Shown: positions 1 to 64,000 of the stretch, piece after piece
Layout of the letters: the number at the start of each line of letters is the position of its first letter
Position numbering within the stretch: position 1 is the stretch's first letter
NCBI GenBank assembly: GCA_963761305.1
Contig: CAVXGK010000001.1
Span: 224,001-288,000 of the forward strand
Length of the DNA stretch: 64,000 nucleotides
Direction: 5' to 3'
From: an uncultured Gemmatimonadaceae bacterium
GTDB lineage: Bacteria > Gemmatimonadota > Gemmatimonadetes > Gemmatimonadales > Gemmatimonadaceae
The notes under the pieces: generated by a model
What the model saw: only the letters and a program-made list of their open reading frames with translations
Told to the model about the DNA's origin: nothing
Database searches by the model: none
Position numbers and translations under genes: made by a program

Positions 1-33
1 CCCGACTCGCGTCTCCCGCTCGCATTTCAGGAC

Positions 34-1278
34 ATGTCCTTTTTCCAAGCCGTCCGCCTCGCGTGGGAAACGATCCGCGTGCAGAAGCTCAAGAGCTTCT
101 TCACGGTGATCGGCGTGACTATCGGCGTGACGTTCCTGATCGCCGTCGTCTCGATCGTTGGCGGGATGGGTCGGTACATGAAGGACGACCTCATCGGCAA
201 ACTGATCGCCATCAATTCGTTCAATCTGCGCAAGCAGCCGGACATTCAGCTGGGCGACGTAACGCAGGACGAACGCCGCGAGTGGCGGCGGCGGCCGCAG
301 ATTCTCGACTCCGATGTGCCGGCGGTGGCCGCGGCGTTGGCGCCGGACGTGCTTTGGGCAGTGGAAAGCGGAACCAACCTGAACGTCGAGTCGGCCTACG
401 GGTCGCCGCGCAACACTCAGTGTTCGACGGTCACGCCGGACTGGTTCTCGATCAAGAAGATGGGCGTGTCGCAAGGGCGCCCGATCGCGACCCAGGAATA
501 CCAGCTGGGATCGCCGGTCGTGATCATCGGGCAGGACGTCGCCGACCATTTCTTCCCAAACCTGAACCCGATCGGCCGCGCCGTTCGGATCCAGGGCATT
601 CCCTACACCGTCGTCGGGGTCGCCGAGAAACAGGGCAGTGTGTTCGGAATGTCGCTCGACAAGTTCCTGATCGCGCCTGAACGCGCTGCGCTCAATCGGT
701 GGGTGAATCCGCACGGCGTGATCGACGAGATGATCATCCAGGGCCCGAGCGAGGAAGGGATGCGCGAAGCGATGGAGGCCGCGCGCGCCGTCATGCGGGC
801 GCGCCACCACCTCCATCCGTCGCAGAAGGACAACTTCGCGCTGGAGACGTCGGACTCGGCGCTCGAATTTTGGAACAAGCTGCAGAGCTACCTGATCATC
901 GCCGGCATCGCGTTGCCGACCGTGGGCCTCGTGGTCGGCGCGATCGTGATCATGAACATCATGCTCGTGGCGGTCGCCGAGCGCACGCGTGAGATCGGCA
1001 TTCGGAAATCGCTGGGCGCGCGCCGGCGTGACATCCTCAACCAGTTTCTCGTCGAGTCGGCCACGCTCTCCACCATCGGCGCCGCGCTCGGCGTGGCGCT
1101 CGGCATTGGGTTCGCCAAGGCGCTCGCGGCGATCTCGCCGCTGCCGGCAGCCGTCGAAGTCTGGTCGATCTTCGTCGGTGTTGGCGTCGGCGCCGGTGTG
1201 GGCCTCTTGGCCGGCGTCTATCCGGCGAGCCGCGCGGCGATGCTCGATCCGATCGCCGCCATGCGGCAGGAAACCTGA
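34..1278 (+). CDS. ABC transporter permease, MacB/FtsX family
   Basis: N-terminal TM segment, periplasmic domain, C-terminal 'IMNIMLVAVAERTREIGIRKSLGA' and 'YPASRAAMLDPI' FtsX motifs. Confidence 0.93.
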   Translation: MSFFQAVRLAWETIRVQKLKSFFTVIGVTIGVTFLIAVVSIVGGMGRYMKDDLIGKLIAINSFNLRKQPDIQLGDVTQDERREWRRRPQILDSDVPAVAAALAPDVLWAVESGTNLNVESAYGSPRNTQCSTVTPDWFSIKKMGVSQGRPIATQEYQLGSPVVIIGQDVADHFFPNLNPIGRAVRIQGIPYTVVGVAEKQGSVFGMSLDKFLIAPERAALNRWVNPHGVIDEMIIQGPSEEGMREAMEAARAVMRARHHLHPSQKDNFALETSDSALEFWNKLQSYLIIAGIALPTVGLVVGAIVIMNIMLVAVAERTREIGIRKSLGARRRDILNQFLVESATLSTIGAALGVALGIGFAKALAAISPLPAAVEVWSIFVGVGVGAGVGLLAGVYPASRAAMLDPIAAMRQET

Positions 1279-2534
1279 TGTCGACTCTGGGCGTGCGGGT
1301 CCTCAGCCTGTTCGAGGGAGTCGGCATCGCACTCGACTCGCTCAGGTCGAACCGTGTCCGTGCCGCGCTGACGATTCTCGGCGTGGCGGTGGGCGTGTTC
1401 GTCGTCGTTGTGATTTCGGCGGCCATCCACGGGATCAACGAGAGCGTCGCGCGCGACTTCGAGAAGGCGGGGCCCAAGACGTTCTTCCTGTCGCGCTACC
1501 CGATCTCGTTCGAGGCGTGCGACGGGACCAGCGACACGTGCAAATGGCTCCACAATCCGCACTTCAATCCCACCGACGCGCGCATGCTCAACACGCTGCC
1601 CAGCGTGCTCGCCGCCGAGGCGCAGCTGGGGTTGAGCAAGGAAGTGCGGTACAACGACCACGTGTTGAGCAGCACGCAGGTCATCGGAGCAACGGCCAAC
1701 TGGACCGTCGTCGACCATGCCGGCGACCTGTATCCGGGTCGCAGCTTCACGGAGGCTGAGGAAGAGAACGGCGCGCGCGTCGTGATCGTGAACGACGAGA
1801 TGGCGACGCGGCTGTTCGGCGAATCCGACGCGCTCGACAAGGTCGTCACGATTGGCGGATCGCCGTTCACAGTGATCGGCGTCTATCACTACGAGGCGAG
1901 CTTTCTCACGGGCGGCAACCGTCCGCGGGCGATCGTGCCCTTCGAGACGGCGTACCGCACGCTGCACGGCGGGATCGGCAACATGGGGATCGCCATCGTG
2001 CCGCGCGACGAGGTGACGCGCGACGAGGCCGAGGACGATGTCATCGCGGCGATGCGCGCCCGCCGCAGCCTGCGCCCCGGCGTGGACAACAATTTCGCCA
2101 TCATCACGCAAGACCAGTTGCTGGACACGTACAACAAGATCTTCGGGATGTTCTTCCTCGTCATGATCGTGCTGTCCGCCATCGGGTTGATGGTCGGCGG
2201 CGTTGGCGTCGTGGCGATCATGATGATCTCGGTCACCGAACGCACGCGAGAGATCGGGGTGCGGAAAGCGCTGGGCGCGACTCGCATGACGATTCTCTGG
2301 CAGTTCCTCGTCGAGGCCGTCACGCTCACGGCCATCGGCGCGGTCATCGGCCTCGTGTTCGGCGGCATCGCGTCGGTGATCATCCGCAGCGCCACGCCGA
2401 TCAAGGCGTCGGTGCCGCCGCTGGCCATCGTCGCGGCGTTGGGTGCGAGCGCGGTCACCGGCGTGCTGTTCGGGATGCTCCCGGCAATGCGCGCGTCGAA
2501 GCTCGACCCGGTCGAAGCGCTCCGCTACGAGTGA
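1278..2534 (+). CDS. ABC transporter permease, MacB/FtsX family (paralog of upstream gene)
   Basis: 'SVTERTREIGVRKALGA' and 'LDPVEALRYE' motifs; ATG overlaps the upstream TGA. Confidence 0.93.
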   Translation: MSTLGVRVLSLFEGVGIALDSLRSNRVRAALTILGVAVGVFVVVVISAAIHGINESVARDFEKAGPKTFFLSRYPISFEACDGTSDTCKWLHNPHFNPTDARMLNTLPSVLAAEAQLGLSKEVRYNDHVLSSTQVIGATANWTVVDHAGDLYPGRSFTEAEEENGARVVIVNDEMATRLFGESDALDKVVTIGGSPFTVIGVYHYEASFLTGGNRPRAIVPFETAYRTLHGGIGNMGIAIVPRDEVTRDEAEDDVIAAMRARRSLRPGVDNNFAIITQDQLLDTYNKIFGMFFLVMIVLSAIGLMVGGVGVVAIMMISVTERTREIGVRKALGATRMTILWQFLVEAVTLTAIGAVIGLVFGGIASVIIRSATPIKASVPPLAIVAALGASAVTGVLFGMLPAMRASKLDPVEALRYE

Positions 2535-2570
2535 GCGAGGGGGCGGGAAAGGCGCAGTAGATTTCCCGCC

Positions 2571-3311
2571 ATGCCTCCCGCCCCATCTTCCGACGAGCAC
2601 GTCGATCTGCTCGCGATCGCCGCGCACCGCGACGATTGCGAGCTGACCTGCGGCGGCACGCTGGCCCGCGCAGTGCGACAGGGACGCCGCGTGGGCATTC
2701 TCGATCTCACGCAGGGCGAGATGGGCACGCGCGGTTCGGCCGAGGTGCGCGCCGACGAGGCGATGCGCGCGGCGAAGGTACTGGGCGTGACCGTGCGCGA
2801 GAATCTCGGCCTCCCCGATGCCGGGATCCTCAACGATCCGCCGACGCGCGAGAAGCTCGCGCGCGCCATTCGCCGGCTCCGTCCGCGCGTCGTGATCGCG
2901 CCGGCGATGGACGGCCGGCATCCGGATCACCACGTGTCGGCGCAGCTCGTGCGCGACGCGTGCTTCATTGCCGGTTTGGCCAAGGTCGCGCCCGACGTGC
3001 CCAAGCACCGGCCGCTCAAGATCCTCCACTGCCTCGCGTACCGGCAGGACTTCATTCGGCCGTCGTTCGTCGTCGACGTGTCCGACGTGTTCGAGCTGAA
3101 GATGGAGGCGATTCGCTGCTACAAGTCGCAGTTCGAGGGCGAGACGCAGGCCGGCGAGGTGTATCCGAGCGGCGAGCCGTTGGAGGACGTGGTCCGCCAC
3201 TACGGCGCCTATTACGGAACGCTCATCCGGCGGCGCTACGGCGAGCCGTACTACACGACCGAGATCGTGGCGGTGGACGACGTGGTCTCGCTCGAGGTGT
3301 CGACCTTTTGA
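2571..3311 (+). CDS. bshB1: Bacillithiol biosynthesis deacetylase BshB1 (PIG-L/LmbE family)
   Basis: 'AHRDDCELTCGGTL', 'DLTQGEMGTRGS' and 'RHPDH' motifs. Confidence 0.85.
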   Translation: MPPAPSSDEHVDLLAIAAHRDDCELTCGGTLARAVRQGRRVGILDLTQGEMGTRGSAEVRADEAMRAAKVLGVTVRENLGLPDAGILNDPPTREKLARAIRRLRPRVVIAPAMDGRHPDHHVSAQLVRDACFIAGLAKVAPDVPKHRPLKILHCLAYRQDFIRPSFVVDVSDVFELKMEAIRCYKSQFEGETQAGEVYPSGEPLEDVVRHYGAYYGTLIRRRYGEPYYTTEIVAVDDVVSLEVSTF

Positions 3312-4045
3312 GCGAGGTCAACTACCAGTCGTATCTCTCGCTCGGTGAGCTGCTGTCGCTGCAGCACCCGCGTTCGTCGCCCGAACATCCCGACGAGATG
3401 TTGTTCATCGTCGTGCACCAGGCGAGCGAGCTGTGGTTCAAAGCGATCCTGCACGACCTCGACGGCCTGATCGACTCGCTCACCAAACGCGACGCCGGAC
3501 AAACGCTGTGGCACGTCCAGCGACTCAACGTGCTCGTGCGAATCGTCTCGGCGCAGCTGTCGTCGCTCGAGACGCTCCCGCCGCAGCACTTCGCGCAGTT
3601 CCGCGAGTTTCTCGGCACGTCGAGCGGCGCGCAGAGCGTCCAGTTTCGCGCCATCGAAGCGGCGTCGGGGCTCCGCGACCCGCACTTCATGCACGCGCTC
3701 GAAGAGCACGGCCCGATTCCCGATCTCGTGCGTCGCGCGCTCGAGCGACGCACGCTCCAGGATCTCTTTCTCGAGCTGGTCGAGGCCAACGGCACCACGA
3801 TCGAGAACCTTTACCTGGGCCCCGGTCCGTCGATGCTGTTCTTCGTGGCCGAGGCGTTGCTGGAATACGAGCAGCAGTTCGCACAGTGGCGGTTCAAGCA
3901 CGTCCAGCTCGTCGAGCGCGTGCTTGGCCCGCAGACCGGCGGAACCGGCGGCACCCTCGGTTCGCGGTACCTGATGCGAACGATCGACCAACGCTTTTTT
4001 CCACGCCTCTGGGAGGTCCGCGCACGGTTCTTTGGCGGGACCTGA
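3308..4045 (+). CDS. kynA: Tryptophan 2,3-dioxygenase family protein
   Basis: 'YQSYLSLGELLSLQ', 'FIVVHQASELWFK', 'SSGAQSVQFR', 'GGTGGTLGSRYL'; TTG start at 3308 overlaps the bshB1 stop (TTGA). Confidence 0.88.
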   Translation: MSEVNYQSYLSLGELLSLQHPRSSPEHPDEMLFIVVHQASELWFKAILHDLDGLIDSLTKRDAGQTLWHVQRLNVLVRIVSAQLSSLETLPPQHFAQFREFLGTSSGAQSVQFRAIEAASGLRDPHFMHALEEHGPIPDLVRRALERRTLQDLFLELVEANGTTIENLYLGPGPSMLFFVAEALLEYEQQFAQWRFKHVQLVERVLGPQTGGTGGTLGSRYLMRTIDQRFFPRLWEVRARFFGGT

Positions 4046-4066
4046 ATCGAGACGTATATTGTTGCC

Positions 4067-5236
4067 ATGGCAGAACCTATCTATCTCGACCACGCTGCCA
4101 CGACCCCGGTCCGCGCCGAGGTGCTCGAGGCCATGCTGCCGTTCTTCGGGGCGCGGTTCGGGAACCCGTCCAGCGTGCACCGCTGGGGTCGCGACGCCCG
4201 CACCGCGCTCGACGAGGCTCGGGAGCGGGTCGCTCATTGTCTTGGCGCCCAGCCCGATGAGATCTGCTTCACGTCAGGCGGCACCGAGGCCGACAATTTC
4301 GCCATTCTGGGCACCTGGCGCGCGCTGCACAGCGAGCGTCGAAACACGGTCGTAACCTCACCCATCGAGCACAAGGCGGTGATCGGCGCCGCACATCAAG
4401 CCGCGCACGAAGGGGCCGAGGAGCGACAGTGCGCCATGCTGCCGGTCGGCGTCGTCGACACGGCATCGTTCACGGCGATGGTCCGCGACGACACCACGAT
4501 CGCCAGCGTGATGTGGGTGAACAACGAGATCGGCACCATCCAGCCCGTCGCCGAGTTGGCCGCTCACGCCAAGAGCGTCGGCGCGATCTTCCACACCGAC
4601 GCCGTGCAGGCGTTCGGCAAGATCGCCATCGACGCGTCGGCGATTCCGTTCGACTTGGCGTCCGTCTCAGGTCATAAAATCGGGGCACCGAAGGGCATCG
4701 GCGCGATGTTCATTCGCCGCGGCATCGGCATCGAGCCGCTGTTGCACGGCGGCACGCAGGATCGTGGACGCCGCGCCGGCACCGAGAACATCGCGTCGAT
4801 CATCGGCTTTGCGCGCGCCGCCGAGCTGGCGGTCGCCGAGCGCGAAGAGGAGTGGCGCCGTCTCGAGTGTCTGCGCGACAAGCTTGAGCAGGCGATCCTC
4901 GCCCGCATTCCAGAGGCGGTCATCCACGGACGCGGTGCACCGCAGCGCGCGCCGCACATCGTGAACGTCTCCGTACCGGGCACCGACAGCGAGTCGATGC
5001 TCATGGCGCTCGACCTGCGCGGCATCGCCTGTTCGGCTGGGTCGGCGTGTCAGAGCGGGAGCGTGAATGCGTCGCACGTGCTCGAGGCGATCGGCGTTCG
5101 CCCGGAGCTCGGGAACGCGGCGGTTCGGATGAGCCTCGGTTCGCTCACCACCGACGCGCAGATCGATCGCGTGGCCGAGGTCTACCCCGCTCTCGTCACT
5201 AAGGCGCGCGGCATGTCCGCGGCCGCCGCCGACTGA
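4067..5236 (+). CDS. iscS: Cysteine desulfurase (IscS/NifS family)
   Basis: 'YLDHAATTP', PLP lysine motif 'SGHKIGAPKG', catalytic 'SAGSAC'; adjacent to mnmA. Confidence 0.9.
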   Translation: MAEPIYLDHAATTPVRAEVLEAMLPFFGARFGNPSSVHRWGRDARTALDEARERVAHCLGAQPDEICFTSGGTEADNFAILGTWRALHSERRNTVVTSPIEHKAVIGAAHQAAHEGAEERQCAMLPVGVVDTASFTAMVRDDTTIASVMWVNNEIGTIQPVAELAAHAKSVGAIFHTDAVQAFGKIAIDASAIPFDLASVSGHKIGAPKGIGAMFIRRGIGIEPLLHGGTQDRGRRAGTENIASIIGFARAAELAVAEREEEWRRLECLRDKLEQAILARIPEAVIHGRGAPQRAPHIVNVSVPGTDSESMLMALDLRGIACSAGSACQSGSVNASHVLEAIGVRPELGNAAVRMSLGSLTTDAQIDRVAEVYPALVTKARGMSAAAAD

Positions 5237-5241
5237 CGCCG

Positions 5242-6384
5242 ATGGCCGCCGTCCGCAGTTCCGGTCCACCGGTCAACCGGTCCACCGGTCAACCCGACCG
5301 CGTCCTCGTCGCCATGTCCGGCGGCGTCGACTCGTCGGTCGCCGCTGCGCTCCTCGTCGAGCAGGGCTACGACGTCGTCGGCGCGACGATGAAGCTCTTC
5401 TGCCACGACGGCGATCTTCCCGATCGCCCGTGCTGCTCGCTCGACTCGGTGAACGACGCGCGGCGCGTGTGCCACGCGCTCGGCGTTCCGCACTACGTGC
5501 TGAACCTCGAGAGCGCGTTCGGCCGCGACGTCGTCGACGACTTCGTCGACGAATACTCGCGCGGGCGCACGCCGATTCCCTGCGTCCGCTGCAACACGTT
5601 CACGAAGTTCCGCGATCTGGTGACGAAGGCCGACGCGATCGATGCGCGCTGGATCGCGACAGGACACTATGCGCGCGTGATCGACGGCGTGATGCACCGC
5701 GGACTCGATCCGGCGAAGGACCAGTCGTACTTCCTCTGGGGAATCAATCGCGCGGTGCTGTCGCGGATGATTCTCCCCGTCGGATCGCAGACCAAGCCCG
5801 AGACGCGCGCCGTCGCGCATCGTCTGGGACTCGAGGTCGTCGCCGAAAAGACGGAGAGCCAGGACATCTGCTTCGTTCCCGACGGCGATCACACGAAGAT
5901 CATCCGCAGCCGCCTCGGCGACGACGCGCCGGCGTTGTCGCGTGGGCCATTCGTGCTCTCAAATGGCGAAGTCGCCGGCATGCACGAGGGCTTCGCGCGT
6001 TTCACGATCGGCCAGCGCCGCGGACTGCCCGGCGGATTTCGCGAGCCGATGTTCGTCGTCGAGATTCGCCCCAACGATCGCGCCGTCGTGATCGGCCCGC
6101 GCGAGGAGCTCCTTGGCCGCGGCGTAATCGCGCGCTCGATGAACTGGCTCGTCGATGCGCCGGACGTGGGTGCGCGCGTTCAGATTCAAGTGCGCCATCG
6201 CGCCACGCCGGCGCACGCCGAGATCGTGCGTCTCGACGCCGGCGAGATCGAGCTCGCGCTCGACGAGCCGGTCTCCGCGATCACGCCAGGACAGTCGCTC
6301 GTGCTTTACGACGGCGCGCGCGTCCTCGGCGGCGGGTTCATCGAGCGATCGGCGAAGCGCTCACTCCCAGTCCGCGCCGCCTAG
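5242..6384 (+). CDS. mnmA: tRNA 2-thiouridine(34) synthase MnmA
   Basis: 'AMSGGVDSSVAA', 'PCVRCN', 'ATGHYA', 'KDQSYFL', 'ESQDICF', 'TPGQ' motifs; N-terminus contains octamer repeats. Confidence 0.95.
   Translation: MAAVRSSGPPVNRSTGQPDRVLVAMSGGVDSSVAAALLVEQGYDVVGATMKLFCHDGDLPDRPCCSLDSVNDARRVCHALGVPHYVLNLESAFGRDVVDDFVDEYSRGRTPIPCVRCNTFTKFRDLVTKADAIDARWIATGHYARVIDGVMHRGLDPAKDQSYFLWGINRAVLSRMILPVGSQTKPETRAVAHRLGLEVVAEKTESQDICFVPDGDHTKIIRSRLGDDAPALSRGPFVLSNGEVAGMHEGFARFTIGQRRGLPGGFREPMFVVEIRPNDRAVVIGPREELLGRGVIARSMNWLVDAPDVGARVQIQVRHRATPAHAEIVRLDAGEIELALDEPVSAITPGQSLVLYDGARVLGGGFIERSAKRSLPVRAA
5261..5294. repeat. Octamer tandem repeat (CCGGTCMA x4) within the mnmA 5' end
   Basis: ccggtcca ccggtcaa ccggtcca ccggtcaa read directly. 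Confidence 0.85.
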
Positions 6385-7530
6385 CTAATACTTTAGGCCG
6401 CCGGCGTTGGCGAACTCGCGCATCGCCTTCTCCTGCTCTTCGGTGAGCTTCTCCGGTACGCTCACCTGCACTTCGATGATCAGGTCGCCCGTCGTGCCCT
6501 CGCGCGTGATGCCCTGACCGCGCACGCGGAATCGCTTTCCCGCCGGCGTGCCGGGCGGAATCTTGATCGCGACTTTCTTTCCGTCGAGCGTCTTCACGCT
6601 GATCTTCGAGCCGAGCGTCGCCTGCGCGATGTTGATCGGCACCGGCGCGAGGACGTCGAGTCCTTCACGGCGAAAGAAACGATCGGGTTCGACCTGGAAG
6701 GTGATGAGCAGGTCGCCCGCGGGACCGTTGCGCTGACCGCGGCCGCCCTGCCCCTTGAGTCGAATCTTCGTCCCCGTGTCGACGCCCGGCGCGACGGTGA
6801 TCATGACCTTCTTGCGCGTTCGCACCTCACCGGCGCCGTTGCACGTCGGGCATCGCTCGCTCGGCACGGTGCCTTTGCCGAGGCACATCGGACACGGACG
6901 CTGAACGGCGAAACCTCCCTGTCCGAACGAGATCGTTCCGCGGCCCTGGCATTCGGGACACATCTGAATTTTGGCGCCCGGTGCGGCACCCGAGCCGTGA
7001 CACGTCTGGCACTCCTCGTTCACCTCGAGCTCGATCGGCACCTTGCCGCCGAGCGCGGCGACGCGAAACGGAATGCTGAGCTGTGATTCGATGTCCTGGC
7101 CGCGCTCCGGACCGCGCGCCTTCTGCCCGCGTGCAGCTCCGCCGAACATTGAGCTGAACAGATCTCCAATCCCGCCGATGCCGACGTCGTTGAAGTCCTC
7201 GAACCTGAACGAGCCGCTGGCGAATGGGTTCTGTGCTCCCGCTCCGCCGGCACCCGGCGGGGGTCCGCCGGGACGCCGCTGGCCGCCGCTCCGGAACGCG
7301 TCGAACGCGCCGAGCGACCGCATGGTGTCGTACTGTTTCCGCTTCTCGGCGTCCCCCAGGACCGTATACGCCTCGGAGATTTCCTTGAAGCGGTCGGCGG
7401 CCTTGGGGTCGCTGGGGTTTTTATCGGGGTGATGCTTCGCGGCGAGTTTGCGGTACTGCTTTTTGATCTCGTCCTGCGATGCCGACGCCTGAACTCCCAG
7501 GACCGAGTAGTAGTCCTTCGTCTGAGCCAT
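6385..7530 (-). CDS. dnaJ: Molecular chaperone DnaJ
   Basis: J-domain with HPD, G/F-rich region, four CxxCxGxG zinc-finger repeats. Confidence 0.96.
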
Positions 7531-7545
7531 GGAATCAGTACGTGC

Positions 7546-8190
7546 TCAGCCGTTCCACTGCTTCACGACGACGCGTGCCGGCCGCAGGAGCTGCCCGTTG
7601 AACAGGTAGCCGACTTGGAACACGCGGGACACGACGTGGTCGTCTTCGGGCGAGAGGGCTGGTTCGGTCACCACGGCCTCGTGGAGCGCCGGGTCGAACG
7701 TCTGATCGACGGGGTTGATCTGTTGGAGTCCCGCCGCGCCGAGCGATTTGAGGAATTTCCGCTCGACCATCTCGACGCCCTGGGCAAGGGTCACCGGATC
7801 GACTGTGGCGGGATCGACGTGCGCGAAGCGTCCGAGATCGTCGAGCGCGTCGATGAGATGCTTGGTGAGATCGGCCTGGGCGCGGCTCGTCAGCTCCCCA
7901 CGCTCGCGCGCGGTTCGCTTGCGGTAGTTGTCGTATTCGGCGGCGAGGCGGAGGTACTTGTCGCGCTCAGCCGACAGCTCGCGCTGGACGTCGCCGCCCG
8001 CGACGACGGATGGCGCGTCTGTCCCGTCGGAGTCGGCTGCATCGGGTTCGAACGGCTCACCGGAGTCGCCGGAGGATGGCAAATCGGCGATCTCGTCTGC
8101 CGGACTGGCCCCCCGTGCGTCACCGTCAGCTTGCCGGCCGCCACCATCGGAGGGAGACGATCCGGCCTCGGGCTTTTTCGGTTGCTTCAT
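7546..8190 (-). CDS. grpE: Nucleotide exchange factor GrpE
   Basis: 'YLRLAAEYDNYRKR', 'FDPALHEAV', 'GYLFNGQLLRPARVVV'. Confidence 0.95.
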   Translation of the reverse strand: MKQPKKPEAGSSPSDGGGRQADGDARGASPADEIADLPSSGDSGEPFEPDAADSDGTDAPSVVAGGDVQRELSAERDKYLRLAAEYDNYRKRTARERGELTSRAQADLTKHLIDALDDLGRFAHVDPATVDPVTLAQGVEMVERKFLKSLGAAGLQQINPVDQTFDPALHEAVVTEPALSPEDDHVVSRVFQVGYLFNGQLLRPARVVVKQWNG

Positions 8191-8222
8191 CGTCCTGAAT
8201 GTTCGCGGTACAGGGTGCGGGG

Positions 8223-8238
8223 TGCAACGGGCATACCT
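8223..8238 (-). promoter_or_regulatory. Possible sigma-54 (-24/-12) promoter upstream of grpE-dnaJ
   Basis: Minus strand AGGTATG-CCCG-TTGCA has GG-N10-GC spacing, ~33 nt before the grpE ATG; first base deviates from the TGG consensus. Confidence 0.3.
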
Positions 8239-8337
8239 TGCATCGCTGCCGGAACGGCAGCGGGCGCCCTAGCCCAGCGACACGGCTGGCCCTAGGCTCA
8301 GTGTCCCAGGCGATTCATCCAATCGGAGGGCGTCATC

Positions 8338-8667
8338 ATGGCCGGCCATCTGCTGCAAATCAATTTCACCCTTACCGTCCCGATCGATCAGTACGAGAGT
8401 GCGGTCGAACACGGATCACACGCGATCGCGGCAGTGACTGGGCTGCGTTGGAAGATCTGGATCGTCAACGCCGAGACGCAGGAAGGCGGCGGGTTCTACT
8501 GCTTCGAAAGCCGTGAGGCGGCCGATGCGTATGTCGACGGACCAATCGTCGCGAGACTGAAAACGGCGCCATTCGCTCACAACGTGAGCATCAAGCACTT
8601 CGACTATCTCGAAAGCGCGACCGCGGTAACCCGCGGCCCCGTCGGCGCGGCGCTGCAAGCCGTCTAA
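8338..8667 (+). CDS. YdhR-family putative monooxygenase
   Basis: 'GLRWKIWIVNAETQEGGGFYCFES' typical of YdhR; GGAGG RBS upstream. Confidence 0.8.
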   Translation: MAGHLLQINFTLTVPIDQYESAVEHGSHAIAAVTGLRWKIWIVNAETQEGGGFYCFESREAADAYVDGPIVARLKTAPFAHNVSIKHFDYLESATAVTRGPVGAALQAV

Positions 8668-9992
8668 CGCGTCGAGGCGCCGAGTGCTTCGTCGATCGGC
8701 GCCGTCGACGTCGAGAGCAGCCGACCTCGTAGAAGATCCAGCGTCCACTGCGCCGCGCGGTCGCGGATCTCGTTGCGATCGCCCCAGAGGCGATGCAGCC
8801 GAGTCGTGACGTCTCCGTCGATATCGGCGGCGAGCCAGACCGTGCCAACGGGTTTCTCGGGAGATCCGCCCGACGGTCCGGCGACTCCGGTGATCGCGAG
8901 ACCGACGCGCGCTCCGATGACGCGGCGCGCGCCCGCCGCCATCTCGCGCACGACTTCTTCGCTCACCGCGCCGTGTGCCGCGAGCGATGTGTCGCTCACA
9001 CCGAGCAGATCGCGCTTCACATCGTTGTGATACGCGATCACGCCGCCCAGCACGACGTCGCTCGAACCGGGAACCGCCGTGAGTCGGCCGCCGAGCAGCC
9101 CGCCCGTGCAACTCTCGGCGACGGCGATCGTGAGACCGCGCGAGCGGCACAGTTGCAACACGACGGCCGCAAGGTCTTCGTCGTTCTCACCGTAGATCCA
9201 TTCGCCCGCGCGCTCGCGCAGTCGCGCGGCGGCGCGCTCGATCGTGTCGACGGCGACTCGTTCCGGCACGTCCCGAATCGTGATGCGCAGGTCGACGCCG
9301 GCGATCGACGGCAGATACGCGAGGTCGAGGCCCAGTGGTCCGCCGTCCATCGAATCGATCTTGTCGGCGAGCAGCGACTCGGCGATTCCGGTCGTCCGCA
9401 GCGTGAGCGAGCGAACGACCGTCCCGGCGGTGATGCGCGCTGCGAGATGCGGCAGCAGCGAATCGGCCAGCATGCCGCGCATCTCGTGCGGCACACCGGG
9501 GAGCATCGCGACCCAGCGTCCGCGTTCGTCCTCGAGCCACACGCCCGGCGCCGAGCCGTGACGGTTCTCGAGCTTCGTCGCACCGGCCGGCAACATTGCT
9601 TGCTGTCGGTTGGCTGCGGGCAGCGGACGATTGAATCGCTTGCGCCAGCGTTCTTCCATCCAACGCAGATGATCTTCGTCGAGTTGCATGCCGCGGCCGA
9701 ACAACTCGGCGATCGACTGCTTCGTGAGATCGTCGGACGTGGGTCCGAGACCGCCCGTCGTGATCACCGCGCCGGTGCGCTCGAGTGCTTCGCCGACGGC
9801 GCGCTGAATCGCCGCGGCGCCGTCGCCGACCGTCGCGCGCCGCACGACGTGCATGCCGATCGACGCGAGTCCTCGCGCGAGATGAGCGGCGTTCGTGTCG
9901 ATCGTGAAGCCGAGCAGCAGCTCGTCGCCGATCGTTACGATCTCGACTGCGGTGCCGTGCAGCGCCTCGGGCGATGCGGCAGCCTCCGTCAT
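8664..9992 (-). CDS. cinA: Competence/damage-inducible protein CinA (MoCF-binding domain + NMN deamidase domain)
   Basis: 'IGDELLLGFTIDTN', 'TGGLGPTSDDLT', 'AVAESCTGG', 'TGVAGPSGG'; start at MTEAAAS overlaps the pgsA stop. Confidence 0.92.
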   Translation of the reverse strand: MTEAAASPEALHGTAVEIVTIGDELLLGFTIDTNAAHLARGLASIGMHVVRRATVGDGAAAIQRAVGEALERTGAVITTGGLGPTSDDLTKQSIAELFGRGMQLDEDHLRWMEERWRKRFNRPLPAANRQQAMLPAGATKLENRHGSAPGVWLEDERGRWVAMLPGVPHEMRGMLADSLLPHLAARITAGTVVRSLTLRTTGIAESLLADKIDSMDGGPLGLDLAYLPSIAGVDLRITIRDVPERVAVDTIERAAARLRERAGEWIYGENDEDLAAVVLQLCRSRGLTIAVAESCTGGLLGGRLTAVPGSSDVVLGGVIAYHNDVKRDLLGVSDTSLAAHGAVSEEVVREMAAGARRVIGARVGLAITGVAGPSGGSPEKPVGTVWLAADIDGDVTTRLHRLWGDRNEIRDRAAQWTLDLLRGRLLSTSTAPIDEALGASTR

Positions 9993-10621
9993 TTTCCGGG
10001 CGCCGTCGAGAACACGTTGCCGAAGCTCCGCAGGTAGATCGCCAGCGAATAGATGGTGAGCACGACGGCGATGACCATCGCGAGAGCGCCACAGGTGCCG
10101 TTGAACATGGCGAACGCGCGCCACGGCGCTCCGTCCCACCCCTTGGCCGCGGCAAGCGTCACCGCGAAGAACCAGCAGTAGGCGCACCCTTGCCAGAACA
10201 GCTGCAAGCCGGTCTTCCACTTGGCGGGTCCGATCGCCGCGATCACCACGCCGCGCCGCGCCGCCGCGTGGCGGAAAAACGTCATGAACCCCTCGCGGCC
10301 CAGCACGACGACGACGACCCACAGCGGGAGCGCCACAGTACCCACCGGCGTCACGAACGGGAGATGCGACCCCAGCAGGTACATCGGAACCAGCGTCGCG
10401 ACGAGCAGCAGCTTGTCGGCGAGCGGATCGAGCAGGCGGCCGAGGTCGGTCTCTTCCTTTCGCGAGCGCGCGAGGTAGCCGTCGATGTAGTCGGTCACCG
10501 CGGCCACGGTGAACAGCATGAACGCGGCGAGCCGAAGTCCCCACGAGTTCGCCAGCGGCAACGTCGCGATGAACGGCGTCGTGGCGATTCGGCCTACGGT
10601 GAGGGCGTTCGGCAGGTTCAT
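9989..10621 (-). CDS. pgsA: CDP-alcohol phosphatidyltransferase (PgsA-like)
   Basis: 'MNLPNALT', 'TDYIDGYLAR', 'GRLLDPLADK' signature. Confidence 0.9.
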   Translation of the reverse strand: MNLPNALTVGRIATTPFIATLPLANSWGLRLAAFMLFTVAAVTDYIDGYLARSRKEETDLGRLLDPLADKLLLVATLVPMYLLGSHLPFVTPVGTVALPLWVVVVVLGREGFMTFFRHAAARRGVVIAAIGPAKWKTGLQLFWQGCAYCWFFAVTLAAAKGWDGAPWRAFAMFNGTCGALAMVIAVVLTIYSLAIYLRSFGNVFSTAPGK

Positions 10622-10764
10622 TGGACGGGAGACGTGCTCTTGTAGTCTTGGTAGCGGCGGCGGACCACCACGCGCACAGAGTACCTACAATCTCCCGCCC
10701 TCGCCCGCCCGATCCAAGACCCGTCGCTTGGAGATCCGCCAACCCGTCGCGCTACGTCGATCTC

Positions 10765-10801
10765 CCGTCCACCTGTCCACCCGTCCACCCGTCCACCCGT
10801 C
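10765..10801. repeat. Octamer tandem repeat (CYGTCCAC)n, intergenic
   Basis: ccgtccac ctgtccac ccgtccac ccgtccac ccgtc. Confidence 0.85.
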
Positions 10802-10802
10802 T

Positions 10803-11480
10803 TCAGGCCAGCGACTTGAGCACCAGCTTGCTGACCATCTTGAGGGTGTCGAAGACGCCGTCGCCGTTCACGGCCACCGCCTCGATGTACGGCGCGCGCT
10901 CGATCCATTCGCCGGTGGTGAGCTGCTCGACCAGGCGTTCGCCCGGATGCGTGGAGTCTTGCACGACCCGCATACGGGACGGGTCGGTGACTTCCCAGCC
11001 CGGGTTCAACGACGACTGGAGCTCGCGAATGGGCGACGCGTTCGGGAGGTCGCGCTTGTTGTACTGAATCACGAACGGCATCGCGGTGAGGTCGTAACCA
11101 TATTCGGCCATGTTGTCGTAGAGATTCTGCATGGCCTCCTGGTTCGCCTCCATCCGCTCGATCTGCGAGTCGCCCACGAACACGATGCCGTCGACGCCTT
11201 TGAGAATCAGCTTGCGGCTCGCGTTGTAGTAGACCTGGCCGGGCACCGTGTAGAGATGGAACCGCGTCTTGAAGCCGCGGATCGTCCCGAGGTCCACCGG
11301 AAGAAAGTCGAAGAAGAGCGTGCGCTCGGTCTCGGTGGCGAGCGAAATGAGTTTGCCCCGCGTGTCCGGCTCGACCTGGCCGTACACGTGCTCGAGGTTC
11401 GTCGTCTTCCCGCCCAACCCGGGACCGTAGTAGACGATCTTGCAGTTGATCTCGCGGGAGGCGTAGTTGATCATCGACAT
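10803..11480 (-). CDS. mglA: MglA small Ras-like GTPase
   Basis: '[26 protein letters not shown]', 'TERTLFFDF', 'YTVPGQVYY', 'QYNKRD', closely matching myxobacterial MglA. Confidence 0.93.
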
Positions 11481-11492
11481 GGCTGTCTTCCG

Positions 11493-11981
11493 CTATTGAA
11501 ACAGCTTGTCGATTTCGTCGTCGGCGCCGGCGAGGATGTTGGGCGCGCCCGCCGCATGCGCGCTGCGAGTGAATACGGTCTCGAACAACTGTGACAATTC
11601 TCCGACGGTGTGGCGAAGTTTGAGCCGCACCATGCCGAGCGTCGTGCGATTGTCGAACAGCACGACGAGGATGACGCGGCGCGCGATGTCGGCGAGATAC
11701 ATCGACTCCTTTTCGCCTTGATGGAAGAGCGAATTGAAGTCCTTCTCACCGATCAGCTTCGCGAGTTGATCGTTTGCGCTGAAATCGGCGGCGGTGAGAG
11801 TCGCGAAGGCGGTGGGGTCGAACGACGGGCGTTCGCCGACCGTCGCGACCAACTGGCCCGTCCGATCGACTAGCAGCGCGCACCGCGCGTTGCAATCGAT
11901 GAGAAACCGGTCGAGCGACTTCGTGATCGCGCCAAAATCATCTTCGGTGAACGACCAGCTGGCGCTCACGGAAGGAGCCAT
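11493..11981 (-). CDS. mglB: MglB roadblock/LC7 protein (GAP of MglA)
   Basis: 'ALLVDRTGQLVA', 'LFHQGEKESMY', 'LGMVRLK', C-terminal 'DDEIDKLF'; directly upstream of mglA; start approximate. Confidence 0.88.
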   Translation of the reverse strand: MAPSVSASWSFTEDDFGAITKSLDRFLIDCNARCALLVDRTGQLVATVGERPSFDPTAFATLTAADFSANDQLAKLIGEKDFNSLFHQGEKESMYLADIARRVILVVLFDNRTTLGMVRLKLRHTVGELSQLFETVFTRSAHAAGAPNILAGADDEIDKLFQ

Positions 11982-11994
11982 TGCGAATGCGATC

Positions 11995-12333
11995 CTATTC
12001 GAGGTGGGTGTACATGCGGCGCAGGAGACGTTCGCCCGTTCGTCGAAGGCCCGGGCGGCGTTCCCACGCCACGTAGTCGTGGAGCAGATGGACGGCTTCG
12101 GGCCCCGGCCGTCGGCCGAGGTATCCAAGTGCCGCCAGGCGCCGGACGGGCTTCGCGCTGAACAGGTCACGTCGGGAACGCCGGATCTGCGCGTTCCAGA
12201 CCACCGTTCCCAGTATTAGACCGACGAGGAAGCCCCCCGTCACGGCCCATCCTGTTCCACCCTTGTGCGGCCTTTCGTCATCGCCGTTCCCTGTCCACCC
12301 GTCCACCTGTCCACCCGTCCACCTGCGATTCAC
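11995..12333 (-). CDS. Small hypothetical membrane protein between recR and mglB
   Basis: One hydrophobic segment 'GFLVGLILGTVVW' then 'RRLAALGYL'; operon-like packing; start uncertain because the 5' end is octamer repeat. Confidence 0.6.
   Translation of the reverse strand: MNRRWTGGQVDGWTGNGDDERPHKGGTGWAVTGGFLVGLILGTVVWNAQIRRSRRDLFSAKPVRRLAALGYLGRRPGPEAVHLLHDYVAWERRPGLRRTGERLLRRMYTHLE
12291..12325. repeat. Octamer tandem repeat (CYGTCCAC)n
   Basis: ctgtccac ccgtccac ctgtccac ccgtccac ctg. Confidence 0.85.
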
Positions 12334-12923
12334 ATCGCCCTCCGCGCGCTGATCGCTTGCGCAATGGTGACTCCGTCGGCGTACTCCAGATCGCCGCCGA
12401 CGGGCAGTCCCCGCGCGATGCGCGACACCGCGACCCCCGTCGATCCCAGCTGTGTCTGGACGTAGAGCGCCGTGGCTTCGCCCTCGAGGCTTGGATTCGT
12501 CGCGAGAATGACCTCGCGGATGGCCGCACCGTCGGGACGAACGCGCTCGACCAGCGCCTCCACCGTCAGATCAGCAGGACCCACGCCGTCGAGCGGGGAC
12601 AAGCGGCCGCCCAGCACGTGGTAGAGTCCGCGGAACTCGCCCGCCCGCTCGATCGCGCCGATGTCCGATGCCTGCTCGACGACGCAGATCAGCGACGCGT
12701 CGCGGCGCGGGTCGCGGCAAATCGAACAGACGTCGTCTTCGGTGAGATTGAAGCAGCGCGTGCAGGCCCGCACGCGTTCGCCGAGCGTGACGAGCGCGGT
12801 CGCCAGGCGCTTGCTCTGTTCCGGCGGCTGCCGCAGCAAATAGTACGTGAGCCGCAGCGCCGTCTTGCGACCAATGCCGGGAAGCCGCGAGAGCTCGGTC
12901 GCGAGATCGTCGATCGCTGACAC
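12330..12923 (-). CDS. recR: Recombination mediator RecR
   Basis: HhH 'LPGIGRKTALRL', C4 zinc finger, Toprim 'ILATNPSLEGEATA'. Confidence 0.96.
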   Translation of the reverse strand: MSAIDDLATELSRLPGIGRKTALRLTYYLLRQPPEQSKRLATALVTLGERVRACTRCFNLTEDDVCSICRDPRRDASLICVVEQASDIGAIERAGEFRGLYHVLGGRLSPLDGVGPADLTVEALVERVRPDGAAIREVILATNPSLEGEATALYVQTQLGSTGVAVSRIARGLPVGGDLEYADGVTIAQAISARRAM

Positions 12924-12950
12924 GTCGCCGGTCCTACTCGAGCCCGATGC

Positions 12951-13268
12951 TCAGAAGGGAAGCTTGAACGGCAGTTGGAGGCCGCCGGTGACTTTCCCCA
13001 TCTGCTCCTGCGCCGCGGCCTGCGCCTTCTGCTGCGCGTCCGACACGGCCACGACGACGAGATCCTCGAGCATCTCGATGTCCGACGAATTCACCACGCT
13101 CGGATCGATCTTGATCTTCGTGATCTGCCCCGTACCGCTCACTTCCGCCGTGACCATGCCGCCACCAGCCGATCCGGAGACGCGCTGCTGCTGCAGCTCT
13201 TCCTGGATCTTCTGAAAGCGACCCTGCACTTCCTGCGCTTGCTGCAGGATTTTCATGAAGTCGGGCAT
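12951..13268 (-). CDS. ybaB: YbaB/EbfC nucleoid-associated protein
   Basis: 'GSAGGGMV', 'DIEMLEDLVVVAV'; conserved dnaX-ybaB-recR order. Confidence 0.93.
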   Translation of the reverse strand: MPDFMKILQQAQEVQGRFQKIQEELQQQRVSGSAGGGMVTAEVSGTGQITKIKIDPSVVNSSDIEMLEDLVVVAVSDAQQKAQAAAQEQMGKVTGGLQLPFKLPF

Positions 13269-13274
13269 AGAAAG

Positions 13275-13390
13275 CGGGTGGACAGGTGGACGGGTGAACG
13301 GGGTGGACAGGAGAACGGCGGAGAAAGCGAGGCGAGACGTCTGAAATCAGACCTCTGACTTCTAGCTGTCCACCCGTCCACCGGTCCAAC
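13275..13390. repeat. Inverted pair of octamer arrays (GGTGGACR... / ...YGTCCACC) around a short spacer
   Basis: 13275-13311 cgggtggacaggtggacgggtgaacggggtggacagg; 13366-13390 ctgtccacccgtccaccggtccaac. Confidence 0.8.
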
Positions 13391-13395
13391 TGAAG

Positions 13396-15282
13396 TTAAT
13401 CTGCCACGTCGAGGTCGAGCGCTTCGATCGCCGCGTCCAGCAGCGGATCGCGCCGACGAAGGGCCGCCACTCGCTCGGCGCGCACCATCTCGTCGGTGAG
13501 ACGCTTCGGTGGCGTCGCGACGGACTGGTCGTCGCGCCGAACCTCGACGCGCTCCACGCCGGCGAAGCGCTCGCGCAGCATCGCCACGATCTCCGGTCGG
13601 CTGCTGTTGATCGCGTGAATGTAGATGTCGTTCGGCTCGTCGGGCTCGATGGTGACGACACCGGCGGCGTTCACCGCCGCAGGCAATGCGTGCGAGAGCG
13701 CGGTGGCGAGCATCGGCTTCGTCGCGCGCACGCGCTCGACCATCTCATCCCACATCGCCGTGATCTTGTTCAGATCGAGCGGCTCGATCTTCGAGACGAC
13801 GGCGGCGACCTCGAACTGTTCACCGCGGAACTTCACGAGCGCGGCGTCGGCGAGTTCGGCGCGGACCGCTGGACCGTCGGCACGCGCGCCGGGTCGCGCC
13901 GGAGACGTCGGTGCGGGTCGCCCACTGATGGTCGCAGTCGCCACGGGCCCGGCCGCCGCGTCGGCGAGCGCGTCTCGGCGCGTAGACGGAGGCGCGCTGT
14001 TTCGAGCCTGCGTCGTCGCCGGCCCGCCCCCTGAACTCCCCCCCCCCCCGCTTCCGGAACCGATCGAGCGAATCAGCCCTTCGATCTCGACGGCGCGATC
14101 GAGCAGCGCGAACCGAACCAGCAGCGTTTCGACGAGCAGTTGTTGCTGCCCGCTTTTCTTGAATCGCGGCTCCAGCTCGGTGATCAGTTGCAGCATGCGC
14201 AGCAGATCGGACGCCGAGAATCGGTCGCGTCGCGCCTCGAGCGCTTCGCGGCCGCGCTCCGAGACGTCGGTCGCCGATCCGCCGAGCACCATCGTGAGCA
14301 GCGCGCGCAGCGTGTCGGCCAGCCCGTTGAGAAATCCGCCGAAGTCGATGCCCGAGTCGGCGAGCCGCGCGACGGACGAGAACACGTCGGCGGCGCGGCG
14401 ATCGGCGATGATGTCGACGAGCGCGACGAATTCGTCTTCGGCCACGAGTCCGAGCGCGTCTCGCACGCGGTCCGCCGTGACGCGGCCGTCGCCCATCGAC
14501 AACACCTGGTCGGTGAGACTCAACGCGTCGCGCATCGAGCCGTCGGCCGCACGCGCGATCGACGCGAGCGCCTCGGGCTCGGACGCGATCTTCTCTTCCG
14601 CCAACACGTGCGACAGCCGCTCGCGAATCTCGGCGGCGCCGATGCGCTTGAAGTCGAATCGCTGCAGCCGGCTCAGGACCGGCGCCGCGGACTGCGCGAT
14701 CTTCTGCGGCTCGGTCGTCGCGAAAACGAACACGACGCGCGGCGGCGGCTCCTCGAGAATCTTGAGGAGGGCGTTCCACGCTTCGCGCGTGAGCATGTGC
14801 GCTTCGTCGACGATGTAGACTTTGTAATGGTCCGCACCCGACGGCGCGTACATCGCGCGCTCGCGCAGCTCGCGCGCGTCGTCAACGCCGCGGTTCGACG
14901 CCGCGTCGATCTCGACGACGTCGAGGCTCGCCGAGCCGCTCCAGATGCGCTGGCAGGATTGGCACTCCCCACAAGGTTCGCCCGCTTCGCGGGCGAGCGT
15001 TTCATAGGCGTCGCTCACGCCTTCGGCGCTCGCTCCCGTTCCTCGCGCCTGGTCGAGCTCGGCAAACTGTCTGGCCTTCTCGAGTCGCCGCTCGCAGTTG
15101 AGCGCCATCGCGAGCACGCGGGCGAGCGTAGTCTTGCCCACGCCGCGCGGGCCGCAGAGGAGGTACCCGTGCGCCACGCGTCCGCGCGCGATCGCGCCCT
15201 TGAGCGTCGACGACACGTGCGACTGCACGGCGACATCGGCGAAACGCTTCGGGCGGTATTTCCTGGCGAGCGCGAGTGACAT
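13396..15282 (-). CDS. dnaX: DNA polymerase III subunit gamma/tau
   Basis: 'LARKYRPKRF', Walker A 'GPRGVGKTT', 'EIDAASNRGVDD', 'DEAHML', 'LLKILEEPP'; start at MSLALARKY. Confidence 0.96.
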   Translation of the reverse strand: MSLALARKYRPKRFADVAVQSHVSSTLKGAIARGRVAHGYLLCGPRGVGKTTLARVLAMALNCERRLEKARQFAELDQARGTGASAEGVSDAYETLAREAGEPCGECQSCQRIWSGSASLDVVEIDAASNRGVDDARELRERAMYAPSGADHYKVYIVDEAHMLTREAWNALLKILEEPPPRVVFVFATTEPQKIAQSAAPVLSRLQRFDFKRIGAAEIRERLSHVLAEEKIASEPEALASIARAADGSMRDALSLTDQVLSMGDGRVTADRVRDALGLVAEDEFVALVDIIADRRAADVFSSVARLADSGIDFGGFLNGLADTLRALLTMVLGGSATDVSERGREALEARRDRFSASDLLRMLQLITELEPRFKKSGQQQLLVETLLVRFALLDRAVEIEGLIRSIGSGSGGGGSSGGGPATTQARNSAPPSTRRDALADAAAGPVATATISGRPAPTSPARPGARADGPAVRAELADAALVKFRGEQFEVAAVVSKIEPLDLNKITAMWDEMVERVRATKPMLATALSHALPAAVNAAGVVTIEPDEPNDIYIHAINSSRPEIVAMLRERFAGVERVEVRRDDQSVATPPKRLTDEMVRAERVAALRRRDPLLDAAIEALDLDVAD

Positions 15283-15423
15283 ACGCGGGTGCGGGGCGCG
15301 GGGGGCGGGGGGCGGGGACCGGCGAGCTGGGAGCGGAACCCGCGAGCAGGGAGAGCGGGGTGGACAATGTACCGAAAAGCAAAGCGCGGGGACATCGCTC
15401 AGGTCGAGCGTTGTCTCCCGCGC

Positions 15424-15527
15424 GATACCCCAGGTCTGACGAAGCAACATCAGACACCTCTTACCGCTGCTACCTTCGGGGTCCTGACGGAGTTCGAAGG
15501 CTGACGCCCTCCGGGACCTGAGGCACC
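15424..15527 (-). ncRNA. ffs: Signal recognition particle RNA (small bacterial type, 4.5S)
   Basis: Minus strand CCGTCAGG-ACC-CCGAA-GGT-AGCAGCGG domain-IV core; termini GGTGCCTCAGGTC / GACCTGGGGTATC pair; classic position upstream of dnaX; TAGATT -10-like hexamer at 15531-15536. Confidence 0.92.
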
Positions 15528-15620
15528 TTTAATCTAACCGGGCGACGGCGCGGCGAGCGCGGCATGACGAGATCGAGCGGCCTTGCGCACGCTTATTCGG
15601 CTTGCCATGTTGCCGAACAG

Positions 15621-16097
15621 ATGCCGAAGAACGCGACCAAGCGCCCGTCCACAGCCAAGCGCCGCACGAAGCCGGCGCCGAGGTCGAAACCGGCGCGGAC
15701 GCCGCTCGACCGTCTTCGCACCATGTGTCTCGCGCTGCCGCACAGCACCGAGGTCGAAGCGTGGGGCGCGCCGACGTTTCGCGTCGGAAAGCTGTTCGCG
15801 ATGTACGCGTCGCCGTCGTCGCACCACAGCGGCGGCCGACCTGCGGTGTGGATCTACTCGGTGAGCCTGGAACAGGATCTCGTCATCCGCTCGCGACCGG
15901 ACAAATACTTCAAGCCTGCTTACGTCGGTGCCTACGGCTGGATCGGTGCGTGGCTCGATCAAAGTCCGCCCTGGGACGAGATCGACGAACTCCTCCGCGA
16001 CGCCTGGCGCCGTCGCGCACCGAAGCGCGTCATCCCCCTGCTCGACGTCGCCGAAGGTCCGTCCACGAGATCGGCGCGCCCGAAACAGCCGGGCTGA
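15621..16097 (+). CDS. MmcQ/YjbR family DNA-binding protein
   Basis: 'LRTMCLALP', 'WGAPTFRVGKLFA', 'PAYVGAYGWIG', 'AWRRRAPKR'. Confidence 0.85.
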   Translation: MPKNATKRPSTAKRRTKPAPRSKPARTPLDRLRTMCLALPHSTEVEAWGAPTFRVGKLFAMYASPSSHHSGGRPAVWIYSVSLEQDLVIRSRPDKYFKPAYVGAYGWIGAWLDQSPPWDEIDELLRDAWRRRAPKRVIPLLDVAEGPSTRSARPKQPG

Positions 16098-16137
16098 CAC
16101 CTCGCGCACACCGGTTGTCAGCTCTAGTGGTTGGCCC

Positions 16138-17312
16138 CTACACGTCCGCCGGGGACGCGAGTCTTGAACTCGAGTATCCTTTCGCCGCGCCACCGTGAGC
16201 CCGATATGGGAAAAGCCGCTTCAGCGCCAGGCTCGGCGCTTCGATTCCGCGCCAGGACGCTTCGGCCAGCACGCAACTCACGCCTACTCCGACTGCGGCG
16301 AAGGCGGTGACTGCCGCCAGAGACGACGGCCGCGCGCCGCCCGCCCGCTCTAATTCGTAGATCGGCAAATGAATCAGGTACAGCGCATAGGATCGGCGAC
16401 CGAGCCACGCGATCGTTGGGCGGGAGAGCCATGCGACGATTCGACTGCCGGGACTCGCGAGGACGAGCGTCATTGCCGCGCCAGCCACCAGCGCGATTGC
16501 CGAGAAGCACGCCGTTTCCATCGTCACCGTGAACGGCTCGAAATCGCGGCACGCCAATGCGACCACGCAACACAGGCCGACCAACCCGAAGGCCCAGGCA
16601 GTCGGCGGTGCGTCGGCTAGCGGGCGCACTCGACTCTTCACTCGCGGCCACGCGTCGCTCCGCACGACGAACGCAATCAATGCTCCAATCGCGAGCGCAT
16701 CCATGCGGGCAGGAGTCAGCACGAAGGTTGCGAGCTCACGGTGCTGAACGACGAGCAGCGCGCGATAGAGCGGCGCGACGACGACAGCGGCGACGGCGGC
16801 CGCGAGACTCGCGCGTTTCGGCGCCAGCAGAACGATCGCCGGCCAGACCAGACAGAACTGCTCCTCGACAGCCAGACTCCAGAAATGGCGGGCGGGCCGC
16901 GAAATGGTCGCCAGGGAGCCGTCGGCGGCCATGCGGATGTTGGTGGCGAACGTCGCGATCCATGCAAAGTGCATGGGCATCTCGCCCGTGAACCGCAGGG
17001 ATACGACCGCCATTACGAACAACAGGACGGCGACCGGTGGCAGGATACGAAGCGCGCGCCGAGCGTAGAAGGGTCCGAGCTGCGACGGCGATCGGTTGTC
17101 GAGACAAATCCCCGTAATGAGAAAACCGGAGAGCACGAAGAAGAGATCGACGCCCATCCAGCCGGTGAGCGTCACGGTGCCGACGGCGTTGCCGAGGATC
17201 CCCGGGAGCGGCGGGAAAAAGAAAGCCGCAACATGACGAGCGCGATCGCGATTCCGCGCAGCCCGTCCAGCCCGGCGTAGCGCGACCGCTCCGGCTCCGC
17301 ACGCGCGATCAT
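16138..17312 (-). pseudogene. Acyltransferase-3 (OafA-like) membrane O-acyltransferase with an apparent 1-nt frameshift near 17226
   Basis: ATG at 17312 gives 'RYAGLDGLRGIAIALVML', but the continuing 'GWMGVDLFFVLSGFLIT...HFWSLAVEEQF...SYALYLIH' is in a different frame. Confidence 0.75.
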
Positions 17313-17443
17313 CCCGTCACCATGTCGTCAATTATCGTCCCGCTTCAGGTGCCGCTCAAATGTCGCGGCCTCTGCCAGTCGTTCTCGATCGCTGCGAATC
17401 GATAATGGCGTCGGTCAGGGACCGGATCGGCCTCACCCGCGCT

Positions 17444-18403
17444 CTAATTCCAATTCAGCCCGCGCAGCTGGTCGAGGTTGACGTTGCCCCCCGACAGCAC
17501 CGCGACCACGCGCGATCCCTTCGGCATCTTCACCAGTCCATGCAGTAGCGCTCCGACCGGTGCGGCCGCCGCGCCCTCGACGACCAGCTTGCAGCGTTCC
17601 ATCACCCAGAGCATGGCCTCGAAGATCTCGCGATCCGGCAGCGTGACGATGTCGTCGACGAATCGCTGAACGACGGAGAGATTCAGTTCGCCGACTCGGC
17701 GCACGCGCAGGCCGTCGATGATCGTTTTGCAATCGATCGTCTCGAGCTTCCCGGCCTCGACGCTCTTCTGCATCGCCGGACCGTCGCTCGACTCGACGCC
17801 GATCACGCGGATCTTGGGGTTGTGTCCCTTCACCGCCATCGACACGCCGGAGATCAATCCTCCGCCGCCGATCGGCACGATCACCCCATCGACGTTCGGC
17901 CAGTCCTGCACGATCTCGAGGCCAAGCGTTCCCTGCCCCGCGATGAGCTGCGCGTCGTCGAACGGGTGGACGTACGTGAGGCCTTCCGTGCGCACCAGCT
18001 CCTTCGCCTTCTCGTTGGCTTCGTCCCAGATGTTGCCGTGCAGCACGACTTCGGCGCCGTACGCCTTGGTCGCCGCGATCTTGGCGGGCGTGGCGTTGGT
18101 CGCCATGCAGACGACCGCTCGAATCCCATGAATGCGCGCGGCGAGCGCCACGCCCTGCGCGTGATTCCCCGCCGACGAGCACACAACGCCTCGGCGTTTG
18201 TCCTCGTCCGCCATCAACGCGAACTTGTTGAGCGGCCCGCGAATTTTGTACGAGCCCACGCGCTGGAACAGCTCGGCCTTGAGCCGGACGTCGTAGCCGG
18301 TCGCGTCGCTCAACTGCTGCGACGTGAGCAGCGGTGTGTGCTTGATGTGCGGCGCAATCCGCGCGCGCGTCTGGACGAAATCGTCGAGCGTCAGCGTCAG
18401 CAT
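17444..18403 (-). CDS. Threonine/serine dehydratase (PLP-dependent, no ACT domain)
   Basis: 'LFQRVGSYKIRG', 'SAGNHAQG', 'PIGGGGLISG', 'LSGGNV'. Confidence 0.92.
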   Translation of the reverse strand: MLTLTLDDFVQTRARIAPHIKHTPLLTSQQLSDATGYDVRLKAELFQRVGSYKIRGPLNKFALMADEDKRRGVVCSSAGNHAQGVALAARIHGIRAVVCMATNATPAKIAATKAYGAEVVLHGNIWDEANEKAKELVRTEGLTYVHPFDDAQLIAGQGTLGLEIVQDWPNVDGVIVPIGGGGLISGVSMAVKGHNPKIRVIGVESSDGPAMQKSVEAGKLETIDCKTIIDGLRVRRVGELNLSVVQRFVDDIVTLPDREIFEAMLWVMERCKLVVEGAAAAPVGALLHGLVKMPKGSRVVAVLSGGNVNLDQLRGLNWN

Positions 18404-19431
18404 TAGTGTCCGTGAGTAAGGGCGCCCCGCAGCACTCCGGCGGCGCGGCTGCAGTCGTCCGCGCTTACGTCAATGTGCGTCACGAGTCGGATCCGAGTCG
18501 AGCTCCACTCCGAAACGAGCACGCCGTGCTCGCGCGCCGCGGCGACGATGTTCGCCACCGCCTGTCCCGCGATCAGATCCACCATCACGATGTTCGTGTC
18601 CGGCTCGACGATCTCGACGCCGGGAATTCCGTTCATCGCCGCGGCCATGGCGCGCGCGTTCTCGTGATCGTCGGCCAGCCGCTCGAGCTGATGGTCGAGC
18701 GCGTAGATCGCCGCCGCGGCGAGCACGCCCGACTGGCGCATCGCGCCGCCGAACAGCTTCCGCGCCGTCCACGCGCGCTCCATCGCCTCGCGCGTTCCGG
18801 CGAGCATGGCGCCGATCGGCGCGCCGAGTCCCTTCGACAGGTCGACCATCACGGTGTCGGCCGGCGCCGACAGCTCGGCCAGCGACACGCCGCTGGCGAT
18901 GCTCGCGTTCCACAGCCGCGCGCCGTCGAGGTGGACCGGCACGCCGTTCTCCCGCGCCACCGAGCAGATCTCGCAGAAGTCGGCGAGCGGCACGACCAGG
19001 CCGCCGGCGCCGTTGTGCGTGTTCTCGACGCAGACGAGCCCCGGCGCCGGGTAGTAGCGCGAGCGCGGACGAAACGCGCGGCGCAGATCCTCGGCCGACA
19101 TCACGCGGCCGCTGGGCACGACGGGAAGAATCTGCGCGCCGCCGAGCGCCGCGACGCCGGCGATCTCGCTGTGCACGATGTGCGCGTCGACGTCGGCGAG
19201 CACTTCGGTCGCGCGCGGCACGAGGAGCCACACCGCGGCCTGATTCGCCATCACGCCGCTCGGGAAGAAGAGCGAGTCTTCCTTGCCCAACATCTTCGCG
19301 ACGCGTTCTTCGAGCCGGCGCGTCGTCGGATCGCCGTCACGCTCGTCGTCGCCGACGTCGGCCGACGCCATGGCGGCGCGCATGCCCGGCGTGGGCTTGG
19401 TGACGGTGTCGCTTCGCAGATCGATCGCCAT
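18403..19431 (-). CDS. ltaE: Low-specificity L-threonine aldolase
   Basis: 'DLRSDTVTKP', 'ENTHNGAGG', 'HLDGARLWN', 'LSKGLGAPIG'. Confidence 0.92.
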   Translation of the reverse strand: MAIDLRSDTVTKPTPGMRAAMASADVGDDERDGDPTTRRLEERVAKMLGKEDSLFFPSGVMANQAAVWLLVPRATEVLADVDAHIVHSEIAGVAALGGAQILPVVPSGRVMSAEDLRRAFRPRSRYYPAPGLVCVENTHNGAGGLVVPLADFCEICSVARENGVPVHLDGARLWNASIASGVSLAELSAPADTVMVDLSKGLGAPIGAMLAGTREAMERAWTARKLFGGAMRQSGVLAAAAIYALDHQLERLADDHENARAMAAAMNGIPGVEIVEPDTNIVMVDLIAGQAVANIVAAAREHGVLVSEWSSTRIRLVTHIDVSADDCSRAAGVLRGALTHGH

Positions 19432-19490
19432 GGCCGGGAATATGGCGTCCGGACACGCCAAACGGCATCAACGCCCGTAAGAGGCGCCCT

Positions 19491-20375
19491 TCAGTCGGTC
19501 AGCACCTCTCGCTGAAGCCGCCGCACCCGACGCAGCTCGAAGACCTGGCCGACCTCGCCGCCCAAAATGAAGATGAGCGCCGCGTAGTAGCACCAGACGA
19601 CCACGAACACGATCGCCGTCAGTGTGCCCCGGTACATCCCGACCGGGTTGAACGACGTCGTGTACGACGCGAAGGCGATCCGGGCGCCCTCGAAACAGAC
19701 GCTCGTGAACCCCGCGGCGACCCACGCCGACTGCGTCGTCACGCGACGAATCGGCAGGAACTTGTAGAGCGCGTAGAACATGAGCGCCAGAAACCCGAAC
19801 CCGAGCACGCGTCCGACCCAGTAGTCGACCCCGCTCAGCACGTCCGTGCGCAGGCCGACGGACACGAGCGCGTGCGACGCGAGGCCGACGTAGGTCGTCA
19901 CCGTGACGCTCGCCACGAACAGAAGCGTCGACACGACGGTGATCTTCACGTCGAACACCTTGCCGGCGATGATGCCGCGCTCGGTCTCGATGTCGAACAC
20001 ACTCGCCAACACGGTGCGCAGCGACCCGAACAGTCGCGTCGAAAACCACACGAAGCCGATGGCGCTGTAGAACGTGATCGACCGCCGCGTCCGCAAGAGA
20101 TCGTCGATCAGCCGGTGGAGCGGCGAGTTCGTCTCGCTGTGCGCGGGCAGCAACCGGTCGAGGAAAACGCCGATCTGATCCGTCGAGTTGATCGTGCCCG
20201 CGTACACGACCGGCAGCAAATACGTGATTCCCGCCGCCAGCAGCAGCATGAACGGGAGTGCGGCGAGCAGGATGTTGAATGCGATTCCCCCGGCGAGGAA
20301 CAGAACATTGTCCTCGCCGCTGTTATCCCAGACGCGTTTGATGTAGTCGCGCGCTGCCCAGAGGAAATCGCGCAA
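19491..20375 (-). CDS. YihY/virulence factor BrkB family membrane protein
   Basis: Multiple TM segments, 'LAGGIAFNILLAALP', 'LYKFLP', 'YYAALIFILGGE'. Confidence 0.85.
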   Translation of the reverse strand: MRDFLWAARDYIKRVWDNSGEDNVLFLAGGIAFNILLAALPFMLLLAAGITYLLPVVYAGTINSTDQIGVFLDRLLPAHSETNSPLHRLIDDLLRTRRSITFYSAIGFVWFSTRLFGSLRTVLASVFDIETERGIIAGKVFDVKITVVSTLLFVASVTVTTYVGLASHALVSVGLRTDVLSGVDYWVGRVLGFGFLALMFYALYKFLPIRRVTTQSAWVAAGFTSVCFEGARIAFASYTTSFNPVGMYRGTLTAIVFVVVWCYYAALIFILGGEVGQVFELRRVRRLQREVLTD

Positions 20376-20380
20376 GCCGG

Positions 20381-20872
20381 TCAGCTTTCGGTCGGCTCGT
20401 CCGATCCCGCGTTGTGCGCGCGCTTGGCCGCGTTGACGCCGGCGCTGTACGCCGCCTTGGTCGTCGAGATGCGGTTCTCGAGATCTTCGCGCGCGTCACG
20501 CGCCGCCGAGCGGCCTACGTCCATCGCGTCGCGAGCGGCCGCGCGGCCGGCGTCCACCGCACGCGTCACCTGACGGCGCTTGAGATCGATCGCGTCCTTC
20601 GCCCCGTCGATCGTCTCCTCGACACGTCGGCGCGCGTCCTGATACGTCTCGGTCACCGAGTCGCCGAGCTCGTGCGCCTTGCGGTCGGCGATCTTGCGCG
20701 CGCGGAGGGCGCGGCGCTTGAGATCGCGCCGCGTCTCTTCGCCCGACCGCGGCGCCAGCAACAACGCCGCGCCCGCACCGAGTGCCAGCCCGATGAGGAA
20801 CGGCATCACGCTGTTGGACTGCTGCTCGATCACTACGTACGGGTCGTTGTCTTCCAATTCTCGGCGTGACAT
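20381..20872 (-). CDS. YtxH domain-containing protein
   Basis: 'FLIGLALGAGAALLLAPRSGEETR' followed by coiled coil. Confidence 0.85.
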   Translation of the reverse strand: MSRRELEDNDPYVVIEQQSNSVMPFLIGLALGAGAALLLAPRSGEETRRDLKRRALRARKIADRKAHELGDSVTETYQDARRRVEETIDGAKDAIDLKRRQVTRAVDAGRAAARDAMDVGRSAARDAREDLENRISTTKAAYSAGVNAAKRAHNAGSDEPTES

Positions 20873-20888
20873 CGCGGTGTCCTCTCGG

Positions 20889-22400
20889 TTAGCGTTTGCG
20901 CGCCAGCGGCTTCTTCACCGAAGCCAAGGCTCGCTCCTGCGGCAGATCTATCTTGGGCCGGCCATTGCCTACTGTTTCGTCGACCAGATGCGGCGGCGCG
21001 GGGAGTTGCGAAGTCGTCGTGGACGCGGGCGACTCGCTGAGGAACGAGAGCAGATCGCGTCGCACGTCGTCCGCGCCGATTCCGAGCAGCTTCGTGGTTC
21101 GCTCCAGGTCGCCCGACGTCGACGCGAACGTGTGGAGCGCGAGCTGTCGCCGCGCTTCGGTGGCGCTCGCGCCAACGGGAATCGTGACCGACGTCGGCGT
21201 CGCGCCCGATTCCCTGAGATGGCGCGGCATGACGTCGGTCAGAGTGATCGTGTCGCCGCGGGCCATGATGACCGAGCGTTCCACTGCGTTCTTCAATTCG
21301 CGGACGTTGCCCGGCCAGTGGTACGCGAGAATCCAGCCCCACGCGGCGTCCTCGAAGTCTCCGATCTTTTTTCTGTTCTGTTCCGCGTAGCGTGCGAGAA
21401 ACTCCGTGGCCAGCAGATGAATGTCCTCGGTTCGCTCGCGCAGCGGCGGCAGCGAGATCTCGACGACGGCGAGACGATAGTACAGGTCTTCGCGCAAATC
21501 GCCATCGACGATCGCCTGCTGGAGATCCTTGTTCGTCGCCGCGACGATGCGGATGTCGACGGTGATCTCTTTCTTGCCGCCGAGACGCCGCACCTGCTTC
21601 GTCTCGAGCGCGCGGAGCAGCTTCACCTGGATGTCCGGCGACATCTCGGCCACTTCGTCGAGGAAGATCGTGCCGCCGCTCGCCATCTCGAACGCGCCCG
21701 GCTTCTCGTTCACCGAACCGGTGAACGCGCCCTTCTCGTGGCCGAACAGCTCGTTCTCGAGGATCTCTTTCGGCAGCGCGGCGCAATTGAGCGCGAAGAA
21801 CGGTCCACTGGACCGCTCGCTCTTGCTGTGCAGCGCGCGCGCGACGAGCTCCTTCCCCGTGCCCGACTCGCCCAGGATCAGCACGCTCGCGGTCGATGGA
21901 GCGACCGCGTCGATGATCTGATACACACCGCGCATGACCTCCGACTGGCCCGTGAGCTCGCCGTAGTGCGTGAGCCCTTCGAGCCGCGACGTGAGCTCGC
22001 GGTTCTTCTCCTGGACCTCGAATTTCTCGAGCGCCTTCGGGATCAACGCCTTGAGCCGGTTGAGCTTGTCGGCGTTGAGCGGCTTCTCGATGTAGTCGTA
22101 CGCACCCTGTTGCATCGCTTGGACGGCTGAGTCGACCGTTGCCTGTCCGGTGATGATGATGCACTCGGTGGAGATCCTGCGTTGCTGTAGCTCACGCAAC
22201 AAGGCGAGCCCGTCCAGCTTGGGCATCTTGAGGTCGGCGAGCGCGACGCCGTAGCGGTCGCTCGACAGCCGCTCGAGCGCCTTCTGGCCGTCCGGAGCGA
22301 TGTCGACCGTGTATCCCTCGTCGGCCAGGATCGCGCTCAGACCGGAGGTGATCGATTGCTCGTCGTCCGCAATCAGGATCTTCGGGTTCGTGTGTTTCAT
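20889..22400 (-). CDS. Sigma-54-dependent response regulator (NtrC family)
   Basis: Receiver domain 'ILIADDE...DLKMPKLDG', AAA+ 'GESGTGKE', 'GAFTGS', 'WPGNVREL'. Confidence 0.93.
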   Translation of the reverse strand: MKHTNPKILIADDEQSITSGLSAILADEGYTVDIAPDGQKALERLSSDRYGVALADLKMPKLDGLALLRELQQRRISTECIIITGQATVDSAVQAMQQGAYDYIEKPLNADKLNRLKALIPKALEKFEVQEKNRELTSRLEGLTHYGELTGQSEVMRGVYQIIDAVAPSTASVLILGESGTGKELVARALHSKSERSSGPFFALNCAALPKEILENELFGHEKGAFTGSVNEKPGAFEMASGGTIFLDEVAEMSPDIQVKLLRALETKQVRRLGGKKEITVDIRIVAATNKDLQQAIVDGDLREDLYYRLAVVEISLPPLRERTEDIHLLATEFLARYAEQNRKKIGDFEDAAWGWILAYHWPGNVRELKNAVERSVIMARGDTITLTDVMPRHLRESGATPTSVTIPVGASATEARRQLALHTFASTSGDLERTTKLLGIGADDVRRDLLSFLSESPASTTTSQLPAPPHLVDETVGNGRPKIDLPQERALASVKKPLARKR

Positions 22401-22431
22401 TCGCCGCCTGAGTGCCCGGGCAAATCGCCCC

Positions 22432-23037
22432 TCATCTAGGGAACGTAATCGTAGCGCCGCTTTCGCTGATGTCGAGATGGACTCCGGCACTACGTACCGC
22501 CAAGACAATCTCATCTCCTAGCGCAATTCTCGAACCGTCGGGTTCGCCGCCCCTTACGCTGAGGGCCAGCGGAGCCGTATCGGGTGCCGCGGCGCAAACA
22601 ACCTCGGGCGACCGTTCGACAACCGCCACGAGGACGGCGGCGATGGCCAGTCGCACGGCGGACGCCGGCGCCGAAGTCGCCCCGAGTCGCTCGGCGGACT
22701 TTTCGACCGTGACGCGGGTGCCGCGCTCAGTGGCGCCGCGCGCCGCCAGCACGGCCAGATCCCGGGCGATGCGCGCGACGTCGGACGGTTCACGCGGCGA
22801 GCGCGCCAGGGCGAGCATCGCCTCAGCCGATTGGATGACCGACTCCAGCTCGGACGCCGCGGCTTCGGCGAACGGCTTCAGCGCGGACGCGTCTCCCACA
22901 CCCTCGGTCCGCGCGCTGCGTGAGCGCACGACCTCGAGGTTGATCGCCACGCCGTTCATCGCGCCTTTGAACTGGTGCGCCGTCGCGTCGCAGAGCCGCT
23001 GGAATGTGCCCAGCCACAACTCGTCGACGGTCGCCAA
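22432..23037 (-). CDS. Hypothetical protein resembling a sensor-less, degenerate histidine kinase core
   Basis: H-box-like 'AHQFKGAMNGVAINLEVV' near the N-terminus, HATPase-like C-terminal strand 'GVHLDISESGATITFP'; lies directly upstream of the NtrC gene. Confidence 0.55.
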   Translation of the reverse strand: MATVDELWLGTFQRLCDATAHQFKGAMNGVAINLEVVRSRSARTEGVGDASALKPFAEAAASELESVIQSAEAMLALARSPREPSDVARIARDLAVLAARGATERGTRVTVEKSAERLGATSAPASAVRLAIAAVLVAVVERSPEVVCAAAPDTAPLALSVRGGEPDGSRIALGDEIVLAVRSAGVHLDISESGATITFPR

Positions 23038-23040
23038 CGG

Positions 23041-24447
23041 TCAGTCGCTCAGCTCCGCGTCGTCCGGCGCGGCCGCCACCGCCACGGCGCGCGTCGGATC
23101 GTCGCGGTGAATGGCCAGCGGCTTCACGAATCGCGCGACCATGTCCGCCGTGTTGCCGATCGCCAACTGGTCGAACAGGAAGCCGAACTTCTGGTCGTAC
23201 GACGCGTCGAGCGCCGCGCGCGTCGCCTCGGGCAGGTCCCAGAGCCGCCGCTTGAACGGCCCGAGAGCCTTTTTCCGAGTCTTGTAATAGAACTGTTCGT
23301 CCGAGTCCGTCGGCTTGCGCTCGTCCTTGGCGTTTTCGTCGAGCCACCGATAGATGTCGGCGCGCAGCTCGTCCGGCAGATGATCGAACAGCATGTTCTG
23401 GAAGTTCGTCGCCAGATGGATCTCGGCCGTTTCTCGCTTGGGGAAGTTGTGGAACGCCGTGTCCGGCAACGTCGACGCGCCGTGCTGGACGGCACCGGAC
23501 AGTCCGTACTCGTCGCGCGCGACTTTCGACAATCGCTCCAGCGTATCGAGATCGAGCTTCACGTCGGCGATCGTGCCGTCGGGGAGCACCACGCCGCCGT
23601 GCGACGTGCCCGACTGCACGCTGATCTTCGACAGTCCGACCGTGCCCTGCGGCAGGCGGCGAATCAGCCCGTCCATGTACGCCCGCAACTCTTCGACCGT
23701 GCTGTTCTGCGTGCCGACTTCACCGATCTCACCGCCGATCGAAATCGTGATTCCGTCGGGCTCGAGCTCGCGCACGGTCTTCAGGATGTCGGCGCCGACC
23801 TCGCAGTTAAGGCGCTGCTGTTCGTCGAGCGTCGGCTTGGAGATGTCGACGAGCGTCGACGTGTCGATGTCGATGTTGAAGAAGCCGGCGGCGATCGCTT
23901 CGCGCGCCAACGCTTTCACCGCGTCGACCTCGGGCTTCGGATCGGCGGCGTACTTCTTGGCGTTCACCTGGAAGTGGTCGCCTTGAATGAACACCGGCCC
24001 GCGGAATCCTTCGCGAACCGCCGCCGCCAGCACGACTGCGACGTATTCGCCCGGCCGCTGGTCGGTGTACGCGATCTCCGAGCGCGCGATCTCGAGAATG
24101 AACGCGCCCGCCTTCTTGGCGATCGCGGTCCGAAAGATCGAGCGCGCCGTGTTGTACGCCATGCCGCGCACGTTCATCGCCGGCACCGTGAAGCCGTGGC
24201 ACTCGCCGCGCCCGCGCGCCATGTACAACTCGTGGATCGACGTCGGCACCGCGCCCACCGCCTGCGCGATCTCCCAGATCAGCCAGCGTGCGTGCTCTTT
24301 CTCCGGCCCGGGGCCGAAGACCGCCGAACGGACCAGCGTATCCATCGCCGGCGTCGCGACCGCGTTGACGTTCGACACCTTCACACGTCCGTCGCGCACC
24401 TGCACGGCGGATCCGAACAATTCATTGAGTGAGTCGAGAGTATTCAT
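23041..24447 (-). CDS. Class II fructose-bisphosphate aldolase family protein (long form)
   Basis: 'QGDHFQ', 'GGEIGEVG', 'GTSHGG', 'VQHGASTLP'; clustered with pgi, pyk and tal. Confidence 0.88.
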   Translation of the reverse strand: MNTLDSLNELFGSAVQVRDGRVKVSNVNAVATPAMDTLVRSAVFGPGPEKEHARWLIWEIAQAVGAVPTSIHELYMARGRGECHGFTVPAMNVRGMAYNTARSIFRTAIAKKAGAFILEIARSEIAYTDQRPGEYVAVVLAAAVREGFRGPVFIQGDHFQVNAKKYAADPKPEVDAVKALAREAIAAGFFNIDIDTSTLVDISKPTLDEQQRLNCEVGADILKTVRELEPDGITISIGGEIGEVGTQNSTVEELRAYMDGLIRRLPQGTVGLSKISVQSGTSHGGVVLPDGTIADVKLDLDTLERLSKVARDEYGLSGAVQHGASTLPDTAFHNFPKRETAEIHLATNFQNMLFDHLPDELRADIYRWLDENAKDERKPTDSDEQFYYKTRKKALGPFKRRLWDLPEATRAALDASYDQKFGFLFDQLAIGNTADMVARFVKPLAIHRDDPTRAVAVAAAPDDAELSD

Positions 24448-24473
24448 GAGAGTCGTCTGACTTTCGCCGTGTC

Positions 24474-24509
24474 CCGTCTACCTGTCCACCGGTCCGCCTG
24501 TCCACCCGT
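24474..24509. repeat. Degenerate octamer repeat overlapping the pgi 3' end
   Basis: ccgtctac ctgtccac cggtccgc ctgtccac ccgt. Confidence 0.75.
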
Positions 24510-25884
24510 ATCGTGCATCCGCCTTCGGCAACAGGTTCCACTCCTGCCTCGCGCCCTCTGCGTCGACGCGACCCAGTTGCGCGTATGTGAACTGCTTCCC
24601 GAGCTCCACGCCGGGTTGATCGAGCGGATTCACGCCGTACAGCGCGCCGGCGTAGATCGTCGCGATCTCCAGCAACATGAACAGCGCTCCCAGGTGCCAC
24701 GCGTCGACGCGGTCGATGTGAAACGTCATGCTCAACCGCCCGCGTCGCGCTAGCGCGCCCGCCGTGGCCCGCTGCTCGATCGACAGCAGCTCGCCCAGCT
24801 CGTGGCCGCCGAGGTAGCCGAGCTCCTTGATGTCGGAATGTAGCGAAGGAATGGTGACGTCCGACGGCGACTCGCGCACGGCGATGAAGCTGACCGTCTT
24901 GTCGAGCGGGCCCTCCATGAACAGCTGCACCTTGCTGTGCTGATCGGTCGCGCCGAGCGCGGCCAGCGGAGTCGGACCGGCGCCGTGGTCGCCCGGCTGC
25001 CGATGCTTGCCGAGACTCTCCGCCCACAGCTGCACGAACCAATCAGCCAGGTCGCGCAGCGGATCGGAGTACGGCATCAACACGTGGATGTGACGTCCGA
25101 GCTTCGAGTCGGCGAGGTATTGCAGCGTTCCAAAGAGTCCGGCGGGATTCGTCGTGAGCTTGTCGTTCGCGCACTGGCCCACGATGTCGCGAGCGCCGGC
25201 GAGAAGTTGCGTCGTGTCCATGCCGGCCAGCGCCGCCGGGAGGATTCCGACCGGCGTCAGCACGCTGTATCGTCCGCCGACTGCCGGCGGAATGTCGAGC
25301 GCCGGAATGTGCTCGGCGTCCGCGATCGCGCGGAGCGCGCCGTTCTTCGGATCGGTCACGAACACGAGATGCGCCTTCGCGTCGCGCGTGCCTTTGTTCA
25401 GACGATCGCGCACGACGAGGTACTGCGCCATCGTCTCAGCCGTGCCGCCGGACTTCGAGATCACGACGAACACCGAACGCTCGAGGTTCAGGCGGTCGAG
25501 CAGCGCGGCGATGGTGTGCGGATCGACGTTGTCCAGCACGTGGAGGCGCGGATTCCCCTTTCGCTCCGCGTCACTGAGCGAGTTCCAGTCGGGCGCGAGC
25601 AGCGCCGTGCGCAACGCGATCGGCCCGAGCGCCGAGCCGCCGATGCCGAGCACGACGACGTCGTCGAACTTGCCCTTGGCGCTCGCGGCGAAGTCGGTGG
25701 ACTGCTTGTGCAGCGCCGCGTCTTCGGGGAGCGCGAGGAAACCCAGCTCGCCCGCCGCGTAGCGCTTGCCGAATGTCGTGTGAGCGCTCGAGAACGCCGC
25801 CGGCGCGGCCGCCCAATCCGCCGCCGAAATCCCGCCGGCGACGACGTCGCCCATCATGTTCGAGAAATCGAGATCGATCGCCAT
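24478..25884 (-). CDS. pgi: Glucose-6-phosphate isomerase
   Basis: 'GIGGSALG', 'SKSGGTAET', 'VGGRYSV', 'QLWAESLGK', 'DQPGVELGK'. Confidence 0.95.
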   Translation of the reverse strand: MAIDLDFSNMMGDVVAGGISAADWAAAPAAFSSAHTTFGKRYAAGELGFLALPEDAALHKQSTDFAASAKGKFDDVVVLGIGGSALGPIALRTALLAPDWNSLSDAERKGNPRLHVLDNVDPHTIAALLDRLNLERSVFVVISKSGGTAETMAQYLVVRDRLNKGTRDAKAHLVFVTDPKNGALRAIADAEHIPALDIPPAVGGRYSVLTPVGILPAALAGMDTTQLLAGARDIVGQCANDKLTTNPAGLFGTLQYLADSKLGRHIHVLMPYSDPLRDLADWFVQLWAESLGKHRQPGDHGAGPTPLAALGATDQHSKVQLFMEGPLDKTVSFIAVRESPSDVTIPSLHSDIKELGYLGGHELGELLSIEQRATAGALARRGRLSMTFHIDRVDAWHLGALFMLLEIATIYAGALYGVNPLDQPGVELGKQFTYAQLGRVDAEGARQEWNLLPKADARYGWTGGPVDR

Positions 25885-25906
25885 GGCTGAGAGTGCGAGT
25901 GCCGCG

Positions 25907-26686
25907 TCAGTCGACGCGAACCGTGAGTCCGTCGAATGCCGGCGCGACGCCGCGCGGCAGTTCGGCCTCGAGATCCGCGTGGAAGTTGTCGTGTGTCAGG
26001 TGCGTGAGGTAAGTCCGTTCGGCGCCGACCTGCTTCGCCGCGTTCAGAGCTTCGGGAAGGCTCAAGTGCGTGGGGTGTTCGGTTCGAAACAGGGCGTTGA
26101 TCACCAGCACCTTGGCGCCCGCCAACAACCGCAGCGCATCGGGCGGGAGTGATTTGGCGTCCGTGACATACGCCAGCGGGCCGATTCGATATGCAAAGAC
26201 CGTGACACTTCCGTGCGGCACACCGACCGGCAGCACTTCCATGTCGCCGACGAAAAAGGGAACGCCCGCCGCCACGCGATGCGCTTTCCCTTCCGGCTTC
26301 GACGTCCCGGGCAGTGGCCGAATCTGGTCGTCGAAGATGTAGCGGAATTTCGACTCGAGTTCGTCCAACGTGTCCTTCGGCCCGTAGATGGGGAGCGGCG
26401 CCGCGCGGTTCACCGTGATCGCGCGCAGGTCGTCGATGCCGTGCGTATGATCGGCGTGGCCGTGCGTGTATGCCACGGCGTCGACGCGGTCGATTCCCGC
26501 GGCGATCAGCTGCAGGCGCAGCTCGGGCGGTGTGTCGATGAGCAGCCGCGTGCCGTGCGCGTCTTCCACCACCGCGCCGACGCGATTCCGCTTGTCGCGC
26601 GGGTCGGGCGACAGGCACACAGGACAGCGGCATCCGATCTTCGGCACTCCGAAGCTCGTGCCGGTGCCGAGGAAGGTGAGCTTCAC
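25907..26686 (-). CDS. MBL-fold metallo-hydrolase (PhnP-like)
   Basis: 'FLGTGTSFGVP..GCRCPVC', 'THGHADHTHG', 'THLTH'; GTG start inferred. Confidence 0.9.
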   Translation of the reverse strand: MKLTFLGTGTSFGVPKIGCRCPVCLSPDPRDKRNRVGAVVEDAHGTRLLIDTPPELRLQLIAAGIDRVDAVAYTHGHADHTHGIDDLRAITVNRAAPLPIYGPKDTLDELESKFRYIFDDQIRPLPGTSKPEGKAHRVAAGVPFFVGDMEVLPVGVPHGSVTVFAYRIGPLAYVTDAKSLPPDALRLLAGAKVLVINALFRTEHPTHLSLPEALNAAKQVGAERTYLTHLTHDNFHADLEAELPRGVAPAFDGLTVRVD

Positions 26687-26723
26687 GGCCGCGTCGCCGC
26701 GGACCGATCCCGCGCCTCCGTGC

Positions 26724-28127
26724 TCACACCGTCTCGACCTTGAGGAGATTGGTCGTGCCGGGCACGTCGAACGGCACACCGGCCGTGACGACCACCCGGT
26801 CGCCCGTGCGCGCGAGCCCGCGGCGCTGGACGGCCTCGAGCGCCAGCCCGACCATCTCGTCGTAGGTGTTGCAGTGCTTCACCAGCTCCGGCACGACGCC
26901 CCACACCAGCGCGAGCTGGCGAAACGTGCGCGGCACGTCGGTGAGCACGAGAATCGGCACGCTCGGCCGATGTGCCGCGACAACGCGTGCACTGAACCCG
27001 CTCTTCGTGAACACGATCAGCACCGGCGCGCCGAGCATCGTCACTGCTGCCGCGCTCGCCGCGGCGATCGCGAACTCGGTCGACACGGCGGTCTCGGCGC
27101 GACGCCGATCCTCGCGATGACGCGGCCGCACGCGGGTCTCGATCTCTGTAATGATGCGCGTCATCGCTTCGACGGCGAGCCGCGGATACTGTCCTGTCGC
27201 CGTTTCCGCCGACAGCATTACCGCGTCGGTGCCGTCGAGGATCGCGTTGGCGACATCGCTCGCTTCGGCGCGCGTGGGCCGCGGATGCGTGATCATTGAC
27301 TCGAGCATTTGCGTCGCCGTGATCACCGGCCGGCCGAGCCGGTTGCAGAGAGCGATGATCCGCTTCTGCGCGTACGGGACTTCCTCGAACGGCAGCTCCA
27401 CACCGAGGTCGCCGCGAGCGACCATGATGCCGTCCGACGCGCGGATGATCGTCTCGATGTTCTCGAGCGCCGAGTCCTTCTCGATCTTCGCCACGACCAG
27501 CATGTGCCTCGGCACGAGCTGCCGCAGCTCGGCGATGTCCTGGGCGCGCCGCACGAAGCTGAGCGCTACGTACTCGAGCTCCTGCTCGACGGCGAACGCG
27601 ATGTCCTCGCGATCCTTCGTCGTGATCGACGGCGCCGACACCTGCACGCCTGGCAGGTTGATGCCCTTGTGACTCGACAGCTGGCCGCCGTGGACGACGC
27701 GCGCCGTGACGCGCGGCTTGCTGACGTCGAGCACCACCAGCTCGATCAACCCGTCGTTGATGAGGATGCGGTCGCCGTCGTGCACGTCGTCGGCGAGCGC
27801 TTCGTAGGTGACCGGAACCTCGTCGCCGGTCTCCTTCCCCTCGGGCGCGAAGACGACGTCGCTGCCGTCGGCGAGATCGCGAGGCTTGCCCAGCTCGCCG
27901 ATGCGGATGCGCGGGCCTTGGAGATCGCCCAGGATGGCGATCGGCTTGCCGGTTTCGGCGGCCACGTCGCGAATCAGCGCGATCGTCGCCGCGTGCTGTT
28001 CGTGCGTGCTATGAGAGAAGTTGATTCGCGCGACGTTGAGTCCGGCGCCCACGAGTCCGCGCAGCGCGTCGCGCGTCGAGCTCGCCGGGCCCAACGTGCA
28101 GACGATCTTGGTTCGGCAGTATCGCAA
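26724..28127 (-). CDS. pyk: Pyruvate kinase
   Basis: 'RTKIVCTLGPAS', 'DLQGPRIR', 'MVARGDLGVE', 'TATQMLESM'; TTG start inferred. Confidence 0.95.
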   Translation of the reverse strand: MRYCRTKIVCTLGPASSTRDALRGLVGAGLNVARINFSHSTHEQHAATIALIRDVAAETGKPIAILGDLQGPRIRIGELGKPRDLADGSDVVFAPEGKETGDEVPVTYEALADDVHDGDRILINDGLIELVVLDVSKPRVTARVVHGGQLSSHKGINLPGVQVSAPSITTKDREDIAFAVEQELEYVALSFVRRAQDIAELRQLVPRHMLVVAKIEKDSALENIETIIRASDGIMVARGDLGVELPFEEVPYAQKRIIALCNRLGRPVITATQMLESMITHPRPTRAEASDVANAILDGTDAVMLSAETATGQYPRLAVEAMTRIITEIETRVRPRHREDRRRAETAVSTEFAIAAASAAAVTMLGAPVLIVFTKSGFSARVVAAHRPSVPILVLTDVPRTFRQLALVWGVVPELVKHCNTYDEMVGLALEAVQRRGLARTGDRVVVTAGVPFDVPGTTNLLKVETV

Positions 28128-28153
28128 TTCGACCGGTTCTGTTGACGACGTGA

Positions 28154-29296
28154 TCAGTGGCTCTCGACCAGCTCCTTGCCCAGCGCCTTCGTCTTCGTCT
28201 GCAAGCCCGCGATCAGCGAGTCGTACGACTTCTGGAAACTGGCGATGCCGTCGGCCAACAGCTTGCTCGTCACGTCGTCGATCGAGATGCCGTGCTGCGC
28301 CAGCCCGTCGATCGTGTGCTGGGCGTCGTCCACGTCCTGATCCACCGTGCGCGCGACGTTGCCGTGGTCGCGGAACGCGTCCACCGTCTGCGGCGGCATC
28401 GTGTTGACGGTGTTCGGTCCGATGAGCTGCTCGACGTACATCACGTCGCGATATGCCGGATTCTTGGTGCTCGTGCTCGCCCACAGCGGGCGCTGCACCG
28501 TCGCACCCTTCGCCGACAGGGCCATCCATCGCGGCGACGCGATTTGTTCCTGATAGAGCTTGTACGCGAGCTTGGCGTTGGCGATCGCCGCCTTTCCCTT
28601 GAGCGCCTCGAGCGCGCCGGCGTCGCCGGGATTCGCCTTGGCCGCCGCATCGAGACGCTTGTCCGTCTCGGTGTCCACGCGGCTCACGAAGAAGCTGGCC
28701 ACCGAATGAATCTTCGTAATGTCCTTGCCCGCGGCGACGCGGTCCTCGAGACCGGCCATGTACGCATCGATCACTCGCGCGTACGCCTCGATCGCGAACA
28801 GCAGCGTGATATTGATGTTGATGCCGTTCGCCGTGAGCAGGCGGACGGCTTTGGCGCCGTCGACGGTGCCCGGCACCTTCACGAACGCGTTCGGCCGGTC
28901 CACGATCTTCCACAGGCGCGTCGCCTCGTCGATCGTCGCGCTGGCGTCGTTGGCCGCGCCGGGCGACACCTCGATCGACACGAAGCCGTCGGCGCCGTGC
29001 ATCGCGTCGTGCGTCGGCCGGAAGATGTCGCATGCGTCGCGAACGTCCGTCGTCGCGATGCGCTCGAACAACTCCGTCGCGGTGAATTCCCCGACCGAAA
29101 ACCGGATCTGATCGTCGTACGCCGACCCCTCGGCCAACGCCTTCTCGAAAATCGTCGGGTTGGACGTCATGCCGGTCACGGCATCGTCGCGAATGCGTCG
29201 CGCGAGCTCGCCGTTCTTCAGGATCGTCCGATCGATGAAGTCCAGCCAGATCGCGACGCCGGCGTCGTGCAGGTCCCTGAGTCGATTCTCACTCAC
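28154..29296 (-). CDS. tal: Transaldolase
   Basis: 'IWLDFI', 'GMTSNPTIFEKA', 'FVKVPGT', 'SVASFFVSRVD', 'RPLWASTSTK'; GGAGAG RBS before GTG. Confidence 0.94.
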   Translation of the reverse strand: MSENRLRDLHDAGVAIWLDFIDRTILKNGELARRIRDDAVTGMTSNPTIFEKALAEGSAYDDQIRFSVGEFTATELFERIATTDVRDACDIFRPTHDAMHGADGFVSIEVSPGAANDASATIDEATRLWKIVDRPNAFVKVPGTVDGAKAVRLLTANGININITLLFAIEAYARVIDAYMAGLEDRVAAGKDITKIHSVASFFVSRVDTETDKRLDAAAKANPGDAGALEALKGKAAIANAKLAYKLYQEQIASPRWMALSAKGATVQRPLWASTSTKNPAYRDVMYVEQLIGPNTVNTMPPQTVDAFRDHGNVARTVDQDVDDAQHTIDGLAQHGISIDDVTSKLLADGIASFQKSYDSLIAGLQTKTKALGKELVESH

Positions 29297-29317
29297 CGAT
29301 CGCTCTCCGATTTGTCG

Positions 29318-29346
29318 CCGTCCACCTGTCCACCTGTCCACCTGTC
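29318..29346. repeat. Octamer tandem repeat upstream of tal
   Basis: ccgtccac ctgtccac ctgtccac ctgtc. Confidence 0.85.
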
Positions 29347-29361
29347 TCAACCTAGCCGGAC

Positions 29362-30660
29362 CTACTTCGGCGCGTAGACGATCTTGTAGATGCGTCCGCC
29401 CTGGTCGTCGGCGACGAACAGTGAGCCGTCCGGACCCTGCGCCAAACCGGTCGGCCGGTGATTGCCCTGCGGCCGCTGACCACTGCGATTCGGCGCGAAT
29501 CCATCGGCGAACACCTCGAACGGACCGCCTACCTTCTCGCCGTTCAGCGGCTGGAAGACGACGTTGTACCCCTGTTGCTCTTCCGGCGCACGGTTCCACG
29601 ATCCGTGGAACGCGATGAACGCACCACTCTTGTACCTCGCCGGAAACATCGAGCCGGTGTAGAACATGAGCCCGTTCGGTGCCCAATGCGCCGGGAATAC
29701 CGCGACCGGCTCTTTCTTCTGCGCACACTCGGCGACCTTCTTGCCGTCGCCGCCGTATTCCGGCGCGAGCACGAGGTGATGCTCTTCGACGGCGTAGTAG
29801 CAGTACGGCCAGCCGAAATCCTCGCCCTGATTGACCTGGAGCAGCTCTTCCGCCGGATTCTCGGCGTTGTAGTGTACGCTTTGCGGCCACTCACCGGATC
29901 CTTCCGATTCGCCGCCGAGGCCGTCGCGGCCGTGCTGCGTCGTCCAGAGCTTGCCGTCCATCGGATTCATCGCGATACCGATCGCGTTGCGAACTCCTCG
30001 CCCGAAATGATTCTCGGCGCTCGGCCTTTGATGCAGCTTGCGCGCATCGAACTTCCAGATTCCGCCGCGGATCTCGACCTCGTCGCACGGGCGCTTCCCC
30101 GGTGATTCCTTCTTCCGGTCGGCGGTCTGACACGAGTTCGTGGCCGTGCCGAAGTTGACGTAGAGATTCCCCGCCTTGTCGATGGCGAACGTCTTGACCG
30201 GATGATTCCCGCCGCCGGGCAGACCCTCGGCGATCGTATCCGGCTTGCCCGCGGGCGCGAAGGTTCCGTTCGGGAACGGGAAGCGCAGAATCTCGGTGTT
30301 CGTCTCCGCGTACAGGTGCCCGTCGAACAGCGCGACCTCGGAAGATGTGAATCCGCTAGCGAAGTGGACCTGCCGATCCGCCTTGCCGTCGCCGTTCTCG
30401 TCCCGAAGGATCCACACGCCGCCGGGACCCGCGCCGCCCGCGCCGCCGCGCTGCTGCGTGGAGACGATCACATCGCCATTCGGCGCGACGACCATGTGCC
30501 GCGCACCACGCAGCGTGTCGGCGTAAACCATGGCGCAGAAGCCCGGCGGAAGCTTGAGGCCGACGTTGTCGGAGTCGCACTTCTCCGTGCCGCGCTGCGC
30601 GGGAAGGAGACCCGGGACGATCAGAACCGTGAGCGCTGCCAATAGGGAATTGCGTCGCAT
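29362..30660 (-). CDS. Secreted PQQ-dependent sugar/sorbosone dehydrogenase family beta-propeller
   Basis: Signal peptide, 'GVRNAIG', 'FGWPYCY', 'AFHGSWNR', 'RPTGLAQGPDGSLFVADD'. Confidence 0.85.
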   Translation of the reverse strand: MRRNSLLAALTVLIVPGLLPAQRGTEKCDSDNVGLKLPPGFCAMVYADTLRGARHMVVAPNGDVIVSTQQRGGAGGAGPGGVWILRDENGDGKADRQVHFASGFTSSEVALFDGHLYAETNTEILRFPFPNGTFAPAGKPDTIAEGLPGGGNHPVKTFAIDKAGNLYVNFGTATNSCQTADRKKESPGKRPCDEVEIRGGIWKFDARKLHQRPSAENHFGRGVRNAIGIAMNPMDGKLWTTQHGRDGLGGESEGSGEWPQSVHYNAENPAEELLQVNQGEDFGWPYCYYAVEEHHLVLAPEYGGDGKKVAECAQKKEPVAVFPAHWAPNGLMFYTGSMFPARYKSGAFIAFHGSWNRAPEEQQGYNVVFQPLNGEKVGGPFEVFADGFAPNRSGQRPQGNHRPTGLAQGPDGSLFVADDQGGRIYKIVYAPK

Positions 30661-30779
30661 GTGGCTCAGTGGATTGTGGACGAGGCGTGGTGGCGGGCCG
30701 GACCGGCCCGCGAGGGTGAAGTTTAACGTCGAAAAGAATCGGCGCGACTGTGCCCTTCCGCCACGGTGAGCGCTCGGCG

Positions 30780-31853
30780 TCAACGCGTGGCGAGGGTCCG
30801 CGAGAAGAACGGCAGAACCCTGGTGATCAGTCGTTCGCCGATACGGCTCGTGTGCGTGCCGTCGTACGTCTCGAAGGTGTGCGTCACCCCGGCGCGCGTG
30901 AACGCCGTGTCCAGCCTCGCGAGTTGCGCCGGCGAGACGAGCTCGTCGCGCGTGCCGACGTCGAACGCGAATCCGGCGAGTCGCTTGAGGTGGTCCGCGT
31001 GACTGGGCAGCATGTCGTACGGCGAGTGCTCGGCCCACTTCGCGTCGACGGCGGCCACCTTCTGCCACTGCCCCTCGCGCATCTCGAACGGGAAATCGAC
31101 GAACAGCGGCGGGCGGTTGGGATTCGGCGCGAACGCGGCCGATAGCGCCAGCTCGACGGCCGGCAGAAACGGGATCCGCCGCGCCGAATCGAGCGACGTC
31201 AGAGCGGCGAGCTGGCCCCACATCGCCGTCGCGCTGGGCGTGGGAGAAAGCTGGTACTGCGTGCAGCAGCCGCTCAACGCGTAGGCCGCGCCATACACGT
31301 CGCCCCCGTGGAGCATCGCGAGATAGAACGTTCCGAAACCGCCCATCGAATGTCCGGCGAGACCGCGGCTGCGCGGCGTCGCCAGCGTGCGGTATTTCCC
31401 GTCGATGTACGACACGAGCTCAAGCGAAATGAAGTCGTCCCAATTGCCGGTCGACTCGGAGTTCGTGTAGAAGCTGCCGAGCAGACGGTTCCGAGCGTTC
31501 GGCATGACGATGATCATCTCGTTCGCCGAGCTGGCGGCGACGAGCGAATCCATCACGCGTCCGATGTCGAATCCGCTGTAGCCGCCCGTCCACGAGGCTT
31601 CCGTCGCGCCGAATCCGTGAAGTAAATAGACGACGGGATACCGCTTGGCCGCGTTCGACTCGTAGCTCGGCGGCAGATAGACGAGCACCGCCCGATTCGG
31701 GGAGTCGCCGTATTTGTTGTGCTCGAGCGCCACGGAGTGAACCGTGTCGTGCACGAGACGGCCGGCCGGTGCGCTTTGCGCGTTGAGCGCCGCCGCGAAC
31801 GAAAGCGCCGCGAATTGCGCGAACCACACCTGCGAGCGGAGTCGAGTCCTCAT
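30780..31853 (-). CDS. Secreted alpha/beta-hydrolase (putative esterase family)
   Basis: Signal peptide, 'YPVVYLLHG', nucleophile motif 'GHSMGG', 'YDGTH'. Confidence 0.87.
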   Translation of the reverse strand: MRTRLRSQVWFAQFAALSFAAALNAQSAPAGRLVHDTVHSVALEHNKYGDSPNRAVLVYLPPSYESNAAKRYPVVYLLHGFGATEASWTGGYSGFDIGRVMDSLVAASSANEMIIVMPNARNRLLGSFYTNSESTGNWDDFISLELVSYIDGKYRTLATPRSRGLAGHSMGGFGTFYLAMLHGGDVYGAAYALSGCCTQYQLSPTPSATAMWGQLAALTSLDSARRIPFLPAVELALSAAFAPNPNRPPLFVDFPFEMREGQWQKVAAVDAKWAEHSPYDMLPSHADHLKRLAGFAFDVGTRDELVSPAQLARLDTAFTRAGVTHTFETYDGTHTSRIGERLITRVLPFFSRTLATR

Positions 31854-31977
31854 CGCCCTGTCGTGTAGGTTGTTTCGTCGAGCGATGACTTACGGCGCGA
31901 CGGTCTTTACCGCAACCGCCCGACCCGACGCATTCGCCCGAATGGCCACTGTTGGCGGGAGGGCAATGTGGTACAAC

Positions 31978-32096
31978 GATGCCGCAGATGCGCACGGATG
32001 CCCGCAGATACACGCCAAGCAATTTCGAACGATCAATACATTCGCAGCGTCGCCGTTGAAATCTGCGGCATTGCCGGTTCTAATCAGCGGCATCTG
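31978..32096. repeat. REP-like inverted-repeat element (GCCGCAGAT ... ATCTGCGGC)
   Basis: gatgccgcagat..atgcccgcagat (31978-32009) opposed by atctgcggcatt..atcagcggcatc (32061-32094). Confidence 0.6.
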
Positions 32097-32151
32097 TGTT
32101 CCGCTTTCTTGAACTACCTCGCGGCCAGTCCCGTTTCTCAGTCCCGCGAAG

Positions 32152-35016
32152 TCAGCGGCTCGTCGACAGCAGCCGCTCGCTCGCGCGGCGTTCCACGGCC
32201 GTATCGCCGAGCTCTTTGGCGAGATCGATCTGCAGTTGGAGCCCCGTCTCACGGTAGCGAGGCCAGCCGCGGCCGAACGATCGCCGCTGCAACGCCGAGA
32301 GTGCATAACGCGAATCGCCCAGCGAGCGATACTCGCGCGCCACGACGAGATTCGCGTAGCGCATCGCGTCGCCCACCGCGGGGCCGCTCAACATCAACGA
32401 GTCGAGATGCGCGAGCCGATCTCGCGCGTTCGGCGCGCCGGCTTGAATCGCGATGGCCGCGTCGAGCAGCGTCGAACACGCGTTCGGATTGGCGCCCACG
32501 GGCACCGGAAACGCCGGCGGCGCGCCCGCGTGCAACAGCGCCAGCGCGTCGCGGGCGCCGCGCACGTCGCCCGTCTTGAGCCGCCATTGCCCCAACACAC
32601 ATGCGTCCGCCAGCCGCACCGCGCTGTCGGCGACCGATGGGCTGCGGGGCGCGCGTAGCCGCTCGCTCAGCGCATCGGCGGCCGCTCGCGCCGCCGACGG
32701 ATCTTCGCCCGAGTACAACGCGTCGAGCACGCGCAGACGAAGCCCCGGATGCAGTCCGGGCGGAAACGATTCCAGATCTCGCGCGATCGCCACCGCCGTC
32801 GCCCGATCGCCTCGATTCAACGCGCGACTGTGGCGCGCCAGCGCGACGTCCACCCGCTCGCCGTCGGTGACGGCACGCCGGCGCAAAATCTCGATCGCCC
32901 GATCTCCATCGCCGACACCGACGCCGTCGAACTGCGCCGCCATCGCGATGTTGCGCAACGCGCCGCTCGGCGCGTCGGCGAACCGTGCACGCAAGCGACG
33001 CACCTCCTGCGAATCGCCGAGCGCTTCAGCCACGCGCCACCGCACGAACGCACTCAGCGCGTCGCTGGTGTCGGTGGCGGGCGCCGCGGCGACGAGTCGG
33101 CGCAGCGCGGACGTGTCGCGCTCGCGCGAATACAGCAACGCCAACATTCGCCGCGACGGGCTGAACGTCGGATCGAGTTGCAGCGCGCGGGTGAACGCGT
33201 CGGCCGCGCGGGCCCCCGCGTCGCGCATGCCGAGAATCTCGCCGTCGTTGTAGAAACTCTCGCCGAGCTCGTACCAGCCGTCGGCGCGATCCGGCGCGAG
33301 GCGCACAACTTCTCGCCATGCGTCGACGATCTCCGCCGCCGACGACGGCTGCGGATAGCGCGGGCCCGCGAACGCGCGAAGAAACGCGCGATCCGCCGGC
33401 GGAAGCGCCGCCTGCTGCGCCCACGCGATCGCCACGCCGCGGTCGTGCTGCTCGGCGGAGTTCACCTTGTCGGCCGACAGCGCGAGGCCGAGCGCGGCGA
33501 GCGCGAACTTCGGTTCCTCGGCGACCGCTTGTCCGTACGACCGCAACGCGCGGTTGTAGTCGCTGAGCCGATACGCGGCCCGCGCCGCGAGATAGTCCCG
33601 CAGCGCCGGCGGCGAAATACTCGGCGGCTGCGGCAACGACGACACTCTCTCGCCGGCCTCCGGCAGAATGAGTCCCGCGACGATGCGATCGCAGAGCGCG
33701 ATCAGGCTGTCCGGCAACCCGACGACGCGCACCGATGCGGCAACGTGCGCCGTCGCGACGTCCACGAGCGACGCGCGGATTTCCACCGTTCCCGATGCGG
33801 ACGGCCGGATCGAACCGGAAACGATTTGATCTGCGCCGAGTGATTGCGCGAGGCGCACTGCGTCGCCGACGCTCGGCGTCGCAGCCGCCTCGACCATGAA
33901 TCCCGTCGATCGCGCAGCACGAAGGACGCGCGACGGATCGGCCGGACGTTTGCCGTCGGCCACGGCGAAGCGCGACGCCAAGAGCTCGAGCAGTCCTTCG
34001 CGCACGTACGACGCGGACGCGTCCGACGAATCGATGTGAAACGGAGCGACGGCGATGACCGGCTCGTGTTCGGCGGCTCGCGCCGTCGCGAGACGCCACG
34101 CCGAGGCGGACAACGCGCCGATGGCCACGAGGAGCGACCCCGCGACGCCGAGCCACGCCGCCGACCGATTGATTCTCCGCTTTCGCGCGTGTGGGGCGTC
34201 GCTCGCCGGCGCAGTCGCCACCGCCGGCGCCATGTCTCGCGGCGCAGTGACGTCGGACGAAGCGGCCTCCTCGCTCGCAATCGCCGCGACGCCGCGCGGC
34301 GCCGATGTCCGGCGGAGTTTCGCGAGCAGCTCGGCGACCTCCGGCGTCGGCGGGAGGTCGAGATCGGCGCGCATCCGAGCCTCGTGCCAGCGCCCGCGCT
34401 GCAGCGCGCCGGCGTGATCGCCGTTTTCGGCGAGCGCCGTCATGAGCCCCGCGATCGCGGCGCCGTTCAGCGGATCGTGATCGGCCAGGCGAAGGCGCCA
34501 CGATACTTCGGCGTCGACGTTGCCGCCTTCGCGTGCCGCGCGAGCAAGAGTCTCGAGGGATTGAGCGAACGACCTCGCGAACCGGTCGCGCTCGCCAGCG
34601 GCCCAGAACTCGAAGTCCGGATCGCCGTTGAGGTAGAAGCCGTCGAGAAACGGTCCGCGATAGAGCTCGACGGCGTCGGCAAGACGGCTCTCGGCGATCG
34701 CGCGCTGAAAGTCGGCGACATCCGATGAGAGCACCGATGCATCGACGCGTAAGTCCGTACCGCTAAGAAAGATTCGCTCGACGCCGAGGGCCTTTCTTAT
34801 ATGGTAGAGTGACTGAGTGAGTGCGTGTCGCGACTTATCGGGCTCGCCTTCGGACCACAACAGGCCGAGGAGCTTGTCGCGAGACATTCCTCGCTCGCCG
34901 ACGGACGCGAGGATCGTGAGGATCGCGAGCAGGCGACGTTGCCCTGCGGGACCCGTCAGAATGACCCCGTTCTGCGACAGGTAAACGCTACCGAACGTGC
35001 AAAGGCGTAGGGTCAT
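32152..35016 (-). CDS. SARP/BTAD-domain transcriptional regulator with TM segment and TPR-like C-terminal region
   Basis: wHTH 'SRDKLLGLLW...LTQSLYHIRKALG', BTAD 'LYRGPFLDGF..FEFW', hydrophobic TM, 'IAVAPF' TolB-N-like motif, helical repeats. Confidence 0.8.
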   Translation of the reverse strand: MTLRLCTFGSVYLSQNGVILTGPAGQRRLLAILTILASVGERGMSRDKLLGLLWSEGEPDKSRHALTQSLYHIRKALGVERIFLSGTDLRVDASVLSSDVADFQRAIAESRLADAVELYRGPFLDGFYLNGDPDFEFWAAGERDRFARSFAQSLETLARAAREGGNVDAEVSWRLRLADHDPLNGAAIAGLMTALAENGDHAGALQRGRWHEARMRADLDLPPTPEVAELLAKLRRTSAPRGVAAIASEEAASSDVTAPRDMAPAVATAPASDAPHARKRRINRSAAWLGVAGSLLVAIGALSASAWRLATARAAEHEPVIAVAPFHIDSSDASASYVREGLLELLASRFAVADGKRPADPSRVLRAARSTGFMVEAAATPSVGDAVRLAQSLGADQIVSGSIRPSASGTVEIRASLVDVATAHVAASVRVVGLPDSLIALCDRIVAGLILPEAGERVSSLPQPPSISPPALRDYLAARAAYRLSDYNRALRSYGQAVAEEPKFALAALGLALSADKVNSAEQHDRGVAIAWAQQAALPPADRAFLRAFAGPRYPQPSSAAEIVDAWREVVRLAPDRADGWYELGESFYNDGEILGMRDAGARAADAFTRALQLDPTFSPSRRMLALLYSRERDTSALRRLVAAAPATDTSDALSAFVRWRVAEALGDSQEVRRLRARFADAPSGALRNIAMAAQFDGVGVGDGDRAIEILRRRAVTDGERVDVALARHSRALNRGDRATAVAIARDLESFPPGLHPGLRLRVLDALYSGEDPSAARAAADALSERLRAPRSPSVADSAVRLADACVLGQWRLKTGDVRGARDALALLHAGAPPAFPVPVGANPNACSTLLDAAIAIQAGAPNARDRLAHLDSLMLSGPAVGDAMRYANLVVAREYRSLGDSRYALSALQRRSFGRGWPRYRETGLQLQIDLAKELGDTAVERRASERLLSTSR

Positions 35017-35142
35017 CGGGCAGGCGGCGGGACCGTCTGACATCCATCTGAGGGGCGGGCCTTATAGATGTTCCGCCGACCGACGAAACGCAACCTGGGT
35101 TGCGCGCTTGGTGTTCGTTTTTCCCCCACCCCACCGACGCTG

Positions 35143-35973
35143 ATGTCCGCTGCTGTTCCGCTGAACCTTCCCACTCTCCGCGAGAGGACGTCTCGCGCCG
35201 ACGCCGCGACCGAACTTGGCGTCGCGGTCAGCGTCGTGATCCCGACGCTCAACGAGGCGGGACAGATTGCCCAAGCTGTCGGGGACCTTTCGTGGGCCAA
35301 TGAGGTCATCGTCGTCGATGGTGGCTCGATGGATGGCACGGCGTCGATCGCCGAAGCCGCCGGCGCGCGCGTCATTGTCCTGAGTGGCCAAACGATCGCC
35401 GCGCAACGAAACGCCGGCATCGAAGCGGCGCGCAACCGCTGGATTCTCGCGTTGGACGCCGACGAGCGTGCGTCCATGCAGTTGCGGGCCGAGGTCTCAC
35501 AGGTTGTAACCGGCCGGAATCCGACGCACGCCGCCTATCGCATGAAGTTCCGCAACCACTACCTCGGCCGCGAGTTGCGGCACGGGCCGTGGGGTCGCGA
35601 TTGGCACGTTCGTTTGTTCACCAACGACCGGCGATACGTCTGCCACCGCGTCCACGAGCATCTCGAGACGATCGAGGACATCGGTGTGCTCACCGGTCCG
35701 ATCGTGCACCACCCGTATCGCGATCTCGCGCACCACGTGAGCAAGATCGTGAAGTACGCGCGGTGGGGCGCCGAAGACCTTCAGGCGCGGGGCCGCGAGG
35801 CGCACATGCGCGATCTGGTCGGCCGGCCGGCGTGGCGCTTCGTTCGCGACTATTTCGTGTACGCCGGCTGGCGCGACGGCAGCGTGGGGTTCGTCGCGGC
35901 AGCGCTGAGCTCCTTCGCGTCGTTCCTCAAGTACGCCTTCCTCTTCTCGAGGAGCCGAACGTCCGACGGATGA
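35143..35973 (+). CDS. Glycosyltransferase family 2 (WaaE/KdtX-like)
   Basis: 'VSVVIPTLNEA', 'VVDGGSMDGT', 'ALDADER', 'VHE'. Confidence 0.9.
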   Translation: MSAAVPLNLPTLRERTSRADAATELGVAVSVVIPTLNEAGQIAQAVGDLSWANEVIVVDGGSMDGTASIAEAAGARVIVLSGQTIAAQRNAGIEAARNRWILALDADERASMQLRAEVSQVVTGRNPTHAAYRMKFRNHYLGRELRHGPWGRDWHVRLFTNDRRYVCHRVHEHLETIEDIGVLTGPIVHHPYRDLAHHVSKIVKYARWGAEDLQARGREAHMRDLVGRPAWRFVRDYFVYAGWRDGSVGFVAAALSSFASFLKYAFLFSRSRTSDG

Positions 35974-36686
35974 AGCTCACGATCTTGATGTATCACAAGG
36001 TCGATGAGCTCCCCGTCCCGCAGGTGCGCACCCCCGGCAATTTCGTCGAGCCGCGTTTGTTCGCGGAGCAGCTCGACGCACTCGCCGAATGGGGCTACCG
36101 CACGATCGATTTCGGCGATTGGCTCGCCTATCGCGACGGCGGCCGGGCAATTCCCAAGCGGCCGCTCATCTTGACCTTCGACGACGGCTACACGTGCTTC
36201 GACACGCGGGCGTGGCCCGCATTACGCGCGCGCGACATGGGCGCGTGGGTGTTTCTCGTCGCCGGCCAGATCGGCGGCACGAACGCATGGGATCGCGACG
36301 AGCAGCCCTTTCCGCTGCTCGGCCCCGAGCGCATTCACGCTCTTCAACACGAGGGCGTTCGCTTCGGATCACACGGCGATCTCCACGTTCCGCTCGCTCG
36401 CGTTCCCCGCGAGCAGGCCGCCGCCGATCTCCGCCGGTCGCGTGAGGCACTCGGCGATCTGCTCGGCCATGCGGTGGACGTCGTGGCGTACCCGTTCAGC
36501 AATCAGAATGGCGTCGTGCGCCATCTCGCGCACGACGCCGGCTACCGCTGCGCCGTGCGCGGTTCCGGACGCATGAACCGGAGGACCACCGACGCGTTCG
36601 GGCTCCGGCGGATCAAGATGGATTCGACGATGACCGTCGAACGGTTGCGGCGGACACTCTTCATGGAACGCTACTTCGGATTCTGA
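35970..36686 (+). CDS. Polysaccharide deacetylase family protein
   Basis: 'ILMYHKV', 'LTFDDGY', 'FGSHG..H', 'AYPF'; ATGA overlap with the GT2 gene. Confidence 0.9.
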   Translation: MKLTILMYHKVDELPVPQVRTPGNFVEPRLFAEQLDALAEWGYRTIDFGDWLAYRDGGRAIPKRPLILTFDDGYTCFDTRAWPALRARDMGAWVFLVAGQIGGTNAWDRDEQPFPLLGPERIHALQHEGVRFGSHGDLHVPLARVPREQAAADLRRSREALGDLLGHAVDVVAYPFSNQNGVVRHLAHDAGYRCAVRGSGRMNRRTTDAFGLRRIKMDSTMTVERLRRTLFMERYFGF

Positions 36687-36716
36687 CGCGATCGATGGGC
36701 TGAAAGCGCCATGAAT

Positions 36717-39700
36717 CTAGGCCTTCGGCCGTTCCGGACCGAGCACCCGGACGATCGCCGCTTCCGCCGCATCCAACGCTTTGCGGAGCACCTGGAGGCG
36801 CTCCACGGCGTCGCGGCCAACGCGTTGGTCGACGCGCGCCGTCATGCCGGCGAGATAGGCGATCTGCGTCTGGAGGCCGGGACGGCCGTACCGAACGCCC
36901 TCGTCGGGGCCGAAGAGCGTCGTCGCCAGCGAATCCACCTTCGCCAGCGAGTCAGCGCTGCCGCCGGTGCGCAGTCGGGTGCGCGCCTGCCGCACGCGAT
37001 TGGCCGCGCGGCCGACCTCGGCCGCCATCTCCCGCGCGCGTACGTTGTGCTCGTACTGCTCGCGGAGGTCGGCCGTCGTCACGTGATCGGCCACGAGGCG
37101 CGGGTCGGGCAGGAGCGCGAGCGGCTCCGTGTGACTCCACGACCCCGCGCTCATTTTCACGTGATAGGATCCCGGCGGGAGCATCAGGCCGCCGCCGTCG
37201 TTGAAATCCCACACGAGCCGGTTCATTCCCGCGTTGGCCGTTAGGCGAACGGACGGCGCGGCGCGGCGGAATCCTCCGCCCTCTTCGTCGTCCGGTGCGG
37301 GAGCGGGTGCGTCGGCCGACGCCACGGTGATCGTCGCTTCGCTCGAGTAGTGTCGGACTTCGCGATTCGCCGAATCCAGAATCGCGATCGTCACCGGGCC
37401 GGCCTGCGGCCGTGCGAGGTAATAGTCGATGAACGCACCATTGGGCCCGAACTGCGCCTGGCCCGACGCCGGCGCGGCGCCGCCTCCGCCGCCTCCGCCG
37501 CCTCCGCCGCCTCCGCCTCCGCCGAATCCTCGGCCGCCGCCGATGCGCGCACGCACGGCGTCGCGGGGCTTGAACAAGACCGCGGCGGTCGTCGCGGTCT
37601 GCGCGTTCACCTGCCGCAGCGCCGAGATGTCGTCGAGGATCCACATCGAGCGGCCCTGCGTGGCGAGAATCAGGTCGTCGTGGTGGACCTTGATGTCGGT
37701 AATCGGCACGTTCGGCACGTTCAGCTCGAACGGCAGCCAATGCGCGCCGTCGTCGTACGAGATGAAGAGGCCGAACTCGGTCCCGGCGTAGAGCAGATGC
37801 TCGCGCACCGGGTCTTCGCGCACGACGCGGGTCGGCCAATCGGCGGGAATGCCGTTCTTGCCGTCGGTGAGACGCGTCCAGGTCGCGCCGTAGTTTTCGG
37901 TCTTATAAATATACGGCTCGAAATCCCCGAGCAGATAGCGATAGACCGCGTAGTAGGCCGAGCCTTTGCGGTGCGGCGACGTCTCGATGTACTGGACGCG
38001 GCCGCCCGGCGGGAGATCCTTCGGCGTGACGTTCGTCCACGTCTTGCCGTTGTCGCGCGAGATGTAGAACGGCCCGTCGTTCGACCCGGTCCAGATGACG
38101 CCGGGCTCCGTCTTCGACTCGCTGATCGCGTAGATCGTGCTGTAGAACTCCTCGCCGGTGACGTCGCGCGTGATCGGCTCGCCGCTTCCGCCCTGGCAGC
38201 AGGCGGGATGCGCGGTGAGATCGGGCGAGATCTTTTCCCAGTGGACGCCGCCGTCTCGGGACCGGTGCACGAACTGCGAGCCGTAGTACACGACGCTCGA
38301 GTCCCACGGCGACGTCTCCATCGGCGAGACACGCTGAAAGCGGAAGATGAGATCCTTCGCGTCGTTGCCGTACAGCGACTGCGCGCCGACCCAGTAGCTC
38401 TGCTCCTGACGCGTGTTCATGAACATGCGACCGAACTGTCCCTTGCACGCGCCGTAGACGATCTCCGGATTCTTTGGGTGCGGCATGATCGGCCCCGTCT
38501 CGCAACCGGGCCCCGTCGCGAACGGCTCGGTATTTCCCGCGACGGGGTTGCTCGGGACGATCACGGTGTTCGCATCCTGCTGCGCGCCGTAGAGGCGATA
38601 GGGCGTCTGGTCGTCGAGCCACACGCCGTAGATCTCCGCCGTCGGCTGATTCATCTGCGTCGACCACGTGCGGCCGCCGTCCTGCGACACGTTCGCGCCG
38701 CCGTCGTTCGACTGGATCATGATTTTCCCGTCGTGCGGGTTGATCCACATATCATGATTGTCGCCGTGCGGCGTGCGGAGCGTCGCCCACGTGGCGCCGC
38801 CGTCGGTGGACTTGTAGAAGTTCTCGGCGCCCGCGTAGACGACGTCGGCGTTCGTCGGATCGACGGCAAGCGCGACGTAGTAGAAGGGACGCGTGATGAG
38901 CTGCCCGTAATTGCTCACCTGCTTCCACGACGCGCCCGCGTCCTCCGAGCGATAGAGTCCGCCGCCGGGCTTCCCCTCGACGAGCGCGTAGACGCGATTC
39001 GGGTTCGCGGCGCTGACGGCGAGGTTCGCCTTGCCGACGAGTTCCGTCGGCAGGCCGTTCGTGATCTTGGTGAAATGCTCGCCGCCGTCGGTGCTCTTGT
39101 AGAATCCGACGCCCGCCGAATTCTGCGCGCCGCTGATGATCGTCCACGGTCTGCGTTCGCCGCGCCACATCCACGCGTAGACGACGTCCGGGTTCGTTGG
39201 ATTCAGCTCGACGACCGCCGCGCCGACGCTGTCCGAAACGAACAGCACCTTGCGCCACGTCTTGCCGCCGTCGCTGCTCTTGAAGACCCCGCGCTCCGAG
39301 TTCGGCTTGAACGCGTTGCCGATCGCCGCGACCCACACGACGTTGGGGTTCGTCGGGTGAATGCGCACGGCGCCGATCTGTCCCGCGTCGTAGAGCCCGG
39401 CGAACGTCCACGTCGCGCCGCCGTCGGTCGACTTGTACACGCCGCGCCCCGTCGACACGTTGCTGCGAATGTCGTCCGAGCCCGTGCCGAGATAGATCGT
39501 ATTCGGATCCGACTCGGCGACGGCGATCGAACCGGTCGACGCGACGGGAACCTTGCCGTCGGTGATCGGCACCCACGACGCACCAGCGTCGGTCGTGCGA
39601 AACACGCCGCCGCTCGCCACACCCATGTAGAACGTGCGCGGCTGCGACGGCACTCCGGTCACCGTGGTGACTCGCCCGCCGCGCGGCGGGCCCACCATCC

Positions 39701-39848
39701 GAAAATGAAGGCCGTGGAAGAGCATCGTGTCCACCGAGGCGAGCATCGGCTGATGCGGCGACGGCGCCCGCTGGGCGGAGACGGGCGCGGCGAGCGCGAC
39801 TGCGGAAATCGCGGCGACGAAGCGCGAGAGGAACACGTGGCGGGTCAT
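36717..39848 (-). CDS. Secreted BNR/Asp-box (VPS10-like) beta-propeller protein, putative glycosyl hydrolase
   Basis: Signal peptide; repeated SxDGGxTW Asp-boxes; 'GPPRGGRV', 'LYAGTEFG', 'ATQGRSMWILDD'. Confidence 0.88.
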   Translation of the reverse strand: MTRHVFLSRFVAAISAVALAAPVSAQRAPSPHQPMLASVDTMLFHGLHFRMVGPPRGGRVTTVTGVPSQPRTFYMGVASGGVFRTTDAGASWVPITDGKVPVASTGSIAVAESDPNTIYLGTGSDDIRSNVSTGRGVYKSTDGGATWTFAGLYDAGQIGAVRIHPTNPNVVWVAAIGNAFKPNSERGVFKSSDGGKTWRKVLFVSDSVGAAVVELNPTNPDVVYAWMWRGERRPWTIISGAQNSAGVGFYKSTDGGEHFTKITNGLPTELVGKANLAVSAANPNRVYALVEGKPGGGLYRSEDAGASWKQVSNYGQLITRPFYYVALAVDPTNADVVYAGAENFYKSTDGGATWATLRTPHGDNHDMWINPHDGKIMIQSNDGGANVSQDGGRTWSTQMNQPTAEIYGVWLDDQTPYRLYGAQQDANTVIVPSNPVAGNTEPFATGPGCETGPIMPHPKNPEIVYGACKGQFGRMFMNTRQEQSYWVGAQSLYGNDAKDLIFRFQRVSPMETSPWDSSVVYYGSQFVHRSRDGGVHWEKISPDLTAHPACCQGGSGEPITRDVTGEEFYSTIYAISESKTEPGVIWTGSNDGPFYISRDNGKTWTNVTPKDLPPGGRVQYIETSPHRKGSAYYAVYRYLLGDFEPYIYKTENYGATWTRLTDGKNGIPADWPTRVVREDPVREHLLYAGTEFGLFISYDDGAHWLPFELNVPNVPITDIKVHHDDLILATQGRSMWILDDISALRQVNAQTATTAAVLFKPRDAVRARIGGGRGFGGGGGGGGGGGGGGGAAPASGQAQFGPNGAFIDYYLARPQAGPVTIAILDSANREVRHYSSEATITVASADAPAPAPDDEEGGGFRRAAPSVRLTANAGMNRLVWDFNDGGGLMLPPGSYHVKMSAGSWSHTEPLALLPDPRLVADHVTTADLREQYEHNVRAREMAAEVGRAANRVRQARTRLRTGGSADSLAKVDSLATTLFGPDEGVRYGRPGLQTQIAYLAGMTARVDQRVGRDAVERLQVLRKALDAAEAAIVRVLGPERPKA

Positions 39849-40184
39849 GGCTGTGAGGTCGGAGGATTCGGGATGCGAGAAAAGTGGCGCGTGCGCGGCG
39901 AGTTGCCAGTGGGCACTAACTGCGGCGCGCACGGATAGCCATCCTCTCAAGGCCAGGACTCCAGCGTCAGCGTCAGCGTCAGCCTTCAGAAAGGGCGACC
40001 GTGCGCGGTTGTTCCTGACGCCGGCGCTGTTGCTGCCGCCCAGAGTGCTGGCAGCCACAGCAGACGCAATCAGGCCACGACCCCCAACGAATCGCAACGG
40101 CCCGCCCTCGCTACTCGTAGCTCTCATCGACTCTTACGCCCCGCTTTTCCCCGGCGTATCGTCAACCCGCCTCCACCCCCTTCG

Positions 40185-42530
40185 ATGCGTCTCCGCTCTC
40201 TCGCCACTGCGATTCTCGCCGCCTCGGCCAGCGTCTCGTCGTCCGCGGTCGCCCAGCATGCGATTCCGACCCCGGCGTCCATCCTTGGCTTCGAGCCAGG
40301 CGCCGACCGGCATCTGCCGAGTTGGAAGCAGATCACCGACTACTTCACGGCGCTCAGCAAAGTCAGCCCGCGCGTCAAAATGCGCGTCCTCGGCAAGACC
40401 ACGCTCGGCCGCCCGTTTCTCGCCGTGTTCATCTCCGATTCGGCCACGCTCGCGAACCTCGACCACTACCGGCAGATCCAGCGCCGGCTGATGGATCCGC
40501 GGCTCCAGGCGCGTGGCGAGCGTGAGAATCTCATCGACGAAGGCAAGAACGTCATTCTCGTGACGTCGGCGATTCACTCCAACGAATCGGGCGGCTTCAC
40601 CACGCCGATCGTCCTCGCCGATCGCCTGGCGCGGGCGCAGGACCGCGAGGCGAAGGAGATTCTCGCCAACACGATCATCATCCTCGTGCCGTCGCAGAAT
40701 CCCGACGGCGTCGACATCATCGGCGACTACTACCGATCGACCATCGGCACGCCGCAGGAAGGACGCGACCCGCCGGTGCTCTACCACAAGTACGTCGGCC
40801 ATGACGACAACCGCGACTGGTACGCGTTCACGCAGCCCGAGACGCGCTACACGGTCGACTCGCTCTACACGCCGTGGGATCCGGAGATCGTCAACGACAT
40901 CCACCAGCAGGGATCGAACGCCGGGCGCATCTTCATTCCGCCGTACATGGATCCGATCGAGCCGAACATCGATCCGATTCTCACCGCGGCCACGAATGGG
41001 CTCGGCATGTCGATCGTGTGGCGCATGACGAACGAGGGCTTCACCGGGATCGGCAGCAACGCGTCGTACGACCAATGGTCGCCGGCGCGACAGTACTCGC
41101 TGTATCACCGCGGCGCACGACTCCTCACCGAAACAGCGAGCGCGTACCTCGCATCGCCGATGGACATTCCGTTCGACCAGCTTGGCGCCGGCCGCGGATA
41201 CGAAGCCAAGACCGTGACGTGGAATTTCCCGTCGCTCTGGGTCGGCGGGCATTGGGGCTACGGCGACATCGTTCGCTATCAGGTCGGCGCGAGCTGGGCG
41301 CTCTTCCTCGACGCCGCGCTCAATCGTCGCGCCTGGCTCGAGGGCTACGCGGCGCAGGCCGACCGCGCGCTTGGAGATCTCCCGGCGTGGGGGCGAGACA
41401 AGTGGCCCTCGGCGATCGTGATCTCGAAGACGCAGCCGGACACCCAGGCCTTGCAGCGCATGATCTGGACGCTGCAGCACGGGCAGGTCGAAGTGCGCGA
41501 GTCGACAGCGCCCACGACGATCGACGGCAAGACGTATCCCGCCGGCAGCTACGTGATCCTCACCAAGCAGCCGTTCGGCGCATACGCGAAAGCGTTGCTC
41601 GAGCGACAGCACTACCCCGATCTCTTCGACTATCCTGGGGGACCGCCGAAGCGCCCGTACGATGTCACGGCGCACACCCTGCCGCTGCTCTTCGGCGTCG
41701 ACGTCGCGCACGACACCGCGGCTCCGCCGGCGACCGGCGCGGTCATCAAAGAAGTGGCGGAGCCGAAATACGCCGCGGGCGTCCCGAGCTCCAAGCGTGT
41801 CGCGCTCCTTCGTCCGAGCACCAACGAGCCGATCGATGAAGGGTGGACGCACTGGATCCTCGATCTCTACAAGGTTCCGTTCACGCCGATCACCGAGAAG
41901 GATGTTGAGGCCGGTTCGCTCAACGACCGCTTCGACGTCATCGTGATTCCCGAGGGCGGAATCGGTGGCGGAGGTCGCGGTGGCGGTGGCGGTGGCGGAG
42001 GGCGCGGCGGGATTGTTCCAGCTGGCGGGGCTCGTGAAGGACGCGGCGGGGGAGTGGCCGAGGAATTCGGCGCGCTCGACACGTTCGTCAAGAACGGCGG
42101 ATCGGTGCTGGCGTTCAACACGGCGTCGAGCGCCGTCATCACGGGGCTCAAGCTGCCGGTGAAAAACGTGCTCGCCGGCGTGTCGAGCAACGATTTCTAT
42201 TGCCCCGGGTCGATCCTCGGTGTGGAGATCGACCGGTCGAGCCCGCTCGCCCGGGGCTTCACGGCGACTGTTCCCGCCATTTGGTTTGAAGGCGGTCCGG
42301 CATTCGAGATCACAGATCCGTCGCAAGCGACAGCGGTGGCGACCTATCCCGTTACAGGAAATCCCCTCCTTTCAGGCTGGCTGCTCGGGGGGTCGAAGCT
42401 CAATGGCAAGGCCGCGCTCGTGGACGTCAAAATGGGGCGCGGGCACGTGGTGCTTTACGGGTTCCGGCCGCAGTACCGCGGCCAGTCGATGGCAACGTAC
42501 TCGTTGATCTGGAATGCCATCGGGCAGTGA
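40185..42530 (+). CDS. Secreted M14-family zinc carboxypeptidase
   Basis: Signal peptide, 'IHSNE' (HxxE), 'NPDG', 'DNRD', 'DIHQ'. Confidence 0.88.
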   Translation: MRLRSLATAILAASASVSSSAVAQHAIPTPASILGFEPGADRHLPSWKQITDYFTALSKVSPRVKMRVLGKTTLGRPFLAVFISDSATLANLDHYRQIQRRLMDPRLQARGERENLIDEGKNVILVTSAIHSNESGGFTTPIVLADRLARAQDREAKEILANTIIILVPSQNPDGVDIIGDYYRSTIGTPQEGRDPPVLYHKYVGHDDNRDWYAFTQPETRYTVDSLYTPWDPEIVNDIHQQGSNAGRIFIPPYMDPIEPNIDPILTAATNGLGMSIVWRMTNEGFTGIGSNASYDQWSPARQYSLYHRGARLLTETASAYLASPMDIPFDQLGAGRGYEAKTVTWNFPSLWVGGHWGYGDIVRYQVGASWALFLDAALNRRAWLEGYAAQADRALGDLPAWGRDKWPSAIVISKTQPDTQALQRMIWTLQHGQVEVRESTAPTTIDGKTYPAGSYVILTKQPFGAYAKALLERQHYPDLFDYPGGPPKRPYDVTAHTLPLLFGVDVAHDTAAPPATGAVIKEVAEPKYAAGVPSSKRVALLRPSTNEPIDEGWTHWILDLYKVPFTPITEKDVEAGSLNDRFDVIVIPEGGIGGGGRGGGGGGGGRGGIVPAGGAREGRGGGVAEEFGALDTFVKNGGSVLAFNTASSAVITGLKLPVKNVLAGVSSNDFYCPGSILGVEIDRSSPLARGFTATVPAIWFEGGPAFEITDPSQATAVATYPVTGNPLLSGWLLGGSKLNGKAALVDVKMGRGHVVLYGFRPQYRGQSMATYSLIWNAIGQ

Positions 42531-42619
42531 GCCGCGCGTCACCGCGCGGCTGCAATGAGCGGTTGCAGCGAAAAAAAATCGATCGTGCTCGGAAACAGTG
42601 TGGGGGAGCGCGGGTAAGA

Positions 42620-42643
42620 TTGACAAGTGTGATTCAAGTCACG
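42620..42643 (+). promoter_or_regulatory. TTGACA hexamer abutting a CRP/FNR-like palindrome upstream of the matrixin gene
   Basis: TTGACA at 42620-42625; TGTGA-ttcaag-TCACg at 42628-42643; no clear -10 at 17 bp. Confidence 0.35.
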
Positions 42644-42741
42644 CTCCCGCCTCCACGGCAGTGAGACGCCCGGTCTCTCGCGCCTGTTCGAAGTCAGACC
42701 CTCCTCTCCGGGCTTAGTCGCTCCTTCCTTCCGCAGGTCAA

Positions 42742-43461
42742 ATGCAGCATCGCCGGACTGTTCTCACCCTCGGGCGCGTCGCGGGCACCATGGGCGCCGC
42801 GTTCGTAACGGTCGCCGCGCTCAATTGTGCCGCGTACTCGGCCAACGGCCGTGACGGCACGCTTGCCCCGCTCACGGCGTCGCGCCGCGGGGCCAACGAC
42901 TTCATCTCGTTGAACGCGGTCCTCTCGGCCGCACCCGGCACCTACATCGAACAAGTTCTCGCTGACCGCGACTCGACGATCGAGCGTTGGCCGGCCCACG
43001 TGGCACAGCCGCTCCGCGTCTGGATCGACTCGTCTTCTCTGTGCAGCGGAGAGCAGGCGTCGTTCCCGGCAGCCGTGCGCACCGCGTTCACTACGTGGGG
43101 AACGGCGGGCATCCCGCTCCGGTTCTCGTTTGTCCCGTCGAGCCGAGATGCGGACATTCGCGTGCACTGGATCGGGCATCTCGATCACAAGACCGGTTCC
43201 ACGACGTGGCGCACGGACCGCAACGGCTGGCTGACTGTGGGCGACATCACACTTGCCACGCACATCAGCGACGGCCAGGCGCTCGACACGCGCGGAATGC
43301 GCGCGATCGCCCTTCATGAAGTCGGCCACGCGCTGGGACTCAGCCACAGCTTGGATCCAAAAGACATCATGGCTCCGCTGATTCGTGTGGACGGCTTGAG
43401 CCTGTCCGACCGAAACACGATCAAGCTGTTATACTCCTTTCCAGCAGGTCCCATCCACTAA
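42742..43461 (+). CDS. Matrixin-family (M10-like) zinc metalloprotease
   Basis: 'HEVGHALGLSHS' (HExxHxxGxxH) plus Met-turn 'DIMAP'. Confidence 0.9.
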   Translation: MQHRRTVLTLGRVAGTMGAAFVTVAALNCAAYSANGRDGTLAPLTASRRGANDFISLNAVLSAAPGTYIEQVLADRDSTIERWPAHVAQPLRVWIDSSSLCSGEQASFPAAVRTAFTTWGTAGIPLRFSFVPSSRDADIRVHWIGHLDHKTGSTTWRTDRNGWLTVGDITLATHISDGQALDTRGMRAIALHEVGHALGLSHSLDPKDIMAPLIRVDGLSLSDRNTIKLLYSFPAGPIH

Positions 43462-43496
43462 ATACTCCCCTCTGTTTCACCCCGGCCCCCGGTCCA

Positions 43497-44435
43497 ATGC
43501 GCAAATTCGGTCTGCTCATCCCGTTCGCCGCGGTCTCGATGTTGGCGGCATGTGATCCACAAGCAGGGAGCAAGCTCAAGGCCCTCGCCCACGCAGACTC
43601 GCTGCGCACCGATTCGCTGATCTCCATCAAGAACGATCTCTTGAACGAGGTCATGTCGTCGACACAATTCGTCAACGACCTCAATAGCGAAATCGCCAGG
43701 CTCAAAGCCAAACAAAACGTCGCTCTCGCCACCAAGCTGACGAGCGAATCCGACATGTCCGCGATCAAGGACGAGCGCGCGGCTGTCGTCAAGCGTATCC
43801 AGAACCTGGTCATGCGGCTCGATTCGAGCGAAGCGCGCGTCGGCAACCTCCGCAAGCGCGCCTCGACCCTCGCCACGCACGACTCGACGCTCGTCACCCA
43901 GATCGCCGAATACGAGAAGACGATCGCCGACCTGCGCCACACGGTCGATACGCAGCGCGCCGACTATGAGGCGACGATCGCCAAGCAGACCGCGCAGATC
44001 GCGACGCTGAACTCGAAGGTCGACACAGTCACCACCGAGAACACGCGCCTCATGGGCGAGGCCAAGACCTTGAGCGACACGGTCACGCAGCTCACGACGG
44101 CGGTGAACACGGCGTACTACGTCATCGGCACCAAGGACGACCTGATCAAGCAAGGCATCCTCGTCGAGGAAGGCCGCAAGCGCTTCTATCTCTTCGGCGG
44201 CCGGAGCGTATCAGAAGCGCGCGAGCTCGATCCGTCGAAGTTCACGCGCATCGACCGGGCAAAGGACAAGGTGATCAACTTCCCCGAGGGCGACTACGCG
44301 ATCTTCACGCGGCAGAACCCGGCCTACGCCTCGCCCTTCGCCTCGAAGGACGGCATGATGTCCGGCGGCCTGCGCATCGACCAGCCGGATCGCTTCTGGG
44401 AGTCGTCGAGGTTTCTCATCATTGTGAAGCTGTAG
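43497..44435 (+). CDS. Coiled-coil lipoprotein of unknown function
   Basis: Lipobox 'MLAAC', long heptad region, C-terminal globular domain starting 'NTAYYVIGTKDDL'. Confidence 0.8.
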   Translation: MRKFGLLIPFAAVSMLAACDPQAGSKLKALAHADSLRTDSLISIKNDLLNEVMSSTQFVNDLNSEIARLKAKQNVALATKLTSESDMSAIKDERAAVVKRIQNLVMRLDSSEARVGNLRKRASTLATHDSTLVTQIAEYEKTIADLRHTVDTQRADYEATIAKQTAQIATLNSKVDTVTTENTRLMGEAKTLSDTVTQLTTAVNTAYYVIGTKDDLIKQGILVEEGRKRFYLFGGRSVSEARELDPSKFTRIDRAKDKVINFPEGDYAIFTRQNPAYASPFASKDGMMSGGLRIDQPDRFWESSRFLIIVKL

Positions 44436-44584
44436 ACCGGTGAACAGGTGAACGGGTGGACAGGTGGACGGCTAACAGCCTGATCACTTGACCGCGTAGC
44501 AACGAGGGGACCGCTTCGAGACTGGAAGCGGTCCCTTGTTGTTTCCCGTCCACCTGTCCACCCGTCCACCCGTCCACCCGTCCA
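44435..44584. repeat. Inverted octamer arrays flanking an intrinsic terminator
   Basis: (RGGTGRAC)n at 44435-44471 and (CYGTCCAC)n at 44546-44584. Confidence 0.8.
44507..44544 (+). terminator. Rho-independent terminator after the lipoprotein gene
   Basis: GGGACCGCTTC-gagactg-GAAGCGGTCCC followed by TTGTTGTTT. Confidence 0.7.
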
Positions 44585-44591
44585 TCTCCTC

Positions 44592-47090
44592 GTGCCCCTC
44601 CCCATCGAGCCCATCCTTCCGGCGATTCGCGACGCGCTGGGTGAGCGTGGGTGCGTCGTCGTGCAGGCGCCGCCCGGAGCGGGAAAGACGACGATGGTGC
44701 CGCTCGCGTTGCTCGACGCTCCGTGGCGCGGCGATCAATCGATCGTGATGCTCGAGCCGCGCCGCGTGGCGACGCGTGCGGCGGCGTGGCGACTGGCCGA
44801 GTTGCGCGGCGAGAGCGTCGGTGAGACGATCGGCTACCGAATGCGCGGCGAGCGGCGCGTTGGCCGCGCGACGCGCGTCGAGGTCGTCACCGAAGGCGTG
44901 CTGACACGCCGACTGCAACGCGACCCGACGCTCGACGGCGTGGGCGTGCTGATCTTCGACGAGTTTCACGAACGCAGCCTCGACGCAGACCTGGCGCTCG
45001 CTCTCGCGCTGCGCACCAGGGCGCTCGTGCGCGACGATCTCCGCATCGTCGTCATGTCGGCCACGCTCGACGGCGAATCGGTCGCGCGGCTCCTCGGCGA
45101 TGCGCCGATCGTAACCAGCCACGGGCGCTCGTTCCCGATCGAGACGCGACACGTCGAGCCTCGGCGCAACGTGCGCATCGAGGCGGCGGTGACCAACGCG
45201 ATCGTGGACGCGCTCCGCCGCGACGAGGGCGACCTCCTCGTGTTTCTCCCCGGCGCGGGAGAAATCCGGCGCGTGGAGTCACTGCTCGCCCAGCGCGTGG
45301 AGCCCGGCGTCGTCGTCAGCCCGCTCTACGGAATGCTCGATCGCGACGGCCAGGATCGCGCGCTGTTTCCCGATCGCGGTGGACGCCGAAAGGTCGTGCT
45401 GTCCACGTCAATTGCCGAAACGAGTCTCACGATCGAAGGAATCACGATCGTCGTCGACAGCGGTCTCTCGCGCGCGCCGCGGTTTTCGCCCCGCACCGGG
45501 ATGACGCGCCTCGAGACGGTGCGCGTGTCGAAGTCCTCGGCCGATCAACGCCGCGGCCGAGCCGGACGCACCGCGCCGGGCGTGTGCTACCGGCTTTGGC
45601 CGGAACACGAGACGCTTCACCTGCTCGAGCAATCGCCGCCGGAGATTCTGCACGCCGACCTCGCGTCGGTCGCGCTCGACCTCGCCGCTGCCGGCGTCAC
45701 CGAACCGACCGAGCTCGCGTGGCTCGACGCGCCGCCCCCCGCCGCGTTCGCCCAGGCGCGCGAGCTGCTCGCCGAGCTCGACGCGCTCGACGCTTCGGGC
45801 GACGTCACGCCCCACGGCCGCGCGATGGGTGAGATCGCGGTCCATCCCCGACTCGCGCACATGATGTTGCGCGCCAGGGAAAACGGGGCCGCGCGCGACG
45901 CCTGCGACCTCGCCGCGCTGCTCTCCGAACGAGATGTGCTGCGCTCTCGCGACGGCGCGATCGACGCCGACGTGTCTCGCCGCATCGATGTCCTCCGCGG
46001 CGCCCGCGACGATTCCGCCGACGTCGATCGCGACGCGCTCGGCCGCGCCCGCGCCGAATCCGCTCGCCTTTTCGCGCATCTCGACGCTCTTTCCGTCAGT
46101 TCCCGTCCACCCGTCCACCCGTCCACCCGTCCACCCGCACTACTTGCCCTCGCCTATCCCGACCGCGTCGCGCGCCGCCGCCCGGGAACGCGCGCCCGGT
46201 TTGTTCTTCGCAACGGGCGTGGCGCGGAGCTGCGCGAAACCGATGGGCTTGCGTCGTCGCCGTTCATCGTGGCCGCGCAGCTCGACGATCGCAAACCGGA
46301 AGCGCAGGTCTATCTCGCCGCCGAAATCCACGAGGACGACGTGCGGCGATTGTTCGCCGATCAGATCGTGACCGGCGAGTCCGTCGAATTCGACGACGCA
46401 ACGAACGCCGTCGTGGCGCGGCGCGTCGAGCGACTCGGCGCGATCGTGCTGCGCGAGGCGACGATCGCCGATCCGTCGGAAGACGCGGTGCGCGTCGCGC
46501 TGCTCGACGCGATTCGGCGCCGCGGCGTCGCGTCGCTGCCGTGGACTGACGGCGTGACGCGCCTCAGGCAGCGCATCGCGTTCGTGTCCGCGCACGACGA
46601 CAGCTGGCCCGACGTGTCGGATGCCGCGCTCTCGGCGCGGCTCGACGAATGGCTCGCGCCCGCGCTCAGCGGCGTGCGACGACTGTCGGCGCTCGAGCGG
46701 GCGGATCTATCCGACGCACTCGCGTCGCTGCTTGACTGGCGCCAGCGCCGCGCCCTCGACGACCTCGCCCCGACGCACGTCGTCGTGCCGACGGGTTCAC
46801 GTATTCCGATCGACTACTCGGATCCGAACGCGCCGAGTGTCGCCGTCAGGCTGCAGGAAGTGTTCGGGTTGACCGAATCACCACGCCTGCTCGACGGGCG
46901 GGTCGCCGTGACCATGCAGCTCCTCTCGCCGGCGCACCGGCCCGTGCAGACGACGCGCGATCTCGCCGGGTTCTGGCGAACGAGCTACTTCGACGTGCGA
47001 AAGGAAATGCGCGGGAGGTACCCGAGGCACGAGTGGCCCGAAGATCCGATCGCCGCGGCGCCGACGAAGCGCGCCAAACCGAGACGATGA
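44592..47090 (+). CDS. hrpB: ATP-dependent helicase HrpB
   Basis: 'APPGAGKTT', 'DEFHERS', 'MSAT', 'QRRGRAGR', C-terminal 'RGRYPRHEWPEDP'. Confidence 0.95.
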   Translation: MPLPIEPILPAIRDALGERGCVVVQAPPGAGKTTMVPLALLDAPWRGDQSIVMLEPRRVATRAAAWRLAELRGESVGETIGYRMRGERRVGRATRVEVVTEGVLTRRLQRDPTLDGVGVLIFDEFHERSLDADLALALALRTRALVRDDLRIVVMSATLDGESVARLLGDAPIVTSHGRSFPIETRHVEPRRNVRIEAAVTNAIVDALRRDEGDLLVFLPGAGEIRRVESLLAQRVEPGVVVSPLYGMLDRDGQDRALFPDRGGRRKVVLSTSIAETSLTIEGITIVVDSGLSRAPRFSPRTGMTRLETVRVSKSSADQRRGRAGRTAPGVCYRLWPEHETLHLLEQSPPEILHADLASVALDLAAAGVTEPTELAWLDAPPPAAFAQARELLAELDALDASGDVTPHGRAMGEIAVHPRLAHMMLRARENGAARDACDLAALLSERDVLRSRDGAIDADVSRRIDVLRGARDDSADVDRDALGRARAESARLFAHLDALSVSSRPPVHPSTRPPALLALAYPDRVARRRPGTRARFVLRNGRGAELRETDGLASSPFIVAAQLDDRKPEAQVYLAAEIHEDDVRRLFADQIVTGESVEFDDATNAVVARRVERLGAIVLREATIADPSEDAVRVALLDAIRRRGVASLPWTDGVTRLRQRIAFVSAHDDSWPDVSDAALSARLDEWLAPALSGVRRLSALERADLSDALASLLDWRQRRALDDLAPTHVVVPTGSRIPIDYSDPNAPSVAVRLQEVFGLTESPRLLDGRVAVTMQLLSPAHRPVQTTRDLAGFWRTSYFDVRKEMRGRYPRHEWPEDPIAAAPTKRAKPRR
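46103..46137. repeat. Octamer tandem repeat inside the hrpB coding sequence
   Basis: ccgtccac x4 + ccg, translated in frame as RPPVHPSTRPP. Confidence 0.85.
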
Positions 47091-47109
47091 ACGCGAAACG
47101 CGAGCGGAA

Positions 47110-48597
47110 TCACCAGTAGGGATTGCTGCCGCGCTCCGTCATCCGCTTCGCGAACTCGAGATCTCTCACGCGATTGATCGTCAACGTGAACCCGGTGATC
47201 TCTCCGCGATCGCTGCGCACCACGCGCAACAACATCTGGTCGTTGTTGGTGAACAGGTCGGCCGAGAAGGTGACGAACCGCAAATCGGATTCGTGCGCCC
47301 GCCGAAGCAGCAGCAACCCGTCTCTCGCGACGAGCGACACGCCGAGGTCGAGCTCCGGGCTGTAGTAGTCGCCGGCCAGTTGCGCCAACTGGTCGTTTCG
47401 CTTGCGCGAGATCGTTGAGTCGCCGGCCGCGGGCGCCATGCCGACGCTGAACGGACCGGCCGCGAAGTCGAGGGCGCTCGTCGCCGTCACGCGGCGCTGC
47501 GGAATCAAACCGAGGTGCACCGACGCAACCTGGTCGGCGAGCGTAATCGGCGCGCTCGCGGTGTTGCAGAGCGTGATCACGCTCAGGTGCCGGTCGGGAA
47601 TGCGCAGCACTGAGCTGCGGTAGCCGCCGTACGCGCCGCGATGCGAGTACGTCGTGCTGCCGGCCATCTCGCCGAGGGTGAGCGCGAGCGCGTACGGAAT
47701 CGTCTGGCCGTTGTTCAGGCGGCCCGGTTCCTCGAGCTCGGCCACACCGGCCTTGCCGCCGACGCGGCCGCTCTCGAAGTTCGCGTCCCACTTCGCGAGA
47801 TCCTCGATCGTCGAGAACACGCCGCCGTCGCCGACGACGTCGAACTCCGGTTGGCTGATCCGATAGCTCGATCCACTCGGTTGGTATCCGATCGCCCGGT
47901 GAGGAATGATCTCGGTATGATCGTCTCTGAATTCAGTGCTGTTCATGCCGAGCGGCTTGAAGATGTGCTCGGCGGCGTAGTCGCGGAGCGACTCGCCCGA
48001 TGCGCGTTCGACGACGAGCCCGAGAAGCGCGTAGCCGGTGTTGCTGTAGAGGAACTCGTCGCCCGGCGTGAAGTTGAGATTCTTCTGTCGGCTCACGAGG
48101 TCGATGAACTGCCGCTCGGTGAGCGACCCGTCGCTCGGCCAACCGGAGAGAGCGAGGAGCGTGAAGTAGTCGCGCAGTCCGCTGGTGTGGTGGAGCAGTT
48201 GGCGCAGCGTGATCGGCGGGCCGAACGACGGCACCTGAGGCACCCAGCGGCGAATCCAGTCGTCGAGGGATAGACGCCCTTCCTGCGCCAGCAGCACGAT
48301 GCTCATCGCCGTGAACTGCTTCGACAACGACGAGATGTAGAAGCGGCTCGTCGGTGTGATCGGCGTGTCGTGCTCGAGGTCGGCCATGCCGTACCCCTTG
48401 GCGAACGCGAGCTGACCGTCGCGGACGACGCCCACCGCGCACCCCGGCGACGCCGTCGATCCGTACGGCGCGAAGATGGAGTCGACCCAACGGTTCGCCG
48501 AATCCAACGGAGTCAGACGCGCCTGCGCGCCGGCCGCTCCGGTCCCGAGACCGAGCGCGGCAATCAGTATGGCGATGGCGAGCCCAACCCGACGCAT
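47110..48597 (-). CDS. Secreted serine hydrolase, beta-lactamase (AmpC-like) family
   Basis: Signal peptide, SxxK 'SLSK', 'LLHHTSG', 'YSN', 'HRG'. Confidence 0.9.
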   Translation of the reverse strand: MRRVGLAIAILIAALGLGTGAAGAQARLTPLDSANRWVDSIFAPYGSTASPGCAVGVVRDGQLAFAKGYGMADLEHDTPITPTSRFYISSLSKQFTAMSIVLLAQEGRLSLDDWIRRWVPQVPSFGPPITLRQLLHHTSGLRDYFTLLALSGWPSDGSLTERQFIDLVSRQKNLNFTPGDEFLYSNTGYALLGLVVERASGESLRDYAAEHIFKPLGMNSTEFRDDHTEIIPHRAIGYQPSGSSYRISQPEFDVVGDGGVFSTIEDLAKWDANFESGRVGGKAGVAELEEPGRLNNGQTIPYALALTLGEMAGSTTYSHRGAYGGYRSSVLRIPDRHLSVITLCNTASAPITLADQVASVHLGLIPQRRVTATSALDFAAGPFSVGMAPAAGDSTISRKRNDQLAQLAGDYYSPELDLGVSLVARDGLLLLRRAHESDLRFVTFSADLFTNNDQMLLRVVRSDRGEITGFTLTINRVRDLEFAKRMTERGSNPYW

Positions 48598-48714
48598 CGA
48601 GGACTTCCCCCCTCTACCGGCGTTCTCGAATCCTTCCATGGTCCGCACGGGATGTCCAGCAAGAGACTGAAATCCTTGCAAGCCGTAACGGCCGGGCAAG
48701 TGCGACTTAGGGTG

Positions 48715-48757
48715 CCGGTGGACCGGTGGACCGGTAGACCGGTGGACCGGTAGACCG
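48715..48757. repeat. Octamer tandem repeat (CCGGTRGA x5)
   Basis: ccggtgga ccggtgga ccggtaga ccggtgga ccggtaga ccg. Confidence 0.85.
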
Positions 48758-48772
48758 CGGCTCTCGGCTGCT

Positions 48773-48835
48773 GGCTCTCGCTCTTTGCTCGAGGCTCTCG
48801 CTCTTTGCTCGAGGCTCTGGCTATTTGCTCGAGGC
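48773..48835. repeat. 20-bp tandem repeat x3
   Basis: GGCTCTCGCTCTTTGCTCGA x2 followed by GGCTCTGGCTATTTGCTCGA. Confidence 0.85.
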
Positions 48836-48879
48836 CGGGCTCGCTTCCACTTACGAGATCGCGGTGCCGTCGTGACGGC

Positions 48880-49998
48880 TCACCGTGAAAACAAATCGAG
48901 CGTCGTCGAATCAGACGAGCACGCCGCTCGCGCGGCCGCCCTGCCGAGCATCGCCCCGATCACGTTCCCCGTCCCTGAGTACGCCCCGATCGCCCACACG
49001 TCAGGCCGCACCTGCTCGGCGATCGGCAGGCCGCCGTCGGCGTACGAGACGCTCGCCGCCCACCGATGAGTCACGCGTGCATTCACGCCGAGCTTGTCGC
49101 GCAAAATTCGCTCGATCGCGTTCTGCACGACGTCGGTCGGTTCGGAGCTCGTCGTCCATTCGCTCTCGCCGCCAACGTCGCGACAACCGCCGAGCACGAG
49201 CCGGCGGTCCATGCGCTGCTGCCAGTAGTCGAGTCCCCAGCGCGTGTAGACGGGCCGGGTCCATCGCACGGCGTCGAGCGGTTCGGTGGCGAGAATCTGA
49301 AGTCGTGCGGTGCGCACTCGCGGCGCCAACTCGGGCAAGAGACGCTCGAGCTTTCCATCGACGGCGACGATGATGCGCGACGCGCGCACGTCGCCATTCG
49401 GCGTGCGCACGCAACCCGACTCGATCTCAGTCGCCGGCGTTCCGCCGAAGAGCTTCGCACCGCGCTCTGTCGCCGACGAAGCGAGCGCGCGACACCGAGC
49501 CGCGGGATCGAACGTCGCGTTGCGCGGTGAGAGCAGGCCGCGCCCTTCGGGACCGTCGTAGCGCTCGACGGGGAGTCCGTCCAACTGCATGGCGCGCAGC
49601 TGGCGCTCGCAGTCGGCCTCCTCTTCAGTAGAGGCAGCGATGCGTAGCGAACCGGTTCGTCGAACCGAGGCCGGCGTTTCGGCGGCGATTCGCTCCAGCT
49701 CGTCGAGCGTCGCGCGATAGATGACGGTCGCGCGCTCACGGCCGAAGCGCTCGACGGCGACGTGGTGGAACACCGACATGCCGCCCATGAGAAACCCGCC
49801 GTTCCGTCCCGCCGCGCCGGCGGCGATGCCGACGGCGTCGACTCCCACGACGCTCGTCCCGAGTCGCAACAACTCGCTGACACATGCGAGCCCGGCGCCG
49901 CCGAGTCCGATGACGCACACGTCGGCAGACACGTCGCCGTGGAGCACGGGGAGCGAGATCCCCGGCGCTTCGTCGCCCCAGATCGGAGTGTTGCGCAT
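48880..49998 (-). CDS. FAD-dependent oxidoreductase (DAO/PuuB-like family)
   Basis: 'DVCVIGLGGAG', 'GAAGRNGGF', 'AYSGTG'. Confidence 0.88.
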   Translation of the reverse strand: MRNTPIWGDEAPGISLPVLHGDVSADVCVIGLGGAGLACVSELLRLGTSVVGVDAVGIAAGAAGRNGGFLMGGMSVFHHVAVERFGRERATVIYRATLDELERIAAETPASVRRTGSLRIAASTEEEADCERQLRAMQLDGLPVERYDGPEGRGLLSPRNATFDPAARCRALASSATERGAKLFGGTPATEIESGCVRTPNGDVRASRIIVAVDGKLERLLPELAPRVRTARLQILATEPLDAVRWTRPVYTRWGLDYWQQRMDRRLVLGGCRDVGGESEWTTSSEPTDVVQNAIERILRDKLGVNARVTHRWAASVSYADGGLPIAEQVRPDVWAIGAYSGTGNVIGAMLGRAAARAACSSDSTTLDLFSR

Positions 49999-50110
49999 CG
50001 TCGAGGAATCTAGGCTCGACGGCGGATCGAAACGACACACCTGAAACCCGATCGAATCCGCTCCGTACTGCCGCGAGAGGCAGGTCGCGCTCACTCTCAC
50101 CGGGACCGAC

Positions 50111-52531
50111 ATGCAATCGCTGCTTCGCGACGTTCGCTACGGCCTTCGATCCCTATTGAAGGCGCCTGGTCTCACGGCCGTCGCGGTTCTCGCGCTGACG
50201 CTCGGGATCGGACTCACGACGACGATGTTCAGCATCGTGTACGGGGCGCTCCTCAAAGGGCTGCCCTTTCCCGACAGCGACCGCATCGTGGCCGTCTTCC
50301 GCTCCAATCCGTCGCGCAACATTCAGCAGTCGTCGATCTCCATCCTCGACTATTTCGACTACAGCGCGCAGCAGAAGTCCTTCGCCGAGCTGGCGGGGTT
50401 CACGTCGGGGACGATCTTCGTGAGCGGCGACGAGAAAGCCGAGCGATTCGACGGCTCGTGGATCACGGCGAACGCGCTGTCGATGCTCGGCGTGAAGCCC
50501 ATCCTCGGCCGGAACTTCACCCCGGGCGAGGACACGCCGCAGGGCGCCAAGGTCGCGATTCTATCATATACGATGTGGCACGACCGGTACGCGTCGGACG
50601 CGAACATCGTCGGCCGCGTGATCCGCGTGAACGGCGTGCCGACGGCGGTCGTCGGCGTGATGCCGGAGCGTTTCGAGTTTCCTCAGAACGACAAGATCTG
50701 GCTGCCGCTCCAGACGGATCCCAGCGCGACGAAGCGCGCCGACAGCCCGCAGATTCAAGTCGTGGGCAAGCTCAAGCCCGGCGCGTCATTCGACCAGGCG
50801 AACGTCGAGCTGGCGACGATCGCCAAGCGGCTGGCCGCCGCGTATCCCGACGCCGACGAAGGATTCACCACCAACGCGCGTCCCTTCGTCGACACGTACA
50901 TCGGCCCGCAGCCGCGGCAACTCCTGTTCACGATGCTCGGCGCTGTGTTCTTCGTGCTGCTCATCGCCTGCGCCAACGTCGCCAACCTGCTGCTCGATCG
51001 CGCGGCGCATCGCACCAAGGAAGTCGGCGTCCGCGTCGCGCTCGGCGCATCGCGCGGAGCCGTGGTGCGACAATTCCTGGCCGAGTCGCTGGTGTTGTCG
51101 CTGGCGGCGACGGTGCTCGGGATCGTGGTGGCGCATTTTGGGGTGGAGGCGTTCAACCGCGCGCTCGCGATCACACAGGTCCCGTTCTTCATCGACATTC
51201 GGCTGCATCCGCAGGTGCTGTTGTTCACGATCGCCGTCGCCGGCGTCACGACGCTCGTCGCCGGGGCGATCCCGGCGTATCAGTCGTCGCGCGCCGACAT
51301 CAACGAGATTCTCAAGGACGACTCGCGCGGCGCGTCGAGCTTCCGCATCGGCCGCATCACCAAGGGGCTCGTGATCTTCGAGATCGCCCTCTCGTGCGGG
51401 CTGCTCGTGGCGGCGGGCCTCATGATCAAGAGCGTCGCGAAGCTGCGCAATCTCGACCCGGGCTTCACGACGAAAGACGTGTTCACGGCGCGCATCGGCT
51501 TCCCCGTCGCGTACACGGACACGATCGCCCAATGGCGCTTCTTCGACGACGCGCTCCTCAAGGTGAGCGGGATTCCCGGCGTCGTGTCGGCGTCGGTCAG
51601 CTCGGGCATCCCCGCCACGCGCCAAGGGTTCGGCAGCAACACCTTCGGCGTCGAAGGCCAGAGCTATCTCAAGGACAAGGACTACCCGAACGCGCGCTGG
51701 CTCTCGGTGACGCCGGATTTCTTCACCACGCTCAAGACGCCGGTGGTGAACGGACGCGCGTTCACGCTCGGCGACCGTGCCGGCGAGCTGCCGGTGGCGA
51801 TCGTCAATCGCGAATTCGTCGCCAAATTCCTCGAGCACCAGAATCCGATCGGCAAGCGCATTCGGATTGGTGACTCGCGGAGCAAGCAGCCGTACCTCAC
51901 GATCGTCGGGGTCGTCGGCGACATGTTCTCGGGTGACAACGAGCACCCGATCGTGCCGGCGATCTTCCAGCCGTTCGCGCAGTCACGCGTCAACTTCGCG
52001 TGGATCTCGGCGCGCACCTCGGGTCCGCCGACGTCGATCACCGCGTCGGTGCGTCAGGCCGTGTCGTCGGTGAACGCCGACATCCCCCTCTACTGGGTGG
52101 ACTCGCTCGACAACCAGATCGCGCAGCAGACATGGTTCGTGCGCGTGTTCGGCACGATGTTCATGATCTTCGGCTTCGTCGCGCTGTTCCTGGCGTCGGT
52201 CGGGCTGTACGCGGTGATGTCGTTCTCGGTGAGCCGGCGCATCCGCGAAGTCGGGATTCGCATGGCGCTCGGCGCGCGCGCGGCCGACGTCGTCCGCATG
52301 ATCTTTGGCCAGGGGCTCGTCCAGCTCGGCGTCGGCATGACGCTCGGTCTGCTGCTGGCGGCCGGCATCGGTCAGACGCTCAAGATCATCCTCTTCCAGG
52401 TTCAGCCGCGCGATCCGACGATCTTCGTCGGCGTGGTGGTCGTCCTGACGCTGGTAGGTCTGGTCGCCTGCCTGGTTCCAGCGCGTCGAGCGACGCGGGT
52501 GGACCCGCTCGTGGCGCTGCGGGCCCAGTGA
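50111..52531 (+). CDS. ABC transporter permease, duplicated MacB/FtsX (ADOP-type)
   Basis: 'DVRYGLRSLLKAPG', 'LLIACANVANLLL', two FtsX domains, 'PARRATRVDP'. Confidence 0.92.
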   Translation: MQSLLRDVRYGLRSLLKAPGLTAVAVLALTLGIGLTTTMFSIVYGALLKGLPFPDSDRIVAVFRSNPSRNIQQSSISILDYFDYSAQQKSFAELAGFTSGTIFVSGDEKAERFDGSWITANALSMLGVKPILGRNFTPGEDTPQGAKVAILSYTMWHDRYASDANIVGRVIRVNGVPTAVVGVMPERFEFPQNDKIWLPLQTDPSATKRADSPQIQVVGKLKPGASFDQANVELATIAKRLAAAYPDADEGFTTNARPFVDTYIGPQPRQLLFTMLGAVFFVLLIACANVANLLLDRAAHRTKEVGVRVALGASRGAVVRQFLAESLVLSLAATVLGIVVAHFGVEAFNRALAITQVPFFIDIRLHPQVLLFTIAVAGVTTLVAGAIPAYQSSRADINEILKDDSRGASSFRIGRITKGLVIFEIALSCGLLVAAGLMIKSVAKLRNLDPGFTTKDVFTARIGFPVAYTDTIAQWRFFDDALLKVSGIPGVVSASVSSGIPATRQGFGSNTFGVEGQSYLKDKDYPNARWLSVTPDFFTTLKTPVVNGRAFTLGDRAGELPVAIVNREFVAKFLEHQNPIGKRIRIGDSRSKQPYLTIVGVVGDMFSGDNEHPIVPAIFQPFAQSRVNFAWISARTSGPPTSITASVRQAVSSVNADIPLYWVDSLDNQIAQQTWFVRVFGTMFMIFGFVALFLASVGLYAVMSFSVSRRIREVGIRMALGARAADVVRMIFGQGLVQLGVGMTLGLLLAAGIGQTLKIILFQVQPRDPTIFVGVVVVLTLVGLVACLVPARRATRVDPLVALRAQ

Positions 52532-52548
52532 ACCCCGGTGAAGCGGCG

Positions 52549-52577
52549 TTGACGGTGCGTGTGACGGTATCTAGCTT
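52549..52577 (+). promoter_or_regulatory. Sigma-70-type promoter for the leader-tRNA-Asn transcript
   Basis: TTGACG (52549-54), 17-nt spacer, TAGCTT (52572-77); predicted start about 52583-52585. Confidence 0.75.
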
Positions 52578-52584
52578 GCTTCCC

Positions 52585-52650
52585 ATGACGAACTGCGTGC
52601 TCAACCGAAATTGCGGGAATAATCGGAGCTCCTCGCGGAAAGCTGGCTAG
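52585..52650 (+). CDS. Putative Asn-rich leader (attenuator) peptide MTNCVLNRNCGNNRSSSRKAG
   Basis: ATG 7 nt after the -10 box (leaderless, no SD); Asn at codons 3, 7, 9, 12, 13; stop codon overlaps the putative antiterminator strand. Confidence 0.65.
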   Translation: MTNCVLNRNCGNNRSSSRKAG

Positions 52651-52677
52651 GGCGCACTCGGCAGTTTGTCAGGGACG

Positions 52678-52714
52678 AGGCCCGCCAGAAGTCATACGGT
52701 GGGCCTTTTGTTTT
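52678..52714 (+). terminator. Intrinsic terminator (attenuator) upstream of tRNA-Asn
   Basis: AGGCCCGCC-agaagtcatac-GGTGGGCCT followed by TTTGTTTT, ending 23 nt before the tRNA. Confidence 0.75.
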
Positions 52715-52737
52715 GGCAGGTTGGTCGAGGGAAGCAT

Positions 52738-52810
52738 TGGGGCGTAGGTCAATTGGCAGACCGCCTGACTGTTAATCAGGAAGTTGGTGGTTCGAGTCCA
52801 CCCGCCCCAG
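52738..52810 (+). tRNA. tRNA-Asn (GTT); CCA not encoded
   Basis: Acceptor TGGGGCG/CGCCCCA + G73; D arm GGTC/GACC; anticodon arm CCTGA-ctGTTaa-TCAGG; T arm GGTGG-TTCGAGT-CCACC. Confidence 0.97.
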
Positions 52811-52847
52811 TATCAGCAAGACCAACAATCTGAGAACGTTACGGACT

Positions 52848-52879
52848 AGCCCCGGCGCGCTTCAGCGCCGGGGCTTTGT
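52848..52879 (+). terminator. Terminator downstream of tRNA-Asn
   Basis: AGCCCCGGCGC-gcttca-GCGCCGGGGCT followed by TTGT. Confidence 0.7.
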
Positions 52880-52974
52880 CGTTGAATCCCGTTGCGGAGG
52901 TCAGCCTCGATGAAGCCACCTCGAGTGCGTGTTACCCAACGCGTAACAATTGTGAAGCAAACCACGAGTCGGTG

Positions 52975-53390
52975 CGATTCACCAGTAGAGGGGCTCGTCT
53001 CACCAATTCCCGCGCCCTGATTCAGCCGGTCAAATCGTCCACCTCAGACCGTTGCCGTTCTATCCAATCGCCGAAACGTCGAATCAATCATCCTGAACGT
53101 CGCATTCACACGCCGCACTGTGGAATCTCTCGCTCTTCCCACGCCATCTATGCGTGTTCCCGCGACACCAACCATTGCTCCGCTCGTACCTCGCACCTCG
53201 CCCCCGAGATCTCTCGCTGTTCCCGTCACGCCACACGTCGTTCCCGTGGCATTACACATCGTTCCCGCAGCATTACACATCGTTCCCGCCGCATTACCCG
53301 TCGTTCCCGTCGAAGCTCACGCCGCGGACATGGCGCCTCACCGCGTTCCCCTCGCTTCTCATGACGTTTCCACGCCATCACAAGGAGATA
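52975..53390. repeat. Degenerate 21-bp-period tandem array
   Basis: GTTCCC-like cores at 53135, 53156, 53219, 53240, 53261, 53282, 53303, 53345, 53366 (all multiples of 21 apart); best-conserved unit CGTTCCCG(T/C)NGCATTACACAT. Confidence 0.8.
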
Positions 53391-53629
53391 CCACACCATT
53401 TCCACATGATTCGCTCGCATTGCAGCTCGTGACGCTCGCTTCAACCAAGGCGAACGTCGCTGCAACAAGTCCGACGATCACCCCACGCGATGCGCCGCGC
53501 ATCGCTACGGACTCGAACGGGACTTCTCACCTTCGAACCCTCATTCCAACAGGTTTAGACGCGGCGTCAACAACACTTTTCCACGGGATCAACGCTGTTC
53601 ACCCATTCATTTCATTCCAAGGAGCACAT

Positions 53630-54421
53630 TTGAAAAACACGCAGGAGCAGGTTTACAACACGGGTCGTCGCGTCCAGGCTTTCCTCGACGCCAACGACTC
53701 GCTCTTCGGTAGCATCAACAAATCCAGCATACGGTCTGAGCTCGACACCGTCGTGACCGAGCTGGGTGCCGCCGCCGGCGATCAGGCCGGCGGGTTGGTC
53801 AACGCGCGTGGCGAGACGGCCAAACAACGGACTCTTCGTCTCGCGCTGCGGCTCAACCACATGCAGCCAATCGCTTCCGTCGCCAAGCTCAAGTTGCGGA
53901 CCGTCCCCAACTTCGAGTCTCTGACGATGCCTAGCGTCAACGTCCGCGTCGCCGGTTTGATCGCGCACGCGCTGGGTATGGCCGACGCTGCGCAGCCCTA
54001 TGTACAGGTATTCATCGACGCTGGTCTGCCGTCGGACTTCATGACGGCGCTGACCGCCGCGGCGGCGGCCGTCCAAGCGTCCGTCGACACCCGCGCAAAG
54101 TCACTCGGCAAAAGGGCCAACGCCACCGGTTCGCTCAAGGAGCTCGATCGCCGAGCGCGAACGGTCTACAAAGCGCTCAACGACTTCGTCGTCCCGATTC
54201 TCTCGGCCGACGTCGCGCACAGCGGATTGCTGGCCGAGTGGAAGACGACGCGCCGCGTCACGCTGCGCCCGGGCCCGACGATCGGAGTTGAACAGCTGGT
54301 GCGGGCGCTCGGTGGGGTGCCCATGCCATCGACATCCACATCGCCGACCACGCGGTCAGCGCCGGCTGTCGTTCCGCCGCCGGTTGCTCACCCGGTCGCG
54401 CCCCAGCTGACGACGCCGTAG
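53630..54421 (+). CDS. Hypothetical all-helical protein with Pro/Thr-rich tail
   Basis: AAGGAG RBS at 53619-53624 then TTG at 53630; coding-like GC3 pattern from here on; no recognised motif. Confidence 0.7.
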   Translation: MKNTQEQVYNTGRRVQAFLDANDSLFGSINKSSIRSELDTVVTELGAAAGDQAGGLVNARGETAKQRTLRLALRLNHMQPIASVAKLKLRTVPNFESLTMPSVNVRVAGLIAHALGMADAAQPYVQVFIDAGLPSDFMTALTAAAAAVQASVDTRAKSLGKRANATGSLKELDRRARTVYKALNDFVVPILSADVAHSGLLAEWKTTRRVTLRPGPTIGVEQLVRALGGVPMPSTSTSPTTRSAPAVVPPPVAHPVAPQLTTP

Positions 54422-54447
54422 GGTCGGCAAGACGTAGCACCTGATTC

Positions 54448-54480
54448 CGTGCGAGCGGTACGCGCGCTACCGCTCGCACG
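54448..54480. other. Perfect 13-bp hairpin after the hypothetical gene
   Basis: CGTGCGAGCGGTA-cgcgcgc-TACCGCTCGCACG. Confidence 0.7.
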
Positions 54481-54489
54481 ACGGAAGGA

Positions 54490-54532
54490 CCAGCAGTCGT
54501 ACGGTGGGCCTTTTGTTTAGGTCGGTTGTTCG
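54490..54532 (+). repeat. Degenerate copy of the tRNA-Asn leader terminator region (52685-52727)
   Basis: CCAGcAGTCgTACGGTGGGCCTTTTGTTT vs CCAGaAGTCaTACGGTGGGCCTTTTGTTT (27/29), weaker similarity beyond. Confidence 0.85.
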
Positions 54533-54607
54533 GAGCGGCAACATCGGTCGGCCAGAGACTCTCTGTCGGCCCTTCTTGTCCTTTGCGCAGACTACATAAA
54601 GTGTGAT

Positions 54608-55084
54608 ATGTTCTCGATCATGCGAACCCTGTCGCCGCTCTTCGTCCTGGCCGGTCTCGCCGGCTGCGGGCAGCACGGTGCCTCGGCCCCCACTCCCCAA
54701 GCGTCGCGAGTGGGGATCTATCACTTCACCGAGCATCCTCTTCAATCGAACCAGTCGTTTGAGGGCCGCGTCGGCGTGACGAAGGACACGATTGTCATTG
54801 AATCCGACTTGGCTCCTTGCATCTACGATTCGCGAAGCGCCGCCGGCTCCGCGGTCATCTATCAATGTGGACCGGTGACCGTGTCGTTCAGGCGATCAGA
54901 CCCTATCGCTACCGCCAGGTACACCGTCACTACGACGGTCGTGGACCACCAGATGACGTGCGTGCGATACACGACCGATGCGTCGGGACACCAGACCTGC
55001 GCCCAGCAGCGGAGCGAAGCGATCGAGCGACAGGTTCCAGTGTCGGGAACGTTGCATCTCGAGCTCACGGTCAAGCCCGACTGA
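54608..55084 (+). CDS. Hypothetical lipoprotein (paralog A)
   Basis: Lipobox 'LAGC'; four further Cys; clear paralog of 56927-57397. Confidence 0.8.
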   Translation: MFSIMRTLSPLFVLAGLAGCGQHGASAPTPQASRVGIYHFTEHPLQSNQSFEGRVGVTKDTIVIESDLAPCIYDSRSAAGSAVIYQCGPVTVSFRRSDPIATARYTVTTTVVDHQMTCVRYTTDASGHQTCAQQRSEAIERQVPVSGTLHLELTVKPD

Positions 55085-55186
55085 CGACGAGGCGCCGTCG
55101 GCGCGCGATGGCGCGTAGATTCGCGCGCGGGGATTGCCGGACTCGAATTCAGCCACGGATAGGCTGGTCCAGCGCGGGGGAGCGGC

Positions 55187-55711
55187 GTGCCCGATTCGAG
55201 AAACACGAAACTGCTCGTGGTCAGCCTCCTCGCGGTTCTGTGCGTCCAATTCGGTGTCGCGTACTACTGGAGCGAGCCCTACCCGGCGGTGATCATGCCG
55301 GGCTTCGTCGGGAGTCTCACGACCACCGGCATGACGACCATTCGCGGCTATCGCGTGGTTGCATCACGATCGTCCGGTTCCGACGTAGTTCTGGACGCCG
55401 ACAAGTTCTTCAAAGGCGTTCCGCATTGGTATCTGCTGACTGACATGCCGTTCGTGCTCGACACGACCCCTCCCGCGCCTTCGGGATGGCCTCGTCTTCG
55501 CGCGCGATTCGGGCGTCGCTCGAAGCTTCGGTCGGACGCCGGCACGCCGGCGTTCGTAGCCTACGCGCAGCGGCGCCTGGCGGAGCTGACCGATCGCTCT
55601 GACTGGGAGAGCCTCCGCATCGAGGAGACGAGCCGCGATCTCGACATCGACCAGATGAGCTACGTCGGGCCCGCCCGCGTCGATCGCAGCCGGGAGTTTC
55701 GTCTCCGGTGA
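55187..55711 (+). CDS. Hypothetical membrane-anchored protein, partner of the HTTM gene
   Basis: N-terminal TM then 'EPYPAVIMPGF'; stop overlaps the next start. Confidence 0.7.
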   Translation: MPDSRNTKLLVVSLLAVLCVQFGVAYYWSEPYPAVIMPGFVGSLTTTGMTTIRGYRVVASRSSGSDVVLDADKFFKGVPHWYLLTDMPFVLDTTPPAPSGWPRLRARFGRRSKLRSDAGTPAFVAYAQRRLAELTDRSDWESLRIEETSRDLDIDQMSYVGPARVDRSREFRLR

Positions 55712-56856
55712 TGACTGGTGCTCCCTCCGTTCCATTGGATCGACCCCAATCCTGGTTGGACCGCGAGTACCGCGTCGGCGACGAACAACTTGGATTCATC
55801 CGCGTCCTGTACTGCGCGTTCGTGCTGTTCGTGATCGGCCTTCCCTCCGTCACATGGACCGCCGACAGCCCGCAGCTCTTGTTCGATCCGCCGTTCCTCA
55901 GCGCCGCCAACCTCCTCTCGGGTTGGCCCTCGTCCGGAACGCTGTGGATCCTGAGCCTGGTGCTGGTGATTCTTTTCCTGCTGTTGTTGTTCGGGTTCTT
56001 CGTGCCGACGGTGTCCGTGTTGGCGTCACTGTTGATGATCGCCGGCTCGAATCTTCAGTTCTCATACGGGAAGATCGATCACAACAACATCCTTCTCGTC
56101 CTGACGCCGTTGATCATGGCTCGTTCGGGATGGGGCAACCGGTACACGCTCGGTCAGTCGCCGCCGACGCCAAATCGGTCGGGCGCTTGTATCGGCGTGC
56201 TATCCATCGTCGTCGGTTTTGCGATGTTTACGGCTGGATTCCAGAAGCTGGCCACCGGTTGGCTCGACATCCGGACCCAGGCGAGTTACGGCCATTTCAT
56301 TCACGATTTCTATTCGGATTCGCGTCAGGCGCTTCTCGCTCCGATCGCGATACACGTCCGGTCCAAAGCGTTCTGGGAGGGCCTCGACTATTCGACGGTC
56401 GGCTTCGAGCTGTTGTTCATCGTCGCCGTGATTCGACGGTGGTTGTTTCGAGCCTGGATTGGGCTCGCGGTCCTCTTTCACGCCGGCGTTCTCCTGATAC
56501 TCAACATCGGATTTTCCGTAAACTTTGCCGTGTATCTGTTCTTCGTCGACTGGCCGTTGCCGCGCCAATTCGCGCTGTCGGGGAGAATGGCGCGGCTTCT
56601 CGCGGCCGGCATTTCGGCGCTCGTGCTGACGGTTTGGTGGATGAGCGTTGGACCGGACCAGCCGCTGTTCTTGCGGATGTCGCCATCGCTTGCGAAGTAC
56701 GTCGTCTCGCGCCTTGTCGCGCCAGCCAACATAAACGACACGACGCTGGAGATCTTGCCGACCTTCCTCGCCATTGTGGCCGGGGTGGCGCTGATCGTTC
56801 GGCGTACAACAGCGTCCTCGAAACTGGGCGCGTTGGAGACTGTCGACACCGCGTGA
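55708..56856 (+). CDS. HTTM-domain (VKGC/SdpB-like) polytopic membrane protein
   Basis: Multiple TMs, 'SYGKIDH', 'MFTAGFQKL..GW', 'FELLF', 'LFHAGVLLILNIGF'. Confidence 0.7.
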   Translation: MMTGAPSVPLDRPQSWLDREYRVGDEQLGFIRVLYCAFVLFVIGLPSVTWTADSPQLLFDPPFLSAANLLSGWPSSGTLWILSLVLVILFLLLLFGFFVPTVSVLASLLMIAGSNLQFSYGKIDHNNILLVLTPLIMARSGWGNRYTLGQSPPTPNRSGACIGVLSIVVGFAMFTAGFQKLATGWLDIRTQASYGHFIHDFYSDSRQALLAPIAIHVRSKAFWEGLDYSTVGFELLFIVAVIRRWLFRAWIGLAVLFHAGVLLILNIGFSVNFAVYLFFVDWPLPRQFALSGRMARLLAAGISALVLTVWWMSVGPDQPLFLRMSPSLAKYVVSRLVAPANINDTTLEILPTFLAIVAGVALIVRRTTASSKLGALETVDTA

Positions 56857-56884
56857 TGGCGATCACGTGGGAGTCCCGGAGACT

Positions 56885-56928
56885 CTGACCGTTAGGCGGT
56901 GCTGGTTCGAGTCCACCCATTCCAGTAT
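56885..56928 (+). pseudogene. Degenerate tRNA-Asn fragment (anticodon arm to 3' end), att-like remnant
   Basis: TGGTTCGAGTCCACCC (56903-18) identical to tRNA 52788-52803; CCAGTAT matches the tRNA end and flank; CTGAcCGTTA resembles CTGACTGTTA. Confidence 0.8.
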
Positions 56929-57397
56929 GTTCTCGGCCATGCGAACCCTGCTGTCGCTGGTCTCGCTGGCCGGTCTCGCTGCGTGCGCACACCGTGGCGC
57001 GCCGGATCCCGCTCCCCAGACGTCGCGGGTAGGGATCTATCGCTTCACCGAGCATCCACCACAATCGAAACAGCCGTTTCAGGGCCGCGTTGGCGTGACG
57101 AACGACACAGTGGTCGTTGAAACCGAATCGGGTCCGTGCCTGTACGATCCCCACAGCCCCGCCGGTACCACGGTCATTTATCATTGCGGCGACATCACCG
57201 TGTCGTTCAACCGAACCAACCCCGTCCTCACTGCCAGGTACACCGTCAATACAACGGTGACTGACCAGCAGGCGACGTGCGCGCGACGCACGAGCGATTC
57301 ACGACAGACGTGCATCCAGCAGCGGAACGATCCGATCGAGCGGCAGGTTCCGGTCACGGGAACGCTTCACCTCGAGCTCGTCATAAAGCCGGACTGA
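56927..57397 (+). CDS. Hypothetical lipoprotein (paralog B)
   Basis: Lipobox 'LAAC'; shares 'SRVGIY.FTEHP', 'GRVGVT', 'TARYTV', 'IERQVPV.GTLHLEL..KPD' with paralog A. Confidence 0.8.
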   Translation: MFSAMRTLLSLVSLAGLAACAHRGAPDPAPQTSRVGIYRFTEHPPQSKQPFQGRVGVTNDTVVVETESGPCLYDPHSPAGTTVIYHCGDITVSFNRTNPVLTARYTVNTTVTDQQATCARRTSDSRQTCIQQRNDPIERQVPVTGTLHLELVIKPD

Positions 57398-57538
57398 GGC
57401 CGCTCCGCGACCCGCCGGCGCCCTTTCCGGCCGCCGAGCCAGCCACCGGGCTCATCCTCGAGCACGGTGGCGCACGCCTTGCCGACCAAGCTTGTCCGTC
57501 AGGCGTGCCCGCCTCACCAATCTCGCCGGAGAACTCAC

Positions 57539-57961
57539 ATGCGTCGATTGATGCTGCTCGCGCTTCCGTTCGCGCTCCTCGCGTGCGGAAGCGACAACGA
57601 CACCTCCACCTCAGTGACCCTCGCGTCGCTCGCCGGCGTGTGGAATCTGCAAACCGCGAACGGCGCGGCGCTGCCGTTCACGATCTCGAACAGCGGAGGC
57701 GTCAAAACCGAACTGCTCAGCATCAGCGAGACCGTCCTGGCGACCGGTGCCTTCTCCGGGACCGAGGTGACTCGGATAACGGCGGGCACCACCGTGACCG
57801 TGGATACCCTTCCGTCGGCCGGGACGATTTCGCTGAGCGGCACCCTCGTGAGCGTGAGCCTCACCGGCTCCGCGACCGCCAGCGGGACGTTGGTCAGCAG
57901 CACGTCGTTCTCCTTTACCGATCCGGTGACCCTCGCGTTATTCGTATTTGTAAAGCAATAA
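57539..57961 (+). CDS. Hypothetical beta-rich lipoprotein (lipocalin-like)
   Basis: GGAG RBS, lipobox 'LLAC', 'LAGVWNLQTANG' GxW motif. Confidence 0.75.
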   Translation: MRRLMLLALPFALLACGSDNDTSTSVTLASLAGVWNLQTANGAALPFTISNSGGVKTELLSISETVLATGAFSGTEVTRITAGTTVTVDTLPSAGTISLSGTLVSVSLTGSATASGTLVSSTSFSFTDPVTLALFVFVKQ

Positions 57962-57973
57962 CGTCTCAGGCGC

Positions 57974-58005
57974 GCGCACGCCCTTGCGAGGGCGTGCGCC
58001 GTTTT
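57974..58005 (+). terminator. Rho-independent terminator
   Basis: GCGCACGCCCT-tgcg-AGGGCGTGCGC followed by cgTTTT. Confidence 0.65.
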
Positions 58006-58038
58006 ATAACGTGCGACGTCGTGACGCCGCCCCGTCGC

Positions 58039-58746
58039 ATGTTCCCATCGATTCGAGAAGTGGTGAGCGCCATCGGCTTGAGCCTCGCGCTCGCGGCGGC
58101 TGTCCCCGCGCAGTCGCTCAACGCGCCGGCGGACCCGCATCGGAATTCGGTCGCCCTTTCGCTCGACGCCGGCGGATTTCCAGACGCCTTTTCCACGCGC
58201 TGCGGCGATCTCACGGGCGCGGGCGGCGGTGGCTTCGGCGCCGGACTCTCGGTGATCCATCGGCCGCGACCGACGTTCTTCGTCGAGGGCGAGCTTCGCG
58301 GGAGCTGGGAGCCTGACGTGTTCGGCTGCGACTTGGTGCTGCCCATCGAGCAGGTCTCGCCCGGCGTGTACGAGACGCGCCCTGGCTACGCTCCCGTCGG
58401 CGGCACGCCAGGCTTGCCGTTGTTTCGCACGCTGTTTCGCGCCGGTCTGGAAACGCCGCCCAACATCGCCCCGATCCTGCGCGCGACGCTGGGCGGAGGA
58501 ATGATCTGGAGCGGCCGTCCGACACCGCTCGGCTCTCTCGCGCTCGCGGTGAGCAGCAGCAATCGTGGGACGCGCGTCTACGCCGAATTCGAGGAGAACG
58601 TCGCGCGCGTCCGCGGCTACGAGACCCGCGATCGCTTTCGCGCCGACTCCACCGGCGAAACGCCGCTCGGCGCCGTCGTCGTGGGCAAGACGGCGGCAGC
58701 GACCTGGGGAACCCTCCACATCGGCATCGAGATGCCGGTCCGCTAG
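58039..58746 (+). CDS. Hypothetical exported protein (possible small outer-membrane beta-barrel)
   Basis: Signal peptide ending 'AVPAQ', alternating beta-strand pattern, C-terminal 'LHIGIEMPVR'. Confidence 0.6.
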   Translation: MFPSIREVVSAIGLSLALAAAVPAQSLNAPADPHRNSVALSLDAGGFPDAFSTRCGDLTGAGGGGFGAGLSVIHRPRPTFFVEGELRGSWEPDVFGCDLVLPIEQVSPGVYETRPGYAPVGGTPGLPLFRTLFRAGLETPPNIAPILRATLGGGMIWSGRPTPLGSLALAVSSSNRGTRVYAEFEENVARVRGYETRDRFRADSTGETPLGAVVVGKTAAATWGTLHIGIEMPVR

Positions 58747-58756
58747 GCCACGCGCG

Positions 58757-58966
58757 TCACACGGCCTTGAGACGCCCCTCCAGGTACCCGAGCACCGTCA
58801 TCCCGAACAGCACTCCCGCGAGCGCCGCGCCGCCGAGCGCCAGCGCCCATCTCGGGTAGCCCCGGCCCACCGTAAACAACAACGCGACCCCAACGAGGGT
58901 CGCGTCGATGAAAATCCCGAGTACTGCTCCCGAGAACGCGCTCCACCAGATGACGGATGCGCGCAT
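58757..58966 (-). CDS. Small hypothetical membrane protein
   Basis: 69 aa, two hydrophobic helices, packed downstream of the L,D-transpeptidase gene. Confidence 0.6.
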   Translation of the reverse strand: MRASVIWWSAFSGAVLGIFIDATLVGVALLFTVGRGYPRWALALGGAALAGVLFGMTVLGYLEGRLKAV

Positions 58967-58980
58967 GGTGTCGTGCGCGA

Positions 58981-59538
58981 TCAGGGCTTGATCAGAATCG
59001 GCGCGCCGCGTGGGACCGCGGTGAAGATCTCGTCGATCTCCACGTCCGTCACCGCGATGCAGCCTTCCGTCCAGTCCTGATCCGCCTGCGCCGCGCCGAC
59101 GGTCTTGTAGCCCGGCGGCAGCCCGTGGATCATGATGTCGCCGCCCGGCGACACGCCGAGTTTCCTCGCCTGCTGCGCATGCGGCGCGTCCGGATAGGAG
59201 ATGTGCAGCGCAAGATGATACTTGCTCTGGTCGTTCTTGTAGTCCACGCGATACAGCCCTTCGGGCGTGCGGCCGTCGCCACGCTTGACCTTGTCGCCGA
59301 CGGGCTGGGCACCGAGTGCGACCCGGTACATGCGAACTGGAATGCCTGTTTGGTAAAGCGTGAGCGTCCGCTTGGTCTTGTCGACGACGATGCTGTCGGC
59401 AATGATGTGGCTACGGACGCCAGTGACCGGCGTACGGGTCACCGTGGGCGTGCCCGACCGGACGATCACGAGCGCCGAGTCCGCCCTTCCGGACGGGATC
59501 ACGAGAGCAGCGGCGAGACCGATCAGTGGAAAGAACAT
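58981..59538 (-). CDS. L,D-transpeptidase (YkuD) family protein
   Basis: 'GDGRTPEG.Y', 'LHISYP', 'IMIHG', 'WTEGCIAV'. Confidence 0.9.
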   Translation of the reverse strand: MFFPLIGLAAALVIPSGRADSALVIVRSGTPTVTRTPVTGVRSHIIADSIVVDKTKRTLTLYQTGIPVRMYRVALGAQPVGDKVKRGDGRTPEGLYRVDYKNDQSKYHLALHISYPDAPHAQQARKLGVSPGGDIMIHGLPPGYKTVGAAQADQDWTEGCIAVTDVEIDEIFTAVPRGAPILIKP

Positions 59539-59666
59539 GCGACCGATACCAGCAACAGGTGGGACGCGCCCAGCCTCTGACGCGTGAGATCACGAATGAT
59601 GCCGGAATATACGGTTGCGCGCGCCGAGTGTTCCAGGGACGGCTCGTCGTGGCGGGCCCAGGCGCC

Positions 59667-60218
59667 TCACGCCCCTTTCTTGAGCCTCTGCAGGTACGCC
59701 TTCCTCACCTTCGCGACTTTCGGCGCGATCACGATCTGGCAGTAGGGCTGATTCGCGTTGTTCGCGTAGTAGTCCTGATGGTATTTCTCCGCCGAATAGA
59801 ATGCCGACGCCGGCACGAGCTGCGTCACGATCGGTTCGCTCCACACGCCTTGCTTGCTCAACTCCGCCATCACTGCCTCGGCCGTTTCCTTCTGTTGGCG
59901 CGAGTGATATAGGATGATCGACCGATATTGCGTGCCCACGTCCCCACCCTGCCGATTGGGCGTCGTCGGGTCGTGGATGGTGAAGAAAACGCCGAGCAGA
60001 TCCTTGTACGAGATCTCCTTGGGGTCGAACGTCACCTGAATCACCTCGGCGTGTCCGGTGAGCCCGGAGCAGACGTCGCGGTACGACGGATTGAGATAGT
60101 CGCCGCCCGCGTAGCCCGACTCGACGCGCTCGACACCCCGCAGCTCACGGAAGACGGCGTCCAGACACCAGAAGCAGCCGCCGCCCAGCGTTGCGATTTC
60201 GCTTGTGTGTTCGCTCAT
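59667..60218 (-). CDS. msrA: Peptide-methionine (S)-S-oxide reductase MsrA
   Basis: 'GGGCFWC', 'GHAEV', 'RQGGDVGTQYRS', 'AEKYHQDYY'. Confidence 0.96.
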   Translation of the reverse strand: MSEHTSEIATLGGGCFWCLDAVFRELRGVERVESGYAGGDYLNPSYRDVCSGLTGHAEVIQVTFDPKEISYKDLLGVFFTIHDPTTPNRQGGDVGTQYRSIILYHSRQQKETAEAVMAELSKQGVWSEPIVTQLVPASAFYSAEKYHQDYYANNANQPYCQIVIAPKVAKVRKAYLQRLKKGA

Positions 60219-60302
60219 GATTCCTGTTCCTCGCCTCCGCAAGTTAGCCTCTGGGGGAATCCCGGCCTTGCCGGCGACCCGGGACGCGTGCATGCTCCGC
60301 GC

Positions 60303-62159
60303 ATGGCCGAACGCCTCGCGCAAACCGTCGACATCGAGACGCCGGAGCTCGTTGTCGTCAGCTACACCGTGGCCGGCGTCGGGTCGCGCATTGCGGCGGG
60401 ACTGATCGACCTTGTTCTCTGCGTCGCGCTGCTCGTGGCCGTGTTCGCGCTCGCGGTCCTGGTCGGATCGCCCGTGAGTCCGGAAGAGATGGGGCGCGAC
60501 GGGCCCTCGACCGCGTGGGCGGCGGCCGTCGTCGTCATCATGCAGTTCGCCATCCTCTGGGGCTACTACCTGCTCTGCGAAGGGCTGTTCGACGGACGCA
60601 CGCTCGGCAAACGACTGCTCGGGCTGCGCGCGGTGCGCGATGGCGGCTACTCGGTCGGATTCGCCGCGTCGGCCGTCCGCAACCTCATGCGCATCGTCGA
60701 CCTCCAGCCGCTCTTCACCTATCTCGTCGGCATCGCCGGAATCGCCATCTCGAAATCCGGGAAACGACTCGGCGACGTCGTGGCGGGAACGATCGTCGTG
60801 CGCGAAGCGATGGTGCGCCAGCCCGTGGCGCGCCCCGAGCCGGCGACGGAAGGCGGTCCGCCATTGCCCGCGACGACGCTGCTCAGCGACACCGAGTACC
60901 AGCTGCTCGACCGGTGGGCCGCGCGGCGCGGCAGTCTCGACGCCGAGCGTCGCGCCGTGCTCATGAAGCAGGTGGCGGCGCGTCTCCAACACGTGATCGG
61001 CGACGTGGAGCCGAGCGCGCTGAGCGGCACGTTGTCGCGCCTGCTGGCCAGTGAGCGGTTGGCGCGACAGCGCGGCGTGGCGTCGCGCGGCGCGACAGGC
61101 GCCAGCCGCGAGCGCTACGCGATCGTCACCACGCGCTCGCCGCGTTGGATCGCGTTCTCTGCGCGACTGTCCGACGCGCAACGCCGCGGACTCCGCTCGT
61201 TCGACGAGACGCAAGTCCGCGAATTCGTCGAGGAGTATCGCGCGCTCTCGGCCGACCTGGCGCGTTTGCGCACGGCGACGCGCGGCTCGTCGAGCGACGA
61301 GCTGTTCTACCTCGGCCGACTCGTGACGGGCGCTCACAATCTCCTGTATCGCGACCGAAACAACACGTTCCGCGAAGTGCTGCGCTTCATCGCGATCGAC
61401 GTGCCCACCGAGGTGCGTCGCTCCGTCGTGCCGATCGCGCTCAGCGCGGCGTTCCTGTTCGGTCCGGCCGCGATTGCGTGGACCGCCGTCGCGCGCAACC
61501 CCAGCGTCGCCGACGCGTTCATCCCGACGTCGATGCTCGACCGCGCCGAAGACGGCGTGCAGCGCGCGAAGCACAAGACGGGCTACATCGAGGACCCCGA
61601 AGTATTTCGTCCGTTGATGGCGAGCCGCATCGTCGCCAACAACGTGCAAGTGACGTTCGCCGTGTTCGCATTCGGGGTCACGGCCGGCATCGGCACGTTG
61701 CTCATGCTCGTGCTCAACGGCGTGTCGCTCGGCGGCGTGATGGGCCTCTACCAGTCGAAGGGAATTCTGAAGTTGATCGTGGCCTTCGTCGCCCCACACG
61801 GCGTGCTCGAGCTCTCCGCGATCTGCATCGCCGCCGGCGGCGGTTTTCTCATTGCGGCCGCGATGCTCGTCCCGGGCGATCGCACACGCCGTCGCGCGCT
61901 CGTCGAGAACGGCCGCCGCGCCATGCGTCTCATCGCCGCGTCGACGCTGTTCCTGCTCGTGGCCGGCTCGCTCGAGGGCATGGTGTCGCCGATCCCGACG
62001 TGGCCGCTCTGGGCCAAACTCGCCGTCTCGGCAACGACGCTCGTGTTGATGGTCGCCTACCTCACCGGCGGCGCACGTTTGCGGAGCACGACGCCCGCTC
62101 CAGCTCTCCCCGCCGTCCCCGACGCCCCGGCCCTACTGTCTCTCACGAAGGCCAGCTAG
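60303..62159 (+). CDS. RDD-domain / stage II sporulation protein M (SpoIIM/DUF95) fusion membrane protein
   Basis: RDD motifs 'SRIAAGLID', 'GRTLGKR', 'RLGDVVAGT'; SpoIIM-like 'NNVQV', 'PHGVLEL', 'AGSLEG..SP'. Confidence 0.82.
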   Translation: MAERLAQTVDIETPELVVVSYTVAGVGSRIAAGLIDLVLCVALLVAVFALAVLVGSPVSPEEMGRDGPSTAWAAAVVVIMQFAILWGYYLLCEGLFDGRTLGKRLLGLRAVRDGGYSVGFAASAVRNLMRIVDLQPLFTYLVGIAGIAISKSGKRLGDVVAGTIVVREAMVRQPVARPEPATEGGPPLPATTLLSDTEYQLLDRWAARRGSLDAERRAVLMKQVAARLQHVIGDVEPSALSGTLSRLLASERLARQRGVASRGATGASRERYAIVTTRSPRWIAFSARLSDAQRRGLRSFDETQVREFVEEYRALSADLARLRTATRGSSSDELFYLGRLVTGAHNLLYRDRNNTFREVLRFIAIDVPTEVRRSVVPIALSAAFLFGPAAIAWTAVARNPSVADAFIPTSMLDRAEDGVQRAKHKTGYIEDPEVFRPLMASRIVANNVQVTFAVFAFGVTAGIGTLLMLVLNGVSLGGVMGLYQSKGILKLIVAFVAPHGVLELSAICIAAGGGFLIAAAMLVPGDRTRRRALVENGRRAMRLIAASTLFLLVAGSLEGMVSPIPTWPLWAKLAVSATTLVLMVAYLTGGARLRSTTPAPALPAVPDAPALLSLTKAS

Positions 62160-62261
62160 ATCCCAACCGTCGTTCGCAGTTGCTGATAGCTGCTGCTGAT
62201 GCTGCCGCCTAGAGTCCCGCCCCGTTCAGCGATCCCAATCAAGCCATACCAAGGCCGCCTT

Positions 62262-63623
62262 TCACAGCTGGCCGCGAGCCTTGATCTCGAGGTATCTGTT
62301 GACCACCGCCGCCGCCATCCTGGACGGCGCCACGTCCAGCACGACGAGCCCGGCCCCGCGCATCCGCGCCAGCGCCTCGTCGCGCTCGTGCACCAGCTCC
62401 TCGGCCGCCGCACTCTGGTACAGTGCCGTCGCGCCGTCGGTGCTCGGCCGAGCGGCGGCCATCAGCGCCTCGTTTTGAATCGCCACGACGACGAGCAGGT
62501 GCCGCTGCGCCGCCCGACCCGCGTAGGCGATGAAGCTCTTCGCCGATCGCACGTCGACCACGTCGGTGAAGAACACGATGAGCGCGCGGCGTCGCTGCGA
62601 GATCGCCAGCACGCGGAACGCCGACGCATAGTCGGGCTCCGTGAGCGTCGGCTCGAGTCCGCTCAACGCGCGGTGTAATCCGCGCAGCGCACGGTCGCCG
62701 CGTTGCGGCGGCATGGACGCGCGGATCTGATCGTCGAACGCGAGGAGCCCGACGCGGTCTCCGCTCGTCGCCGCCACGTCGCTCAACACCAGCGCCGCCG
62801 ACAGCACGTGCTCGAACCGAGAGTAGTGTCCCGCGAGCTGCGTCATCGCCCGGCCGCAGTCGATCAGCGAGATCACCGTCTGCGATCGCTCGATCGTCTG
62901 CTCGCGACTGATCAGCTTTCCGTGCCGCGCGGTGGCTTTCCAGTCGAGCAGGCGCGGGTCGTCGCCGGGCACGTAGTCGCGAAGGCCAGCGAACGCCGTT
63001 CCCTCGCCGCGCAGCTTGAGTGCGCGCACACCCGCCTCGCTCAGCCGGTTCTGCAGCGCGAGCAGCCGGAACCGCCGCACGTTGGTGAGTGACGGCACGA
63101 CGGCGATCGCTTCGTTTTCCTTCGGTGGCGTGACGACGATTCGCGCCAGCAATCCGAGCGGCGTGGTGATCCGCATCGCGACCGGGCCGAGCGCGTAGCG
63201 TCCGCGCGTCTCGCCGGCGAGCGTCATCGCGAACACGCGTTCATCGAGCGGCGGAACAGCATGTTCGTCGGCGCCCATCTCGCCCGACGTTCCCTCCGGC
63301 ACCCTATCGTAGAGTGTCGCGCGTGCCGGCCACGCCCACGCGGATCGGATGGTGTAGGTGACGTCCGCCGAATCGCCGAGTCCGAGCATCTCCGGCGCCG
63401 CGCGCTCGACCGTGATCGCCTCGCGCCTCGGCAGACGCAAATAATCGACGATCACCGCGGCCACGAGACCGACGATCAACGCGAGCGCGAGCGGCCCGCC
63501 GATCCCGGGGATGATCCACGCCACGCCGGCAGCGAGCACCGCGGCCGCGAGGCGTCGCGTCGGGTAGACGCGCCACCACGGGCGCTTCGCCTCGAGCCGC
63601 GACCACCAGCTCTCGGTGGCCAT
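62262..63623 (-). CDS. DUF58 domain-containing protein
   Basis: 'FAGLRDYVPGDDPRLLDWKATAR', vWA-like 'DCGRAM', 'FFTD'; follows a MoxR gene. Confidence 0.9.
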   Translation of the reverse strand: MATESWWSRLEAKRPWWRVYPTRRLAAAVLAAGVAWIIPGIGGPLALALIVGLVAAVIVDYLRLPRREAITVERAAPEMLGLGDSADVTYTIRSAWAWPARATLYDRVPEGTSGEMGADEHAVPPLDERVFAMTLAGETRGRYALGPVAMRITTPLGLLARIVVTPPKENEAIAVVPSLTNVRRFRLLALQNRLSEAGVRALKLRGEGTAFAGLRDYVPGDDPRLLDWKATARHGKLISREQTIERSQTVISLIDCGRAMTQLAGHYSRFEHVLSAALVLSDVAATSGDRVGLLAFDDQIRASMPPQRGDRALRGLHRALSGLEPTLTEPDYASAFRVLAISQRRRALIVFFTDVVDVRSAKSFIAYAGRAAQRHLLVVVAIQNEALMAAARPSTDGATALYQSAAAEELVHERDEALARMRGAGLVVLDVAPSRMAAAVVNRYLEIKARGQL

Positions 63624-64000
63624 CAGGTCGGCGCGACCGTCCGTGTGAGAAGCGCGGCGAGCACCTCGTCGGTCGTGCGCCCTTCGACCCCCAACTCCGG
63701 AGCGAGGATCACGCGATGGCGCAACACGGCCGGCGCGCGCGCCTTCACGTCGTCGGGCGTGACGAAGTCGCGGCCGTCCATCACCGCGCTCGCCCGCGAC
63801 GCGCGCATGAGCGCCACGCTCGCTCTCGGCGACGCGCCGAGCACGAAGCTCGGATCGTCGCGCGTCGCGCGCGTGATCGACGCGATGTAGTCGCGCACCT
63901 CCGGCGCGACGTGCACCTGGTCCACGAGCTGCCGGCACTGCCGCGCCTGCTCCGCCGAGAGCACCGATTCGATGATCACCATCGCGCCGCCCTTCTCCGG
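63623..64000 (-). CDS. MoxR-family AAA+ ATPase (C-terminal part; 5' end outside window)
   Basis: 'LGASPRA', 'GRDFVTPDDVK', 'VLRHR'. Confidence 0.88.
   Translation of the reverse strand, partial: PEKGGAMVIIESVLSAEQARQCRQLVDQVHVAPEVRDYIASITRATRDDPSFVLGASPRASVALMRASRASAVMDGRDFVTPDDVKARAPAVLRHRVILAPELGVEGRTTDEVLAALLTRTVAPT

Follow-up and report, generated by a model that had tools for sequence, protein, structure and literature searches.

Why does a chromosomal tRNA-Asn gene lie behind a short, asparagine-rich open reading frame and an intrinsic terminator? Attenuation is taught as a form of control over enzyme and synthetase genes, and a tRNA as its target would widen that rule. The locus lies in the window, a stretch of 64,000 nucleotides in which the first-pass annotation had proposed that a ribosome-dependent attenuator lets this tRNA regulate its own supply through the speed of Asn decoding. 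Two questions follow: whether such a switch operates, and what it would be for.

Organization of the locus

The first-pass annotation had described a promoter, an ATG at 52585 opening a 21-codon Asn-rich ORF, a GC-rich hairpin, a U-tract and a tRNA-Asn(GTT), and all of these were recovered at the same positions, as were both strands of a proposed antiterminator and of a proposed protector helix (Table 1). The ATG stands 7 nt past the -10 element, and transcription is predicted from this spacing to start there. Asn occupies codons 3, 7, 9, 12 and 13 of the leader ORF, the last two forming the presumed sensing doublet (52618-52623). The genome is 66% GC and Asn makes up 2.76% of its codons; five Asn among 12 leader codons gives a binomial p of ~1e-5, a post hoc figure for one locus. 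The short 1:2 hairpin begins at the last base of Asn13 and includes the 5' strand of the antiterminator.

Table 1. Features of the tRNA-Asn transcription unit (positions in the window)
Feature	Position	Strand	Details
Sigma-70-type promoter (predicted)	52549..52577	+	-35 TTGACG 52549-54, 17-nt spacer, -10 TAGCTT 52572-77
Leader ORF (predicted leaderless)	52585..52650	+	MTNCVLNRNCGNNRSSSRKAG, 21 codons, 5 Asn (3 AAT, 2 AAC); stop TAG 52648-50
Outer protector helix (untranslated state)	52586..52671	+	52586-96 with 52661-71; MFE fold
Short hairpin, regions 1:2	52623..52646	+	Weak (-4.6 kcal/mol); RNAalifold consensus of 23 leaders
Antiterminator, regions 2:3	52643..52688	+	CTGGC-TA-GGGC 52643-53 with GCCCGCCAG 52680-88; spans stop codon
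Intrinsic terminator, regions 3:4	52678..52714	+	GC-rich hairpin 52678-706, then U-tract TTTGTTTT
tRNA-Asn(GUU), type B isodecoder	52738..52810	+	U1-A72, G2-C71, G3-C70, G4-C69, A15:U48, 8-nt D-loop, G73
Second terminator, 3' of tRNA	52848..52885	+	Hairpin 52848-75

The leader terminator has a fold z of -2.98, with 2 of 200 shuffles equally good. A strict consensus scan listed neither the promoter, which has 8 of 12 matches, nor this terminator, whose 11-nt loop exceeds the 8-nt limit of the scan. A permease-like ORF ends upstream of the promoter at 52531, and the second terminator makes the tRNA the sole product of the transcription unit; hairpins 3' of the tRNA were seen by eye in many relatives. 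An Rfam search of 50000-56000 at E<=5 returned neither riboswitch nor T-box; the tRNA alone scored above the gathering threshold, and 52549-52736 was without any match.

A blastn search of the genome found no further copy of the leader, bar one partial terminator copy. The stretch 54490-54532 (+) repeats, with 86% identity, the 3' half of the leader terminator plus the bases after it. At 56897-56927 (+), ~4 kb downstream, lies a degenerate copy of the tRNA-Asn 3' end, which resembles the attachment site of an island that inserted at this tRNA. Each copy sits before one of two paralogous lipoprotein-like ORFs (54608-55084 and 56867-57397). Copies of the tRNA 3' half are also present 4-32 kb behind the corresponding gene in G052, G061 and G106 (G000 is the genome of the window; other G and L numbers denote genomes and loci of relatives, f families and g genera).

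The first-pass annotation had suggested extending the comparison to all tRNA genes. In G000 this tRNA-Asn has a cognate leader with a terminator after it, and the other 50 of its 51 tRNA genes lack such a pair. Genome-wide, 13 short ATG ORFs contain at least 5 Asn, and this leader alone passed the promoter pattern, while failing the narrow U-tract pattern of the same scan. Two other promoter-linked leaderless leaders with terminators were noted, one Tyr-rich (C1:600025, minus strand), followed by an ORF that resembles a DAHP synthase, and one rich in Cys and Met (C2:2970802, minus strand). With these two, leaderless attenuation looks like local practice.

Conservation of the leader in Gemmatimonadota

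The lineage is Gemmatimonadota: among 80 titled records matching the pattern of type B, the tRNA type of this locus (described below), 71 carry that label. Upstream regions of type-B genes were taken from 151 genomes, and a leader was called where an ATG or GTG ORF of 15-36 codons with at least 3 Asn ended 30-260 nt before the tRNA. This rule called 62 of the 151 regions, as against a mean of 1.8 and a maximum of 5 in 200 shuffles, and the Asn-rich micro-ORF, conservation of which the first-pass annotation had named as a check, is therefore conserved. Three calls that had no promoter and were not leader-like (G312, G256 and G110) were dropped before the folding counts as likely chance. The 59 leaders retained span 18 genera in three families (f1, f2 and f7) of the phylum. 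The window's own genus had 22 of 25 regions called, G000 among them, and all 22 contain TTGAC-N16-18-TA..T with an ATG 6-10 nt downstream, start sites being predicted. G007 has a leader that has lost its stop and G002 one with an early stop; G018 and G023 have lost the ORF.

The sequence of the leader peptide drifts, and its Asn content, length and start and stop positions are kept: 51 of 59 leaders are 19-23 codons long, and the genus alignment contains triplet indels and exchanges of AAT for AAC. When a promoter was required and the rule was run for each amino acid, Asn gave 53 calls, and Asp, Gln, His, Tyr, Lys, Trp, Phe and Cys gave 0-7. Calls were also made for Arg (57), Ala (30), Ser (27), Gly (16) and Pro (15), largely in the same ORFs and in line with expectation for GC-rich DNA. 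A separate promoter serving the tRNA downstream of the terminator would bypass the leader, and no promoter-like site was found between the leader stop and the tRNA in any of the 59. A separate collection scan, which overlaps the 151-genome set, called a leader at 23 of 115 usable loci. The switch is patchy in distribution, given that 89 of the 151 type-B genes have no leader call, many of them standing directly behind a promoter.

The choice of codons bears on what the leader might sense. It could respond to tRNA modification (queuosine 34, t6A37) or to general elongation stress through AAU, Arg and Ser codons. Among the 304 Asn codons of the 62 called leaders, 179 (59%) are AAT, versus 20% genome-wide, tgt is present in G000, and Arg contributes 17% of leader residues, next to 22.7% for Asn, all of which would suit such a sensor. 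However, AAC still provides 41% of the Asn codons, the other amino acids of the queuosine family are rare in the leaders (Asp 1.6%, His 1.3%, Tyr 0.2%), and Arg, Gly and Ser are concentrated where the GC-rich strands pair; moreover, fresh unmodified tRNA would not cure a shortage of modification. Modification sensing is thus highly improbable, and the decoding of Asn is the signal we prefer.

Several relatives depart from the common arrangement. L353, titled Zixiibacteriota, is a type-B-like tRNA-Asn outside the phylum, where an Asn-rich short ORF ends 40 nt before the tRNA and a clear terminator between the two is absent. L062 (G074), L115 (G166) and L024 (G018) look like decaying attenuators that retain their hairpins but no longer have the Asn codons or the start codon. 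The leaders of L085 and L086 (genus g20) have 34 codons, are also rich in Asp and Lys and possibly act as a broader sensor. L048, L072, L089 and L256 (g18, g24 and g34) are leaderless type-B genes that have in common a hairpin, GAATCCC...GGGATT, directly 5' of the tRNA.

Folding of the leader RNA

A terminator was found in 56 of the 59 leaders; G239, G071 and G289 were without a terminator call and stand outside the folding and shuffle counts. As the first-pass annotation had recommended, transcripts were folded under constraints set by ribosome position, here up to the terminator loop with the ribosome-covered stretch forced unpaired. A ribosome placed on the last clustered Asn codon left the 5' arm of the terminator paired to upstream RNA (P>0.5) in 53 of 56 leaders; placed at the stop codon, it did so in 7 of 56. 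The corresponding values for G000 are 0.78 and 0.41. Larger masks trivially reduce pairing, and the control was therefore to shuffle the stretch between stall site and terminator; the antiterminator beat the shuffles at p<=0.05 in 36 of 56 leaders, with a median p of 0.025. Its 5' strand lies mostly at the stop codon or just 5' of it, and its strands are wholly different between genera (CTGGC/GCCAG in f1, GGGGGC/GCCCCC in g42, CGGGTC/GACCCG in g11). The G000 antiterminator alone is no better than shuffles (p = 0.24), so its support is taken from relatives; the antiterminator of the first-pass annotation is upheld across the group but not by this one sequence.

The 8 core pairs of the terminator are retained in 23 of 23 leaders. 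Covariation within the genus is thin, with 2 of 8 pairs changed on both sides, a level reached by 209 of 500 shuffles. When strands were swapped between leaders, the cognate ones paired better than foreign ones in only 66% of comparisons, a weak preference. The long protector helix was significant in G000 (p = 0.01) but reached p<=0.05 in 15 of 59 leaders, and the conserved alternative within the genus is the short 1:2 hairpin. This hairpin has 3 pairs with changes on both sides in the genus consensus of 23 leaders; it is a weak structure, significant by itself in 2 of 59.

When the full-length leader was folded at equilibrium, the terminator formed in every state, with a median P of 0.86 even with the ribosome at Asn, and the switch must therefore be kinetic. 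In the untranslated leader, before the 3' arm of the terminator is made, the antiterminator was favoured in 42 of 56. The dominance of the terminator at equilibrium would also suit a different reading, in which the 5' part forms a separate, self-terminating gene for a small RNA or a micropeptide and fixed, leaky read-through yields the tRNA. In G000 the region 52584-672 folds into one long stem, as such an RNA might. Against this, the long stem is not general and matches no Rfam family, what is conserved is Asn content, length and stop position rather than a peptide, and the antiterminator is retained across unrelated sequences. An independent gene is accordingly very unlikely.

Among 24 RNA runs, none contains more than 0.09 of the sampled words. 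The assembled contigs of four of them, which come from distant relatives, were uninformative: in X7, one 217-nt contig joins a relative's leader to its tRNA, but it may be DNA and is silent on ends and levels. Ribosome-mediated attenuation by the speed of Asn decoding, the central claim of the first-pass annotation, is well supported in silico by conservation and folding, and on these models a trp/his-type transcription attenuator very probably controls this tRNA-Asn.

Two tRNA-Asn isodecoders

G000 contains two divergent tRNA-Asn(GTT) genes, types A and B, type B being the one behind the leader. The possibility that the leader-controlled gene is the sole tRNA-Asn was rejected, as 77 of 80 genomes have at least two pattern matches, a few by chance. 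Type A (C2:1616429) has a UCC acceptor and G15:C48 and stands directly behind a promoter-like site with no leader. Neither its upstream region nor those of 29 type-A genes in other genomes, all genomes without type B, contained a promoter-linked Asn leader.

The type-B acceptor reads TGGGGCG/CGCCCCA versus GGGGGCG/CGCTCCC in the tRNA-Asp of the same genome, and all 46 tRNA-Asp matches, which come from 45 of 50 genomes of the phylum, start with GGG. All 94 distinct type-B sequences start with TGGGG and all 19 of type A with TCC, the two sets having been split on these first bases. Among the 94, A15:U48 is present in 81, a D-loop of 7-8 nt in 93, G73 in 93 and C38 in 4. The C38 sequences are L079, L082, L122 and L123, in which this tRNA-Asp determinant replaces A38. 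Type B differs from most tRNA-Asp at positions 5-6, and its A15:U48 and frequent U6-G67 wobble are unusual.

According to the accessible part of PMC9976931, Asp identity is determined by G73, the anticodon and C38, with G2-C71 as a minor element that is strictly conserved in bacterial tRNA-Asp. The same part names U1-A72 as the determinant of amidation, and the corresponding portion of PMC2330236 agrees. The Asn identity set given there, G34 U35 U36 A37 G73 (PMC9976931, in part), is kept by type B. U1-A72, the lack of an extra D-loop base and G73 are found in type B and in type A as well, and hence do not discriminate between them. Type B thus reads as a tRNA-Asn with Asp-like pairs 2-4 plus the mark for GatCAB. 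It was also considered as a Gln-like tRNA, which was rejected, the tRNA-Gln acceptors of G000 reading TGCCCC.

Association of type B with gatB

One draw of 301 genomes contained type B in 150, gatB in 224 (E<=1e-40) and both in 149. The sole exception, G063, has a gatB fragment, so that all 150 type-B genomes possess gatB sequence; in the other 76 gatB-negative genomes, type B was not found by pattern. Genera with neither occur in f1 (g25 and part of g12), f2 (g50, g52, g55, g61 and g72) and f7 (g81 and g92), and within f7 all 10 genomes of g80 have both type B and gatB, and no genome of g81 has either. These tallies include four genomes flagged as unpublished (G087, G208, G126 and G183), and the counts without them are 148 type B, 221 gatB and 147 both, of 297. 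Kin are not independent, so a Fisher p overstates the association and is not relied on, and tRNAs often go unassembled.

The link is one-way, as 75 of the 224 gatB-positive genomes are without the type-B pattern. Among 52 of these that were checked, 2 have a type-B variant and most others type A only. Another test, for glnS in 32 of them, found it in 12 and not in 20, and in these 20 GatCAB would be needed for Gln. Type B itself occurs both with and without glnS.

E. coli-type asnB scored above the cut-off in none of 35 genomes with type B, in 1 of 26 with gatB only and in 6 of 19 gatB-negative ones, a count that misses other AsnB subfamilies. An asnS match was present in 79 of 80 genomes, above the cut-off in 76. 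G000 has asnS, glnS, gatB and one AspRS. asnA is absent from it and was likewise not found in 5 gatB-negative genomes. Its asnB-like ORFs fall short of the E. coli-type model and most adjoin glycosyltransferase or NRPS-like ORFs; one such gene might make free Asn. The gatCAB genes sit behind serS and a UvrD-like gene, and gatA (C2:963330-964713, minus strand) breaks into two frames around model position 204, presumably by an assembly error or a strain lesion, being whole in 4 of 4 congeners.

A His and a Gly are marks of a non-discriminating AspRS; the G000 enzyme has Leu at the His position, and these marks are absent from it and from most genomes examined, which is not decisive. An anticodon-loop residue of AspRS that would separate type-B genomes was sought and not found, the loop being RDLGG-like in nearly all groups (70 of 71 loci, from 80 matches with 10 left out).

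The unusual features of type B could have a different meaning, namely that Asn shortage induces it to put a wrong amino acid (unamidated Asp, Gln or Glu) at Asn codons, or to donate Asp or Asn non-ribosomally. The odd pair and wobble noted above and the split gatA would be in keeping with this, and U1-A72, G2-C71, G3-C70, G73 and G10 fit the bacterial Gln identity set in the accessible part of PMC9976931. Set against these are the G000 tRNA-Gln acceptors, unlike type B, and the distribution of type B, which is found whether or not glnS is present but always together with gatB sequence; such a role is the most remote of the alternatives.

A proposed function in asparagine synthesis

In the model that we favour, transcription would begin at about the A of the ATG, as the conserved spacing indicates, and a ribosome would load on the leaderless ORF. 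When Asn-tRNA is ample, folding models predict that the ribosome reaches the TAG and covers 52643-62, the terminator forms and the RNA ends near 52712. When Asn-tRNA is scarce, the ribosome would stall at Asn12-13 and open the 1:2 hairpin, and the freed strand 2 would, kinetically, capture the 5' arm of the terminator, so that the type-B tRNA-Asn is transcribed. Judging from the sequence of type B and the co-occurring genes, the single AspRS may then charge it with Asp, which GatCAB would convert to Asn; Asn-tRNA would be made without free Asn and the switch shut again. The canonical type A would serve AsnRS.

The main rival accepts the same attenuator and makes type B merely a back-up tRNA for AsnRS, with slow decoding of Asn raising the supply of tRNA-Asn. 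All the evidence for the attenuator applies equally to it, type B keeps the full Asn identity set (PMC9976931, accessible part), and AspRS is without the His of non-discriminating enzymes. It leaves unexplained, however, the restriction of type B to gatB-bearing genomes, its tRNA-Asp-like acceptor and why Asn alone among 51 tRNA genes has such a leader, and extra uncharged tRNA would hardly relieve Asn starvation. We consider back-up supply unlikely.

An Asp-like acceptor found only with gatB fits control of Asn biosynthesis better than feedback on supply. The feedback proposed in the first-pass annotation therefore survives as control by Asn decoding speed, but its purpose is recast by the second isodecoder, the acceptor and the confinement to gatB genomes. 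As AspRS is single and gatCAB is common to Gln in relatives without GlnRS, no component of the route other than the tRNA could be placed under control of Asn alone. Given the attenuator, type B probably carries tRNA-dependent Asn synthesis, as its sequence suggests, and the account as a whole, attenuator plus dedicated Asn-biosynthesis tRNA, is somewhat favoured. Its most general form seems to us evenly poised between right and wrong: that a housekeeping isodecoder serves AsnRS, that the Asp-like acceptor of a biosynthetic isodecoder lets a discriminating AspRS and GatCAB make Asn, and that in many lineages the tRNA gene is the regulated Asn operon.

If this is true, Asn prototrophy in a group of Gemmatimonadota depends on one tRNA gene, the choice of route is encoded in the body of a tRNA, and transcription of one tRNA controls an amino-acid pathway. 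Of the two parts, the specialized tRNA would be the more surprising if confirmed.

Comparison with known systems

Classical leader-peptide attenuators include E. coli trpL, hisL, pheL, thrL and leuL and pheM-pheST. The present locus has in common with them (background in the accessible part of PMC4833913) a short ORF of cognate codons, 2:3 and 3:4 hairpins with a weak candidate for the 1:2 hairpin, an intrinsic terminator and, here by prediction, ribosome position as the signal. Unlike them, its product is a tRNA rather than an enzyme, transporter or synthetase, Asn is the amino acid sensed, the ORF is predicted to be leaderless and the stop codon lies within strand 2. The mechanism itself is familiar; the class of target is new. 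Saad and colleagues are said to have described, in 2012, redundant routes in which shortage of Asn-tRNA induces the indirect Asn route via a T-box riboswitch on enzyme genes. There the enzyme genes are controlled, whereas here a leader peptide controls the tRNA and no T-box was matched.

Mycobacterial attenuators with a leaderless polycysteine sORF (bioRxiv 10.1101/834739, accessible part) resemble the locus in placing a sensing ORF with a run of cognate codons at the 5' end of the transcript, here a predicted leaderless one. In the mycobacterial case, stalling frees the ribosome-binding site of a protein gene (same part of that source), whereas here the target is non-coding, so stalling must act on termination.

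The open literature, as distinct from subscription literature, yielded neither a leader-peptide attenuator of a tRNA gene nor a route-specific tRNA-Asn isodecoder, and the accessible parts of PMC8007984 and PMC13174587 contain nothing on tRNA-gene attenuators or tRNA-Asn isodecoders. Leader-peptide control of a chromosomal tRNA gene, kept in three families of a single phylum, would widen the attenuation rule, and a specialized tRNA would suggest that synthetase discrimination is not readable from the enzyme alone.

Dual routes to Asn-tRNA are described in Bdellovibrio, Thermus, Deinococcus and S. aureus, and it has been argued that bacteria which possess AsnRS, GlnRS and GatCAB yet lack an Asn synthetase keep GatCAB for making Asn (PMC4206432, accessible part). 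The genome of the window has the same set, AsnRS and GatCAB (and GlnRS) with no clear Asn synthetase, as far as that part of PMC4206432 describes it. A pathway-specific isodecoder would answer the question, raised there, of how bacteria with AsnRS and GatCAB balance both routes to Asn-tRNA. The accessible part of PMC4206432 makes no mention of a specialized tRNA as a solution. The dual-route bacteria it covers relax or duplicate an enzyme (a non-discriminating AspRS or a second AspRS), whereas here it is the tRNA that appears to have been duplicated and specialized.
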